A stretch of 63,610 nucleotides of DNA, counting the filler, from Octopus bimaculoides (lineage: Eukaryota), in assembly GCF_001194135.2 (NCBI RefSeq). It is 5 parts of 3 records of this genome, joined end to end, with 100 filler letters (N's around TTAATTAATTAA, not from the genome) between each part and the next. Parts side by side here need not be neighbours in the genome. Positions count along the whole stretch, not along the records: positions 30,920 to 43,489 come from NC_068981.1; 4 more parts are not named here. One strand, written 5' to 3'. Position 1 is the first letter of the stretch. Each line of letters opens with the position of its first letter. A program made the position numbers and the translations under genes. Below, piece after piece: positions 1-63,610 of the stretch. Below the pieces are notes generated by a model that saw only the letters and a list, made by a program, of their open reading frames with translations, did not search any database and was not told the DNA's origin.

Positions 1-345
1 TGTCACCTTTACTTTTGTAGCAGTTGACTATGGTGCTGCTACACCAGTCATTGAGTAAGACTCCTTCGTGTATCACCTGGTTCGTAATACGGGTGACTAG
101 GCTATAGCCGACACTGCCAGATATTTTGAGCATCTCTGCAGTGATTCCTGATGGACCGGGGGCTTTCCCTGTCTTCATACTCTTAATTGCTTTATTTACC
201 ATGGTACTGTCAACTCGGATAGCTGGTCCCTCTGTTGGGTCGACATACGGCAGACTCTCTTTCTCCCATTCATTCTCTTTATTAAGCAATCTATCGTAGT
301 GGCATCTCCAGACCTCTTTCTTTGCAGCCTCATTTAGAGCAAGCA
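1..345 (-). mobile_element. RTE-clade LINE ORF2 fragment (intronic)
   Basis: Minus strand reads VNKAIKSMKTGKAPGPSGITAEMLK...DWCSSTIVNCYKSKGD, the typical pre-RT region (KAPGPxG, W..S.IV..YK.KGD) of RTE-like LINEs; runs off the window start. Confidence 0.8.
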
Positions 346-527
346 TACCATCGTGTGTCTTGTTTTCTTTTTTCGGATCAAACCTTCTCAGAGATACATT
401 ATGTGTACTAAATGCATGAGTAAATCCACTACATTACACATACGAGACGTTGTTTGTAGTAGGCTAACATTTCCAAGGAAAAAAAAAACTCAAATGAAAA
501 AGAAACAGCTGTTAAATAATTACTCAC

Positions 528-663
528 TTGTCATTTTTTATGTGTTCATAAAGTCTTTTGAACTGGCGTGCTTGAAATATGCTGGCTACTGTCATTACAA
601 TCATTGCCAGTAGCATCGGGTAGATTCTTCGCAAAACAATATTCTGGACAGTGGGATTAAAAC
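528..663 (-). CDS. MARCHF6: MARCHF6 exon (G)FNPTVQNIVLRRIYPMLL...RQFKRLYEHIKND(K); last visible exon, terminal exon lies left of the window
   Basis: cag acceptor 666-664, gtgagt donor from 527; RRIYP and RQFKRLYEHIKNDK match the MARCH6 C-terminal region; phase 1 in, phase 2 out. Confidence 0.95.
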
Positions 664-1500
664 CTGTAGTAAAACAATAAATAAAAAGGCAAACAGATTT
701 AACAAAGAGCAAAGTCTTCAGCTGGTTTATTCAAGCAGAAAAATTCAGTTTATTCCAACATCAGTTTCAGTGTAACCGCTGTGGATTTGATTACGTTTTA
801 AGTCACTGATCATACAGAAGCTATAATTTCATAATCAATGATACTGACAAGTGACTCAGTGTCATTTATTTACCTCTGCCCCACTCACTCACCCCAAATA
901 AGCTGTTTGAATCAAGTTGTTGCAGCCCACATGTTGCAAGATGTTCATGATACATTTCAACAACTTGCAATAATAATTCAACATTTAAGAAAAACAAAAG
1001 CAAACTTTCACAAAGATCTTCTCCTCTTGATTAACTCTTAGATAATGGAGTGTTTCTTAGGTGCACCAAAGAAATGCTTCTGTGACTCAATCAAGATAAC
1101 CACACCATTGAGAAAATGCCATAGAAACTGGTTATTGAAGGTCTAGTTTGACACCAGCAGGCTGAAGAAAAAAAGAGCCAAGTAGGAAAGAGAAAATAAT
1201 AACTTCTTGGACAGGGATCATCTTCATTGGTTCAAGCATGAGAAGGTACAGCCATGAAGAGTGGATGCATCAGCAACAATGTAATGTGGTTGGCATCAGG
1301 AAGGGTATCCAGCTGTAGAAGCCAGACACTGGAGCATAACAAATTCCTCTGACCTGTCAGATCCTGTCAAACCATCCAGCATATGCCAGCATGGAATATG
1401 ATGATGCTGATGAAATTTGAGGTATTGCATCTTAATGTGATGCATAGAGAAAGAAGAAACACCATTACATTATGAATAAGCATAAAGATTTTCCTTTTAC

Positions 1501-1633
1501 CTAGAGCAGGAACAATAGTTTTTCCAATAACATAAGGAACAGCCAGAGCCATTCCTAAAGTAGCAATAACAGGGGCACAAAGCTTGAAGAGAATAAACCG
1601 GACATTCATATTGCGGAAACCATCATTGTAAAC
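1501..1633 (-). CDS. MARCHF6: MARCHF6 exon VYNDGFRNMNVRFILFKLCAPVIATLGMALAVPYVIGKTIVPAL(G)
   Basis: tag acceptor, gt donor, 133 nt, frame continuous with both neighbours; similar to human VYANGIRNIDLHYIVRKLAAPVI. Confidence 0.93.
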
Positions 1634-3111
1634 CTACAAAGAAATATTGAAGGACAATTTATTTATTGGCATTTGCATAGTGCTTATATTAAATATTGGC
1701 TACTAAGAACTGGAAAATATAAAACAAGATAAACATATAACATTAACCCTTTAGCATTCAGATTATTCTGTTAAATGTAATGCTTGTTCAATCACATTGT
1801 TTTGAATTAATCTTGCATTATTTCATAGCTTCAAGATTTTGATGATGTGGTAGTTTATTTTTAGAATGACATTGTAGGGTAGATGTGAGAGGGCCAGATC
1901 TGACCAGTTGAACATAAAGAAGTTAGAATATTTTGACTGGTTTAAATGTTAAAGGGCTAATAACAAGAATAAGATTATACAATATCACAGTAATAGTTTC
2001 TTACACTGGCACAAGGCCACAATTATTTAAATAGATACTAATATCTGACTGGAATTTATTTTACTGACCTAAGAAGTCTGAAGGTCAACTTTGATAGGAT
2101 TGCCTTTAACCTTTTGAGGTTAATAATCATAGAGAAAAAAATTAGATGGGCAAGTGCTTTCCTGTTGAAATAACTTCCCAATGAGATAAGCCTCAGTAAA
2201 GACTGGTACACAAATTTACATTTTTGACAGTAAAAAGTATTGATACTGTATTGAGAAGTTATATGAGAAAGGAAGGAATATATATGAATGTGAACAGAAA
2301 TACATCAGGACCCTACTTGGTACAGGCCTGAATAAAATATGATTTAATCCAACAAACCAATGTAGTTTCACTTCAAAAGCTTTTAACACACTGTACTTAA
2401 TACTATGTCCATCTGATCCAGTAGCTTAATCCATGCACAAGTCCTTAAAAGGATCTTGAAACTGCAGTGATATTTATACTTCTTTTATTGAAGAAACACA
2501 TGTATGAATCTGAAAATTATATTCGCTAGTTGTTTGTCTAAATATGTATATCTGACTTGGAAATATTTAGGTCTCTTCTACTGCAGAGACTAATTCATAA
2601 ACATATTACATACTAATATGTATTACATACATATCTATTGTCTTGAAAACCCGTAACACCATATAAAATAAGCAATAAGAATAGATAATCTACTATAAAC
2701 CAAATGTACAAAATAAGTTGATATGTAATAAAAATATTAATAATCTAAAAATTGCAGTTTTATTACATTACGGCATTTTTTTTTTTTTAATAAAGGGGAA
2801 TGGAGAAAAATGTTGCAGTAATTACTATATATCATATATTAATTTTAATCTTGATTTTGGCGAGACAAAAAAAAAGCTCGTATTTATAACATGAGTTTTT
2901 GAAACAATTTAAATTCTTTAAAGAAACTTTCATGAAAAGTGAATTATCTCCCTTATATTTGTTTTAGCAGTTAAACAGAGGAAGACACTCGTTAAGGTTA
3001 TCTCTACAGATTTTCAATAGAAATTATAACCAGCACTGATTTGTTACGAGGTTTCGTATCCGAATACATCTAATATAGATAACAATGTGACCAAAGATGG
3101 AAAAATGGGTA

Positions 3112-3163
3112 ATGGGTGTATATACCATATTTCAAGAGTTTTTGCTTCTTCATCAGCACCATG
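3112..3163 (-). ncRNA. Degenerate type I hammerhead motif in a MARCHF6 intron (sense strand)
   Basis: Minus strand: GGTG CTGATGA agaagcaaaaactctt GAAA tatggtata TA CACC. Stem II is imperfect; the motif is flanked by a perfect 16-bp inverted repeat (2998-3013 / 3209-3224). Confidence 0.5.
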
Positions 3164-4050
3164 TCCAACCCATAAACCATACATGAATTCATTGGTTAAA
3201 TAGCCACTAAATCTGTAGAGATAATCATAAGTGATCTAATAGCACTTCTAAGACAGTAGAATGCAGTACTGACTTATAATGCATAATGAGATACCACGTG
3301 CCAACAAGTCATTAATATGAGAAAAGACAGCAAAAGAAGGAAGGTGGTGTATAGTATTACTAGATCTTTGATTTGTATGAGAAAGATGTCCTGAATTACT
3401 TTTACACAAGTAGCATTAAAGATGAAAAATCATTATAATACCATCTTTTGGGTTATATTTTCATTGCAGGAGGAAGATTTATTTATAATTCAAAATATCC
3501 CGACAACAAACTGGATAAAACAGGAATAAGATGTAGTGTGCAAGAGAGATTTGTTGGCATAAATGTGTAATGCATATAAATGATGACAAAACTGGTAAAG
3601 AAGTACCAGGAAATCCAGATGGAAAGAACCAATGGAAGGCATGAATAGAAATGCACTCAAAATGCTGAACTTCAAAAAATAGTAAGACACTGAGTTGGGG
3701 AGAATCCATCTAACTCAGGCAAGCATAGAAAATCAGGTGTGAGAGTGGTGGAGGAGGAAAATACTACAAGGTATTCTATCAGGTGATCTACTAATTCTTC
3801 CACCCTTTTGATACCAATCCACCTGAAGCTGCTCCAGGTTTTATGACACAAACCTCTGGTTCTAAAGTTAAAATCTTCCACCAAAAACTAAGGTTAATTT
3901 ATGTTCCAAATACAGTTTAATAACAATTATTTGAGTAAATTTTTCGTTATTTTAAAAAATTAACTGAAACAAAGTATATTTTAACAGAAATATGGTAATA
4001 TTTCTATCATAGCTCAAGAGCACAAGGTAGGGCTTCCTAACATGACTTAC

Positions 4051-4140
4051 CTGCTCAATAGCTCGTTTTAACCACCAATGAGGACCCATCATTGTAATGG
4101 CGCACACTATTTTGGCATGGAGAACTCCAAGAGCCCAATC
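4051..4140 (-). CDS. MARCHF6: MARCHF6 exon DWALGVLHAKIVCAITMMGPHWWLKRAIEQ
   Basis: cag/gtaagt boundaries, 90 nt; DWALGVLHAKI is a MARCH6 hallmark. Confidence 0.96.
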
Positions 4141-4234
4141 CTGGAAACAAAATAATTTCACATAAAAATGGTAAAAAAATATATAAACAACACAATTCCA
4201 GCATCCATGACAGGCAAATCTTATCTGCTATGAT

Positions 4235-4640
4235 CTATGTGTGCTTTTATACACCAAGTGCCTAAAATGAGAGAATCTCTCAGGGGTTCTAACAAGACAT
4301 CCATGTTAAGTTAGATATAAAGATTGCCTTTTGGTACTAATACTGCTTCCATTACAAATAATTACTTAATAAGCAAATTGGCTATTTGCGACATGTCTGA
4401 AAGATGCTGATATCCTATATATTGCAGCAGCAACATCTGACTGGCATGCAGTAACTGCACACTTCCCAGATTATTTCCAATAGAATGAAATCACATAAAA
4501 TTGGAATTCCAGTGCGCACAATGGATGATCCATGTGTGTGCTTTTAAGCACCAAGCGCCTATATAAGAGGATCTCTCAAGGTTAATAATGCAGTATTTGA
4601 TGTTCTAACAAGACATCCATGTCAAGTTGGTTATAAAGAC
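4235..4640 (+). repeat. Diverged local direct duplication (~4235-4325 vs ~4535-4640)
   Basis: Shared TGTGCTTTTA..CACCAAG.GCCTA and GTTCTAACAAGACATCCATGT.AAGTT.G.TATAAAGA blocks. Confidence 0.7.
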
Positions 4641-5799
4641 TACACAATAATTTTATATTTTTGCTCCATTTTTAGATATCTACAGGGGGGAGGGTTAAAA
4701 ATTAACTCACTCCTGTGGGGTAGCTTGTGTTTCAATAAAAACTATTTTTACAACTGAATGCCCATCTATCAATCATTCAACCATGCAGTAGAAATGGAAC
4801 CTGATTTTTACCAATTTGGCAAAGTGAAGCAAGCACAGTTATGTAGGGTCTCTGTCAGTTGATATTGACCATCCATCTGCAAATATATGTGCAAGACTGG
4901 GCAAGATTTTTCTTTTGGGTTTACAGTTACCCATACATGGAAGTTTCCTTTCTTTATGGCATGGAAATTTACCCTGAGAAAGGACAACGTGTTGGACCAA
5001 TGCAGTTTGGCACCAGTATCATTACAGGTACTGATGTCAGAATACAAAGCGTCAGATACAGACACAGTAAGGCATTTTATTTAACCCTCCGTTAATTCAT
5101 CATCAGTGATTAGCACATCTTTTTATCAAACCTGGAAGGATGAAAGGTAAAACTGACCTTAGCAAGATTTGAACTTGCCCTGAAGCAAGCCAAGAAGATT
5201 ATAGCAAGATTTGAACTGTCAATCATGGAATCAGTAATCAAAATACTTTAACTTCACAGCTACTAATTAATATTTTCTGTAATTGTCCCTTTGAAAATAG
5301 TTAAGTATTTAGTACTGCTAGATATTTATTTTACTAACCCACTGAAAATAGAGGTACCCACAGTTAAGTAATGATTTTGTATTTCATTTTATGAATTTCC
5401 CCCCAAAAAGCATTTATATAGAGACCTTCAGTTGGATTACTTCCACTTCAGTGTTTGCAACCAACCACAGTTGCATAATTTCAAATATTACTATTGCAGT
5501 CACTGCATTGCATCTTGCTTTGGGTGTTGGCAGAAGGAAGGGCATCCAGTTATAAAAGCAACTGCTCTAAAGATCCTTCCCATATAAAAACACATATCAC
5601 AAAGTTTAGTGTTCTCATTGTGAATGGATCTCTAAAGATCACTGACTAAGAGGTGTAAGCCATCTCGCCTGCTTTGTCTGCTTAGGAAGCACTCAAGAAG
5701 AAAGAGATTTGGACTCAACACTGCATGTTAACAAACTAAAAGACCCGTTCTAGTGTTCTTGCTGCTTACAACAATAAACTGTATCACTCAAGGTCATCT

Positions 5800-6220
5800 A
5801 TTTACAAGTCGGTGATGCAGCAGGACAGAGAAACAGGGGCCGCCCACAGCTGAGGTACAAGGACATTTGCAGGAGGGACATGAAGGTGCTCAACATAGAC
5901 ATCAACATCTGGGAGGAACTGGTGGCAGACCGCACCAGGTGGAAAAGCACACTTCTCAAACAACTACAGATCGGTGAAGAGAAGCTGTCAGCTGCAACTG
6001 CAGAAAAGCAAGCCCAACATAAGGGATCGACAGCTGACAGACCAGAATCCACACACAGATGTGATCTATGTGACTGAGACTGTTATTCTCGCATTGGTCT
6101 CCATAGCCACAGGAGGTGCTGCACAAGCCAAGCAGCCCAACATAGACAATAAATGGACGGACGTGATACCCATGGTCAGCCATGACCAAAGGTGGCCATT
6201 TAATAGATGCAGCTGAGCAT
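5800..6220 (+). mobile_element. RTE-clade LINE 3' fragment
   Basis: GRPQLRYKDICRRDMKVLNIDINIWEELVADRTRW...CDLCD*DCYSRIGLHSHRRCC matches the RTE ORF2 C-terminus (GRP..RYKD, DR..W, SRIGL.SH). Confidence 0.85.
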
Positions 6221-6421
6221 CTTTGGTCATGCAGAGAGCAGGTGTTTCACCAATTGTGAAACACCCAATTGGCAGTTTGACAGCCTACCTTCTCTCAAAT
6301 AGCTTCACCTTTTATATCATTCTTATAGCAATAAAAGGTTAAGCAAAAAACATGGAATCTACAAATCATATCAAGTACAGGTTAAATCTGACAAATGAGA
6401 AATATTAAAAGAATAACTTAC

Positions 6422-6556
6422 CTGCCAAGGAAAGTAAAGAGGAGTCTGATCAATTGGAACTTTTAGTGGAACAACAATAACCAGCTCAAATAGCATCCCC
6501 AACAGTAATGGAATCACCCCGAGCAAAAATGTAGCAATGGTCAAAGATTCTAGAGC
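6422..6556 (-). CDS. MARCHF6: MARCHF6 exon ALESLTIATFLLGVIPLLLGMLFELVIVVPLKVPIDQTPLYFPWQ
   Basis: tag/gtaagt boundaries, 135 nt; matches human GVVPLLLGLLFELVIVAPLRVPLDQTPLFYPWQ. Not in the supplied ORF track. Confidence 0.95.
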
Positions 6557-6967
6557 CTACAATGCAAATCAAATATACAATTAAGAATTAAATTCAACTT
6601 TAAAATTATAGTTATGTAACTGTTCTACTAGTTTAACCCCTTTGTTACTATATTTCTGTTTAAATAGTCTACCTCTGTTTCATTAAAGTTTGAAATAATG
6701 AAGAAACTGCCATCGGAACATAAATTACCATGAAAATTTGATAGGCTTTAATTGAAATCACTTTAAAACAGAAATTCATATCATAGAACTAAAGCTAATT
6801 TCAAGCAAGCACACTTGTATCAAAAGGATTGACATAGCAGACAAATCCATTTCAACAAGCATCCCACTATCTTTAAATTGGAAATGAAAATAGGCTGACA
6901 AGAAAATCTAAATGAATGCTTTGTTCAATCAGCTACTTCTATGTCACAAGTCAACTCAACTACAGAT

Positions 6968-7130
6968 AATCTTTTCTACTCTAGGCACAAGGCCCGAAAT
7001 TTTGGAGGAGAGGGCCAGTCGATTAGATCGACCCTAGTCAACCTTGGCAGAATTTGAACTCAGAACATAACAAACGAAATACCGCTAAGCATTTTGCCCG
7101 GCGTACTAACGTTTCTGCCAGCTCGCCACC
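6968..7130 (-). mobile_element. tRNA-derived SINE family C (GGTGGCGAGCTGGCAGAAACGTTAG..GAGTTCAAATT..GGGTCGATCTAATCGAC)
   Basis: A/B-box-like head; related copies at ~22760-22925 (-), 30000-30260 (-), 35530-35660 (-), 43950-44075 (+), 52870-53010 (+), 53285-53450 (+). Confidence 0.8.
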
Positions 7131-7389
7131 TTACTCAACTACACATTATAAAAACATTATCAACAGCACAGAAGTTAAGCACTATATCAACTAACATCTC
7201 AGTAGCTTCCAAATTTACTAAGGCTTTGTTGGGGAGTGAGGTTACATGAAAGTAAAATTAGTGGCAGTAACGTATTATGGTGACTAAATGAAAACTAACC
7301 AAAATTTGGTACTGTGTTCACACAACATTTCTTGATTCACAGACCTTTATTTCTCATTCACAACTAATTATTGTTGGGACCATGGAACC

Positions 7390-7745
7390 ATGCACAAATT
7401 GGTCATTGGGCAACAGCTGAAACCGTGGGACCATGCACAGTGGCCTAACTTCACATGTCAGGTGGAAGCAATTTTTGAGGTGACCACCTCATTTCCGAGT
7501 TTGCTGACATTCCTTGGTTCCCTCAGTCCCCTGATTTGCCCATGTATGATTATTTCTTGTGGGGAAGCCTCAAGGCATATGTGTATGTGCATAAGCCCTG
7601 TACACTGGATGATTTGAAAGAAGCTATTTGCATGAAAGTCACCCAAATCATCAGAGCAATACTGGAGAGAATGGAGGCCAAGAATGCCTTCAGAAATGCA
7701 TCAATGAAAACAGACACCACATGATGGATGTAGTTTTCCACACCT
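7390..7745 (+). mobile_element. Degenerate Tc1/mariner-superfamily transposase fragment
   Basis: W.PQSPDL.(M)YDYFLWGSLKAYVYVHKPCTLDDLKEAI across frameshifts resembles the WPPRSPDL.P.D.FLWG.LK..VY motif. Confidence 0.75.
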
Positions 7746-8266
7746 GATTTAGATAAATGTTAATTCAATTCAAACACATTGATGTCAATAAAATTTGTTT
7801 GCAGCTAAAATTAATGATTTTGTGAATTTTTCAAAAACGTATTATAACTCATACTCATTATGAAACTGCTTGGTTAATTAAGACAATACACAACTCTGAT
7901 TTACTTTGTATCCATGTTCAAATTAAATGAAGAAAAAACCCTATTTTTGACCTACAAAGAATTCAATAAGCATTATTAAAAAAAAAAAAATCAGCTCAGG
8001 TGAATCTAAAGAAACTTTGATCACGTGATAATACTAATAATGACATTTAACCAGCTATTGTTTATTAAAACTAAGCTGCCAACTTTAAATAGCTATATCT
8101 GACAAATTATGGAATGAATTGACTTTAAACCCTCACACAATACAGTATATATAACATTGCTTATAACACAAAAGTTAGATGTTATATTTGTTTCTGATAT
8201 ATATTTCAAGAAATTTATGAACAAAACTCAGAATAACAGTGATAAAATTTTACAAAAGCAGCTTAC

Positions 8267-8448
8267 CAAAATAGCCCACTCTTTGAGCTTCTTCATGATA
8301 ACAGCGGTCCCTTGTGGAATCCAGTTGTAAAGTACAGTAGCTATTCTCAAAAGTAACCAACACATATAGAGACCACATGCAGCAGTGTACAGTTCATGGA
8401 CTTTGGCATCCCCCATCCAAATAGCCATTATTTTACGGCCAATGAAAA
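8267..8448 (-). CDS. MARCHF6: MARCHF6 exon (V)FIGRKIMAIWMGDAKVHELYTAACGLYMCWLL...KEWAIL
   Basis: cag/gtaagc boundaries, 182 nt; HELYTAACGLY motif. Confidence 0.96.
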
Positions 8449-9685
8449 CTGAAATATTCAATAATAGTATAATTCAATAGAAGAAAAATAGAGAAAAAAA
8501 CACCATTTATTTTTGTGTTTCCCTTTTTTTTTTTTTGGTAATGACTTTGATAAGGACTTATAATGCAAACCGATAGTACCAGCCAAGTGAAAAAGCAACA
8601 CATGCTGATAGTACCAAATATGAATAGCAGAGGAAAAGCTAAGACATAGAAAGAAATACTGAGGTCAGATTTTTGGATGTTGGGCTTAAAAATTCATATA
8701 ACAATATCAAATAAAGCAATAATATGCTATATTTTGGGCTCATTTAATCCATAGTAAAATTAATATTAAGATAATGAGCATTACATATGTTCTTNNNNNN
8801 NNNNNNNNNNNNNNNNNNNNNNNNNNNNNNNNNNNNNNNNNNNNNNNNNNNNNNNNTATATATATATATATATATTTAATTAGTAAATTGTTGAAGCCAT
8901 CAATTTACTATTAGATACCAATAGAATAACAATGGTTGGCATTGTAAAGTCTGAATCCATAACCATGTAGAACTAGAATTCAATATGTTAACTTCACAGC
9001 AAATTTGCCACATGTTGGACAGCAGAGCTACTCTATCACTCAGTTTAACACCACCACCCAGTCAATACATACAGAGAAGTTCATTCTGTAGCAAACATTC
9101 AGACCAGATAGTCAATCTCAGGATAACTCAATGAGTTACTTCCTATAGCAACAACTCGTGAATTAGGATTTCTTTCGCCATTTACCGTAGCCCAGCTGCA
9201 GAGGCTCTATTAAAAAGTCAGAGGTTTTAGAATAGGCCAAAAAAATAGTCCTGTAAAAGGTCACAGATACTGCATAAAGTGATGGGCAATGCCTATGTCA
9301 TTCCAGCTAAGCTATAAAACAATACAAAACTCAGTAAAGAAAATATCAATATTTCATTAGGTATTGGTTTTTAGCTGAAGCAGCTATAGCTCCAACATGC
9401 GTTTTTTGGGGGGTTTTATCACATTCATAATACTAAAAACCAAAGACAGATATATGACATATTCATATAATAATGATGAAAGTAATAGAAACAGGAACTT
9501 CAATTTCCTTAATTACACCCAACAAATATATATTCAAGCTGTTTCTCAGCCATATGACATAGCATGTCTTACAAAACAAATCGCTTATAAATTTCAGTAA
9601 ATTCTAAGTGAAATGAAAGATACAGTATGGATTTAACAGACAAGGGTTAACAAGGAACAAAAATAAAATTGTCTCCAAGACTTAC

Positions 9686-9755
9686 CTGGAACTACTAACG
9701 AGATCAAACTAGCAATAAATAAAGTGATACACATAAAGACAACAAGGAGGAATAC
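9686..9755 (-). CDS. MARCHF6: MARCHF6 exon VFLLVVFMCITLFIASLISLVVP(V)
   Basis: cag/gtaagt boundaries, 70 nt; matches human IFLLIVFMCITLLIASLICLTLPV. Confidence 0.94.
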
Positions 9756-11748
9756 CTGAAAAGATAAAAAGAAAAGAATTAAAATATCTTTTAACTATAT
9801 TGTGCTAATAATTCTGTTGAAATACACTTTCCTTTATTTCAATAAATTTTTATAATAATGAATTTAGTAAAATAATTTTTATTAAGCTGGTGTTTGAAAC
9901 AAATTAACATGAAATTTTGATGGAAGGTTTCAATTTAGATCACTTTAAAATAGGAAATTTGTATTGTAGAAACAGAGGTGATTCTCAAGTGGGTCAGGTT
10001 AAAAATACCTGCAGATTTATAAATGTATGTGTGTATATGAATGTACATGAATATCTATGAGTGTGCATGAGTATATAAGCAAGTACAAGCTTACATTTAA
10101 TATTCATTTTCTATATGATTTGCAGTAGTTTAGCCACAGTTCAGCCTTGACTAGGCATACCTATGATCAAAAGCATTCTAGTCATCAACATCCTTTTGAA
10201 TACTTAAGACTACACAGTCAAATCTGTAGACAAAGGAGTAATGTGAGGAAGATTTGGCAGGTATTTCTAGAAGATTGAGCAACACTTGAGAGGCTCAAGG
10301 CTTAAAGTTAAATGTCCTGCTTAAGAGCACAATACAGTAATTACTCAGTAAGGATTTTAAAATTCCAGCATTTTATCCTCACTGGAAAAAAATAATAAAA
10401 TCTATATTTTAGGCAAAAGTAACAAATTCTGGCAAAGAGTATAATCAATTTAATCGACCCTCAGTACTTAATACATTTATTTCATCAAACTCTAAATAAA
10501 TAAAAGACAAAGTGAACTACAGTGAAATTTGAACTCAGAACCTAAAAGGACTTATAAAAAAAAGGCTGCAATTTATTTTGTCTGCTGCTCTACTGATTCT
10601 GCCATCAATTTCTTTAAAGTAAATACATCATCATTGTCTAAACATCAATTTTCCCATGTTTGCATGGGTCAGACAAAGTTTATTGAGGTATGTCCTCACC
10701 CCCATTTTTACAGCTACTTTCCGTGTTTTATGGGTTGAGCAGGTTACCACAATCCCATTTGTTTTACATTGGGAGCCAAATGGGTCCCAATGTGATGAGA
10801 ATGAGACCGACTGATGCATATGTGATGAGAACGAGACAAACTGATATACAAGTGTGACATTTTGGATTGGTGTCTACAGCTGAATGCCCTTCCTATTACC
10901 AGCCACTTTACGGCAAGACAGAACTCAAGGGACTTCTTATCCCTACAGTTCTTTTCAGTCTTATCCCTACAGTGTGTACTGGATGGATTTTCCATGGCAA
11001 ATGCACTGCAGAGGTTGTCAATCCCTAGTGAGACAAGACAAAAGAGACCTCTTAACCCTTTTTCCACTGCATGTTCACTCATCACTCGAGGGTGCAGAGG
11101 TGAGGTGGCTTTCCATTGTAGCACCAGCAGAGCAGATGGGCTACTCTGTACACTGTAAATGTAGATAGTACACAGTAACCTCAGACACAGACTTTCGATC
11201 AAGTAATGTGATCAAAGAAGGGAAGAGGAAGAGAAAGCAATGACAGCAGAAAGACTAGAATGGATGGGTGAAAGGAACAGGAGTATGACAGTAGACAGAG
11301 TTACTAGAATAGACATGGGAGGGTAGTGAAGGGCAATAGCAGAAGTGGACAAAGGTGGGTGATAGGTAACAATAGAAGTAGCCCAAAAGAGAGTGATGGT
11401 TGGCAGCATAGAAATGGCGATGTTAGAATGTACTGTGTACAGATGTTTTGAAGCAACTTCCTATACATATTCCTAGTGATCAGAGAACGAGACAGAATGA
11501 TGAAAATGGTCTACTGTAGTCAAGGAAGATCTCATAAACAAAATACATTGTGGTATTTAATTATAAACCCTCTACATTCCAAGATGGAAATCCCAACCAA
11601 GTAAACAAAGCCTTTCTTTCATCATGCTAATGTCAATAGAATATAAGAACCTGCCAATAAAGTTAAGCACTGCAAGGTAATTCACTATAGCCTACAAGGC
11701 AGACCCAGTCCAATGACTGAAACTAGCAAAATAATAAACGTATGTATG

Positions 11749-11749
<1 letters not shown>

Positions 11750-11786
<37 letters not shown>

Positions 11787-11957
11787 TATATATATACAGG
11801 CATGATTGCATGGTAAGAAGCTTGCTACCCAATCACATGGTTCCGGGGACCAGTCTCACTGTGTCACACCTTGGCAAGTGTCTTCTACTATAGCCTCAGG
11901 CTAACCAAGGCCTTGTGAATGGATTTGATAAACGGAAGCTGAAAGAAGCTTGTCATG

Positions 11958-11990
<33 letters not shown>

Positions 11991-11993
11991 TTA

Positions 11994-12025
<32 letters not shown>

Positions 12026-12263
12026 TGTGTTTGTCCCCCCCCACTACTACTTGACAACTGGTGTTGGTGTGTTTACATCCCTGTAATTTAGTAATTTAGT
12101 GGTTTGGCTAAAGAGATCGATAGAGTAAGTACTAGGCTTTAAAAATATAAATCCTGGGGGTCGATTTGTTTGACTTAAAAAAACCCTGACTGAAACAAGT
12201 GAAAGAATAAAAGAATATATATATAATCTTACCCGTATAGAGAAAAAAGATGANNNNNNNNNN

Positions 12264-12298
<35 letters not shown>

Positions 12299-12471
12299 TA
12301 TATATATACAGGCATGATTGCATGGTAAGAAGCTTGCTACCCAATCACATGGTTCCGGGGACCAGTCTCACTGTGTCACACCTTGGCAAGTGTCTTCTAC
12401 TATAGCCTCAGGCTAACCAAGGCCTTGTGAATGGATTTGATAAACGGAAGCTGAAAGAAGCTTGTCATGTA
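11750..12471. other. Exact ~200-bp duplication (11750-11960 = 12264-12471) bracketed by ~10-N gaps; likely assembly artefact
   Basis: Both copies are identical, including SINE-divergent positions; the second copy is a mini-contig between two gaps. Confidence 0.8.
11797..11958 (+). mobile_element. tRNA-derived SINE family B (TGGTAAGAAGCTTGC..GGCAAGTGTCTTCTACTATAGCC..GGAAACTGAAAGAAGC)
   Basis: Related copies at 12310-12470 (+, exact duplicate), 19856-20005 (+), 25527-25667 (-), 38273-38390 (-), 44367-44540 (-), 50078-50180 (+). Confidence 0.85.
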
Positions 12472-12481
12472 NNNNNNNNNN

Positions 12482-12772
12482 GGGTGGAAGCTGCTGTGGG
12501 GGAGGGGGAGGAGGAGGAGCAGCTGCTTGGTTGTTGGTCTGGTCAGCTGGGTCGTTATTCACTGCTGCTGTTCCTGCCGCCTGAGCAGCAGGCTCATTGG
12601 CAACATCTGGTGCTGCTGCCGCTGCTGCTGCAGGCTCATTTCCAGCAGGTGCTGCTGCATTATTGTGCTGACCATCAGCAGCAGCAGCACCACCTCCACC
12701 ACCACCAGCTGCAGCACCAACACCAGCTCCAACACCTCCATTACCAGGTTGGTCTCCATATATAATGTTATC
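12482..12772 (-). CDS. MARCHF6: MARCHF6 exon, Gly/Ala/Pro-rich loop DNIIYGDQPGNGGVGAG...AAAPPPPPPPTAAST; 3' end lost in gap 12472-12481
   Basis: cag acceptor 12775-12773; open in phase 0 following ...GDIALTEQ; occupies the position of the human low-complexity loop after SYLLGD. The expected LHAAHQ...GFQPY segment was not found. Confidence 0.8.
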
Positions 12773-15041
12773 CTGAAAGAGAAGAGAGGGACAATAATGA
12801 GATTATCAAAATACAATATTCAAAACTAATTTTCATAAGTAATAATTTGGATGAAGTGGTGAGGACCAATCACAGGATTTTGGGGGTTGCAGAGGAAATG
12901 ACAATGGAATGTGATGTCTGGTGATATGAGGTTCTGGAGAAGACCCACTCATGTCAGTAAACTTGGATTCTAGAAGCGTTGTGTTCCACCCACACATAAA
13001 ATTTTCATGTAACTTACCCCAACAAACCAAACCACATCCCGTATTCCCAAACTGATTCTCTTCCCTTCCTCACATTTCCTCTTCACACACGATTATCTCC
13101 GACTCCTCAATCCAGTCCTCACTACCCTGCTCACTGTATCATTGCGTTCCCCTATCCCCTCCCACTCTATATACCCAGATTCTCACCAGTCACAGCATTC
13201 CCCACTCCAACTCCCTACCCGCAACCTCTTGGCTACCATTCATCTCTCTTTTCCTTATTCTACCATACCATCTATGCCCTGATTCTTGTTCCTTGCAAGT
13301 ATACCTTGACACTTACTGCCATCTCTATCCTGCTCTTGGTGTCTACTACTCTCTCTCACTTTCCCTTGCTCCTCCTTCTGGCTGAGTAATCATGTATCTC
13401 CTCTACAGCAACAAACCTGTTTCTACCCTCATTCTTGATCACTCTCCCACCTTCTCTTGCTCTTACCTCTGGCTAGGTAATCATATATCTCTTTTTCAGC
13501 AGCATACTTCTTTCTTGTTAACTCCCCCCTTTCTCTCTAGGTAACTGTCCCTCCTCTTCAGCAACACACCTGTTTCTGCCCTCATTCTTGTTAACTCTCG
13601 CTTTCTTTCTCTCCCTTTCTTCCTTTCTCTCTCCCTCTTTCTGGCTGGGTAGTCTCTGTCACACTCTAACCTTTCATTATATGACACAAAATCACCTCCT
13701 CCAATGCCCCCTCCCCTCTCAAAAATTCCTTCTCTTGCAAGTTATTTGGTGACCCTGTCGGAGCTGGTGTCACATTAGAAGTCTACACTGTGAAGTGGTT
13801 GGCATTTGGACAGGCATCCAGCTGTAAAACCCATACCAAAACAGACCTTGCCTGTGTGAGTGCCATGCTAAAAGCACTTTGCCCATTTTGCAGAGTGGTT
13901 GGTGTTAGGAAGAGCATCCAGCTGTAAAAACCATGCCAAAACAAACACAGAAGCATGGGTCAGGCTCCTGCCAAGCCAGCTCCTGTCAAATCACCCAACC
14001 CATGTCAGCATGGAAGATGTTAAACGATGATGATAATGATGATGAATAAAGGTTCCTGGGTCTCCTAACCATGCATTAATAAAGTGTTACCATATCAGGA
14101 AATCCATATTTAGCCTAGTCAATAAACTGTTAGTCCAGTGTTCTATTACAGAATCAAAATGGTTGAGTGAATATGGTGTTGAACTGCCACTGTGTAGGTC
14201 TTTGATTTAAAAATACTGCAAGTAGTATACTAAAAACACTAAACAGTATGGATGTACTTTATTTTAACTAGCCATCAGAGTAAAGTCAAACAAAAATTTC
14301 TGAGAATGTTATCAAAGATGGACCACTATCCAATGCCAATCCAACAGAACACTTGACAGCCATTTACCCAATACCAAAAGCCAAAGCTAAGGACCACCTT
14401 TGAAAAGCTTCTCAGGGCCTTAAGAAAGATTGATACCACAAGCAGATTCCTTAGGTATGCTCACAGCCTGGTGGCTGTCACAAACAGAACATCATTGCAA
14501 ACCAGAAAATGCAAGTTTATTTCAAAACCAACAAAATATATTTATATACCTACTGAAAGGTGGCATCACTAACAATTCCAAGTTCAGATGAACAAAGATC
14601 AAAGGGCTCCAAGCAAAATAAAGAGGGTTTATTTTATTTTTTTGTTTTAGCTAGGCAGATTAATACAAGATAATCTTGCCTTATGACATAATACATCTAC
14701 TGTTGTTCTGGCCCATTTTAGCCATGACTGAAAGCATTTCAGTTATAAACATCCCAATCTTTTCTCAGGCATTGTATATCTTGGACAACATTATTCAATG
14801 TATTTCTCCATGTTTAAGACAATATAGCATAATTTGAGGAAGATTTGGCTGTTATTTTTTAAGTGGTTGATCATTAGTTCAATAATACAATAGATCCAGA
14901 GGAAGTGGCAGTGTGTGTATGAGTACTCTAGCACCAGAGAAATTGATACAGTAAACATAAACACTGGCAGCTAATTACAAGAGCCGTGCAAAAATATGAA
15001 AATACAATAATAGAGGAAATAGAAAAAGAAAGCAAACCTAC

Positions 15042-15326
15042 CTGTTCAGTCAAAGCAATGTCGCCAATGAGATAGGACCGGAGATCGAGTAGCCATGCCA
15101 TAGCAACAGTCCATCCACGGACTACCCCTTTCAGCCAGGCCCTAATATAACCCTGTTCAAGCAAGGCTGGTAAAACAACTTGCAACAGGAGAAGCTCTAG
15201 AGAAAGCTCACTCATAGCGGCGTCGCTGTTGAGAACAGCATTGTAAGGTAGGAACTGTGGCATCACCTTCCGGATCACTCGGACTGGTAGCCACAGCATC
15301 AAGAGAACGGTACTTCCAAATATAAC
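15042..15326 (-). CDS. MARCHF6: MARCHF6 exon VIFGSTVLLMLWLPVR...SELSLELLLLQVVLPALLEQG...GDIALTEQ
   Basis: tag/gtaggt boundaries, 285 nt; SELSLELLLLQVVLPALLEQG is identical to human. Confidence 0.97.
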
Positions 15327-15689
15327 CTACAAATAGAGTTAGTTGGGAAAGATTAAAGAAAAGAAGGGGAAAAAAAAACATTCATGTTATTTATATTACA
15401 ATCAAGAAAACAAACAAACAAAAGAGCAAGTATCAAATCAAACTAAGAGTTGATTACAATGTGCATGAGCATTTGTTTGTACTTTGCTGCACATCTGACA
15501 TGTGTATGCATAAGCATTCAGGTGTGTGTGTGAGTGTATTAATATTCATATCTGTGTGTATGCATTAGCATCCATATATGTGTAGCCTTAGCATTTATAT
15601 CTGTGTACAAGTATTCATGTGTGTGTTAGCATTCATGTGCATATGCATTATGTGTAGGCGGCAGTATTCATGTGAGTACGTATTAGGAT

Positions 15690-15835
15690 TCATGTGTGCA
15701 TGTATGTGCTCGTATTCATGCATATATGCATTTGTATTTAAGCATATATGCACTTGAATTCATGTGTGTATGTGCTTGTATTCATGCATATATGCATTTG
15801 TATTTAAGTGTATATGCACTTGTGTGTATGTGCTT
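15690..15835 (+). repeat. Degenerate ~65-bp tandem repeat (GTATTCATGCATATATGCATTTGTATTTAAG..) within a TG-rich tract
   Basis: Two near-identical units at ~15700 and ~15766. Confidence 0.7.
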
Positions 15836-17648
15836 GTGTCCAAAAATGTGTATGTATGGGATCATGTCCTTGTATGTGGATATATGCATGTAAACTTTCA
15901 TGTCTACTTATATGCATGTATGAGTGCTTCCTTGCATGTTTGTCTGTAGGAGTGTGGTTTCTAATACTAACATAGTGCTACAAATATGAAGTGGAACGCT
16001 GAATTCAACTCCATACCTACCTGGTATTTATATTATCATCCTTAGAAGAATAAAAAGCAAAGTTGACCTCACTATTAAGTTAGAAGAGATGTAACAAATG
16101 CTACACAGTATTTTGTCTTGTATGGCTCTTATTTTGCAATCCATTAACCTATTAGATGTGGGGGTGGGAGAGTATATACATCGGTGCAGGTATGGTTGTA
16201 TGGTTTAGAATTTCACTACACAACCATGTAGTTACAGGTACATTCCTACTGTATGGCATTATGTGCAGCTTCTGTAGCCCTGGGCTGACTAATGTCTTGA
16301 AAAATTGGAAGTTCAAAACTGTACAGAAGCCTGGTGCATGGGCTATAAGTTGTGTGTATTTTTTTTTCTTTCTACATCAACCCAAAAGGTTAAAGAAGTA
16401 TCCTTAGAAAAAAGTTAATCCAATAAAACTCAGCTCACTGCAAACGATTCGTGAAATGATTTAAACTCATCACAGCTAGCTTACAAATCAGTCATCAACT
16501 GTATAGTTTATAACCTATCATCAGCCCATCAATGCACTGTCATTAATCAACTCTTAATAGGCCCAGTTCATAAATAAATAAATAAATTCTGGAGAATATG
16601 AACAACACCTCAGTTATATATTACAGCAACACTCAAAACTGGACAAGTGGTTATTAGCTTGACATGCTGAATTCAATCCCTTTTGTTTATGCCTGTGGAA
16701 ATTCTACCAATATTCAGACTAGTCTCCACTGCCAACAGCCAACTCTACCACTGGACTAATTACAAGCTGCCAATCAATGTTAATTTTGTGATCATATTTC
16801 TTAAATACAATGATTGTGTATATAAACTCACTTTTGTAAACTAGTAAAATAATGAACATTTCATTATTAAGTCAGTATTTAAGGTAGAGGATTGGCAGAA
16901 TCAGAAAAGCGTTGGATAAAATGCGTTGTGGTATCTAATCCAACTCTTTACTTTCCAAGTTCATATCCCACCTGGTCAATTTTATCTCCACTCACTGATA
17001 AACCAAAGTACCAGTGAAGTATTAGGGTTGATGTCATCAACAAACTCCACCCAGCAAATTACTGACCATGTTCCTCTATTAGAATTTTCAACATAAACTT
17101 ATGATGAAAGGTTTTAATAGTTACAATGGTGTTCTTTCCCAACCATAACATTAGAAGACAAATTAGAACTATCTGATGCAAAAATAAAAATATTAATCTA
17201 TGGCTACTATTATCATTATTAACTTTACATTAAGTACAAAAGACAACTCTGGATATGTTCAAGTCTTATTGTGGCCTCATTAGTGAAACATAGCTTTGCC
17301 ATACTTGACAAAATAGTGAAGCTAACACACAAGATTATACATTATTTAATGAAGGAGAAGAGAATTGCTTAACTCTTGATACCAACCTGTCTGAAACTGC
17401 CCTCGGTGTCTATGATACAAATTCCCCTTTTTAAAATGATTTAAATGAAAACCTCCCATTAAAATTGTAAGTTAATTTATGTTCCAAACACCAGCTTAAT
17501 AACGACAAAGTTATTTTACTAAATTCCTTATTATTTTCAGAATTACTGAAACAAAAGCAGCACATTTCAATAGAAATATAACAAAAGGGTAAATAAGTCA
17601 TTCAAAAATGCCATATTCAAAGAAACAAACCAGGAAAAATGTACTCAC

Positions 17649-17699
17649 AACGGAGGCAATAAATCTACGGACATGCCTATAGACAGGTAGGTGGATCAT
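17649..17699 (-). CDS. MARCHF6: MARCHF6 exon MIHLPVYRHVRRFIASV
   Basis: cag/gtgagt boundaries, 51 nt; human MIHLPIYRHLRRFILSV. Confidence 0.94.
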
Positions 17700-18331
17700 C
17701 TGAAACAGACATGGAAAGACACTTCTCATTATTTGTCAAATATCGTAGAAAAAAAAATACAAAACAGCAGATAACTCACATGCATCATTTCACAATGTCT
17801 TCCATTACTTATACTAGTTAGCTCTTCAGATTAACAAGTGAGCATGCAGCTCTGTTAGCTCGACCTACTAAACAGTAGCCAAATCTACTACATATCATAT
17901 CCACTTTTAAAAGCAAAGAACATAGTCCTTTATATGCCCATAAAAAGCAAGAATAGCCATAGTTGAAATTCCTTTGACTAGATGTCTACTGTATCAGGGT
18001 TCAACAAAGACCAACTTTCTTTAAAGATATAGCATAAGTTCCTAAACTTTGGTGACAGGACTGTTAAGTAAATGAAAAACAACTCTCTCCCTGCTCAAGA
18101 GACTAGTAGATTGCAAGTAACTTTCCCAGAAGTTTTGGTATTTATTCCCAACAGCTAGGTGTGCTAATGCATCAATTGAAACTTCCATGTATTGCTCAGG
18201 ATAACCATTACTTCATTCCAAATTCAAATCTAGTTCCCCAAACTTTAACTGTATAAACATCACATTAAATTAATAGTTATCATTACATTAAGGTTGTAAG
18301 TAAATATAAAAGACAAATACAAAGAAATTAC

Positions 18332-18535
18332 CTCCTGAATAGGGTTAAATTCCGGATCATTCAAATTCCTGAGAAACCACAACAACCCAGGTCTCAACAC
18401 TTCACGCAAAAGTAAAATAAATGAAGCAAAATAGAAAACATACACCATCCCAACTAGCCAGTGAACAAACATTGATGTTCCTGGAGCTAGATGGAAGCTG
18501 TTTTTTCTCTCTTTTAAGGTTGCATCAAACATTGC
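18332..18535 (-). CDS. MARCHF6: MARCHF6 exon AMFDATLKERKNSFHLAPGTSMFVHWLVGMVYVFYFASFILLLREVLRPGLLWFLRNLNDPEFNPIQE (TD domain)
   Basis: cag/gtaatt boundaries, 204 nt; near-identical to the TEB4-Doa10 domain. Confidence 0.97.
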
Positions 18536-19533
18536 CTGCAATAATAACCAAAATAACATGAATGGTAATAATGAAGTTTTGAAACAGTGAAAATGACAAA
18601 ACAATTTTTCACAAAATAAGCCAAGGATTTTTAACCATTTCTGTTCCATTTACCCCCTTGAAAGTAAATTCACTCCCATTCTGAGGTTTTTTTTTTTCTT
18701 TTAGTAATTGGAGTTTACACACCTTAATAAAACAGCCAGCAGAAGAGGAATGTTAAAATACTGTTTTTAGACATTTATTAATTCAAGTTCAAATAACAAT
18801 AGCACACAGCCATGATTTTTCATTTATTTATGACTTAATGATCAATAGATACCAGAACCGGACAAATATTCTGAATTAGACTTCTCTACTAGCAACATAA
18901 TAATTAAGAAGTAGATTGTTAAGTTCCAAATGGTAGAAAGAAAAGCAAATTGAAGTTTTTCACAAAATATACTTCAAATTATTTTTATCAAATTCAGACT
19001 TTTTTATAATTATATATCAAGAAAAAAATATATACAAATCTAAAATCAGCAAATTTACTCTCTTGGTAGGCAAAATTTACTCCCTGGTGGTAAGTTTAAC
19101 TCATGATATATGGTCTTTTTTATTTTCCTTAACAACTACCTAGAGAAATTAAAGATGCTGGTTTTATGCTAAAGGATTTTTAGGGGTCATTTTCTTGCAT
19201 CTTATTATTTACAGCAAAATTTAAGTCCAGTAATGCAATCATATGTGAATAATATGGGACCTACTAAACTCGATTTTAATTAGTCCAACTAAACTAAGTC
19301 TCCACTATGCTATTTTTAACACAAAGAGTACATAACTTATCTAGATTTATATAGCAGAGCCAGAATATATATCATATTTGTATCATCCAAAGTTGACACT
19401 GCGTATTACAAAATACCGAGTTGGTGTGTAGCGTGGCAGTCAGAGAACATATTATCTGTTTTGTTTTGTTTTTAATGTAGAGCAAAAAAGATATGGAGAA
19501 AAAGTAAGGAATAAAAATTCTAGAAACACTTAC

Positions 19534-19648
19534 CAGAGAACACACATCGAGCCACCAGCCACAAATTAATGGGAACACTCCAATCTCCACTACAACAAGT
19601 AGTTTCACTTTAACAACAACATAGCAAAGTCCAATAAGCCTCCTGAAT
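19534..19648 (-). CDS. MARCHF6: MARCHF6 exon (R)FRRLIGLCYVVVKVKLLVVVEIGVFPLICGWWLDVCSL
   Basis: aag/gtaagt boundaries, 115 nt; EIGVFPLICGWWLD motif. Confidence 0.96.
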
Positions 19649-20001
19649 CTTGAAGGAAAAATAAAAAGGAAAATATTCATCATCATCATCATTTAACATC
19701 CTTTTTTCCATGCTGCCATGGGTTGAATGGTTTGACAAGAGACGAACCAAGGGGCTCTGCCAGGTTCTACGTCTGTTTTGGCACGGTTTCTACAGCTGGA
19801 TGCCCTTCCGAATGCCAACCACTTAACAGAGTGTACTGGATGCTTTTTACATGTATGGATGTGGTAAAAACTTTGCTTCCCAAACACATGGTTTCTGGTT
19901 CAGTCCTACTACTTGGCACCTTAGGCAAGCTTCTACTATAGCCCTAGGCTGACCATAGCATTGTGAACAGATTTGGTTGGCTGAAACTGAAAGAAGACCA
20001 C

Positions 20002-20046
<45 letters not shown>

Positions 20047-20176
20047 ACAAACACACACACGTGTATATGAAGGACATCCACTGTAGAAAACTCATGTAAA
20101 CAAATTCCATCTGACCCATGCAAGCATGGAAAGTGAACATTAAAATGATTATGCTATATTATGTGTGTGGGTGTGT

Positions 20177-20223
<47 letters not shown>

Positions 20224-20253
20224 AAAATTTCCAGAGAAGAGTGTTCAACATAC

Positions 20254-20363
20254 CTTTTGATGCGCACCAGAGCACAAAGAAGGTAGAGGGATACAAGACC
20301 CAATGCAAATACAATGTAACCAGTGAGGGCAGTTAAGAGGCCTTCAAAATGGGATGCCACAAC
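20254..20363 (-). CDS. MARCHF6: MARCHF6 exon VVASHFEGLLTALTGYIVFALGLVSLYLLCALVRIK(R)
   Basis: cag/gtatgt boundaries, 110 nt; ASHFEGL motif. Confidence 0.95.
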
Positions 20364-20572
20364 CTGTATTAATAACAACAGTATTTTTGTAAAGAAGGAG
20401 ATACAGATGGAGCAGAAAAATGAAAGAAACAATAAATTAGAGTAAGAATGGTAATTAAAAAATGAGATCATATGAAAGTGAATGAGGAGATAGAGAAGCA
20501 GCAAATGAAGAGAGAAAGTGAGAAGAAAAGAGAGAGACGAGAAAAGAAATAGTAACTGATATTTTAACTTAC

Positions 20573-20631
20573 AAAATCATCAATTTTAAGGCCAACCAAA
20601 GTAAAATGACCAATGTGATATGGACAAAATG
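20573..20631 (-). CDS. MARCHF6: MARCHF6 exon (A)FCPYHIGHFTLVGLKIDDF
   Basis: cag/gtaagt boundaries, 59 nt; AFCPYHIGHF motif. Confidence 0.95.
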
Positions 20632-21261
20632 CTGGAACAAAGAAAAAAAAACAGTGTTTCATAAAATGTAAGAGGAGAATCCAAAAGATTGTACAGAACA
20701 GTGCAGGCTCAAATGCTTGGAATAGAGTGGACGCAACTAAAAGCATCCAAGGACCAGATGATGGTAGTAAACCAGACAACAAATTAAGTATACAACCAAG
20801 TCAGTCATGGCAAACTTTCAACTCAAAATGCAAAGAGCTAGAACAAATACCCTGATGCTTCCCATCCAATGCTCTGATTTCGACCAGTCCACAGCTCTAG
20901 ACTGATATTTATGAACCCCAAAAGATGAAAGGTAAAGTTTAACCATCACAAAATTTGAATTCGGAAGGCAGGAAGCCAAAATAGATACCACATGGCATTT
21001 TAGCCACTGCTCTAACTTCACCTTCCCAATATGCACCACTCATCAATACATTAACAATACAGATACACTGTACCAGCTTAGTCAAATTGTGCTATACGGA
21101 TGACAAATATCTTTGGTGCTCAGCCACTTTTTGCCTTCATTGTTCATGCAAGCTAGCATACACTTCCCCCAATTTTGTAGAATACTTTTTCTTTTTTTTT
21201 TTTTAATGATATCAATAACGTCTATTTGAAAATATAAATAGTCATGTAATGTAATACTTAC

Positions 21262-21313
21262 CAAACACCAAGATGAAAAGTGTATTCAGAGATACAACCC
21301 AGAAAACATGCTC
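21262..21313 (-). CDS. MARCHF6: MARCHF6 exon EHVFWVVSLNTLFILVF(A)
   Basis: cag/gtaagt boundaries, 52 nt; identical to the human peptide. Confidence 0.96.
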
Positions 21314-22381
21314 CTGAAGAAGACAGAAAAAAAAAACATAGGTGACTGAAAAGCTGATAACTATTTCAGATATTTTCTCACATTATTTAAACGTAATGAA
21401 GCAAACCTATATAAATATAAAAACTGATCAAATTTTTACAAAATATTTTTCTTTTTGGGAACACGCTTTTTTTTCAACACTTTTATATGGATATATATAT
21501 ATAAACTAACCACATTATCTTTCTAATGTTTGCACAATTTTTGCCTATTTGTGTATTTTCACATATAGTATGGGAACAAGTGCTTGTTATTTAGCTACAT
21601 GTCCTTCCTATGGTCAGATACACAATTGTGAAAGGAGGAAAATGGAATCTCTTGTTGCTGTTATTATATTAGCCTGAATTTCATCCTCATTTAGCAGATA
21701 TTTCAGTCATTACCATCCTCTCTTGATATACAGATATATATATCCAGGACTACATTATTCAATGTGTCCTTCCTTTTTAAAAAAAAAAAAAAAAAACTAA
21801 AATGGTAAGATATGATTTCTGGAAGACTGAATGCTATTCAGGTGAAGTAGCCATGAAGGAGCTCCCAGACTGTCTCAAGTGGAATCTTTTTTTCGGCCGA
21901 ATTGCTTGAGCTTAGTTAAAATAACTGGTCAGTTAAATAGGACATAGTCAGGAGTTCAAACTTTAATTCAAAGTCATTGTGTTATCACAACTAAAAGCCT
22001 CTCAGGGTGGCCTCAGGCAGGTTGGTATCAAAAGATTTAATGCTACAGAAAGCATAAGTAAGCATTGGCCTTATGTACCATTAAGATTCAGAAAACAAGC
22101 TTATTCATTTAGCATCTCGTTCTCTTGACCTACCAACAACAGCATAAATTATTTTATCCAATATGAATATCATCACCATCATTTTCACATCTGTTTCCCA
22201 ATGGGTTGAATGGATTGTCATAGTCCAAGTCAGTCCTTATTGGTTGCAGTTACCCTCAAATAACTATGCCTTACTCAAAAAATTCAAGTCATTGCTAGTT
22301 CAGATGACATTCATTTGGGGTCAGTGAAAGAAGTTAAAATACCCCATAAAAACATATATACATCTTGTGAAATATACTTAC

Positions 22382-22414
22382 AAGAAACACCAGAGAGCCA
22401 TCTAAACCCAACAA
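22382..22414 (-). CDS. MARCHF6: MARCHF6 33-nt microexon LLGLDGSLVFL
   Basis: cag acceptor after a pyrimidine tract, gtaagt donor; fills exactly the interval between TWER and EHVFW (human MLGLDGSLVFL). Confidence 0.93.
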
Positions 22415-23149
22415 CTGAAAAGAAAGAAATACGACCCATTGTTAGATATCATGTTAATTGTACATGGGCTGCATCAGTAAAACTACTGAAATCACTGGCT
22501 AAAATATGTCTGCATTTATATTTGCATAAAAGAAGAAAATTTAATCCAATAACACTAGTAAATCATAAGGTTTTCATTTGACAAAGTTTTTGTGACCACA
22601 GATGCATATATATTTGATAAGATAATGGATAACCAACCAAGAACTCAATAGATTGCATCCAGTCCTCAGTATTGTATATATAGTGTCCACGATCAGAACA
22701 CTCAAATGGTCCAAGTACTGTAGTGTAGACACAACTTGGTCAAGTCTAGTGTAGCACTATAATTTCTGTTACTACACAGTCTTGTAGTTTCAAATCTTGG
22801 CAGAGGGCCAGTAATTTTGGAGGGAGGGGGCAAATTGATTATATCAACCCTGGTATTTGACTGGCACTTATTTTTATCAACTCCAAAAGGATGAAAGGCT
22901 AAGTCAATCTCAGTGGAATATGAATTCAGGTTATTACTCAAGGTAAGAACCTAAGAGAGGGTGTCATGTCCTTGTGCAGAGGGACTTCTCAACCTTATAC
23001 TGTCTTCACTCATTTGCTAACCATTTTACAGAGTGTAATAGACTGCCTTCGGTCATGAATCACCATGGGATTGAACTTAGAAAATTCCCCTCCAGGGCAC
23101 AAGTCCAGGCAAGGTTATTTGTGGAAGAGAAACAGTCACCTATGCATAT

Positions 23150-23372
23150 CAATCTCTCCTCTCCACACCACCTATGTTATCCAAAGGAAAGGCAGAGGCC
23201 AATACAGTTTGGTACCAGTGCTGTCGCAATTCCCTTCTACAGCTGAGTGGACTGGAACAATGTGAAATAAAGTGTCTTGCTCAAGAACACAACACACAGC
23301 CCAGTCCGGGAATCAAACTTGCAACCTCACAATTGTAAGCCCAATACTCTAACCACTGAGCTATGCACCTTC
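23150..23372 (-). mobile_element. tRNA-derived SINE with Meta-domain-like core
   Basis: Minus strand: A box TAGCTCAGTGG, B box GTTTGATTCCC, then TTCTTGAGCAAGACACTTTA; relative at ~55320-55420 (+). Confidence 0.75.
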
Positions 23373-24337
23373 TTAGAGAGTATACTAGGTACATTTTATC
23401 ATGGCATCAATACTAGTGAGGTTGTCTTGTGTTCCACAAAGCTAAGGAGCCCCTAAAGAGTTATAGCTTTTAGTGGCCTTTGCCAAAGACAATCATAACC
23501 AATGACAAGACCCTTCAGCAACTAATTTGCATGGCAGCATTACGATCATTATACAAACCTTAGAGCAAGACTTATGCCTTGCTTAATTGATCAGCCTGTT
23601 ATCAGAAGAGTAAATCAATAATTCAACTTTTCAAATTCTATAGCATTCCTATCAGCAACATCTAATTTTCTGAGTACACCCACACAATAAAAGTAAACAT
23701 TGAAAGTTAACAAAAACATGTCAAATTTGACAGTACTGTGGATGCTTGCATTGGTAAGTTGTTCTTATTTTGCAACACCTTTCTAAATGTGGGTAAACAG
23801 AGCCAAGGAGACATACAGCATAGCACAGCTGAGATTATGCTAAACTGCTTAACTCTTGATTGACTTGTCAGTACACTACCTGGCACCATTGGATGTGAAT
23901 GTATTAAATGTTTACGATCCATTTTTTTGATAGACAGAGTTTAAAAAAACAAAACTAAATATAAAGAGGCATCAACATTCATCATTATCAACATTTAACA
24001 TAACATCCATTTTCCATGCTGGCATGGCTTGACAGGAACTGGAAAGGCCAGGGGCCACACCAGGTTCCATAGTTTTGGTTTGGTTTTTATGGTCAGATGC
24101 CCTTCCTAATGCCAACTACTCTACAGAGTGTACTGGGTGCTTTGTATGTGGAACCAGCACCCACACCAATGCTTTTCACATGGCACATTCGTTTTAGGAT
24201 CTCAATTATGTTGTGGCATACGAGTTTTCTTCAGCACAGCAATGCGCCACATATCTCAGTCCTCTGTCATCTAACGAAGATTTGAAATATAACCATGAGC
24301 TATGTCAATGAAAACTTAAGTAAGTTAGCCCACTTAC

Positions 24338-24399
24338 CCTTTCCCATGTAAGTTCTTCAGCAGCCCGATCCCATTCAATAGGATTCCAATTATTGTCAT
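24338..24399 (-). CDS. MARCHF6: MARCHF6 exon (D)DNNWNPIEWDRAAEELTWER
   Basis: tag/gtaagt boundaries, 62 nt; EWDRAAEELTWER motif. Confidence 0.96.
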
Positions 24400-24867
24400 C
24401 TAAGGAAGAGAAAAAAGAACATTAACATTGTAGGAGAGGAAATTAAAAGAGTATTAAAAGGTAAAACAAATGAAGCTGCAATGACAATGAAGATGATACA
24501 TATGTAGATGATAGCAGGAAAGATGGCAATAGCAATAAAGTTTGTAAGGACAAAGAAGATGAAGATAGCAAAAGTGAAATGATAATGGCAAAAACGATGA
24601 CAAATGAAGAGAAAGAATACAATGAAGAAAATGCTGTTGATGATGATGATGCTTTATAACTTTGGAACAAGATGACAAAATTTCAAGAGAGATTAACAAA
24701 TTTAATAGAACTGAGATGTGGTTATTTTATTGACCATTCCCATCCCACTCCACTGTGAGATTTGAAGTCAGGACAAAGAGAGATATAACTTAATCCCACA
24801 AGGAATTCTGTTCAACACATTACTGATTAAACCATCCACTACCCTAAACACAATTCTAATAATAATC

Positions 24868-25053
24868 TTCGTGCCAGTGACACGTAAAAGCACCTACTAC
24901 ACTCTCGGAGTGGTTGGCGTTAGGAAGGGCATCCAGCTGTAGAAACTCTGCCAAATCAGATTGGAGCCTGGTGTAGCCTTCAGGTTCCACCAGTCCTCAG
25001 TCAAATCGTCCAACCCATGCTAGCATGGAAAGCGGACGTTAAACGAACGATGA
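24868..25053 (+). mobile_element. SINE-like family A (..GTGGTTGGCGTTAGGAAGGGCATCCAGCTGTAG..CCCATGCTAGCATGGAAAGCGGACGTTAAACGAT, (GAT)n tail)
   Basis: Related copies at ~1260-1410 (+), 13780-14045 (+), 19675-19845 (-), 23985-24140 (-), 26532-26826 (+), 27040-27233 (+). Family name not assigned. Confidence 0.85.
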
Positions 25054-25500
25054 CTTCACAAATTTGTTCCATGTTCTATTACTTCTGCTACTTCACTCAC
25101 AAGGCTAACACCCTAATAACAATGTCAACAATAAGGATAATATAAATATATTTTTCTCTTCCTGTCTGGAAACCTACTAAATATTGATTATTATTATCTT
25201 TATAATAATGACTGCTGACGATAGCAGCAAATTGTGAAATACCAGCTTTGTGCCCAGTATGAAGCAGCAGCTTATCATCATTGTCAACATTTTAACATCC
25301 ACATGGGTTGGAGGGAATTTGATGAATCAGATTTACTACAGGAAGAGGCCTTTTCTGTCACCAACCCCAACCTGTTTCCAAGCCAGGTAATATTTCCCTA
25401 TGACTGGAGATGTTTCCATGGAAGACTGGAAATAGAAAACACCACTTGCATGATGGTGATACTTGCTCGCAAATCAGGCTATCACAGTAAGGAGACACTA

Positions 25501-25531
<31 letters not shown>

Positions 25532-26531
25532 GGGCTTCTTTCATTTTCCATCTACCAAGTTCACTCACAAGGCTCTATAGTAGGAGACACTTGGCCAAGG
25601 TATCATGCAGTGAGGTTGAACCTGAAACTATGTGGTTGGGAAGAAATCTCCTTGCCACACAGCCATGCCAATACCTTGATGCTGTTCACATCAATGCTGG
25701 ATGTTCAGTTAGCTAAATTTGAATATGTATACCAATATAATTAGGTTGGCTTGTATCACCTCAGGGAAATACGTATAGCCACAGATATGCAAGTCAGTGA
25801 TAACAATACAAACATCTCTCATAATTAGTAACAATGAGCAGGTATGCCATCTTCTGGAACACTCCCACCATCAATGATAATGAAAATATTACCAATAACA
25901 AGCCAGACGGTCATTAAAGAGAAAGCAAATAGAATTTATCAACTAGTGAATGGCTCCATTCTGTTTGACAAAGACAGAGACAATTATGCAAGATTAGAGA
26001 TTTACAGCTGATGGCATTGAATATGTAAGGAATAAAGAGCTATATAACCTCAATTATAATTGGAGTCTTTGCTCGTTCTGAGCTATAACAGAAGAGTCCA
26101 CTTGAAAGATTTTAAGGAGTCCCTCAAAGTAAATAACACAAAATAGCATTACTTAGCATAACCCATACAACACTAAATAGGAAGATGCAGATCAAAAACA
26201 CAACACATTCAAGACTGTATTTCTCTTGAAATTCATTGCTCTATGTTTCAATTAATTATGAAAATAATTAATAATTTGGTGAGACTATAAAAGTTTCATT
26301 ATTATAAACTGGTGTTAGGAACATAACTTAACAAAAGGTACTTGTACAAAATTTTGATGGTATTTTTAAATTTATATATAAACATTCTAAAAAAACAGAC
26401 TGATTTTGTATTATAAAACTAAGAAGTCTCAGGTAAGTAGGTATCAAAAGGGTTAATGTGATACTTAAATATTATTGTTACTATTCAAAATTGGTGTAGA
26501 TTGAATTAATGTTAAAAAATATTTCATAATG

Positions 26532-26826
26532 GACTGGCTCCCGTGCAGGTGGAATGTAAAAAACACTTTTTGAACGTGACCGTTGCCAGTACCGTGTGAT
26601 TGGATCTCGTGCCAGTGGCACGTAAAAGCACCCACTACACTCTCAAAGTGGTTGGCATTAGGAAGGGCATCCAGCTGTAGAAACTCTGCCAGATCAGATT
26701 GAAGCCTGGTGCAGCCTTCTGGCTTGCCAGCCCTCAGTCAAATCGTCCAACCCATGCTAGCATGGAAAGCGGACATTAAACGATGATGATGATGATGATG
26801 ATGATGATGATAATGATGATGATGAT
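26532..26826 (+). mobile_element. SINE-like family A copy with long (GAT)n tail
   Basis: Near-identical to 24868-25053 over the shared part. Confidence 0.85.
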
Positions 26827-27302
26827 AAAAAGAACCTCAGGAAGCTGAACTTTCCAGGTGAAATGACAAAGAACTGAGATACCTGGTGTCTGGCCATGCT
26901 CAAGAAGATCTGTATCCCGCAGCAGAAATATTCAGACTGATCCTTCTGGTTTTGTCAAGCACATAAAAGCACCTGTACAGCAATACATAAAAGCGCCTGT
27001 GCAGTGCCACATAAAAGTGCTCATGCAGTGTCATGGAAACGCATCCAGCACACTCTGTAAAGTGGTTGGGGTTAGGGAAGGCATCCAGTCGTAGAAACCA
27101 TGGCAAATCAGACTGGAGTCTGGTGCAGCCCCACCTGCTCGCCAGTTCTGGTCACACCATCCAACCCATGTCAGCATGAACAACAGACATATGATGATGA
27201 TGACAATGATGATGATGACGATGATGATGATGAAATATAAAAACGCTATAACAAGAATGATTTAACATCCAACTTAAACTGCAATGGTAAAACATAACTC
27301 AC

Positions 27303-27507
27303 CTTGAGCAGCATTGTTGGGGCCCATTGCAATTACATCAAAGACTTCCACTTCCGGTGCTCCAGCTAAGCCTTCTTCATTCAGATTTCCACCTTCTCCT
27401 GCACCGGCAGCAGCTCCATTACCTTCTGCATTGGCATTACCAACCATGCCACGACCAATAGGTGCCATACCCATCAAATTATTCATTACTCCTCCTTCAA
27501 AGAAATT
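27303..27507 (-). CDS. MARCHF6: MARCHF6 exon NFFEGGVMNNLMG...GPNNAAQ(D), Gly/Ala/Asn-rich loop
   Basis: cag/gtgagt boundaries, 205 nt; phases 0 and 1 fit both neighbours; ends NNAAQ like human NNGAQD. Confidence 0.88.
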
Positions 27508-29777
27508 CTGGAATATATAAACAAAATACATTATTGGTTTGTTGTTACTAGGTACAAATACCCCATATTATAAGAAAGGAGAAAATGTAAGGTTATGATC
27601 ATGGTTTTTTTTTTTTTTTTTTAATCTTCTAAGGATGTTAATGACATAAGCAAAATGAAATTCAAATCCTAGTTTATAAATTTGACCTGCTAAGTCAGCT
27701 TACTTCTTGCGCTATACTGTTTGCCACTATGTTGCAGAATCAAATTACCAGCTAGTACCAACTTTGATTTTCATCCCATTAGAGAAACAGATGTTGTCAT
27801 TGTGCCAAATTTCTTGTGAATACTTAAGACTATCTCTAGTAAGGAATGTTGTTTGTTTCCCAACAAGAGAGAAAGGTTGGAATATTAAGGCTGGAAAGCA
27901 TGACCATGAAGGCAGTCTATAAGAAGATGGAGAGTGCAGGAAAAAAAAGATGCTTTTGTGAGACTGAGGAGATAAATTAGTGAAGACAAAGTTTAGACAG
28001 AAATCGAGAAGTTATGAAAGAAAGGAAATAACAGGGAATTACACCAAACTAAACAAAAAGTTTAACAGTTGACTATACTTAATAAGATTCACCAATCATT
28101 TATATGGAGAAAGCAAGGAGAAGGAATTGTTACAAATTTTATTTGGGTGAGCCAAGATAGTAAGGTGCTAAAATATATTTGCCTCCAATGAAAATTAAAG
28201 TCAACAAAAAATTTTCATTACAGGTTGTTTTCTTACATCTCTGTTCTGTAATGTGTAACTTCAGTTATTAAGTCTGATTGGGCAAACTCAAGATTAAAAG
28301 TATTCTGGTCAAAACCATCTGGTCTCTTCCTGAGGTTTAGTGCATCCAAGATAACATTATCTAATGTATCCTTGCAATTTTTAAGAAAGTAAGGTGTGAT
28401 TTGAGGAAGATTTGGTTGCTACTTCCAACACATTCAACAACTACATAGAAGCTCCTTTGTTAGTCCATAGATGTGCAGTTCTGAGAGAATACATTGAAGT
28501 CATATGTAGACAAAATATGTTCATTGGTGAGATGTTTAATATTATAGTCATGATCTTTACTCTAGTGAATGTAGCTGACTCAGAGAGATTGCACTACTTA
28601 AGATACAAAGCAGTGCATTTCCATAAGTGATCATATCTAACAATGTCTAGTGTTAGTGTGCATGGATATGTATTTATAGTCAAAAGAGAGACAGTTGTTT
28701 ATATAACACAAGAAGCATTTCAGAGAGATGCCAGATCCCTGAACTACAGGTCGACAAGGTTATAGAGAAATAGCAACACTTGCTTCAATGAGAACTAACC
28801 TAACAAAACGCTTTTGTTTCCAGTGATCTACAATCACATTGAGAACAAAAGTAAGCAACTTTTCTAGATCTTCAAACCAAACACAATCAAAACTTTTACC
28901 ATGTCAATGGAAACAACTTCTCTTTCAGAGGAAATGTTATTACAGTCTAGTGGGAAGGAGAAAGAGAATCACTGTGGTGTAAGAACACTTATTTATGATT
29001 TTCATAATCACTTTTACTTTGAAATATACATGAACGCATATCTCTATAAGAAGTACAAGATTTGAGCCATTGCTATGATGTATAACTGAATACAATGTAA
29101 AGAAATGTCTATTCATGTCTCCATCACAGTGTCAGATAAAAACTTTCACTGACTGCATAGGTGTACTTTAATGTACCAAACACACAATTTAGTGTATCGA
29201 TGATTTATATAATTGAATACAAAACCAGTATTATATATGCAAATCAGATTAAATGATTTAGTAAAATCATTTAAAGGTTATAAAAAGTTATAAGCTAGAT
29301 TTCTCTCTGCAAATAGACAAAGGTAAGTGATCTTTAAAGTAATTCCAACAAAAATCAAAACCAAATCAAGCCAATCCACCTTTCTCTGGGTAGCAAGTAA
29401 GCCCTCTGTAGGACCTCTGAGACTGAGAAAAGGGAGAGGGGAAAAAACCCAACAATTTATGAGCTGTTGGTAATTATTACTCTGAATCTTGTAAGTAACC
29501 CAGATACAAATCAATCAGTGATTGTAAGTTAGTCTGCTAACAAACAGAGCAGCCTCTTATAGTGTTACTCATAGCACCAGGTTTCTGCTGTATCCTACAA
29601 AATCTAAATAAATTCATTCCAACATAATTCACCAAAGTGAAATGAAGAAGAAGAGGAGAGGAGGGGAGAGAGAGTAACAAAACAACTGCAAACTCTAACA
29701 ATGATCTATTTTCATATACTTTAAGCTGACAATAGTGGCTGAAAGCAGAGGAAAAAGAAAAACAACTGTTAACTTAC

Positions 29778-29931
29778 CCTTCCTTGGTTATTCGCTTCAT
29801 CTTCATGTTCCAACCAGTCAGGGCCACCACCATGGAGAATTTGTTCTCTCAACCAAACTAAACTAATAAACGCACACAATGTGCAAGTCACCACAAAACA
29901 ACCTTGAAAAGAATCTGATACTATATTTTCT
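29778..29931 (-). CDS. MARCHF6: MARCHF6 exon ENIVSDSFQGCFVVTCTLCAFISLVWLREQILHGGGPDWLEHEDEANNQGR; most 5' exon identifiable by homology
   Basis: cag/gtaagt boundaries, 154 nt, phase 2 in; QGCFVVTCTLCAFISLVWLREQI is identical to human. Confidence 0.96.
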
Positions 29932-30819
29932 CTGAAAGATAAATGATAACAATAATAATAATAACAGTAATGATTAATATTAATAATAATAGTAATGGCT
30001 TTAAATTTTGGTACTAAGACAGCAAATTTAAAGGAAGTGAGATAGTCGTTATATCAACCCATGTTCAACTGGTACTTATTTTATCATCCCAAAAGGTTGA
30101 GGGTTAAGTTAATCTCAGCAGAATTGGTGTTTCAAATTTTGGCACACAGCCAGCAGTTTTAGCGGGGAGTTAGTAGACTATATTGACCCTAGGGCTTAAC
30201 TGGTACTTTATTTTGTCAACCCTGAAAGGATGAAAAACAAAATTGACCTCAGCAAAATTTTAAGATCAGTCTTCAGTAACATGACAGGACAAGTGATAAT
30301 AAATGTGTATGATTTAACATGTAATTAAACACATTCATATCTAAAACTGGTTGTGCTATAAAATTAGGAGATAAACTCCCAAGTCAATATTCAATTTAAT
30401 TTTCTGACTGTAGTTAATTTACTTCACTATATTACAAATGCTTTAAAAAAGGATTGAAGATAGCAATTCTATTTCCTCCCTAAACTTTCCATACCATCAA
30501 TATCAATTGCAGTAACAAAGTACAAAATCTATCTGTATGTCTAATACAATCAAATAATGGAACTTCTATCCAATTTGTCAACCTGCTAGAAACTGCTGCC
30601 AAATTTTTTTAAAACTATATTCAGCAGTCTTAAAAAAAGGGAAAGGGACAATAAAGTAACATAGTCCGATATGTAGACTCTGTTAACCAATATATATATA
30701 TATGAAAGGAGACATTGTGTAACACAGTTCTATACACACTGGATGTTCATGACTAGAAGACTTTTCACCATTGATCTGTTCTACCAGAGCTGACTGAGGC
30801 TAACAACTATATATATATA

Positions 30820-30919
30820 NNNNNNNNNNNNNNNNNNNNNNNNNNNNNNNNNNNNNNNNNNNNTTAATTAATTAANNNNNNNNNNNNNNNNNNNNNNNNN
30901 NNNNNNNNNNNNNNNNNNN
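30820..30919. other. 100-bp scaffold join with TTAATTAATTAA six-frame-stop linker (also 43490-43589, 47754-47853, 56526-56625)
   Basis: Identical 44N + TTAATTAATTAA + 44N layout four times; synthetic, true gap size unknown. Confidence 0.92.
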
Positions 30920-30952
<33 letters not shown>

Positions 30953-31122
30953 AAGTAAAGTTGTGGAATACCGTACGAGTGGAAACATATATGAAAGAAG
31001 GTTTGAAAATGCACTTATTTTTTTAAAAATATTTATTTACTTATATATTATTATTGATAGGAAGGACATCAAAAGAAAGAAAGAGACCACGATATTATGT
31101 AAATAAAGGAATTTATCTGTGT

Positions 31123-31160
<38 letters not shown>

Positions 31161-31649
31161 CGTCGAGAGAGGGAGATGATTGTCAACTATATACGAGATA
31201 TATTCTCAAACATATGAATTAGCAACTTTTCATCGCCTGAAAATCTATAGGCAATTTTTTGAGAATATCATACTGAATGCGTGTTCACATTCCAGAAACT
31301 GTAATATTATCGATAAAATGAATATTGTCGAAAATACAGAAAGTGATGTAAAAGTTTGTTTGATGTTAGTATATCAGCGCGTCTGTTTCACTCTGATTAC
31401 AGCACCTCAGCGAAACATGTTACTATTTGGAAAACTATTAGTTTTCATTACAGGGAGAGAAATCAAAAACAATATATATATTGTGGCACTGTTTATAAAT
31501 AATGTAGCAATACATTTAATGGAGAATAACGAAATATCTTCAAGTGTGCACTGTATTTGTAGTTAATAAAAAAACTGTTTTCTCATGTTTATCCCTCAGC
31601 CATATTGTTGAAAATCGTTATCAGCGTGACTACATTCCATTTCTCTGCT

Positions 31650-31731
<82 letters not shown>

Positions 31732-32145
31732 TCCCCTTTCTTTGCACACATACACCACACACAAAATTTATTTTTTCCCTTTTCTTTTTTCATTCATTAC
31801 ACTTTTACAGCCTTCATCATGTAATAATAATTTCCGTGTATAATAACTTATGTTTACATGTGTGCACAAAAATGCATGCTGCGCATTATCCAATGTAATT
31901 GTATATTTATAAACCAGTGCAGATAAACGAAGTTTATGCATCAAATCGCCAGACAGTCGTTGTTACACGAATTCTAAAGCTGCGAACAGAGATATAAATA
32001 TCCAATCGTATTTTATGATGCGTAACATACATATTAGATCAGACATGCAAACATATTTTTTTTTTACACTGAAATTATTATATGACGAAGGCTGCGAAAC
32101 GGCTGCAACCCTAAGGATGACAAGTGGTTAAATAAATATGCTCAC

Positions 32146-32183
32146 CTCTCATACCTCCTGACAGTCACCATATTCCCTTCCAT
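32146..32183 (-). CDS. Candidate MARCHF6 first coding exon (MEGNMVTVRRYE.., or the shorter ATG AGA G from 32152)
   Basis: Strong donor AG|GTGAGC at 32146/32145 in the CpG-richer zone upstream of the gene body; no homology support. Confidence 0.3.
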
Positions 32184-32185
32184 AT

Positions 32186-32262
32186 CGGCTAACACTCTGA
32201 TGAGCGTAAAGTTATATAATCCATTATATTCTTTACGCGAAACTGGTTGGTAAGATTAGCCG
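32186..32262 (+). ncRNA. Type I hammerhead ribozyme, canonical core
   Basis: CGGCTAA-CA-CT (stem I), CTGATGA, GCGTAAAG...CTTTACGC (8-bp stem II), GAAA, CT-GGTT-GG, TA, AG-A-TTAGCCG (stem I'). Every conserved core nucleotide is present; predicted GUA cleavage after 32252. Confidence 0.88.
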
Positions 32263-32349
32263 TGATGAATATTCAATATTCTACATTTCGGATAATATAT
32301 ATATTATACATTCACACTCGCGTACGCACACGCACGCACACGCACACAG

Positions 32350-32380
<31 letters not shown>

Positions 32381-32443
32381 AACACACACACACACGCACA
32401 CACACATACATACACATACACATATATGTATATACATACATAT

Positions 32444-32536
32444 ATGTTTTCGATCTAGTTTGGATTCTTTGCCATCAAATTTGAATTCTTTGCAATCAAA
32501 TTTGATGGCAAAGCATCCAAACCGGATCGAAAACAT
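32444..32536. other. 41-bp-arm hairpin with 11-nt loop (pre-miRNA-like or MITE-like)
   Basis: Arms 32444-32484 and 32496-32536 are reverse complements with 3 differences. Confidence 0.75.
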
Positions 32537-33336
32537 CTATATATGTACACATATTACTAACAGTGATGCAACGGTATCACTTAATCAGATAAGCGTTATC
32601 GGATCGACGTAAGATATTTCAACACAACGGTGTCCCACAACAATTGTTTATAACGGTATATAGTGAGGCACGATATTTAGTTCTACAGCAACAAACGTCT
32701 TCAGAACTGACGTCCCTTAAATTTTCTCCTACGACGTCATCTGAAATCAGAAGTATACTTCAGTCGTTCCAGAACAACTGGTCTACTAAATAAGGTAATT
32801 CTAGCCGATTGTTATAACCGATATTTATGTTACTTTAAGACATTTTCAAAGTCTCTTTAGAATGAAAACGCCTTTCGTATTGATGTTTACCATACTGGGT
32901 ATTTCTGAAAATCTCTGTAAGTAAGATGCTCTTTTTATGGATCCACATATTTGAACCTCTTCGTTTAACCACACATGCCGTAATAGATAAGCAAATACTT
33001 TAAGATACGAATTAAAGTATGATAAAATAAAATAAAAAGTTCTATATTGAATTCTGTGTATAATAATGACTCTTCAGAAAATATGTTCATAGCTAAACAG
33101 TCAGATACAGGCAGGAAACAAGATATTTATCTCTCTCCCTCCCCACCCACTATACCTTCCATTCTATATAAAGCCCATGTAGTCAAATAATCGAATGTCA
33201 AGTATTAGTCGACAAACGTCCTTAAAATTACACACAAACGTCTGCAAAGAAATGATAGATGAAACATAAACGATGAAACGAAAATAATCAGCGTCGAACA
33301 AATCTCTCTCTCTCTCTCTCTCTTTATCTGTCTATA

Positions 33337-33393
<57 letters not shown>

Positions 33394-33396
33394 CTT

Positions 33397-33440
<44 letters not shown>

Positions 33441-33960
33441 CCTACCTATCTATCTGGATCGACACCACCAATTTTTTTTTTTTCCTTCCTTCCCCCTCCC
33501 AAAAAGAAAAGCTCTACATTGTATTTGTCCCAACTTCGTTGAGCCCTGTGTGGCTAATAAAAGAAATGTATCTATCTATCTATCTATCTATCTTTCTCTC
33601 CACATTTCTCTCTCATCCTCTCTCTTTCACTCTCACACTTTCTGTGTATATACTAATCACAATAAAAATGGTTATAATGACGTTTATTTTTATTTGCTAT
33701 AAGTACAGCAAATGAGCAAACTTATACACACACACATGTATATATATTCTTTCTTTTTATATAAATCATATATTATATTATATATATAGAGTGGAGTGAT
33801 GTATTTTTCCAAAATTTTGAAAACCTTATCAAAACCAACATATAACAGTTAACTTTAATTTATTGTCTCAAACTGTGCATAATGATTCTAGGCACTTCTG
33901 ATGAATTGAGAAATAATTTGGGATGCTCGGTTCGTATAAAAATCAGAAAATTTAATATTT

Positions 33961-35062
33961 GGTGGGGCATAATGGGTCATCCACAAATGGAGCAAAACGC
34001 AGAGCAGTATTTGGATAAAATATAGTAAATTGTGGGTGAATGTTGAAAACAATTAATAAAGGAACGTATGAGAGGTGTCCGAAATTAAAGAGACACAATC
34101 TTCATTAAAATAAACAAAACAAAAATCAACTTTGTTTACAAAAACAGTCATTTTGAACGTTAAATCAATCACATTAATTAACTTTCCAACTTAATATGGA
34201 TTCCATTCGGTACACGGAGACCAGATTAAGTTGCACATTCCCGCGAAGAACTCTTGGAATAAACTTTGGACAAATGTCATACAGCAATGAAATTTCGTTG
34301 GTCCTGCCTTTGTCTCGCCTTCAGAATCTCTTGCAGGTAGAGCACTCAGATTCCTCTTCGTCCGATTCATCTGCACTATCATGGTTACCATCACTATGGT
34401 CAGACTCTGCACTACTTTTTTTTTGCCAGTTTGGAGAAAAAGACCCTCCTTCCTCTTCGCTCTTAGACTTTTGTTGCTCCTTTGGTGCATTTTTAAAAAT
34501 CTTTTGCTGCATGTTCGTCTGCTTCAATCTTGAATCTGTTTAAATATCAATAATTACATGAAACAAAGTTGCTAAAACACTTTCAGGTACAGGCACATAT
34601 TTGTAGCATGTGGAAGACTTCTTTAAATCTTCTTTTCTTCTCTTTATAAATACCTATATCCTATATCTTAAGTGACACATTATGATCCACGCTGCAAACT
34701 GACAACTGACGCATTATGCCCCGCTTTTGAATTTTACGGAATTTCAGAATTTCCAAAGATATTTCCTTTATCCAACATAACACAGGCAAAGAAAATACTT
34801 CTAAAATAGTACAAAAATTCCAAATTTGTAATACTTCTTAACGATCAAAAACATGTAGGTTAAGTGAACGATGTCTGTTATCCAGAATGAGGAACTTGAA
34901 GAGGAGACATCAGAGACAATACATCATTTATGTTAGCAGGAGGAATTATGAAATTTATAATGGCTGCTTCATCATACTTCCTGGTTTGAAGTCGGGAGAA
35001 AATGATAAAAATCTGGGAAATGACGCATTATGTCACAAAAACTCATTATATCCCAACCCCAC
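33961..35062 (-). mobile_element. Probable degraded pogo-like DNA transposon remnant
   Basis: GGGGCATAATGGGTCA at 33964 has inverted relatives TGACGCATTATGCCCC (34707) and TGACGCATTATG/CATTATATCCCAACCCC (35021-35060). The minus strand shows an acidic tract followed by CSTC, resembling a decayed PHD-like tail. Confidence 0.4.
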
Positions 35063-35139
35063 TAATGATATATATGTACACACACACACACACACACACA
35101 CGTACATGCACACATATATATTGGATATATGTACATATA

Positions 35140-35141
35140 TG

Positions 35142-35237
<96 letters not shown>

Positions 35238-35262
35238 TATATATGTATGTATATATATATAT
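35140..35262. repeat. (AT)n microsatellite, representative of many (AT)n, (CA)n, (GA)n, (TATC)n, (TAG)n and (AAT)n tracts
   Basis: Direct reading. Other examples: (CT)n 31653-31728, (TATC)n 33375-33453, (TAG)n 51915-52028, (TAGA)n 54730-54810. Most long N gaps are flanked by such tracts. Confidence 0.97.
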
Positions 35263-35443
35263 ATGTGTGTATGTGCGTGTATACAATTCTTCTGGACGGT
35301 CTATTTGTTTAAGTTGGTAAATGCTGCTATATTTGCCTTCAGTTCATCTTTAATGCTACAAGGAGTTTTGTTGGCCTCTTACACAACTGCGCCCCACACA
35401 CGGTAGTGAAGTGAAAGCACGTTATAAAAATAAACTACTGAAC

Positions 35444-35478
<35 letters not shown>

Positions 35479-35784
35479 TAATAGTGATAATAATAATGAT
35501 GATAATTATAATAATAATAACAACAACAACAGTTTCAGTGTACAACTGGTGCTTATTTTCTCGATCCCGTAAGGATAAAAAGCAATATCAACCTCGACGG
35601 AAATTGAACTTAGAGCTTGAAGACGGACGAAATGCCTCTAAGCATTTTTTCTGGTGTGCTAAGTATTGTAAGTGAATTTCACGTTGCTGATTATTCAGAA
35701 GATTATGGGGAAGAAGGCTGACAATACACACATGCGCACATACGCACATACGCACACACACAAACGCACACACATGCACGCAGA

Positions 35785-35839
<55 letters not shown>

Positions 35840-36579
35840 NNNNNNNNNNNNNNNNNNNNNNNNNNNNNNNNNNNNNNNNNNNNNNNNNNNNNNNNNNNNN
35901 NNNNNNNNNNNNNNNNNNNNNNNNNNNNNNNNNNNNNNNNNNNNNNNNNNNNNNNNNNNNNNNNNNNNNNNNNNNNNNNNNNNNNNNNNNNNNNNNNNNN
36001 NNNNNNNNNNNNNNNNNNNNNNNNNNNNNNNNNNNNNNNNNNNNNNNNNNNNNNNNNNNNNNNNNNNNNNNNNNNNNNNNNNNNNNNNNNNNNNNNNNNN
36101 NNNNNNNNNNNNNNNNNNNNNNNNNNNNNNNNNNNNNNNNNNNNNNNNNNNNNNNNNNNNNNNNNNNNNNNNNNNNNNNNNNNNNNNNNNNNNNNNNNNN
36201 NNNNNNNNNNNNNNNNNNNNNNNNNNNNNNNNNNNNNNNNNNNNNNNNNNNNNNNNNNNNNNNNNNNNNNNNNNNNNNNNNNNNNNNNNNNNNNNNNNNN
36301 NNNNNNNNNNNNNNNNNNNNNNNNNNNNNNNNNNNNNNNNNNNNNNNNNNNNNNNNNNNNNNNNNNNNNNNNNNNNNNNNNNNNNNNNNNNNNNNNNNNN
36401 NNNNNNNNNNNNNNNNNNNNNNNNNNNNNNNNNNNNNNNNNNNNNNNNNNNNNNNNNNNNNNNNNNNNNNNNNNNNNNNNNNNNNNNNNNNNNNNNNNNN
36501 NNNNNNNNNNNNNNNNNNNNNNNNGTTAATAACTATAGGTAGATAGATAGAAAGGTGCACACACAGACACAGACACAGG

Positions 36580-36649
<70 letters not shown>

Positions 36650-36929
36650 CACACACGCACACACACAAACATATATAAATTAATTTACTTACCTATGACA
36701 TATGAGTGTGTATGTGCGTTCGTGTGTTTATTTATGCGTATATGTATGTATGCGCAAGTATATATATATATGTATGTAGGTGTATATATATATATATGTA
36801 TGTGTCTGTATATGTGTGTATGTATGAGTTTGTGTGTGTGTGTGTGTGTGTGTGTTCTCTTTATGTAATAAATAAATTTTGACCGGCTGCCTACTTGGTA
36901 GCAATGTTGAGAAGGAAAGCATCTTGCAT

Positions 36930-37700
36930 CTTGTTTTGACCATCAACTTTTCCCCATTAAACTAAATTCGGCCATATTTTGCTCTAGTTGATTTGGTATG
37001 TATCCAGTTGTTCCAATAATAATAGGTATGAAGCTGAAAGTGTATCATGTGTACTGGTTTTTCCAAACTCCTTATCCATGGTACATATATGCCTTTTTTC
37101 TTATAACATTGCTATACAGAATGTAGGTGGTTTTCACAGCCGAATATATCTTTTCCTTGTGGTCCGATACAACAAACTCTGGCCGGTTGTGTTTTAACTC
37201 GGTGATTGTTTTAATTGTTAAGTCCCACTACTATTCGTTTTCAATATGGTCAACTTCGTTTGCAGGGGATTTCGTTTTTTGCTATATTGTGGCAAACTCT
37301 TCTGGCTACCGTATCATGCCACATGGGAAGATAATATCTGGAAGATATTCTCTCGCATTTGGCAATAATGTGGTTGATGTCTTCAATCTTGGTCTTGCAA
37401 AGCCCACTCGTGTTGTCTGTCAAAGTTTTCTGCCTTTTATGCTGTAGGTACTTGGTGGGGATCTGTGGGTACTTCGTGAGGATCTCTTGTTCTTCGAAGT
37501 GGGATGTCATAAACTTGGCGGTGCTCCATGCCAAGCTTTTGACACAATCCCTTTAATGGTTTGTATTTTACGTGCCAAGTACCAACGTACTGTCTTCTCA
37601 ATGAACTAATCCGTTTTTCTAATTCCGTGTTTCTGATAAATAGATCGCGTAATGTGGGTTGATGTCGACTAACCCATTCATCTTGTCGCTAGCGAAGTGC
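36930..37700 (-). mobile_element. RLE-type (R2/R4/HERO-like) non-LTR retrotransposon 3' fragment
   Basis: Minus strand motifs in order: KPLKG, EQEILTKY, LCKTKIEDINHIIAKC (zinc knuckle), WHDTVARRV (RHD), KHNRPEFVV (PD), FIPIIIGTTG; interrupted by frameshifts. Confidence 0.8.
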
Positions 37701-38162
37701 ATCTTGAACCGAAACCTTTCGCAAACGGATTTTTAGCTAACTTGGTACATGCGTGTGTGTGTGTGTGAAAGGGATGAATTATCCTGGCGGATACCGAATT
37801 ATCCCATAAAATGGTATAAATGCAGGTTATCCCCAATCCTACGTATTCGCCCCAATTGTGCCAGGGCCTGTCGGTCAAGAATCAATTTACATAGCCACAT
37901 AAAGTGTTGCTGCTCTGCTTTATGATCTTCGGGTACGAAGATCAATGTTTTATATGAGTGTTTAGGGTTTTTGAGAAAAGGAGAAAAGTGTATGCAATAG
38001 TAGTAAGTAGTTAGAATGGTTGAGATAAAATGTAGATGCACAACTTATCTCTTATCGCTTACTCGTTTCAGACATTTCTCTGCAGCCATGCTGTAGCACA
38101 GCTTTGAAGACTTAAACACACAAACACCGTTTATCGAACACAGACACAGACAGACAGACAGA

Positions 38163-38252
<90 letters not shown>

Positions 38253-39388
38253 CGTATATACATATATATACAACGGACTCCTTTCAGTTTCCGTCTACCA
38301 CATCCAACCCACAAAGCTTTGGTCTGCTCGAGACTATAGTAGAAGGCACTTGCCCAATATTCCTCGCAGTTTCACTGAACCCGGAACTAATATAAGTCAA
38401 TATGAGTACATTTCTAAATCCATACAGAGATTATTATAGTTTAATAAAAGAAATTAGATAAGTTGGAAAGTGGCACTAAAAGTGTAGTATAGGTGGGGGT
38501 ATGCTAACAAAAATTGTTTTAAGTTCATTCACAACTGGGCATCTAGCATTGTTGATGGCAGCATCAACAGTTTTCAAAGATCCTTTTGCTATTAAGACTA
38601 CTATGAACTGTGGAACGGGTGGTGGATTGGTATATTAGATAGAAATACTATACCACATTTTGTTGTGACCCATAACAATCCGATTCGGAACAGTCTGATT
38701 TCGAAACACGCAGAGGTAGCATTTGACTTTCTTTCTACCCTCATCAATTAAATAAGTGCCAGTTATTTATTAATGTCGATATAATCGACTATAGTCAAAA
38801 GCTGTGTTGCTACGCGAGTACTGTATGTGGTTGTAAAAACTGAGTATTCCCAAGATCGATTTCATATTACATCCTTCTGGGAGGTTGATGAAATAATGCA
38901 CATTCCAGGTAGTGGAGTCTTCTTGTGTTAGAAACCAACGTTATGAAATGAAATTTGGATGTTCTTGCTATTGTTTTAGTTGTGTTCAATAGTAACTGAG
39001 TAGATTTATAACCATTGTTATCTTATCTATTTGGAGGCATAAAGTATCTAGAACAAGATTATATTATGTTCTTTGATTAAGTTAACGATAGCACAGTATG
39101 ATACGAGAGATTTTTAGCTGTGTTGTCTAGCTAACTGAGCGGTCGCATTGAAGGTCTCTCAGTAAATATGATTGGGACTGCTATGTCTACAACTTTTGAA
39201 GTGGGCGGTGAATACTTGGTGCTTTCGTACTATGTAAAATTTGAATGTCTCTGACCTGGAAACATTGAGTGTTAAGAAGTTCAGAAGTCAAGGAACAATT
39301 CAAAGATGTATAATCTCTTATAATGAACATCATCAGATCCGGCAAGAAACGTTCAACACGCGTAATAACATATATACACATATATACA

Positions 39389-39460
<72 letters not shown>

Positions 39461-39932
39461 NNNNNNNNNNNNNNNNNNNNNNNNNNNNNNNNNNNNNNNN
39501 NNNNNNNNNNNNNNNNNNNNNNNNNNNNNNNNNNNNNNNNNNNNNNNNNNNNNNNNNNNNNNNNNNNNNNNNNNNNNNNNNNNNNNNNNNNNNNNNNNNN
39601 NNNNNNNNNNNNNNNNNNNNNNNNNNNNNNNNNNNNNNNNNNNNNNNNNNNNNNNNNNNNNNNNNNNNNNNNNNNNNNNNNNNNNNNNNNNNNNNNNNNN
39701 NNNNNNNNNNNNNNNNNNNNNNNNNNNNNNNNNNNNNNNNNNNNNNNNNNNNNNNNNNNNNNNNNNNNNNNNNNNNNNNNNNNNNNNNNNNNNNNNNNNN
39801 NNNNNNNNNNNNNNNNNNNNNNNNNNNNNNNNNNNNNNNNNNNNNNNNNNNNNNNNNNNNNNNNNNNNNNNNNNNNNNNNNNNNNNNNNNNNNNNNNNNN
39901 NNNNNNNNNNNNNNNNNNNNNNNNNNNNNNNN

Positions 39933-39986
<54 letters not shown>

Positions 39987-40998
39987 AGCAAGAAAATGAG
40001 AGAGGTATCTGTGCTGGTTCCCTTGGCTGCACTTTTCCCTATGAAAGACTGCTAACACTAGAACGGATACAAGAATCGATTGACTATGTCTTTTCTCCTA
40101 ATTTCTTCATCAGCCCACCTCCACATTACTGGAACTACTTCTCCACTTTTGAATAAAAATGTTCCCGCTCATCCAGTCCTAAGCTCCTAAACCTCTTTCT
40201 TCCTTCCTTCATACATAAATGCATGCATACATACACATATACACATACAGACATACATATACACACGCACATATTTATATATATACATATATCTCTATAT
40301 ACATACATACGTATATATATATATATATATATGCATATATATATATACATATATATTTATATACATATATATTTATATACATATATACATACCTATATAT
40401 ATATATATACATGTATATATACATATATATATACATACATACACACACNNNNNNNNNNNNNNNNNNNNNNNNNNNNNNNNNNNNNNNNNNNNNNNNNNNN
40501 NNNNNNNNNNNNNNNNNNNNNNNNNNNNNNNNNNNNNNNNNNNNNNNNNNNNNNNNNNNNNNNNNNNNNNNNNNNNNNNNNNNNNNNNNNNNNNNNNNNN
40601 NNNNNNNNNNNNNNNNNNNNNNNNNNNNNNNNNNNNNNNNNNNNNNNNNNNNNNNNNNNNNNNNNNNNNNNNNATATATATATATATATATATAATACAA
40701 ACAATATATGAGTATATGCATATATACGTACATGTATGTATATGTACATACCTACATCTACATGTATATATAGATGCATACCTGTGTACAGGACGTTACA
40801 AAAAACAAAAACAAACGTGGACAAAATGATAAACAGAGTACAGAACACACACAGGCCACATAGAGAACATTTCCTTCATCGGTTGCCACCATTCTAAAAC
40901 TAAGCGTTTCGAAGAGTTAGGGCCCGACGCAAACCAAACGCTAAGGCAAGACAAACATCTCAAGTCACATACGTTATTATTATCGGAAAAATTTTAAA

Positions 40999-41054
40999 GT
41001 CTTAGAGCTGTTTCTGGGATATCAAAAAATATGAGATATTCCATCGTCGGAGAC
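40999..41054 (-). ncRNA. Hammerhead motif, U4C core variant (Penelope-type)
   Basis: Minus strand: GTCT CCGACGA TGGAATATC-tcatatttttt-GATATCCCA GAAA CAGCTC TA AGAC. Confidence 0.65.
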
Positions 41055-42187
41055 AAATAGGGAAAATGTGAAGGGTATAGATTATTAAGAAAACGATGAC
41101 ATAGAGGACTGGAGAAAAAGAATAAAGAAAAGAAGAAAATGTAGAAAAAGGAGCATAAAAGTTCACAGTTCAACTTTCCGATAGTGTAGATGTTAGTCCA
41201 GAAGACCTCAGGTGCAATTCTATGCGAATCCATGAATGGTTATATCCTTCATAGTGTAAATATCCAGAGATAAGAGAGTGGTAGCAGAGGTGGCTATTGA
41301 GGGATAAAGAGAAAGAAAAATAGAAAGAGAGAAAGGAATTGGTAGGGAAGCTGGAGATACAGAGAGTGGAGAAGGGATGCAAGGATTGATAGGAAAGATA
41401 AAATAAGGTATATAGGAATATAGTGAAGAAAAATAAACAAGAAGATAAATGAATAAATAATTATATTAGGGTAAATCAGGAGACAGGAGGAGGTAAAGGA
41501 AGATAACGTAAAGAATACAAAATAAAGTAAAATAAAACGGAAGGGATTCAAAAAGAATAGTAGGTGCCAGTGCTGTTCTAGTTTGTAGGGTTGGGGAGGA
41601 AATAAAGTAATGTATTTGTGTCCGTTTTATGGCTAAGGACAGTGGCTATAGAAATATTTTTAGCTATGGGGGTATAAGTGTGTAGGTAGTCGTGAAAGGA
41701 GAAACCAGTTGAATGTTACATTATTTAGGAATAAGAGTTACAACTAAATATTAGGGGATTTAATAGGTTAAGGTCTAAAAATAAATTAAAGAATTAATAG
41801 TTAACCTCTAAGGTTGATTAAAAAAAAATATACAAGGGTATGTATTAACGACCATGGAGGTATGTATGTGAGTGTTATGTGTGAGAGGTAAGTTTTCATT
41901 TGGATTTATGGAGCAATTTTAAAATGCTGAAAAATTTGTGTTTACACGTTGTGAAGGCTTTATTGTTTTTGTTAAGCAATTGTGAGTTCTGGATAAAAGT
42001 TTTGAGGGCTTCTTATCGGCAGAGTCAACAAGTGGAGCCCTGGCCCTGATATGGGATGCCAGAATCTATTATGGCCCAGGATAACCTATATTGGTAATCC
42101 GTTACAGCACTTACCTAGTCGTTTAAGTGACCTGTGAACTAAACCCCCATAATTTGTATATATATATATATATATATATATATTATG

Positions 42188-42562
42188 AAGCAGTTGTATA
42201 CTGTCAACTTAATGTGACAGTCCCAATAAGGGAATCATACTGCTGCTATTTAGCTCTAGGAAGCTGGACCGCTTCCTGTCGGCCTTGACACATTCCCTGT
42301 GTCTTTATATTTGTGAGGGGGAGACAAACACCTCCACCCAGCCTAGTCTGCATTCAGGGACATGTTTCTGAGTCATTGCTCGTCATCAGCCTGAAGTAGC
42401 ACGACCAGCCGGCTGAAGATGCCTGTCAACCTCTCACAAATATAAGGTCACAGGAAATGTGTCAAGGCCAACAGGAAGCGGTCCAGCTTCCTAGGGCTAG
42501 ATAGCCGCAGTATGATTCCCTTATTGGGACTGTCACATTAAGTTGACGGTATACAACTGCTT
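42188..42562. repeat. Inverted repeat, ~133-bp arms (42188-42320 / 42430-42562), 109-bp spacer holding a hammerhead; probable Penelope-like remnant
   Basis: Arms align by eye with about 9-10 substitutions. Confidence 0.85.
42353..42395 (-). ncRNA. Minimal type I hammerhead (Penelope-type, palindromic stem III)
   Basis: Minus strand: TTCAGG CTGATGA cGAGcaatgaCTCa GAAA CATG TC CCTGAA; perfect 6-bp stem I, GUC site, ACATGT palindrome. Confidence 0.75.
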
Positions 42563-42626
42563 TATCGTAACACTGCTGCTTATTTCTCTCTGTGAAATTT
42601 ATAATTAAATCATTTCTAATTTATAC

Positions 42627-42718
<92 letters not shown>

Positions 42719-45700
42719 GTTTGTGTGTGTGTGTATATACACACACATATACACACATATATNNNNNNNNNNNNNNNNNNNNNNNNNNNNNNNNNNNNNN
42801 NNNNNNNNNNNNNNNNNNNNNNNNNNNNNNNNNNNNNNNNNNNNNNNNNNNNNNNNNNNNNNNNNNNNNNNNNNNNNNNNNNNNNNNNNNNNNNNNNNNN
42901 NNNNNNNNNNNNNNNNNNNNNNNNNNNNNNNNNNNNNNNNNNNNNNNNNNNNNNNNNNNNNNNNNNNNNNNNNNNNNNNNNNNNNNNNNNNNNNNNNNNN
43001 NNNNNNNNNNNNNNNNNNNNNNNNNNNNNNNNNNNNNNNNNNNNNNNNNNNNNNNNNNNNNNNNNNNNNNNNNNNNNNNNNNNNNNNNNNNNNNNNNNNN
43101 NNNNNNNNNNNNNNNNNNNNNNNNNNNNNNNNNNNNNNNNNNNNNNNNNNNNNNNNNNNNNNNNNNNCAGACACACACGCACCCCCTCCACACACGCACA
43201 CACACATACACATGCACATACACAAGACACATACACACACATGTAGAAACGAACTCACTTACACACACATGCAAATGAACCTACACATAACTCCTACACA
43301 CACACTCACACACAAACACACCCAGGTGCACATACATGGACATACACGCAAATGAACCCACACATAACTCACATACACACACAACAAACAGTAACACATA
43401 CACGAACACATACTACGCATATACACGCACACACACACACACATTTACCTCCCTCTTACACTCTCCTGTCTTAGAAAGAACTTTTCCTCNNNNNNNNNNN
43501 NNNNNNNNNNNNNNNNNNNNNNNNNNNNNNNNNTTAATTAATTAANNNNNNNNNNNNNNNNNNNNNNNNNNNNNNNNNNNNNNNNNNNNTCAGAAAGAAA
43601 TTCACGGAGAATAATACTTAAATCTATGCATACAAGCTGCTAATTTCATTCTTTTGCAGAAACCTATATTGCCTTTGGCAAATTTTTAAATATTCTCAGT
43701 TCCACGGCAAGCCACGAGTAGGAATCTATCCGATTCTATTCTGTAATTAACACACGTTGTTGCATCAAAGAGCAGGTGATGTACAGTAATATATATATCA
43801 AAAGGATGTGTTATAACACTATTCCACATATACAAAAACAGCCATACCAACAATCCAACGTACCCCCATCATCAGCTGCCCCACGGATATCATTATGGTT
43901 TCTTTTATTCTTTTATTCGTTTCAGTCATTTCACTGCGACCATGCTGGAGCACCGCTTTGAGTCGAAAACATCGACCTCAGTACTTATTTTTTGTAAGCC
44001 TAGTACTTATTCTATCTGTTTCTTTTGCCGAACCGTTAAGTTACAGGGACGTAAACGCAGCAGCATCGGTTGTCAAGTGATGATGAGGGGACAAACACAG
44101 ACACACNNNNNNNNNNNNNNNNNNNNNNNNNNNNNNNNNNNNNNNNNNNNNNNNNNNNNNNNNNNNNNNNNNNNNNNNNNNNNNNNNNNNNNNNNNNNNN
44201 NNNNNNNNNNNNNNNNNNNNNNNNNNNNNNNNNNNNNNNNNNNNNNNNNNNNNNNNNNNNNNNNNNNNNNNNNNNNNNNNNNNNNNNNNNNNNNNNNNNN
44301 NNNNNNNNNNNNNNNNNNNNNNNNNNNNNNNNNNNNNNNNNNNNNNTATATATATATATATATATATTCGATAGGCTTCTTTCAGTTTCCGCCTACCAAA
44401 TCCACTCACAAGGCTTTGATTGGCCCGAGGCTACGGTAGAAGACTATAATAGAAGACACTCGCCCAAGGTGCTATGGAATGGGAGTGAACTCGAAACCAT
44501 GTGCTTGGGAAGTAAGCTTCTGACCACATAGCCACGCATGCACCTAGCTACATATACATATATGCACGTACATTTTCAATTGCACGATTTTTACAGGAAA
44601 AAGAAAAATAATAACAAAAGAAAAGGCCAATAAAATATAACAGAAAGACCGAAATTTTTCGGTCTGAATACATACAACATAATATACATATGCACATACG
44701 TAAAAAACACAGTGAAAAATATATATGCACACATCTACACGCTCACATATACACACACAACATAAAACACATATAGAGAAGAGAGAATGATGGAGGTGAG
44801 AGAATTACGGATGAGGCGGTGGTGGAGGCGTGGGGTACGATTACGCAGGATGGAGGTTTGATGTCAAGGCGGAGAAATGAAACGGAGCATATCGTGTGTC
44901 CTAACGTTGATTTTCATTATATAGTCTTTCTCCCCCACTACTTCTTTTCTTTTTTTCTCTTCTGTCTCTGTATTTTCTTTTTTTTTTTTGCAAAGTAAGC
45001 CTTAACCATTTGCAACGTCCACATCCAGCAACAAACAAACAAACAAACAAACAACACTGCCACAGACACCACCACCACCAGTGTAATCTCCCTCGTCTTC
45101 TTCTTTTTCATCCATCCTCTCATCATCATCATCATTATCAATATACTGTTTGCAATGACGAGGAGGAAGAAACGGAAGATGCAGCTGGTCAGATGCGTGA
45201 TTATCGGCAGCCATATTTCTATGGAACGTTCGTACGTCTGTAGTCGAAACAAAGCCAACAGCCGCCATTACAAAAAGATGCAAGCTAAGGAAATGAGACA
45301 AGATGGCCACTCAGTTCCTGCTGTCTTATTCTTTTTGCTTTATTTACTTGATTGAGTTTTCTTTTATTTGGTTTTTGCGTTCTTTTCCCATTCTCGTTTT
45401 GTGTTTTTACTATTTTATTTATTTTGAGTTTTTGTTATTCGTTTTCTGCTTTCGTTCCTTTAAGAATATGTTTTCTCTTTCCCCTCCGTCTCACTGTATA
45501 TTTCTCTACATCTGTCTGTCTGTCACTCTCTAAGGATGTGTGGATGTGTCTCACTGTCTATGTGTAACCCCTAGTCTCTTTCTCCGTCTGTCGCTCTCTA
45601 TACAAAACACACACACACACTTACATACTTACTCACACACACTATACACACATGCATTCGTATGTGTACGTGTGGGAATATAAATATACATGTATAAATG

Positions 45701-45782
45701 TATATGTATGTACTTGTGTGTGTTTATGTATATGTGTGTACTTAAATATACATACGCACACACAAACACACACACACATATG

Positions 45783-45831
<49 letters not shown>

Positions 45832-45957
45832 NNNNNNNNNNNNNNNNNNNNNNNNNNNNNNNNNNNNNNNNNNNNNNNNNNNNNNNNNNNNNNNNNNNNN
45901 NNNNNNNNNNNNNNNNNNNNNNNNNNNNNNNNNNNNNNNNNNNNNNNNNNNNNNNNN

Positions 45958-45998
<41 letters not shown>

Positions 45999-47490
45999 AA
46001 TATATATATACAAATATATATATACACGTACACACACGCATTTGCAAGCACGTGTATGGATGTGCTGGTGTAGTTATTCTTAAAATGTCATTTTCTTCTT
46101 AGCATTCATTCATTCATTCATTCATTCGTTCATTCATTATTTATTTATTTATTTATTTATTGTTCGGTTTTATTTCCCGCCTTTGATCTGCCAATCAAGT
46201 AAAAAGACTTTTAATTGTATTAGCGTCAGAGGCATTTCAACAACACCACCAGCACCAGCGGCACCAGCGGCAGCAGCAGCAGCAGCAGCTGTAACTTCGA
46301 CGGCAGCGGTGCAGCAATGATTGTCGTTGCAGTATCAGCAGTAATATCAACAACGATGACAACAATAACAATGACAGCGAAAAAAAAGCGTGTGACATAC
46401 GGTGATATATTTGTCAACACACACACGCGCGCGTGCGCCTGCAAAAACACATATATGAGAACATATAAACACATACATCGCACATACAATTAACAAGGCA
46501 TTAGAAATGGCATTCAAAATGTACGCAGAGTGCAACATACATACACTGGCACATGCACACATATGTAAATGCGTGCGTGTCGTGTGAATGTATGTATGTA
46601 CGAATATGTATGCATGTGTATTCATGCTTGAATGTACATGCATTCACACATGCATACATACACACATTTACATACATGCATAGATACATACACGTACAGA
46701 CACTCACTCACACACATACAGACATACACGCACACATGTACTTTGTTTGAGGTTTCAAAAAGCTACCAATGCTCTCATACAAAGAGATATTCACAATTGT
46801 TCGAGCGTACCTCACGAAAGTCTTCGTACTTCTCTCCATTTAGGATGTGAATAGACGGGATTAACACAAGACTGAATGGGATTTCGAAATACACAGAGCA
46901 CGGAGATAACTTTCAAGAATATTTTTTATTATCTCCCTTGCATTAAACATGGAATTTTGCTGGAAATTGCATTCACCATAGGTTGATTGATCGCTTAATT
47001 ATTTTATTTACGAACCTTCGTGCATACCTGTAATTATTGGGGCCCTGGGATATGTAACACACTGCCTAAATACCAATTCTGAGACATGCTTCTCAGCACC
47101 AGAAAGGAGAAAGCTAATTCGAAGACTATAGATCCAATCTATGACTGGAACTGTAAAAATCTGTAAAAGCTTCCAGACATTTATCATTTAAATATACATG
47201 AACATACCTAGATATGCAACTATATTCATAAGAATACATACATAAAGCAAAACATAGAAACCTGCACATAGACATACATACATACATACATGCATACATA
47301 CATACATACATACATACATACAACCAAACTACTCTGTTGTTGATGTTGAAATTCCAGTGAAGGAGCCTTGAATCTAGGTTAGAAACTAACTCTTGCTCTA
47401 TTGGCAAGACATCTTGAAATAAAACTGAATAATGGCACACATATGTATGTGTGTGTGTGTGTGTGTGTGTATGTGTGCGTGCGCGCGCAT

Positions 47491-47537
<47 letters not shown>

Positions 47538-47552
47538 CATACGTGGGAGGGA

Positions 47553-47700
47553 GTGCTGTAAAGTTCCTGGGTTTAAAGGTGTCAACTGTTTTGTGGGGCA
47601 ATCAGATCGAACCATTTCAAAGTGTAACTGCCCGAAACGGTCGTGACTTCTGGTACTTGACTGAGAAAACAAAGCTACGAAGGACCCGTCTTTTTTTTGC
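47553..47700 (+). mobile_element. Short mariner-end-like fragment
   Basis: GAGGGAGTGCTGTAAAGTTCCTGG resembles GAGGG.GTGCTGAAAAGTTCCTGG-type mariner termini; no partner end seen. Confidence 0.4.
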
Positions 47701-47853
47701 AAAGTCCTTCTAACTGTTGTTTCTCTTCTCCGCCTTTGTATCGTCTATGTGTGNNNNNNNNNNNNNNNNNNNNNNNNNNNNNNNNNNNNNNNNNNNNTTA
47801 ATTAATTAANNNNNNNNNNNNNNNNNNNNNNNNNNNNNNNNNNNNNNNNNNNN

Positions 47854-48113
47854 TTCCCTTCATCGGAGACAGAAAAAATAAAGTAATCTATTATTATATC
47901 CATAGGTGGATATTTTTAGTATTAAGTGGTAAAGAGTGTGATGTGCTGAAAAAGGAGAGAACAGTACTTGAAGTGTACTGGAATGAAACTACACTTCAAG
48001 TACTGTTCTCTCCTTTTTCAGCACATCACACTCTTTACCACTTAATACTAAAAATATCCACCTATGGATATAATAATAGATTACTTTATTTTTTCTGTCT
48101 CCGATGAAGGGAA
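47854..48113. repeat. Perfect 124-bp inverted repeat with 12-nt loop, abutting a gap
   Basis: 47854-47977 is the exact reverse complement of 47990-48113; loop CTGGAATGAAAC. Confidence 0.9.
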
Positions 48114-48145
48114 TTACTGGATCTTCCCAGAAACAGCTGTAAGGC
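48097..48145 (+). ncRNA. Hammerhead motif, U4C core variant (Penelope-type)
   Basis: GTCT CCGATGA aGGGAA-ttactggatc-TTCCCa GAAA CAGCTG TA AGGC; palindromic ACAGCTGT stem III. Confidence 0.68.
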
Positions 48146-48350
48146 TATCCATAAAATACTTTTCCAACCTTACCTTTACTCTCTTTATCCTTTTGTTTTT
48201 ATGTATTTACATATACACACGCTAATACACGACTTATAACACCCAATCCTGTTCATACAACGACTGGGGCAAACTAGTCGGTATACAGCACTTACTCGGT
48301 ATTACCTGTATCCTCTTGGGTTTGGTATAATCCAATACCCTCCTCAACCT

Positions 48351-48397
<47 letters not shown>

Positions 48398-50281
48398 GCA
48401 CGCATGCACACATACACTCAATCTTTGTCTATGATTTTTTTTTTCTCGTTGTGTTTGCACTGTGACGTTCATTGACTCTATGACTGCATCTAAGGTTACA
48501 TATATATATACTACACTTTGATCTTAGCCAAAAGGCCGGGGTATTCTTTATGTTATATTTAGTTATACCATCTTAGGGACGTTTCGTTAACACATTGACA
48601 TAATTGATTATTGGTTACATAATGTATATTACGTAATCAACAGTTACTGTCAAATCGCCAGGGGCGTGTAAATATTATATGGAATATCAGTGGAATGCAA
48701 ACGCAACAGTTATTTTCTATTGCAAGCCTGGCTTGCAGCCGTTACCCAAAGTGCTAGAGAAAGGACATTACATAGATGTCAGATGAGGAAAGCTAACACA
48801 ACACAAACAGGGGAGTGACAGACGGGAGAAGGACTTATCAGTCCGTCTGAGAAATTGTTGTGGACATATTTCAGACTGTTTCATTGTTTGTCTTTATTTG
48901 CTATATACGTACATATATGCATACACATATGCACATATGTCATATATACACACACACACAGATTATATATGCATATATATAAAACAGGCGCATACATGTC
49001 ATATACGCATGAGTGTACGTGTGGGCACGCGTGAACGGATGTTTGTTTGTTTGTTGGCTGGTTTGTTGGTTGGTTAGTTGATATACATTACATAAAGTGA
49101 TGGGATAAGTGTAAAAAAAAAAAAAGAGACATGGGGTGGGTGGTCTTAACATAAAATGTCCTGAAAAATACACAATTTTTATGAAATTTTGCAGAGATAG
49201 GATTTCCATGGATTATGAGATAGGATTTCCCTGCGATTATGCAGATAAAATATAAAAAAATAATAGCATATGTTTATTGTAAATATACAAACGAGAAAAT
49301 TATATGCTTAATCGTAATTCAGGATAATATTTTTCGATTGATAGCTACTTTTCATTTCATCTTTATGTATAAACAGCTAGAACTATGATAAAAGTTAAAT
49401 TAAAATTAATATATTTATGCCGTATTTTCTGAATTTATCCATGGCGGAAAGAGTATACTTCCCAATTTATCCGTTTATAAAATGGGTAACACTCCAGTTT
49501 ATATACATAATATAAAATATATGTATACATGATATTACATGTATTACGTATTTGTAATATTGTGACACACTAGCAAATATATAGAGAGAGAGAGGGAGAA
49601 AGAGATAAATGTATGTATATACACGCACATATGGTTGAATTGAATTGCGAAGAGCAGTGCGAATACCAGTTTTGAAATAGTTTGATCATTTGTTGATCCG
49701 TTGAGAAATAAGCAAGATGTCGCCCCCTAAAAAAAACCCACTTGTTTATTCATAGCAATGTCTTATTTCACAACGAAGATGGCCAATATTTCTCACACAT
49801 CTCCTATCTCATAGAAAACACTTATTGATATCTGTTTCAACCCTCCACCCACCCATTGCACCTCACCAAACAATGTATTTAGAACTACATTATCTAAGGG
49901 GATTTTTTTAACAGTGGGGTTTAATTTGAAAGGTATTTTGGCTGTTATTACTTGCATATCAACTAGCAATATACAGAATGGTTCAAAGCTAACATGTTAT
50001 TGTTTAATCCCTGAATTGCCCTGCGATCAAAAGTATTCCAGACGTGATTATACTGCGTTTATCCCTGGTTTGTGGTTAAGAATTTTACGTCACTAACATA
50101 TGGTTTCGTGTTCAGTCCCACAGCGCGTCTTCTTAGGTGAGTGTTTTCTACTATAACTCCGGACAGACCAATGAGCGGGTGTGATAACTGTTTGGGAGTA
50201 GACGTCATGTATACATGTGTGTGTGTGTCTGTCTCTGTATCTGTGTCTGTGTANNNNNNNNNNNNNNNNNNNNNNNNNNNN

Positions 50282-50330
<49 letters not shown>

Positions 50331-51188
50331 CTTTGTATTTATCCTCACACCAGTTGATTCACATGTGCTGGTTTCTTTACCTCCCCACAGCTTAGCAGAA
50401 AAGGACAAAAACAAAGATATGAAAAGTATTAAACTTTTAAAACAAGTATAAATAGTAGGACCGATCTGTTTGACTAAAGCCTTCAACTCGGTGCCCCAGC
50501 ATGATCGCAATTCAATGATCGAAACAAATAATCGAATAAAGCAATAGCGTATCTATAAGGACTACGTTATCAGATTTTCTTTTCACGACTTAATCGTTAA
50601 ATGAGGGATAATCTTGGCTGCCTATTTTAAAACATCGAGCGTTGTCTGTTTGATTTGTGACTGTGCCAAGTTCGCCTGGTGTGGTGAAGTGGATTGCTGT
50701 GGAGGATAATCGATTGATTCACACCAGTAGTACAGCAGCTGGTACTTGATTCATCTATCCTGAGAGGAGGAAAATCTCGGACTGAGCGAGTACTGCATGA
50801 CACTGTAGTGGTAGGCACTAAGCTGTATTAAAAAGCATTGCAATCCGCGAGCTCTGCTCACTACTATCGCAATCTGTATAAGTGAGTGTATTTATACGTG
50901 AGTGTGCGTGTGTGCGCAAATGAGTTATATATAGTCGGTGGTTCTACAGTTCATCAATAAATATTTCCTGTGTGTATGTGTGAGAGAGTACTGCGCCTAT
51001 ATATGCACTTACACATAACTGTAACTATAAATGCCACACTCACGCGAGCATATACATACACACACATATATACATACAAATACTGTATATGCAGTAAACA
51101 TAAACACGAGTTTCCTTCTGCGACACGCACTTGTCTATGATGATGGATAGAGAGAGAGAGATACACACATATACATATACACACTTGT

Positions 51189-51253
<65 letters not shown>

Positions 51254-51409
51254 CTGCGTTCCATATAAAATGATGGAATTATTGATAGATGTTTTCATGT
51301 GGAAGCGCCGGTACACACTCCTACACACATACACTTGTATGTGGGTGGAAGCTTCCACGTGAAAACATCTATCAATTCTATCATCTTATACAGAACACAG
51401 ATTTGATAT

Positions 51410-51440
<31 letters not shown>

Positions 51441-51913
51441 ACACCCCACTCAGACAAACAGACGTATCGTATGCACATATATGCATTCGCACATACAATT
51501 AATCCACAGAGTGCTTCTCTTCTAAAATGCCATTTCTATAGTATAATGTTCAACTTTATATACATCCTCGTTTCTCATCTGCTCCACGGTGACGACTACC
51601 ACAAACAACAACTACCACCTTCACCGTCACCACTACCACGACTATCCTCTACCTGTAGCCTTGGCTTCGTTCGTGAAAGTACCATAATTGCACTGCATTT
51701 CAAACATTACACTATGATGTGAAAAAATACGCGCATGCGCGCGCGCGTGTGTGAGTTTGGTGTATGAGTGTGTAAAGGACTTTGTGCGTTTGAGAGTGGA
51801 CTACGGTGAGTGTTTCTGATATGTTGCTGCTGTTGATGCTTTCCTTTTGCAGTGGATAAATTCTTTGAAGAATTCATTGTTTTGTGAACTCAAGAAAACG
51901 ATAAATCATAGCT

Positions 51914-51956
<43 letters not shown>

Positions 51957-51983
51957 CGGTGGTGATGCTGGTGGTGGTGGTGA

Positions 51984-52030
<47 letters not shown>

Positions 52031-52388
52031 AACCAACAAGAAATCCTAAATAAAAAAAATGGATTTCCTTCAAAACTCTCCCCCTCCCCTACGTACACGC
52101 ATATTCTACTCCTCTCTTTCCCAGACTATACTACCACCACCACCACTACCACCACCTATCTTATACTTCATAATCTATTAAAGATGTTATAATGTAGAAA
52201 GGCTGTACGATTCCTTATAGTTCGTTTCCTTTGATTTCTGCAGTGTTGTAAATCTCGTTATACAGATATACACAGGCATCACATACACACACGTATATAA
52301 ATATATAGGCATTGTGCATATAAATATATGTGAATGCATATACATATATACATGTGAATGCATATACATATATACATACACGTACGAA

Positions 52389-52445
<57 letters not shown>

Positions 52446-54453
52446 ACACAGACACACACACACGCACAAATATATGTAGGTATGTATGTATATACACACA
52501 CGCGATCAATTTATGTTTCAGGTGAAATGAAGAAATAGCGAATCAGGTTACATATGCTTTGAATGAGGGATGTTCACACATACATACACACATGAATAAG
52601 TTTGTATGTGTGAGAGAGTTATGGAAAGGGAATGAGAGAGAATTCATGCAAGAATCTCTCTACGTATATATAAAAGTGTATGTGTAGCTAGATCTAAAAT
52701 TATTTTCAAGTTAATCCGAAGAAAATTGAGTCCGTATTTCCTTGTTATTATTGCTGTTCATGGTAGTGGTGATGTTGGCAATGGGGAAAGTATAGACGAT
52801 GTCAACAATAATAATAGTTATGACAATGAGTCGAATGAAAATGATCTTCCTCCTAAACTGGCCAGACAAAATACTTACGGCCATTTCATCCGCCTTTAAG
52901 TTCTGAGTTCAAATTCCGCTGAGGTCGACTTTGCCTTTCATCCTTTCGGGGTCGATAAAATAAGTACAAGTTAAGCACTGGTGGTCGATGTAATCGACTT
53001 CACTCCCCAAGGGAAATAGCTAGCCTTGGCAGTAGAGAGATAATATCGTTAACTCCTCAGACATAATGCATTTTTTCAGATTCATTACGTTTTGTATTCA
53101 AATCCTATTGAGACCAACTTTGCATTTGATTCTTTCGGTGTCGATAAAATCTAGTCCTGTCAAATACTGGGGTTGATGTATTCATCCAATCCCAAAACCC
53201 CAACATTCAGGCCTTGCGCCAGAAGGAAATGGAAAATTATTATTAGATTGAAAAATTATTAGATTGAAAATTATTATTAGCTTCGGATAAAATGCCTTGT
53301 GGTATTTCTTCCGGCTCGTTACATTTTGAGTTCAAATTTTACCATGGTCAGCTTTGCCTTTCATCCTTTCGAGGTCGATAAAATAAAGTATTGATCATGC
53401 AGTAGAGCCGATATTTCTTCCCCTCAAAAGTTACTAACCTTGTAACCAATTCAAAAATATTTATCATTAGTTTATTCTTTTAGGGATATTAGTGAGATCT
53501 ACCTTTTTTAACGAGTATTTTCAGAAACAATAAGAATTTATTTACATGTCATTGTAGATGATGATGATCAACATCATAATATGAGTGTGCGCGTGTGTGT
53601 CTGTGAGGTCAGGGTATGTTCGTGTCTCCTTGGCTTTATATCGCACAGGAGTTGGAAACGAGCGACACCTTCATACAAGCGGTGATATTTGTTTTCAGTT
53701 CAGTCTTCTCTGAAAATATATCTGGCCATGGTGAAACATTATCTTGCCTGGAAACAGGAATGGCAAGGCCAGGGAAAGGACATTCGGCCGTATAAAATTG
53801 GCCTCAACGAATCCTGCACAGAAAAATGGAAAATGATGATGGCGATAATTGTCTTTGGCCCCATGTATAACATGATCTAGCAAACTTATGATCAAAAGCA
53901 TTGCAGGCATGACTATCCCGGCTCATTCCTTCCCATCTTCGGGAGACCAAGTTCACAATATCCAACAAGTAGGTTTTTATGTCAGTGGAATGTGATCTGA
54001 AGAAGATTTGGTTGATATTTGTAGGAATTGAACTGACTGTATAAATGCACCTTTCATCAATCATATTTTACGGTGGGAATATACTATTTCTATATGTAAA
54101 TCATCGCAGGTATCTTTTGGTAATGACTCCGACATTTTGATCCTCGATTTAAGTAGCGTATGTATATACATGCTTTACTTGTGATAAAGAACATAGTCAT
54201 AGTCGATGAGTAAGATTAAGAGAGTGTGGGGAGAGGGAGAGAAAGAGAAAGAGAGAGAGATTGCGTGAGTGAGTGACAGAGTAAAGGGGAACTGTGGAGT
54301 GAGGAATATCTGGTTGTCATGGAAACTATCATATTGTTGTTAGTACTCTGCTGTCTAATTTTATCTATCATTATGTTTATATATGTATATATCTCAGCTG
54401 CCAATCAATTCCTCTCTATCTCACGAGCTCTCTCTCTCTCTTTCTGTCTCACG

Positions 54454-54555
<102 letters not shown>

Positions 54556-54739
54556 GCGTGAATATATTTAGATATCGATCGATCATATCTATTTATTTAG
54601 TTGTGTAGCAATCTCTTTATGCATTTGTGTGTCTATCAGTTTTTGTATCTTTCTATCTATATATCTACCTATCTATCTGTTTAACTGTATAGCTTCCATT
54701 CTCTTTCTTGTGTGCATATGTGTGTGCGGGTAGATAGAC

Positions 54740-54810
<71 letters not shown>

Positions 54811-56312
54811 CGGACAAGATCTCTTTAGCAACTGAATAGATAAGTGAAAAAATATTGCATCGTCTTTCAGTGACGGGCGGGTGGTGTTCAGTTAGCATTG
54901 TTAACGTTGCAATGAACCGTCTCCATCATCTGGTTTCGAATGTTGGCTGCACTGATTTCCAGTGAAGTTATTAATACTGTGGGTGGACATCACGAATGGC
55001 GCAACACTCTTTATAGACTTTCTCTAAAATAACGTAATTAGAACAGTGGGATGTTCAATTGGGAACAAGTTCTCTGAATATGAAATATTGACGTCGCTGA
55101 GCGAAATATCAGCTCCTCTCGAGGCTGGTTTAGTTATTTATCCGATACGATATATCTATCACTGCATTATTCGATGCAGAGTGTCACCGGAATGAAGTTT
55201 AGCTATCATTTTCAGTCAATCGTGCGACCATATACGTAAACTCTGTCATGGCCTGACTGGGGAAGGCACACTTCTCAGGGGAAGGAATGTAGCTGATTTT
55301 TTTGATTTTTTATGTGGGGGGCTAAGGTGTTGATTCCTGGACCATGCGACGTATTGTGCCCTTGAGCAAAGCACTACATATCACGTTGTTTGAATATATT
55401 CGGCTGAAAATGAGTATCAGCAAGTAGCCAGGAGGTTGACATTCCGATAGAGAAGAGTTATGTCCAGGGAATTAAGGGACTTGTCAAGTGTAACCTCAAT
55501 AACCAACCGACAATCTATTTCTTCTATACGAAAGGTATGATGAAAATGAATCGGGTGAGGGAAAGTCAAGCAATGGGTTATATTTTTATCATTTGTGTGA
55601 ATTAAATGTATAAAATTATCAATAGACAGGTGGATATTCACCGGAAAACGGAGTAAATGGAAGTTGCCTCAGATCAGCGACATGAGGCACATTGTACAGT
55701 CATCTATTAGAACAACTAACTCGAACAGCAAAATGTTGCAGTGAGAGCTCTCTCAGATGACAACCTACTGTCACAGAAAAGAAACCCACCAAAGATATGT
55801 TTCTCGAAAAAGTACAGGGTGTTCATACCTAGAATATCTTCGAGCATTTTTGAAGTCTTGCTTGATCGGGGCTGACGTAGAACAAATATAACAACACCAA
55901 CAACAGTTACAGTAATGTCGACCTACTAATTCGGTGAACTGTGAATCTTATCTTTAAGGGGTGGGGAAGACAAGAAGCAGCATAATAAAAAATTAAGTAA
56001 TTCATCTAATCTGATCCCCATTATAAAGTAGTTTAAGCGCCGTGAAAGGTGCAAATATTGTGAAACTATTGGCATCTTACTTACCTGTTGGCTAGACACC
56101 AAGAAATTTCAGTTAATTTCTAGAGCATTGCCCTCTAATTTATTGCACGGCACGTTTCCTTCCCAAAAGTAATTTTGTTGATTATACACACACACAGACA
56201 CACACACAAATACACACACACACACACAAATACACACACACACAGACAAACACACAGATGCATACATATGGGCGAGTGCATAAATTTATATGAATTTACA
56301 CACAAATTGATG

Positions 56313-56344
<32 letters not shown>

Positions 56345-56406
56345 CACATATATACACATGCACACACGTACACTAATGTGTGTGTTATGTATATATATTG
56401 GCACGG

Positions 56407-56455
<49 letters not shown>

Positions 56456-57673
56456 ATCATATACGAGTATACATATCAATACGTATACTTATGTGTGTGT
56501 GTGTGTATGCACATAACTATATATGNNNNNNNNNNNNNNNNNNNNNNNNNNNNNNNNNNNNNNNNNNNNTTAATTAATTAANNNNNNNNNNNNNNNNNNN
56601 NNNNNNNNNNNNNNNNNNNNNNNNNATATAATAGAAATAATATGTGAGTATATGCATATATACGTACATGTATGTACATACCTACATCTACATGCATATA
56701 TATATACATACAAACGTGGGTGTGCTTGTATGTATACGTAAATATACTTGCACGTGTGTTCAATGGCACGTGAAACAATATATTTCATTTGTCTTGCGTG
56801 GCTGGTTGAAAGCTAGAATTTCCATGAGATATTATAATATGGAACATGTTAATTAACACACACACACACACACATGCCCATGCACNNNNNNNNNNNNNNN
56901 NNNNNNNNNNNNNNNNNNNNNNNNNNNNNNNNNNNNNNNNNNNNNNNNNNNNNNNNNNNNNNNNNNNNNNNNNNNNNNNNNNNNNNNNNNNNNNNNNNNN
57001 NNNNNNNNNNNNNNNNNNNNNNNNNNNNNNNNNNNNNNNNNNNNNNNNNNNNNNNNNNNNNNNNNNNNNNNNNNNNNNNNNNNNNNNNNNNNNNNNNNNN
57101 NNNNNNNNNNNNNNNNNNNNNNNNNNNNNNNNNNNNNNNNNNNNNNNNNNNNNNNNNNNNNNNNNNNNNNNNNNNNNNNNNNNNNNNNNNNNNNNNNNNN
57201 NNNNNNNNNNNNNNNNNNNNNNNNNNNNNNNNNNNNNNNNNNNNNNNNNNNNNNNNNNNNNNNNNNNNNNNNNNNNNNNNNNNNNNNNNNNNNNNNNNNN
57301 NNNNNNNNNNNNNNNNNNNNNNNNNNNNNNNNNNNNNNNNNNNNNNNNNNNNNNNNNNNNNNNNNNNNNNNNNNNNNNNNNNNNNNNNNNNNNNNNNNNN
57401 NNNNNNNNNNNNNNNNNNNNNNNNNNNNNNNNNNNNNNNNNNNNNNNNNNNNNNNNNNNNNNNNNNNNNNNNNNNNNNNNNNNNNNNNNNNNNNNNNNNN
57501 NNNNNNNNNNNNNNNNNNNNNNNNNNNNNNNNNNNNNNNNNNNNNNNNNNNNNNNNNNNNNNNNNNNNNNNNNNNNNNNNNNNNNNNNNNNNNNNNNNNN
57601 NNNNNNNNNNNNNNNNNNNNNNNNNNNNNNNNNNNNNNNNNNNNNNNNNNNNNNNNNNNNNNNNNNNNNNNNN

Positions 57674-57707
<34 letters not shown>

Positions 57708-60295
57708 ATGTAAATATATATATATATATATTTATGTATAATTACATTTATGGATTATGTTATGTTAAATGTGCTCCGTTTCTGATAAATAAAATTGCTT
57801 TTCAAGGTTGTGATAATATAACGGCTGAATAAACATTTCTGTACTTGTACCAGTTTTGTATATTTGGGAAATATACTAAGGGATTTTAAATTGACTCCAT
57901 GTTTCATTGTCTTTAGTTTGTTAATAAACATGCTTCACCCAGCAGTAACTACCTTCAATTTTAGAACCTTAATGGGTGCAGGAATAGTATACTTCATTAA
58001 TGCTCGTACAGTTTTCCGCAGTTGTATAGATCGATAAAACTACATACTAACAAATTTGTTTAAGTGAAATCGAACGCTGGAGAAAATACTTTATTAGTTA
58101 ACAAAAGGAAAGTAAAACACTAGAGCCCTCTTTTTTTTTTACCTCGGACTGCTTTGATTTTTATTTTACTAGTCATTGGATGTTTGATTCTATTTTCTAG
58201 TCATTTAATGCTTAAAAAATCCTATTGTATTCTCACAAATAAATATCATTAATATTGGAGAAAACATGTAAAAAATATTTTGTGTATTGTAGGCATATAA
58301 CCAATTTATTGCGCATATCCATTACTGGTCTGAAGCATAATTTTTTCATGCCGCCTGAAAAATTACCGTGGACGACCAATTTACTATATTGCATCCGTGG
58401 ACCCATTCCCAACCAAATTCTATATGTATCCCAAAACAGAGCTGTCATTTTATAAGACTCATAATTCTATTAACGTCTTGTGATTGAAATGTAGTACTTA
58501 CGTGTGCTTGCGCTGAAAAAAGAAGTGAGATGATTTTAGTCGATTGAAGATAAGAGGCGGAATTTTTAATGAAATTGTTCTCTGTGCTCGGGGACAGTAG
58601 GAAGAAGAATATGCAGAGAAGAGGAATGCTTTGTTGAGTTGTTTGTGGGGAGAAAATGCAGTTTTCTGTTCTGTAAAAAAAAAAAAAAAATAGTTGATTA
58701 TAATTTCAGCAGAAAATGTTGATAATAGAAACTGAGAGTCTTTGAAACAGAATTTGTTTGACGTTAGTGAAAACGTTACTAGTTGGAGTTATAGTCTTTT
58801 AGAAAAGATTTTCTGATGCTGCTGCATATATAGAAGAGTTGTTCCGTCGTTCAGGTATGAATGATCCATTGACATAAGTTCTTTATCGCTTTACTGATCA
58901 ACCTCAAATAATCAGTGATAAGAGAAAGGAAAATCCAGTATCTTAACGTGGTTTTAGTAATATGATATGGGAAAAAAACTTCCAGAAATTGAACACGTCC
59001 GCAAAATTATTACCTTTGTAGCAAATCTGAAAAATCTTATTGCATGTTGCACGTGTGTATTAATGATAGTTCGTTTCAAAATCCTGTGATGATTGCAGTG
59101 AGTTTGTTTAGTGATGTTGAAAGAGTTTTCGCGGTTAGAAATTTCTAGACTCATCAAGAAGATGCTAGAAGAGATTACTTCATGTCCTCTGTGATTCGAA
59201 GAAGTGTAATTATAAAATTGCATGTGGTTGGACACTGGTTCACAGAATGAAATGCGAAAAGTTTCAGTGTTCTGAAATGAAAAACGTTGGGACCTATCAA
59301 ACTTACATTTTCATATATAAATATTTTTTCACTTGGTGTCAGTGTATGTGTGGTAATGAGGCAGTTAGATAAGTTGAAATGTGATTCATACATCTGATCT
59401 ATGATAGTGCAAACACTATTTGATGTTTCGATGTTTTCCGTAGTCATTATTGTAGCTGTTATATGTAAAATGTATAGTGTATTCTAATTAGATGGATTGA
59501 TTGCTACACGTATATTACCAAATTGAGGGACGTTGTAGTTTTGTCAATCACTTGTTTGCTAGTATCCTTGTTTCCCCTTCCAATAAATGAATGAAAAGTA
59601 GTCCGATTCTCTTGTGCTAAGTTTTCAGTGTTGTATATAAATAATTATTAGCGCTGTTCTGATTACATCGAGCGGTTGCTATGGATGTGTTACCAAATTA
59701 GCTGATACTGTACAGCTTGTCAGTCACTTGCTTGTAAATATACTTCACTTGCGCAAAAAGTGTGTGTAAAATGGACCAACCTACTTTTGATACATTTTCA
59801 ATGAGGTATGTAAATGTGTCTCACAGATAGAGAGCAATATGTACAGTGAATCCATTAATTCAAAGACTCCATCAATGTTTCGGAAATCATAAAAATAATG
59901 ATCCTATTGACTGGTAACATGTCAAACACGTGGAGAGTTGTGAGAAACTTTCATGTTCGTCCAATAAATTTCGTCCTGCTGGCAATAGCCATTTAGCAGT
60001 ACCTACGTTAGATACATATTATAGCAAAGTAATATATGCATATACACATACATATATGTACATTCTTACGTATATATGTATATACATATGCATATATGGC
60101 TAAAGGACGTCATAAAACGTAAGCAACATCAAATACGAAATACGAAAACATGGAATACGGACTTTTTTGGCGAACAACGAAAGAAATGGAAAACAAGACA
60201 AGTAACATAAAGAACGACCCTTCATCAGTTGTTGGCTGTTATGCCAAAGACATGTATTCAGTTTAAATTACAGAGAGACATCACTCAAATTTATA

Positions 60296-61578
60296 TTAGG
60301 TTGTTCCGAAAATGATGGCCGCTCTAAGCGTTGTGTTCTGAAACACAATTTTATCATAGTATCTTAATTATATTTTAGGTGAAATTCAACATACTTAATA
60401 ATTGATGCATGCGCTTTAATAACTTTCTACTTATTACAGACAGACGACATTCTTGAAGCATAAGTGCCCTCAATTATGAATATGCCAAAAAAAGGGACAT
60501 TTGCTTACTTTGCTTGTATGAGTTCAAGCTTGGGCACAATGCCTCCCAAACTGCTACCAATATCAATGGAGCATGGGGAGAGGGGTCCGAAAAGGATCGC
60601 ACAGCACAAAGGCGGTTTCAGAAATTCCGTAACAGTGATGGGAGCCTTGAAGGTGAAGAAGGTAGAGGACGGTCATGCAGTCTTGACAATGAACAATGGA
60701 AAGCGATTGTTGAACGAAACCCACGTCAAAGTGTCAGAGAAATGTCGCAGGCATTTGGTGTCGGTATTGCAACAGTCTCTCCCAATCTGCAGAAGATTGG
60801 TCAGGTGAAAAAGCTCGATAAATGAGTACCGCATGAGCTCAATAAAAATCAAAATGTTTAGCGTTTTGAAGTGTGCACGATGCTTTTTCTACGAAACACC
60901 AATGGTCCTTTTCTTGACCGAATAATCACTTGTGATGAAAAATGGATCCTTTATGATAACTGTAAACGATCAGGTGACATTTGCTTGGTCGTGATGAAGC
61001 CCCTAAACATTTCCCAAAACCAAAGTTGTATCAGCAGAGGATGAGGGTGTCTGTCTATGGCCTGCAATTGGTGTTATTCTGGAACATTCTGGAAGCCAGT
61101 CAGAGCATTACAATAGACTTTTACTGCAATCAACTCGCTGAAATGTATGCTCACTTGCAAAAAATGATACCTCCATTGGTGAATCAGCGTGGCTCAATTC
61201 TGTTTCACGATGATGCAAAGCCACATGTTGCAAGAATGAGCCTGCAGAAACTCACAGACTTGGGATACGAGACATTGCCACATCCTCCATATTCTTCTGA
61301 TCTTTGTCCTACTGACGACCCTATTTTAAGGATTTAAACAGGCTTTTAAGTGATAAAACTTTCAGGTTCAAACCAGTGGTGGCATCAGCTTTATGAATTT
61401 TTTAGCCTCAAAGTCAATTCGTTTTAATCAACAAGGCATAAACAACCTCGTTGATCGATGGCAGAGATGCATATATGTTCACGGCTCATAGTTTGATTCA
61501 TCAGAACATTCCTATTGCTAATTTTCTCAGAATAAAATCTTGTTTCTCAAATCGGCCATTATTTTCGGAACAACATAA
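60296..61578 (+). mobile_element. Full-length (1283 bp) mariner, cecropia/Hsmar1-like, inactive
   Basis: TIRs TTAGGTTGTTCCGAAAATGATGGCCG (60296-60321) and CGGCCATTATTTTCGGAACAACATAA (61553-61578); TA on both flanks; internal transposase. Confidence 0.95.
60476..61497 (+). pseudogene. DD34D mariner transposase pseudogene
   Basis: YEFKLGHNA...KKLDK*VPHEL...FLDRIITCDEKWILYDN...HDDAKPHVA...LGYETLPHPPYSSDLCPTD...RWQRCI; contains stops (including W>stop in WVPHEL) and frameshifts. Confidence 0.93.
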
Positions 61579-61677
61579 TATTAAAATATTCTATTTCTCA
61601 GATTTACATAGTTGTTGCAGCGGTCATTCAGATTTTCTAAGCCCTGTAAAAGAACTTGGAAGTTTGGACCTCCATCG

Positions 61678-61714
<37 letters not shown>

Positions 61715-62962
61715 NNNNNNNNNNNNNNNNNNNNNNNNNNNNNNNNNNNNNNNNNNNNNNNNNNNNNNNNNNNNNNNNNNNNNNNNNNNNNNNNNNNNNN
61801 NNNNNNNNNNNNNNNNNNNNNNNNNNNNNNNNNNNNNNNNNNNNNNNNNNNNNNNNNNNNNNNNNNNNNNNNNNNNNNNNNNNNNNNNNNNNNNNNNNNN
61901 NNNNNNNNNNNNNNNNNNNNNNNNNNNNNNNNNNNNNNNNNNNNNNNNNNNNNNNNNNNNNNNNNNNNNNNNNNNNNNNNNNNNNNNNNNNNNNNNNNNN
62001 NNNNNNNNNNNNNNNNNNNNNNNNNNNNNNNNNNNNNNNNNNNNNNNNNNNNNNNNNNNNNNNNNNNNNNNNNNNNNNNNNNNNNNNNNNNNNNNNNNNN
62101 NNNNNNNNNNNNNNNNNNNNNNNNNNNNNNNNNNNNNNNNNNNNNNNNNNNNNNNNNNNNNNNNNNNNNNNNNNNNNNNNNNNNNNNNNNNNNNNNNNNN
62201 NNNNNNNNNNNNNNNNNNNNNNNNNNNNNNNNNNNNNNNNNNNNNNNNNNNNNNNNNNNNNNNNNNNNNNNNNNNNNNNNNNNNNNNNNNNNNNNNNNNN
62301 NNNNNNNNNNNNNNNNNNNNNNNNNNNNNNNNNNNNNNNNNNNNNNNNNNNNNNNNNNNNNNNNNNNNNNNNNNNNNNNNNNNNNNNNNNNNNNNNNNNN
62401 NNNNNNNNNNNNNNNNNNNNNNNNNNNNNNNNNNNNNNNNNNNNNNNNNNNNNNNNNNNNNNNNNNNNNNNNNNNNNNNNNNNNNNNNNNNNNNNNNNNN
62501 NNNNNNNNNNNNNNNNNTATATATATATATATATATGTTTCCACACGTTCTGGGTCTCTTAGGCTACATCAATAAAAAAAAGGATATATATAGTGAAGTC
62601 AATTTGCCAAGGTTAATTAGCAGTCCTGCGCACGAGAATGTTATTACTATTTAACCCCATGAAAACATTTTCAGCTACCAACCGACACGTCACCTGTGCC
62701 TGTATTCTGTGAGCAATGGAGTTAATGCTCCCCCTCCAGTCTTAGCGATTGTTGCAGACCAATGGATATTTGCATTCCTCGGTGCAGGACGATCACTGGC
62801 TAGGGATGGCAGCGACTCATCAAGCTCACACTATATACTTTAAATTCAGTTTATATTTTATATACTTTAAGTTGAAACACCAGCACTAATCTCGTAAAGA
62901 GGAAAACAAATAATTGTAAATCTCTGAGCGAGAAAATATAGTAACGGTACATATACATATAC

Positions 62963-63005
<43 letters not shown>

Positions 63006-63270
63006 CATACATATCAACTACATACCTGTGAGTTTGTACGAAATGATAAACTCCATTGAAATAATTAAAAATATGAATTCCATACTAAAACTTATTCAAA
63101 TCCCAAAGTAGGGTCATATAAGACATGGAATTCGAATTATTAAATAGACTATCATATGAAACGTAAACTGCTCTTCATTTCTATGCGCATGTGTAATGTA
63201 CACAACACTTGCATACATTACCCTATATATGTATATGAGTCCGTAATACATACACATACCATAGATAAAT

Positions 63271-63305
<35 letters not shown>

Positions 63306-63610
63306 CGCACATATATACGTATATATGTGTGTGTGCACGTATAAAATATATATATATATATATGTATGTATAAGAATATATAACGATAAATATTTATATA
63401 AAGGTATTAGTGGATACATTTATATAGAGAGATAGGGATTCATATGTAAGCTCATACATTTATATAGCTATATATTTCACATGTGTGCGTGCGCATAAAT
63501 ATATGTATATATACATACATATATGTACATACCTACATCTACATGTATATATAGATGCATATCCGGGTAGCCATATGTGTATATATATATGTACGTATAC
63601 ATGTATGGAT

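What the first reader, a model, noticed from the sequence alone, without database searches (positions are those of the whole stretch)
32186..32262. Intact canonical hammerhead ribozyme at the 5' end of MARCHF6, antisense strand
Seen: CTGATGA (32197-32203); a perfect 8-bp stem II GCGTAAAG/CTTTACGC with the G10.1-C11.1 pair and a further AT-rich extension; GAAAC...GTA with a short stem III; a stem I of 2 bp + small internal loop + 7 bp (CGGCTAA/TTAGCCG). Established: this is the full type I hammerhead consensus, with GUA cleavage predicted after 32252. It differs from the Penelope-type minimal motifs elsewhere in the window, has no substitutions in the core, and I see no tandem partner or element ends around it. 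Inference: a solitary, possibly domesticated ribozyme that cuts +strand RNA overlapping the MARCHF6 promoter/5' UTR. Cutting requires a +strand transcript starting left of 32186, which the sequence alone cannot show.
Basis: partly seen in the sequence, partly recalled or inferred. Interest (0 to 1): 0.85.

Follow-up and report, generated by a model that had tools for sequence, protein, structure and literature searches.

The report
Hammerhead ribozyme inside a dispersed repeat
A complete hammerhead self-cleaving RNA motif really is at this spot, but it is one ageing copy of a repeat present hundreds of times in this genome and its relatives, not a lone ribozyme recruited by a host gene.

Summary
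The motif is real. 32186-32262 (+) carries every invariant hammerhead nucleotide, three helices in type I topology, and a GUA site that predicts cleavage after A32252. My descriptor finds nothing as good in 32.5 Mb of shuffled sequence.

It is not solitary. It lies in a repeat block of about 260 bp (about 32040-32299). Single-copy flanks have read depth 19, 8 and 16 in three species. The ribozyme half has summed depth of thousands, about 100-300 copy equivalents in each species. Other copies also carry CUGAUGAG and helix II.

The window copy differs from the family majority:
- about 6% substitutions;
- a 19-nt shorter helix II tip;
- two extra bases in helix I;
- two helix III changes that favour a competing fold;
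- truncation at 32299, next to a TA/CA microsatellite.

The insertion is shared with a sister species, and it diverged there at about the same rate as the flank. No RNA read fits this locus. Family RNA is sparse and shows no pile of ends at the cleavage site. The piece holds no MARCHF6 sequence. No Rfam hammerhead model matches.

Best reading: a decaying fragment of a hammerhead-bearing retroelement family of the Penelope-like or retrozyme kind. This is a new member of a known kind, of low interest.

The parts
32040..32299 (+). Block of interspersed-repeat DNA: a fragment of a longer family element, truncated on both sides, that contains the hammerhead
   Evidence: Read and contig depth rises from single-copy level (19.2 / 8.1 / 16.4) to hundreds or thousands between about 32058 and 32300 in three species. 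The inverted-repeat alignment extends homology left to 32040. Other copies run on past 32299 as CCCACTCTACTGACAGATATACGAGTGCAT, and upstream of 32074 as ...AATAAAAATAATTTATTATACACTGAAATT.
32065..32162 (+). Left module of the repeat ('module A'). It is the most abundant part. Many copies leave the window sequence at 32162.
   Evidence: Summed contig depth reaches 9892 against 19.2 in the flank, about 500 copy equivalents in organism A and up to about 940 in organism C. Loose ends at 32161-32163 read TTTTTATGGTTTATATA... in all runs.
32186..32196 (+). Hammerhead helix I, 5' strand (7 bp, a 2-nt loop side, then 2 bp)
   Evidence: Sequence and descriptor. Most family copies lack 2 nt here.
32197..32203 (+). 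Core C3-A9, CUGAUGA
   Evidence: This is the majority state in the family. Minority variants in three DNA runs: C3>U about 6%, G5>A about 12%, G8>C about 7%.
32204..32238 (+). Helix II: 8 perfect bp (G10.1-C11.1 at its base) plus an AU-rich distal hairpin. The tip is 19 nt shorter than in most family copies.
   Evidence: The loose end after 32221, GGATTGTTACCTAACACTCCATTGTATTCT, rejoins the window sequence at CCATTGTATTCT.
32239..32242 (+). Core G12 A13 A14 and A15.1 (GAAA)
   Evidence: G12>A is seen in about 8% of family reads.
32242..32251 (+). Helix III: A-U, C-G, U.G, loop GGUU. The family majority is ACCGAUUGGU, which is nearly self-complementary.
   Evidence: 32244 T>C in 68-78% and 32246 G>A in about 86% of family reads. 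Predicted self-duplex: -14.4 kcal/mol for the majority sequence, -7.2 for the window copy.
32252..32253 (+). Predicted cleavage site, between A17 (32252) and A1.1 (32253)
   Evidence: Position follows from the hammerhead consensus (established knowledge). No pile of RNA read ends here.
32253..32262 (+). Helix I, 3' strand
   Evidence: Family variants 32261 C>T and 32262 G>A occur at frequencies similar to those of their partners 32187 G>A and 32186 C>T.
31808..31864 (-). Inverted partial copy of the left end of the same repeat (about 80% identical to 32040-32094), separated from it by about 175 nt of single-copy DNA
   Evidence: Local alignment and blastn. 'Opposite strands' joints between 31850-31883 and 32074-32087 in contigs of other copies, and raised depth over 31866-31929.
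32300..32427 (.). TA/CA microsatellite that abuts the truncated right end of the repeat
   Evidence: Family depth falls to 0 by 32304-32312.

Best explanation
The hammerhead at 32186-32262 is one old, truncated copy of an interspersed repeat family whose founder carried a type I hammerhead ribozyme.

The family most likely belongs to the lineage of Penelope-like elements (their flanking repeats, pLTRs) and their non-autonomous derivatives, the non-LTR retrozymes. In that lineage the ribozyme cuts element transcripts to unit length, leaving 5'-OH and 2',3'-cyclic phosphate ends, possibly as a dimer formed through the nearly palindromic helix III.

This copy keeps the whole catalytic core. If a + strand RNA ever ran through it, it could in principle cut itself between A32252 and A32253. 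That would probably be slow. Helix II is very long, so the usual loop 1-loop 2 contact is unlikely, and a competing fold is predicted.

Nothing indicates that this locus is transcribed, selected, or used by a host gene.

Shown:
- the motif and its non-chance nature;
- the multi-copy family in three species;
- the private changes and truncation of this copy;
- the shared insertion in a sister species;
- the absence of RNA reads specific to this locus.

Inferred:
- the class of the carrier element;
- catalytic competence;
- the dimer mode.
For: Motif:
- Complete consensus.
- 0 equally good hits in 32.5 Mb of shuffles.

Family:
- At 95% likeness, all 25 DNA reads fit only partly, cover only 32074-32233, and run on as TCTGATGAGCATAAGGTTATATAAT....
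- At 80% likeness, 368-394 DNA reads per run were laid from less than 1x coverage, against 0-1 in the flank.
- Summed contig depth over 32186-32217 is 5738-6212 against 19.2 (organism A), 1002-1166 against 8.1 (B) and 4057-4640 against 16.4 (C).
- The family majority keeps CUGAUGA, GAAA and U16.1-A17.
- Paired positions vary at matching frequencies. 32186 C>T is 17% and 32262 G>A is 22%. 32187 G>A is 36% and 32261 C>T is 20%.

Decay of this copy:
- 8 substitutions against the majority in 136 nt, a 19-nt deletion, a 2-nt insertion, and a truncated right end.
- The ribozyme fold is 4.1 kcal/mol above the MFE, against 1.7-2.1 for the reconstructed majority.

No constraint:
- The organism B ortholog contig spans 31903-32256 with 22 substitutions. 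Six of them fall in the 93 nt of the ribozyme module, and about 10-11 in 130 nt of flank.

No use:
- 0 RNA reads specific to this locus.
- Family RNA reads number 49-90 per run, against 184 DNA reads for the same amount of sequence. They have few distinct starts and show no end pile at 32252/3.

Class:
- Published Penelope-element hammerheads have a large helix II (6-8 bp).
- A variant group of them has a small palindromic helix III.
- Most occur as widespread single motifs thought to come from truncated elements.
- Some occur as pairs on opposite strands 100-700 bp apart (PMC4209133).
- Penelope-like elements show inverted truncated copies and a bias for microsatellite targets (PMC8557442).
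- Here there is an inverted partial copy 175 nt away and a TA/CA microsatellite at the right end.
Against: - No hammerhead family of Rfam 15 matches, even at E<=10 on 151 nt. Membership therefore rests on the consensus descriptor, not on a curated model.
- No reverse transcriptase or GIY-YIG reading frame, pLTR pair or tandem partner lies next to this copy. I could not obtain other copies with their flanks. The Penelope/retrozyme assignment therefore rests on resemblance.
- The left module is more abundant than the ribozyme module and often continues differently after 32162. The family may be a composite.
- Core positions are not better conserved than other positions among genomic copies: 5 of 15 core or closing-pair positions vary at 4% or more, against 12 of 72 others. 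Selection on the ribozyme is visible only in the majority state.
- The insertion is retained in two species, which by itself does not exclude use.
- Each RNA run was sampled at only about 6%, from unknown tissues.
Confidence: 0.75

Rival explanations
1. One reading: a solitary hammerhead co-opted by the host. It would cut a + strand (promoter-upstream or antisense) RNA near the 5' end of a gene and so shape that gene's expression.
For: - The core is intact.
- The insertion is kept at the same site in organisms A and B.
- Short unspliced contigs from two runs (one labelled 'RNA?', one of unknown kind) cover 32680-32970, about 420-700 bp to the right. This could mark a promoter-like or weakly transcribed spot.
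Against: - Hundreds of paralogous copies exist.
- Divergence from the ortholog equals the flank rate.
- Private helix III changes and a helix II deletion weaken the fold.
- The copy is truncated at 32299.
- No RNA read fits the locus at 95% likeness in three runs, and none lies on 32556-33285 in two runs.
- No MARCHF6 or other coding exon was found in the piece.
Confidence: 0.05
2. The carrier is not of the Penelope/retrozyme lineage. It is another kind of repeat that happens to carry a hammerhead: a SINE-like element (as Sm-alpha of Schistosoma) or a foldback/MITE-like DNA element.
For: - The copies are short, dispersed and abundant.
- The left module also occurs without the ribozyme module.
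- A T-run lies at 32056-32067.
- An inverted 57-nt repeat pair, 31808-31864 / 32040-32094, could be read as terminal inverted repeats.
Against: - No tRNA-like head, no A box, and only a 2-mismatch B-box-like site on the other strand.
- Family homology runs past both putative ends, so the inverted pair does not bound the element.
- The architecture of the ribozyme (large helix II, small near-palindromic helix III) is the one described for Penelope-associated variants (PMC4209133).
Confidence: 0.15
3. The motif is a chance match to the hammerhead consensus.
For: No Rfam hammerhead model reports it.
Against: - 0.0013 relaxed matches are expected per piece, and none as good in 32.5 Mb of shuffles.
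- The same motif is shared by the majority of hundreds of related copies in three species.
Confidence: 0.005

Closest known systems
Hammerhead variants in the flanking repeats (pLTRs) of Penelope-like elements (Cervera & de la Pena 2014, PMC4209133)
   Same: - Type I topology and a large helix II (8 bp here, 6-8 bp there).
- A small, nearly palindromic helix III that could extend into a dimer.
- Mostly found as single dispersed motifs attributed to truncated elements.
- Pairs of element pieces on opposite strands a few hundred bp apart.
- A neighbouring microsatellite (target bias described in PMC8557442).
   Different: - No reverse transcriptase/endonuclease frame or pLTR pair was seen here or could be checked in other copies.
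- Helix I is long (9 bp with an internal loop), not 4-5 bp or 2 bp.
- Helix II carries a further distal arm: 19 nt between the 8-bp strands here, about 38 nt in the family majority.
- Helix III is a real 3-bp stem with a tetraloop, unlike the 'minimal' motifs.
Non-LTR retrozymes of animals (Cervera & de la Pena 2020, PMC7229834; Li et al. 2026 preprint, doi 10.64898/2026.07.22.740005)
   Same: - Type I hammerhead with a helix III of 2-3 bp and a tetraloop, as described for invertebrates.
- Low G+C and non-coding.
- Many copies, including solo monomers spread over the genome.
- No recognisable canonical loop 1-loop 2 contact, as in the mussel ribozymes.
   Different: - Retrozymes are defined by head-to-tail repeats of about 170-400 bp and abundant circular RNA.
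- There is no tandem partner here.
- Family RNA is rarer than family DNA per base sequenced.
- The unit length of the family is unknown.
Sm-alpha SINE hammerhead of Schistosoma (Ferbeyre et al. 1998; from my own knowledge and as cited in PMC4209133)
   Same: A type I hammerhead carried by a short, highly repeated, dispersed element.
   Different: Sm-alpha has a tRNA-like pol III head, a 4-bp helix II and conserved loop-loop contacts. No tRNA-like part or A/B boxes are found here, and helix II is long.
Conserved intronic hammerheads of amniotes (HH9, HH10; de la Pena & Garcia-Robles 2010, as cited in PMC4209133)
   Same: A single hammerhead at a fixed genomic site shared between species.
   Different: Those are single-copy, ultraconserved and sit in the sense strand of introns. 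This one has hundreds of paralogs, evolves like its flank and shows no transcript.

Membership tests
Hammerhead ribozyme, type I | Invariant core: C3 U4 G5 A6 N7 G8 A9, G12 A13 A14, A15.1-U16.1, H17 not G | tested here: met
   CUGAUGA 32197-32203, GAA 32239-32241, A32242-U32251, A32252.
Hammerhead ribozyme, type I | Three helices around the core, with helices II and III closed by loops and helix I open | tested here: met
   Helix I 2+7 bp, helix II 8 bp plus a distal hairpin, helix III 3 bp with a tetraloop. The constrained ribozyme fold is -18.2 kcal/mol, against an MFE of -22.3.
Hammerhead ribozyme, type I | Match to a curated covariance model (the Rfam hammerhead families) | tested here: not met
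   No hammerhead family is listed at E<=10 on 12.6 kb or on 151 nt. The likely cause is the 35-nt helix II arm, but I could not test this. This is a detection test, not a defining property of the ribozyme.
Hammerhead ribozyme, type I | Tertiary contact between loop 1 (or a helix I bulge) and loop 2, which gives fast cleavage at physiological Mg2+ | tested here: inconclusive
   Canonical animal motifs have a helix I of 6 bp and a helix II of 4 bp (PMC4209133). Here helix II is 8 bp plus an arm, and the helix I loop sits 2 bp from the core. The canonical contact looks unlikely, but no 3D test is possible.
Hammerhead ribozyme, type I | Site-specific self-cleavage that depends on Mg2+ | not testable with these tools
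   The only proxy is RNA read ends. There is no pile at 32252/32253 among family reads.
Penelope-like element pLTR hammerhead | Ribozyme lies in direct repeats that flank a reverse transcriptase + GIY-YIG reading frame | tested here: not met
   No such frame lies near this copy. The only RT-related trace is a weak zf-RVT hit 5 kb away. Other copies could not be fetched. Truncated solo copies are the rule for this class (PMC4209133), so this does not exclude descent.
Penelope-like element pLTR hammerhead | Large helix II and a small or absent, palindromic helix III that allows a dimeric active form | tested here: met
   Helix II is 8 bp. The family-majority helix III, ACCGAUUGGU, is predicted to self-pair over 10 bp at -14.4 kcal/mol. 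In the window copy this is weakened to -7.2.
Penelope-like element pLTR hammerhead | Insertion pattern: inverted truncated copy nearby, microsatellite targets | tested here: inconclusive
   An inverted partial copy lies at 31808-31864 and a TA/CA repeat starts at 32300. However, the inverted copy is 175 nt away, not adjacent, and microsatellites are everywhere in this piece.
Non-LTR retrozyme | Head-to-tail tandem repeats, one hammerhead per unit | tested here: not met
   One hammerhead in 12.6 kb. No 'goes back' joints were seen in reads or contigs. Solo monomers are known (doi 10.64898/2026.07.22.740005), and arrays elsewhere in the genome could not be checked.
Non-LTR retrozyme | Abundant unit-length circular RNA | tested here: inconclusive
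   Family RNA reads are 2-4 times rarer than family DNA reads per base sequenced, with few distinct starts. Standard libraries cannot show circles.
Domesticated (host-conserved) hammerhead | Single-copy, transcribed in the sense that forms the ribozyme, and conserved beyond the neutral rate at orthologous sites | tested here: not met
   Hundreds of copies. 0 RNA reads specific to this locus. 6.5% divergence in the ribozyme module against about 8% in the flank.

The most novel reading that the evidence does not exclude
This copy has been kept at the same site in at least two species. It lies about 420-700 bp from a spot (32680-32970) that is picked up by two runs of unclear library type. It may have been co-opted to terminate or process a promoter-upstream or antisense transcript of a neighbouring gene by self-cleavage. 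Separately, the family may be a structurally unusual hammerhead (8-bp helix II with a long distal arm) that current Rfam models do not detect.
Probability: 0.04. Interest if true: 0.6.

Novelty: new member of a known kind. Interest (0 to 1): 0.2.

Why it matters
Type I hammerheads carried by Penelope-like elements and retrozymes are already known to litter invertebrate genomes, so one more family adds little in principle. Three points are useful:

- The family is a hammerhead with an unusually long helix II arm that the Rfam models miss. Annotation pipelines that rely on those models would overlook it.
- An intact core in a single copy is not evidence of domestication. At this copy's level of decay it is expected nearly half the time.
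- My two full-text searches pairing 'hammerhead' with 'octopus' or 'mollusc' found no description of such a family in this group. A proper family description would fill a small gap.

Tried and rejected
- **Rfam cmscan** on the piece and on 151 nt around the motif gave no hammerhead hit. The only overlap is a chance-level snoRNA match of 21 bits.
All later calls were kept between the repeats.
- **Fetching other family copies** failed two ways. Translating a stop-free frame across the element (32086-32250) and searching the protein database found nothing. An exact-pattern scan of metagenome contigs gave two unrelated chance matches, L001 and L002, with no GAAA or helices. Viral contigs gave none.
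- **The look-up of encoding contigs** for the ORF at 34196-34543 returned nothing on record.
- **tRNA-like head and pol III boxes**: none found.
- **Other copies within the piece**: none, apart from the inverted 57-nt fragment.
- **Substitutions in the organism B ortholog**: the output named only one of the six (32226 A>C). Whether its core is intact remains open.
- **Organism C ortholog**: the contig stops at 32035, where the repeat starts.

Full report
**1. The observation**

- Helix I has 7 bp (C32186-G32262 through A32192-U32256). It then has a small internal loop (C32193, A32194 opposite A32255) and two more pairs next to the core (C32195-G32254, U32196-A32253).
- CUGAUGA lies at 32197-32203.
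- Helix II is a perfect 8-bp stem (32204-32211 with 32231-32238). G10.1-C11.1 sits at its base, and an AU-rich distal hairpin extends it.
- G12 A13 A14 lie at 32239-32241.
- Helix III is A32242-U32251, C32243-G32250 and U32244.G32249, closed by GGUU.
- H17 is A32252.

The order of the parts gives type I topology. The predicted cut lies between 32252 and 32253.

The motif is not chance. CTGATGA-N(6-36)-GAAA alone is expected 0.27 times in the window. A full descriptor that I wrote finds only this site in the piece. In 1500 dinucleotide-preserving shuffles (32.5 Mb, both strands) it gave two relaxed hits and none with helices as good.

One test was negative. Rfam 15 reports no hammerhead family here at E<=10, either on the whole piece or on 151 nt. 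I attribute this to the 35-nt helix II arm, which is far longer than in the seed sequences, but I could not test that.

**2. It is not solitary**

Public reads were laid on 31850-32312.

At 95% likeness, a DNA run sampled at less than 1x coverage gave 25 reads. All fitted only in part, all lay between 32074 and 32233, and none lay on the flanks. Their unmatched ends read TCTGATGAGCATAAGGTTATATAAT..., which is another version of the same core and helix II.

At 80% likeness, 368-394 DNA reads per run were laid, against 0-1 on the flank.

Assembled contigs of three coded species gave the depths below. Copy equivalents are depth divided by flank depth (my arithmetic).

| Species | Single-copy flank | Depth over 32186-32217 | Copy equivalents | Copy equivalents over 32234-32297 |
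|---|---|---|---|---|
| A | 19.2 | 5738-6212 | about 300 | 85-146 |
| B | 8.1 | 1002-1166 | about 125-145 | 36-53 |
| C | 16.4 | 4057-4640 | about 250-280 | 92-159 |

The lower figures over 32234-32297 are underestimates, because an indel splits the alignments there.

The left part of the block (32065-32162) is even more abundant, with up to about 500 copy equivalents in A and about 940 in C. Many copies leave the window sequence at 32162 (TTTTTATGGTTTATATA...), so the family may be modular.

**3. Anatomy of the block and of this copy**

The depth profile and the loose ends bound the repeat at about 32040/32058 on the left and 32299 on the right.

- Other copies continue beyond both ends, with left consensus ...AATAAAAATAATTTATTATACACTGAAATT and right consensus CCCACTCTACTGACAGATATACGAGTGCAT. 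Neither continuation is present in the piece. The window copy is therefore a fragment of a longer element. Its right end abuts a TA/CA microsatellite.
- An inverted partial copy of the left end lies at 31808-31864. It is about 80% identical to 32040-32094, with 175 nt of single-copy DNA between them.

Against the family majority, the window copy differs as follows.

- Eight substitutions in 32164-32299, about 6%: 32226, 32244, 32246, 32257, 32268, 32274, 32279, 32281.
- Two extra bases (AC) in helix I that most copies lack.
- A helix II tip that is 19 nt shorter.

None of these changes touches the core. At 6% divergence, the chance that 13 core positions all escape change is about 0.45 (my arithmetic). 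The intact core therefore carries no message.

The two helix III changes (C>U at 32244, A>G at 32246) create a competitor pairing with CUGAU. The ribozyme fold is 4.1 kcal/mol above the minimum free energy for the window copy. It is 1.7-2.1 kcal/mol above it for my reconstruction of the family majority. That reconstruction uses 30-nt loose-end consensus sequences and is approximate.

**4. The ribozyme in the family**

The majority state of every core position is the active one.

Pooled over three DNA runs, minority variants reach these levels:

| Position | Change | Share of reads |
|---|---|---|
| C3 | >U | about 6% |
| G5 | >A | about 12% |
| G8 | >C | about 7% |
| C11.1 | >U | about 11% |
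| G12 | >A | about 8% |

Core positions are thus no better conserved among genomic copies than other positions. That is expected for dead copies of a retroelement whose master copies alone are under selection.

Some helix positions vary at frequencies that match their partners.

- 32186 C>T is 17% and 32262 G>A is 22%.
- 32187 G>A is 36% and 32261 C>T is 20%.
- 32210 A>G and 32232 T>C also match.

This hints at compensatory change. The tool does not link variants within reads, so it is only a hint.

The majority helix III, ACCGAUUGGU, is nearly self-complementary, with a predicted self-duplex of -14.4 kcal/mol. This is the feature that lets animal type I and Penelope-associated hammerheads act as dimers (PMC4209133).

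**5. Selection and use at this locus**

A 352-nt contig of organism B, at single-copy depth 8.1, runs from the unique flank (31903) into the element up to 32256. It has 22 substitutions and 2 gaps. The insertion therefore predates the split of A and B.

Six of those substitutions fall in the 93 nt of the ribozyme module, which is 6.5%. About 10-11 fall in 130 nt of flank, about 8%. I see no constraint. The tool named only one of the six positions (32226), so I cannot say whether the core of B is intact. The contig of organism C stops at the edge of the repeat.

RNA evidence is as follows.

- In three RNA-seq runs, each sampled at about 6% (about 12 million reads), no read fits this locus at 95% likeness. 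The few partial ones come from paralogs.
- No raw RNA read lies on 32556-33285 in two of those runs.
- Family-derived RNA reads number 49-90 per run, against 184 DNA reads for the same amount of sequence. They occur in both mate orientations, have few distinct starts, and show no pile of ends at 32252/32253.

**6. Gene context**

The piece is mostly microsatellites, assembly gaps and repeat debris.

**7. What it is**

The best reading is a decaying fragment of a hammerhead-bearing retroelement family. Several features match published descriptions.

- Penelope-like-element hammerheads have a large helix II.
- A variant group of them has a small palindromic helix III.
- Most occur as single dispersed motifs attributed to truncated elements.
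- Some occur as pairs on opposite strands 100-700 bp apart (PMC4209133).
- The insertion habits of those elements include inverted truncated copies and microsatellite targets (PMC8557442).
- Animal non-LTR retrozymes carry type I hammerheads with a helix III of 2-3 bp and a tetraloop (PMC7229834). They are now argued to derive from Penelope pLTRs and occur in part as solo monomers (doi 10.64898/2026.07.22.740005).

I could not test the defining genomic features of either class (a flanking reverse transcriptase/endonuclease frame, or tandem units), because no other copies could be fetched. The class assignment is therefore an inference. A SINE-like carrier finds no support, since there is no tRNA-like head or pol III boxes.

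**8. Verdict**

The finding is a new member of a known kind, of low interest.

One point is worth a note for annotators. This family's long helix II arm hides it from the Rfam models.

Noticed in passing
window 32428-32551: A near-perfect hairpin palindrome of about 124 nt (arms ...TTTTCGATCTAGTTTGGATTCTTTGCCATCAAATTTGA... and its complement), flanked by TA-rich repeats. It is MITE- or foldback-like. It draws sub-threshold miRNA and sRNA hits in Rfam (MIR4208 at 48.6 bits against a gathering score of 140).
   Followed up: no
window 42185-42342 and 42408-42565: An inverted repeat with 158-nt arms, 89% complementary, 65 nt apart. This is another foldback/MITE-like structure.
   Followed up: no
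window 32680-32970: Short unspliced contigs from run X13 (library kind unknown, 291 nt, depth 8.2) and run X14 (labelled 'RNA?', 244 nt, depth 3.8) cover just this stretch. Two deep RNA-seq runs have no read on 32556-33285. It may be an accessible or promoter-like spot or a weak transcript, about 420-700 bp right of the ribozyme.
   Followed up: partly
window 37250-37534 (- strand): A 94-aa ORF with a weak match to the zinc-binding C-terminal module of reverse transcriptases (zf-RVT, E=0.004, below the Pfam cut-off). It is probably a LINE remnant and is unrelated to the hammerhead block.
   Followed up: no
window 35840-36524, 39461-39932, 40449-40673, 42763-43167: Four assembly gaps (runs of N), each bordered by CA/TA/GA microsatellites. 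1787 of the 12570 bases in the piece are N.
   Followed up: no
window 32065-32162: The left module of the repeat is 2-3 times more abundant than the ribozyme module. In many copies it continues as TTTTTATGGTTTATATA... after 32162. Contigs of other copies show 'opposite strands' joints around 32076-32122, which suggests palindromic rearrangements of this module elsewhere.
   Followed up: partly
L001 1762-1785 and L002 413-436: Two contigs from one metagenome share the 24-nt pattern CTGATGAGTATAAAGTTATATAAT, but nothing else of the hammerhead or the repeat. They are chance matches in an unrelated organism, and the two contigs are near-identical to each other.
   Followed up: yes
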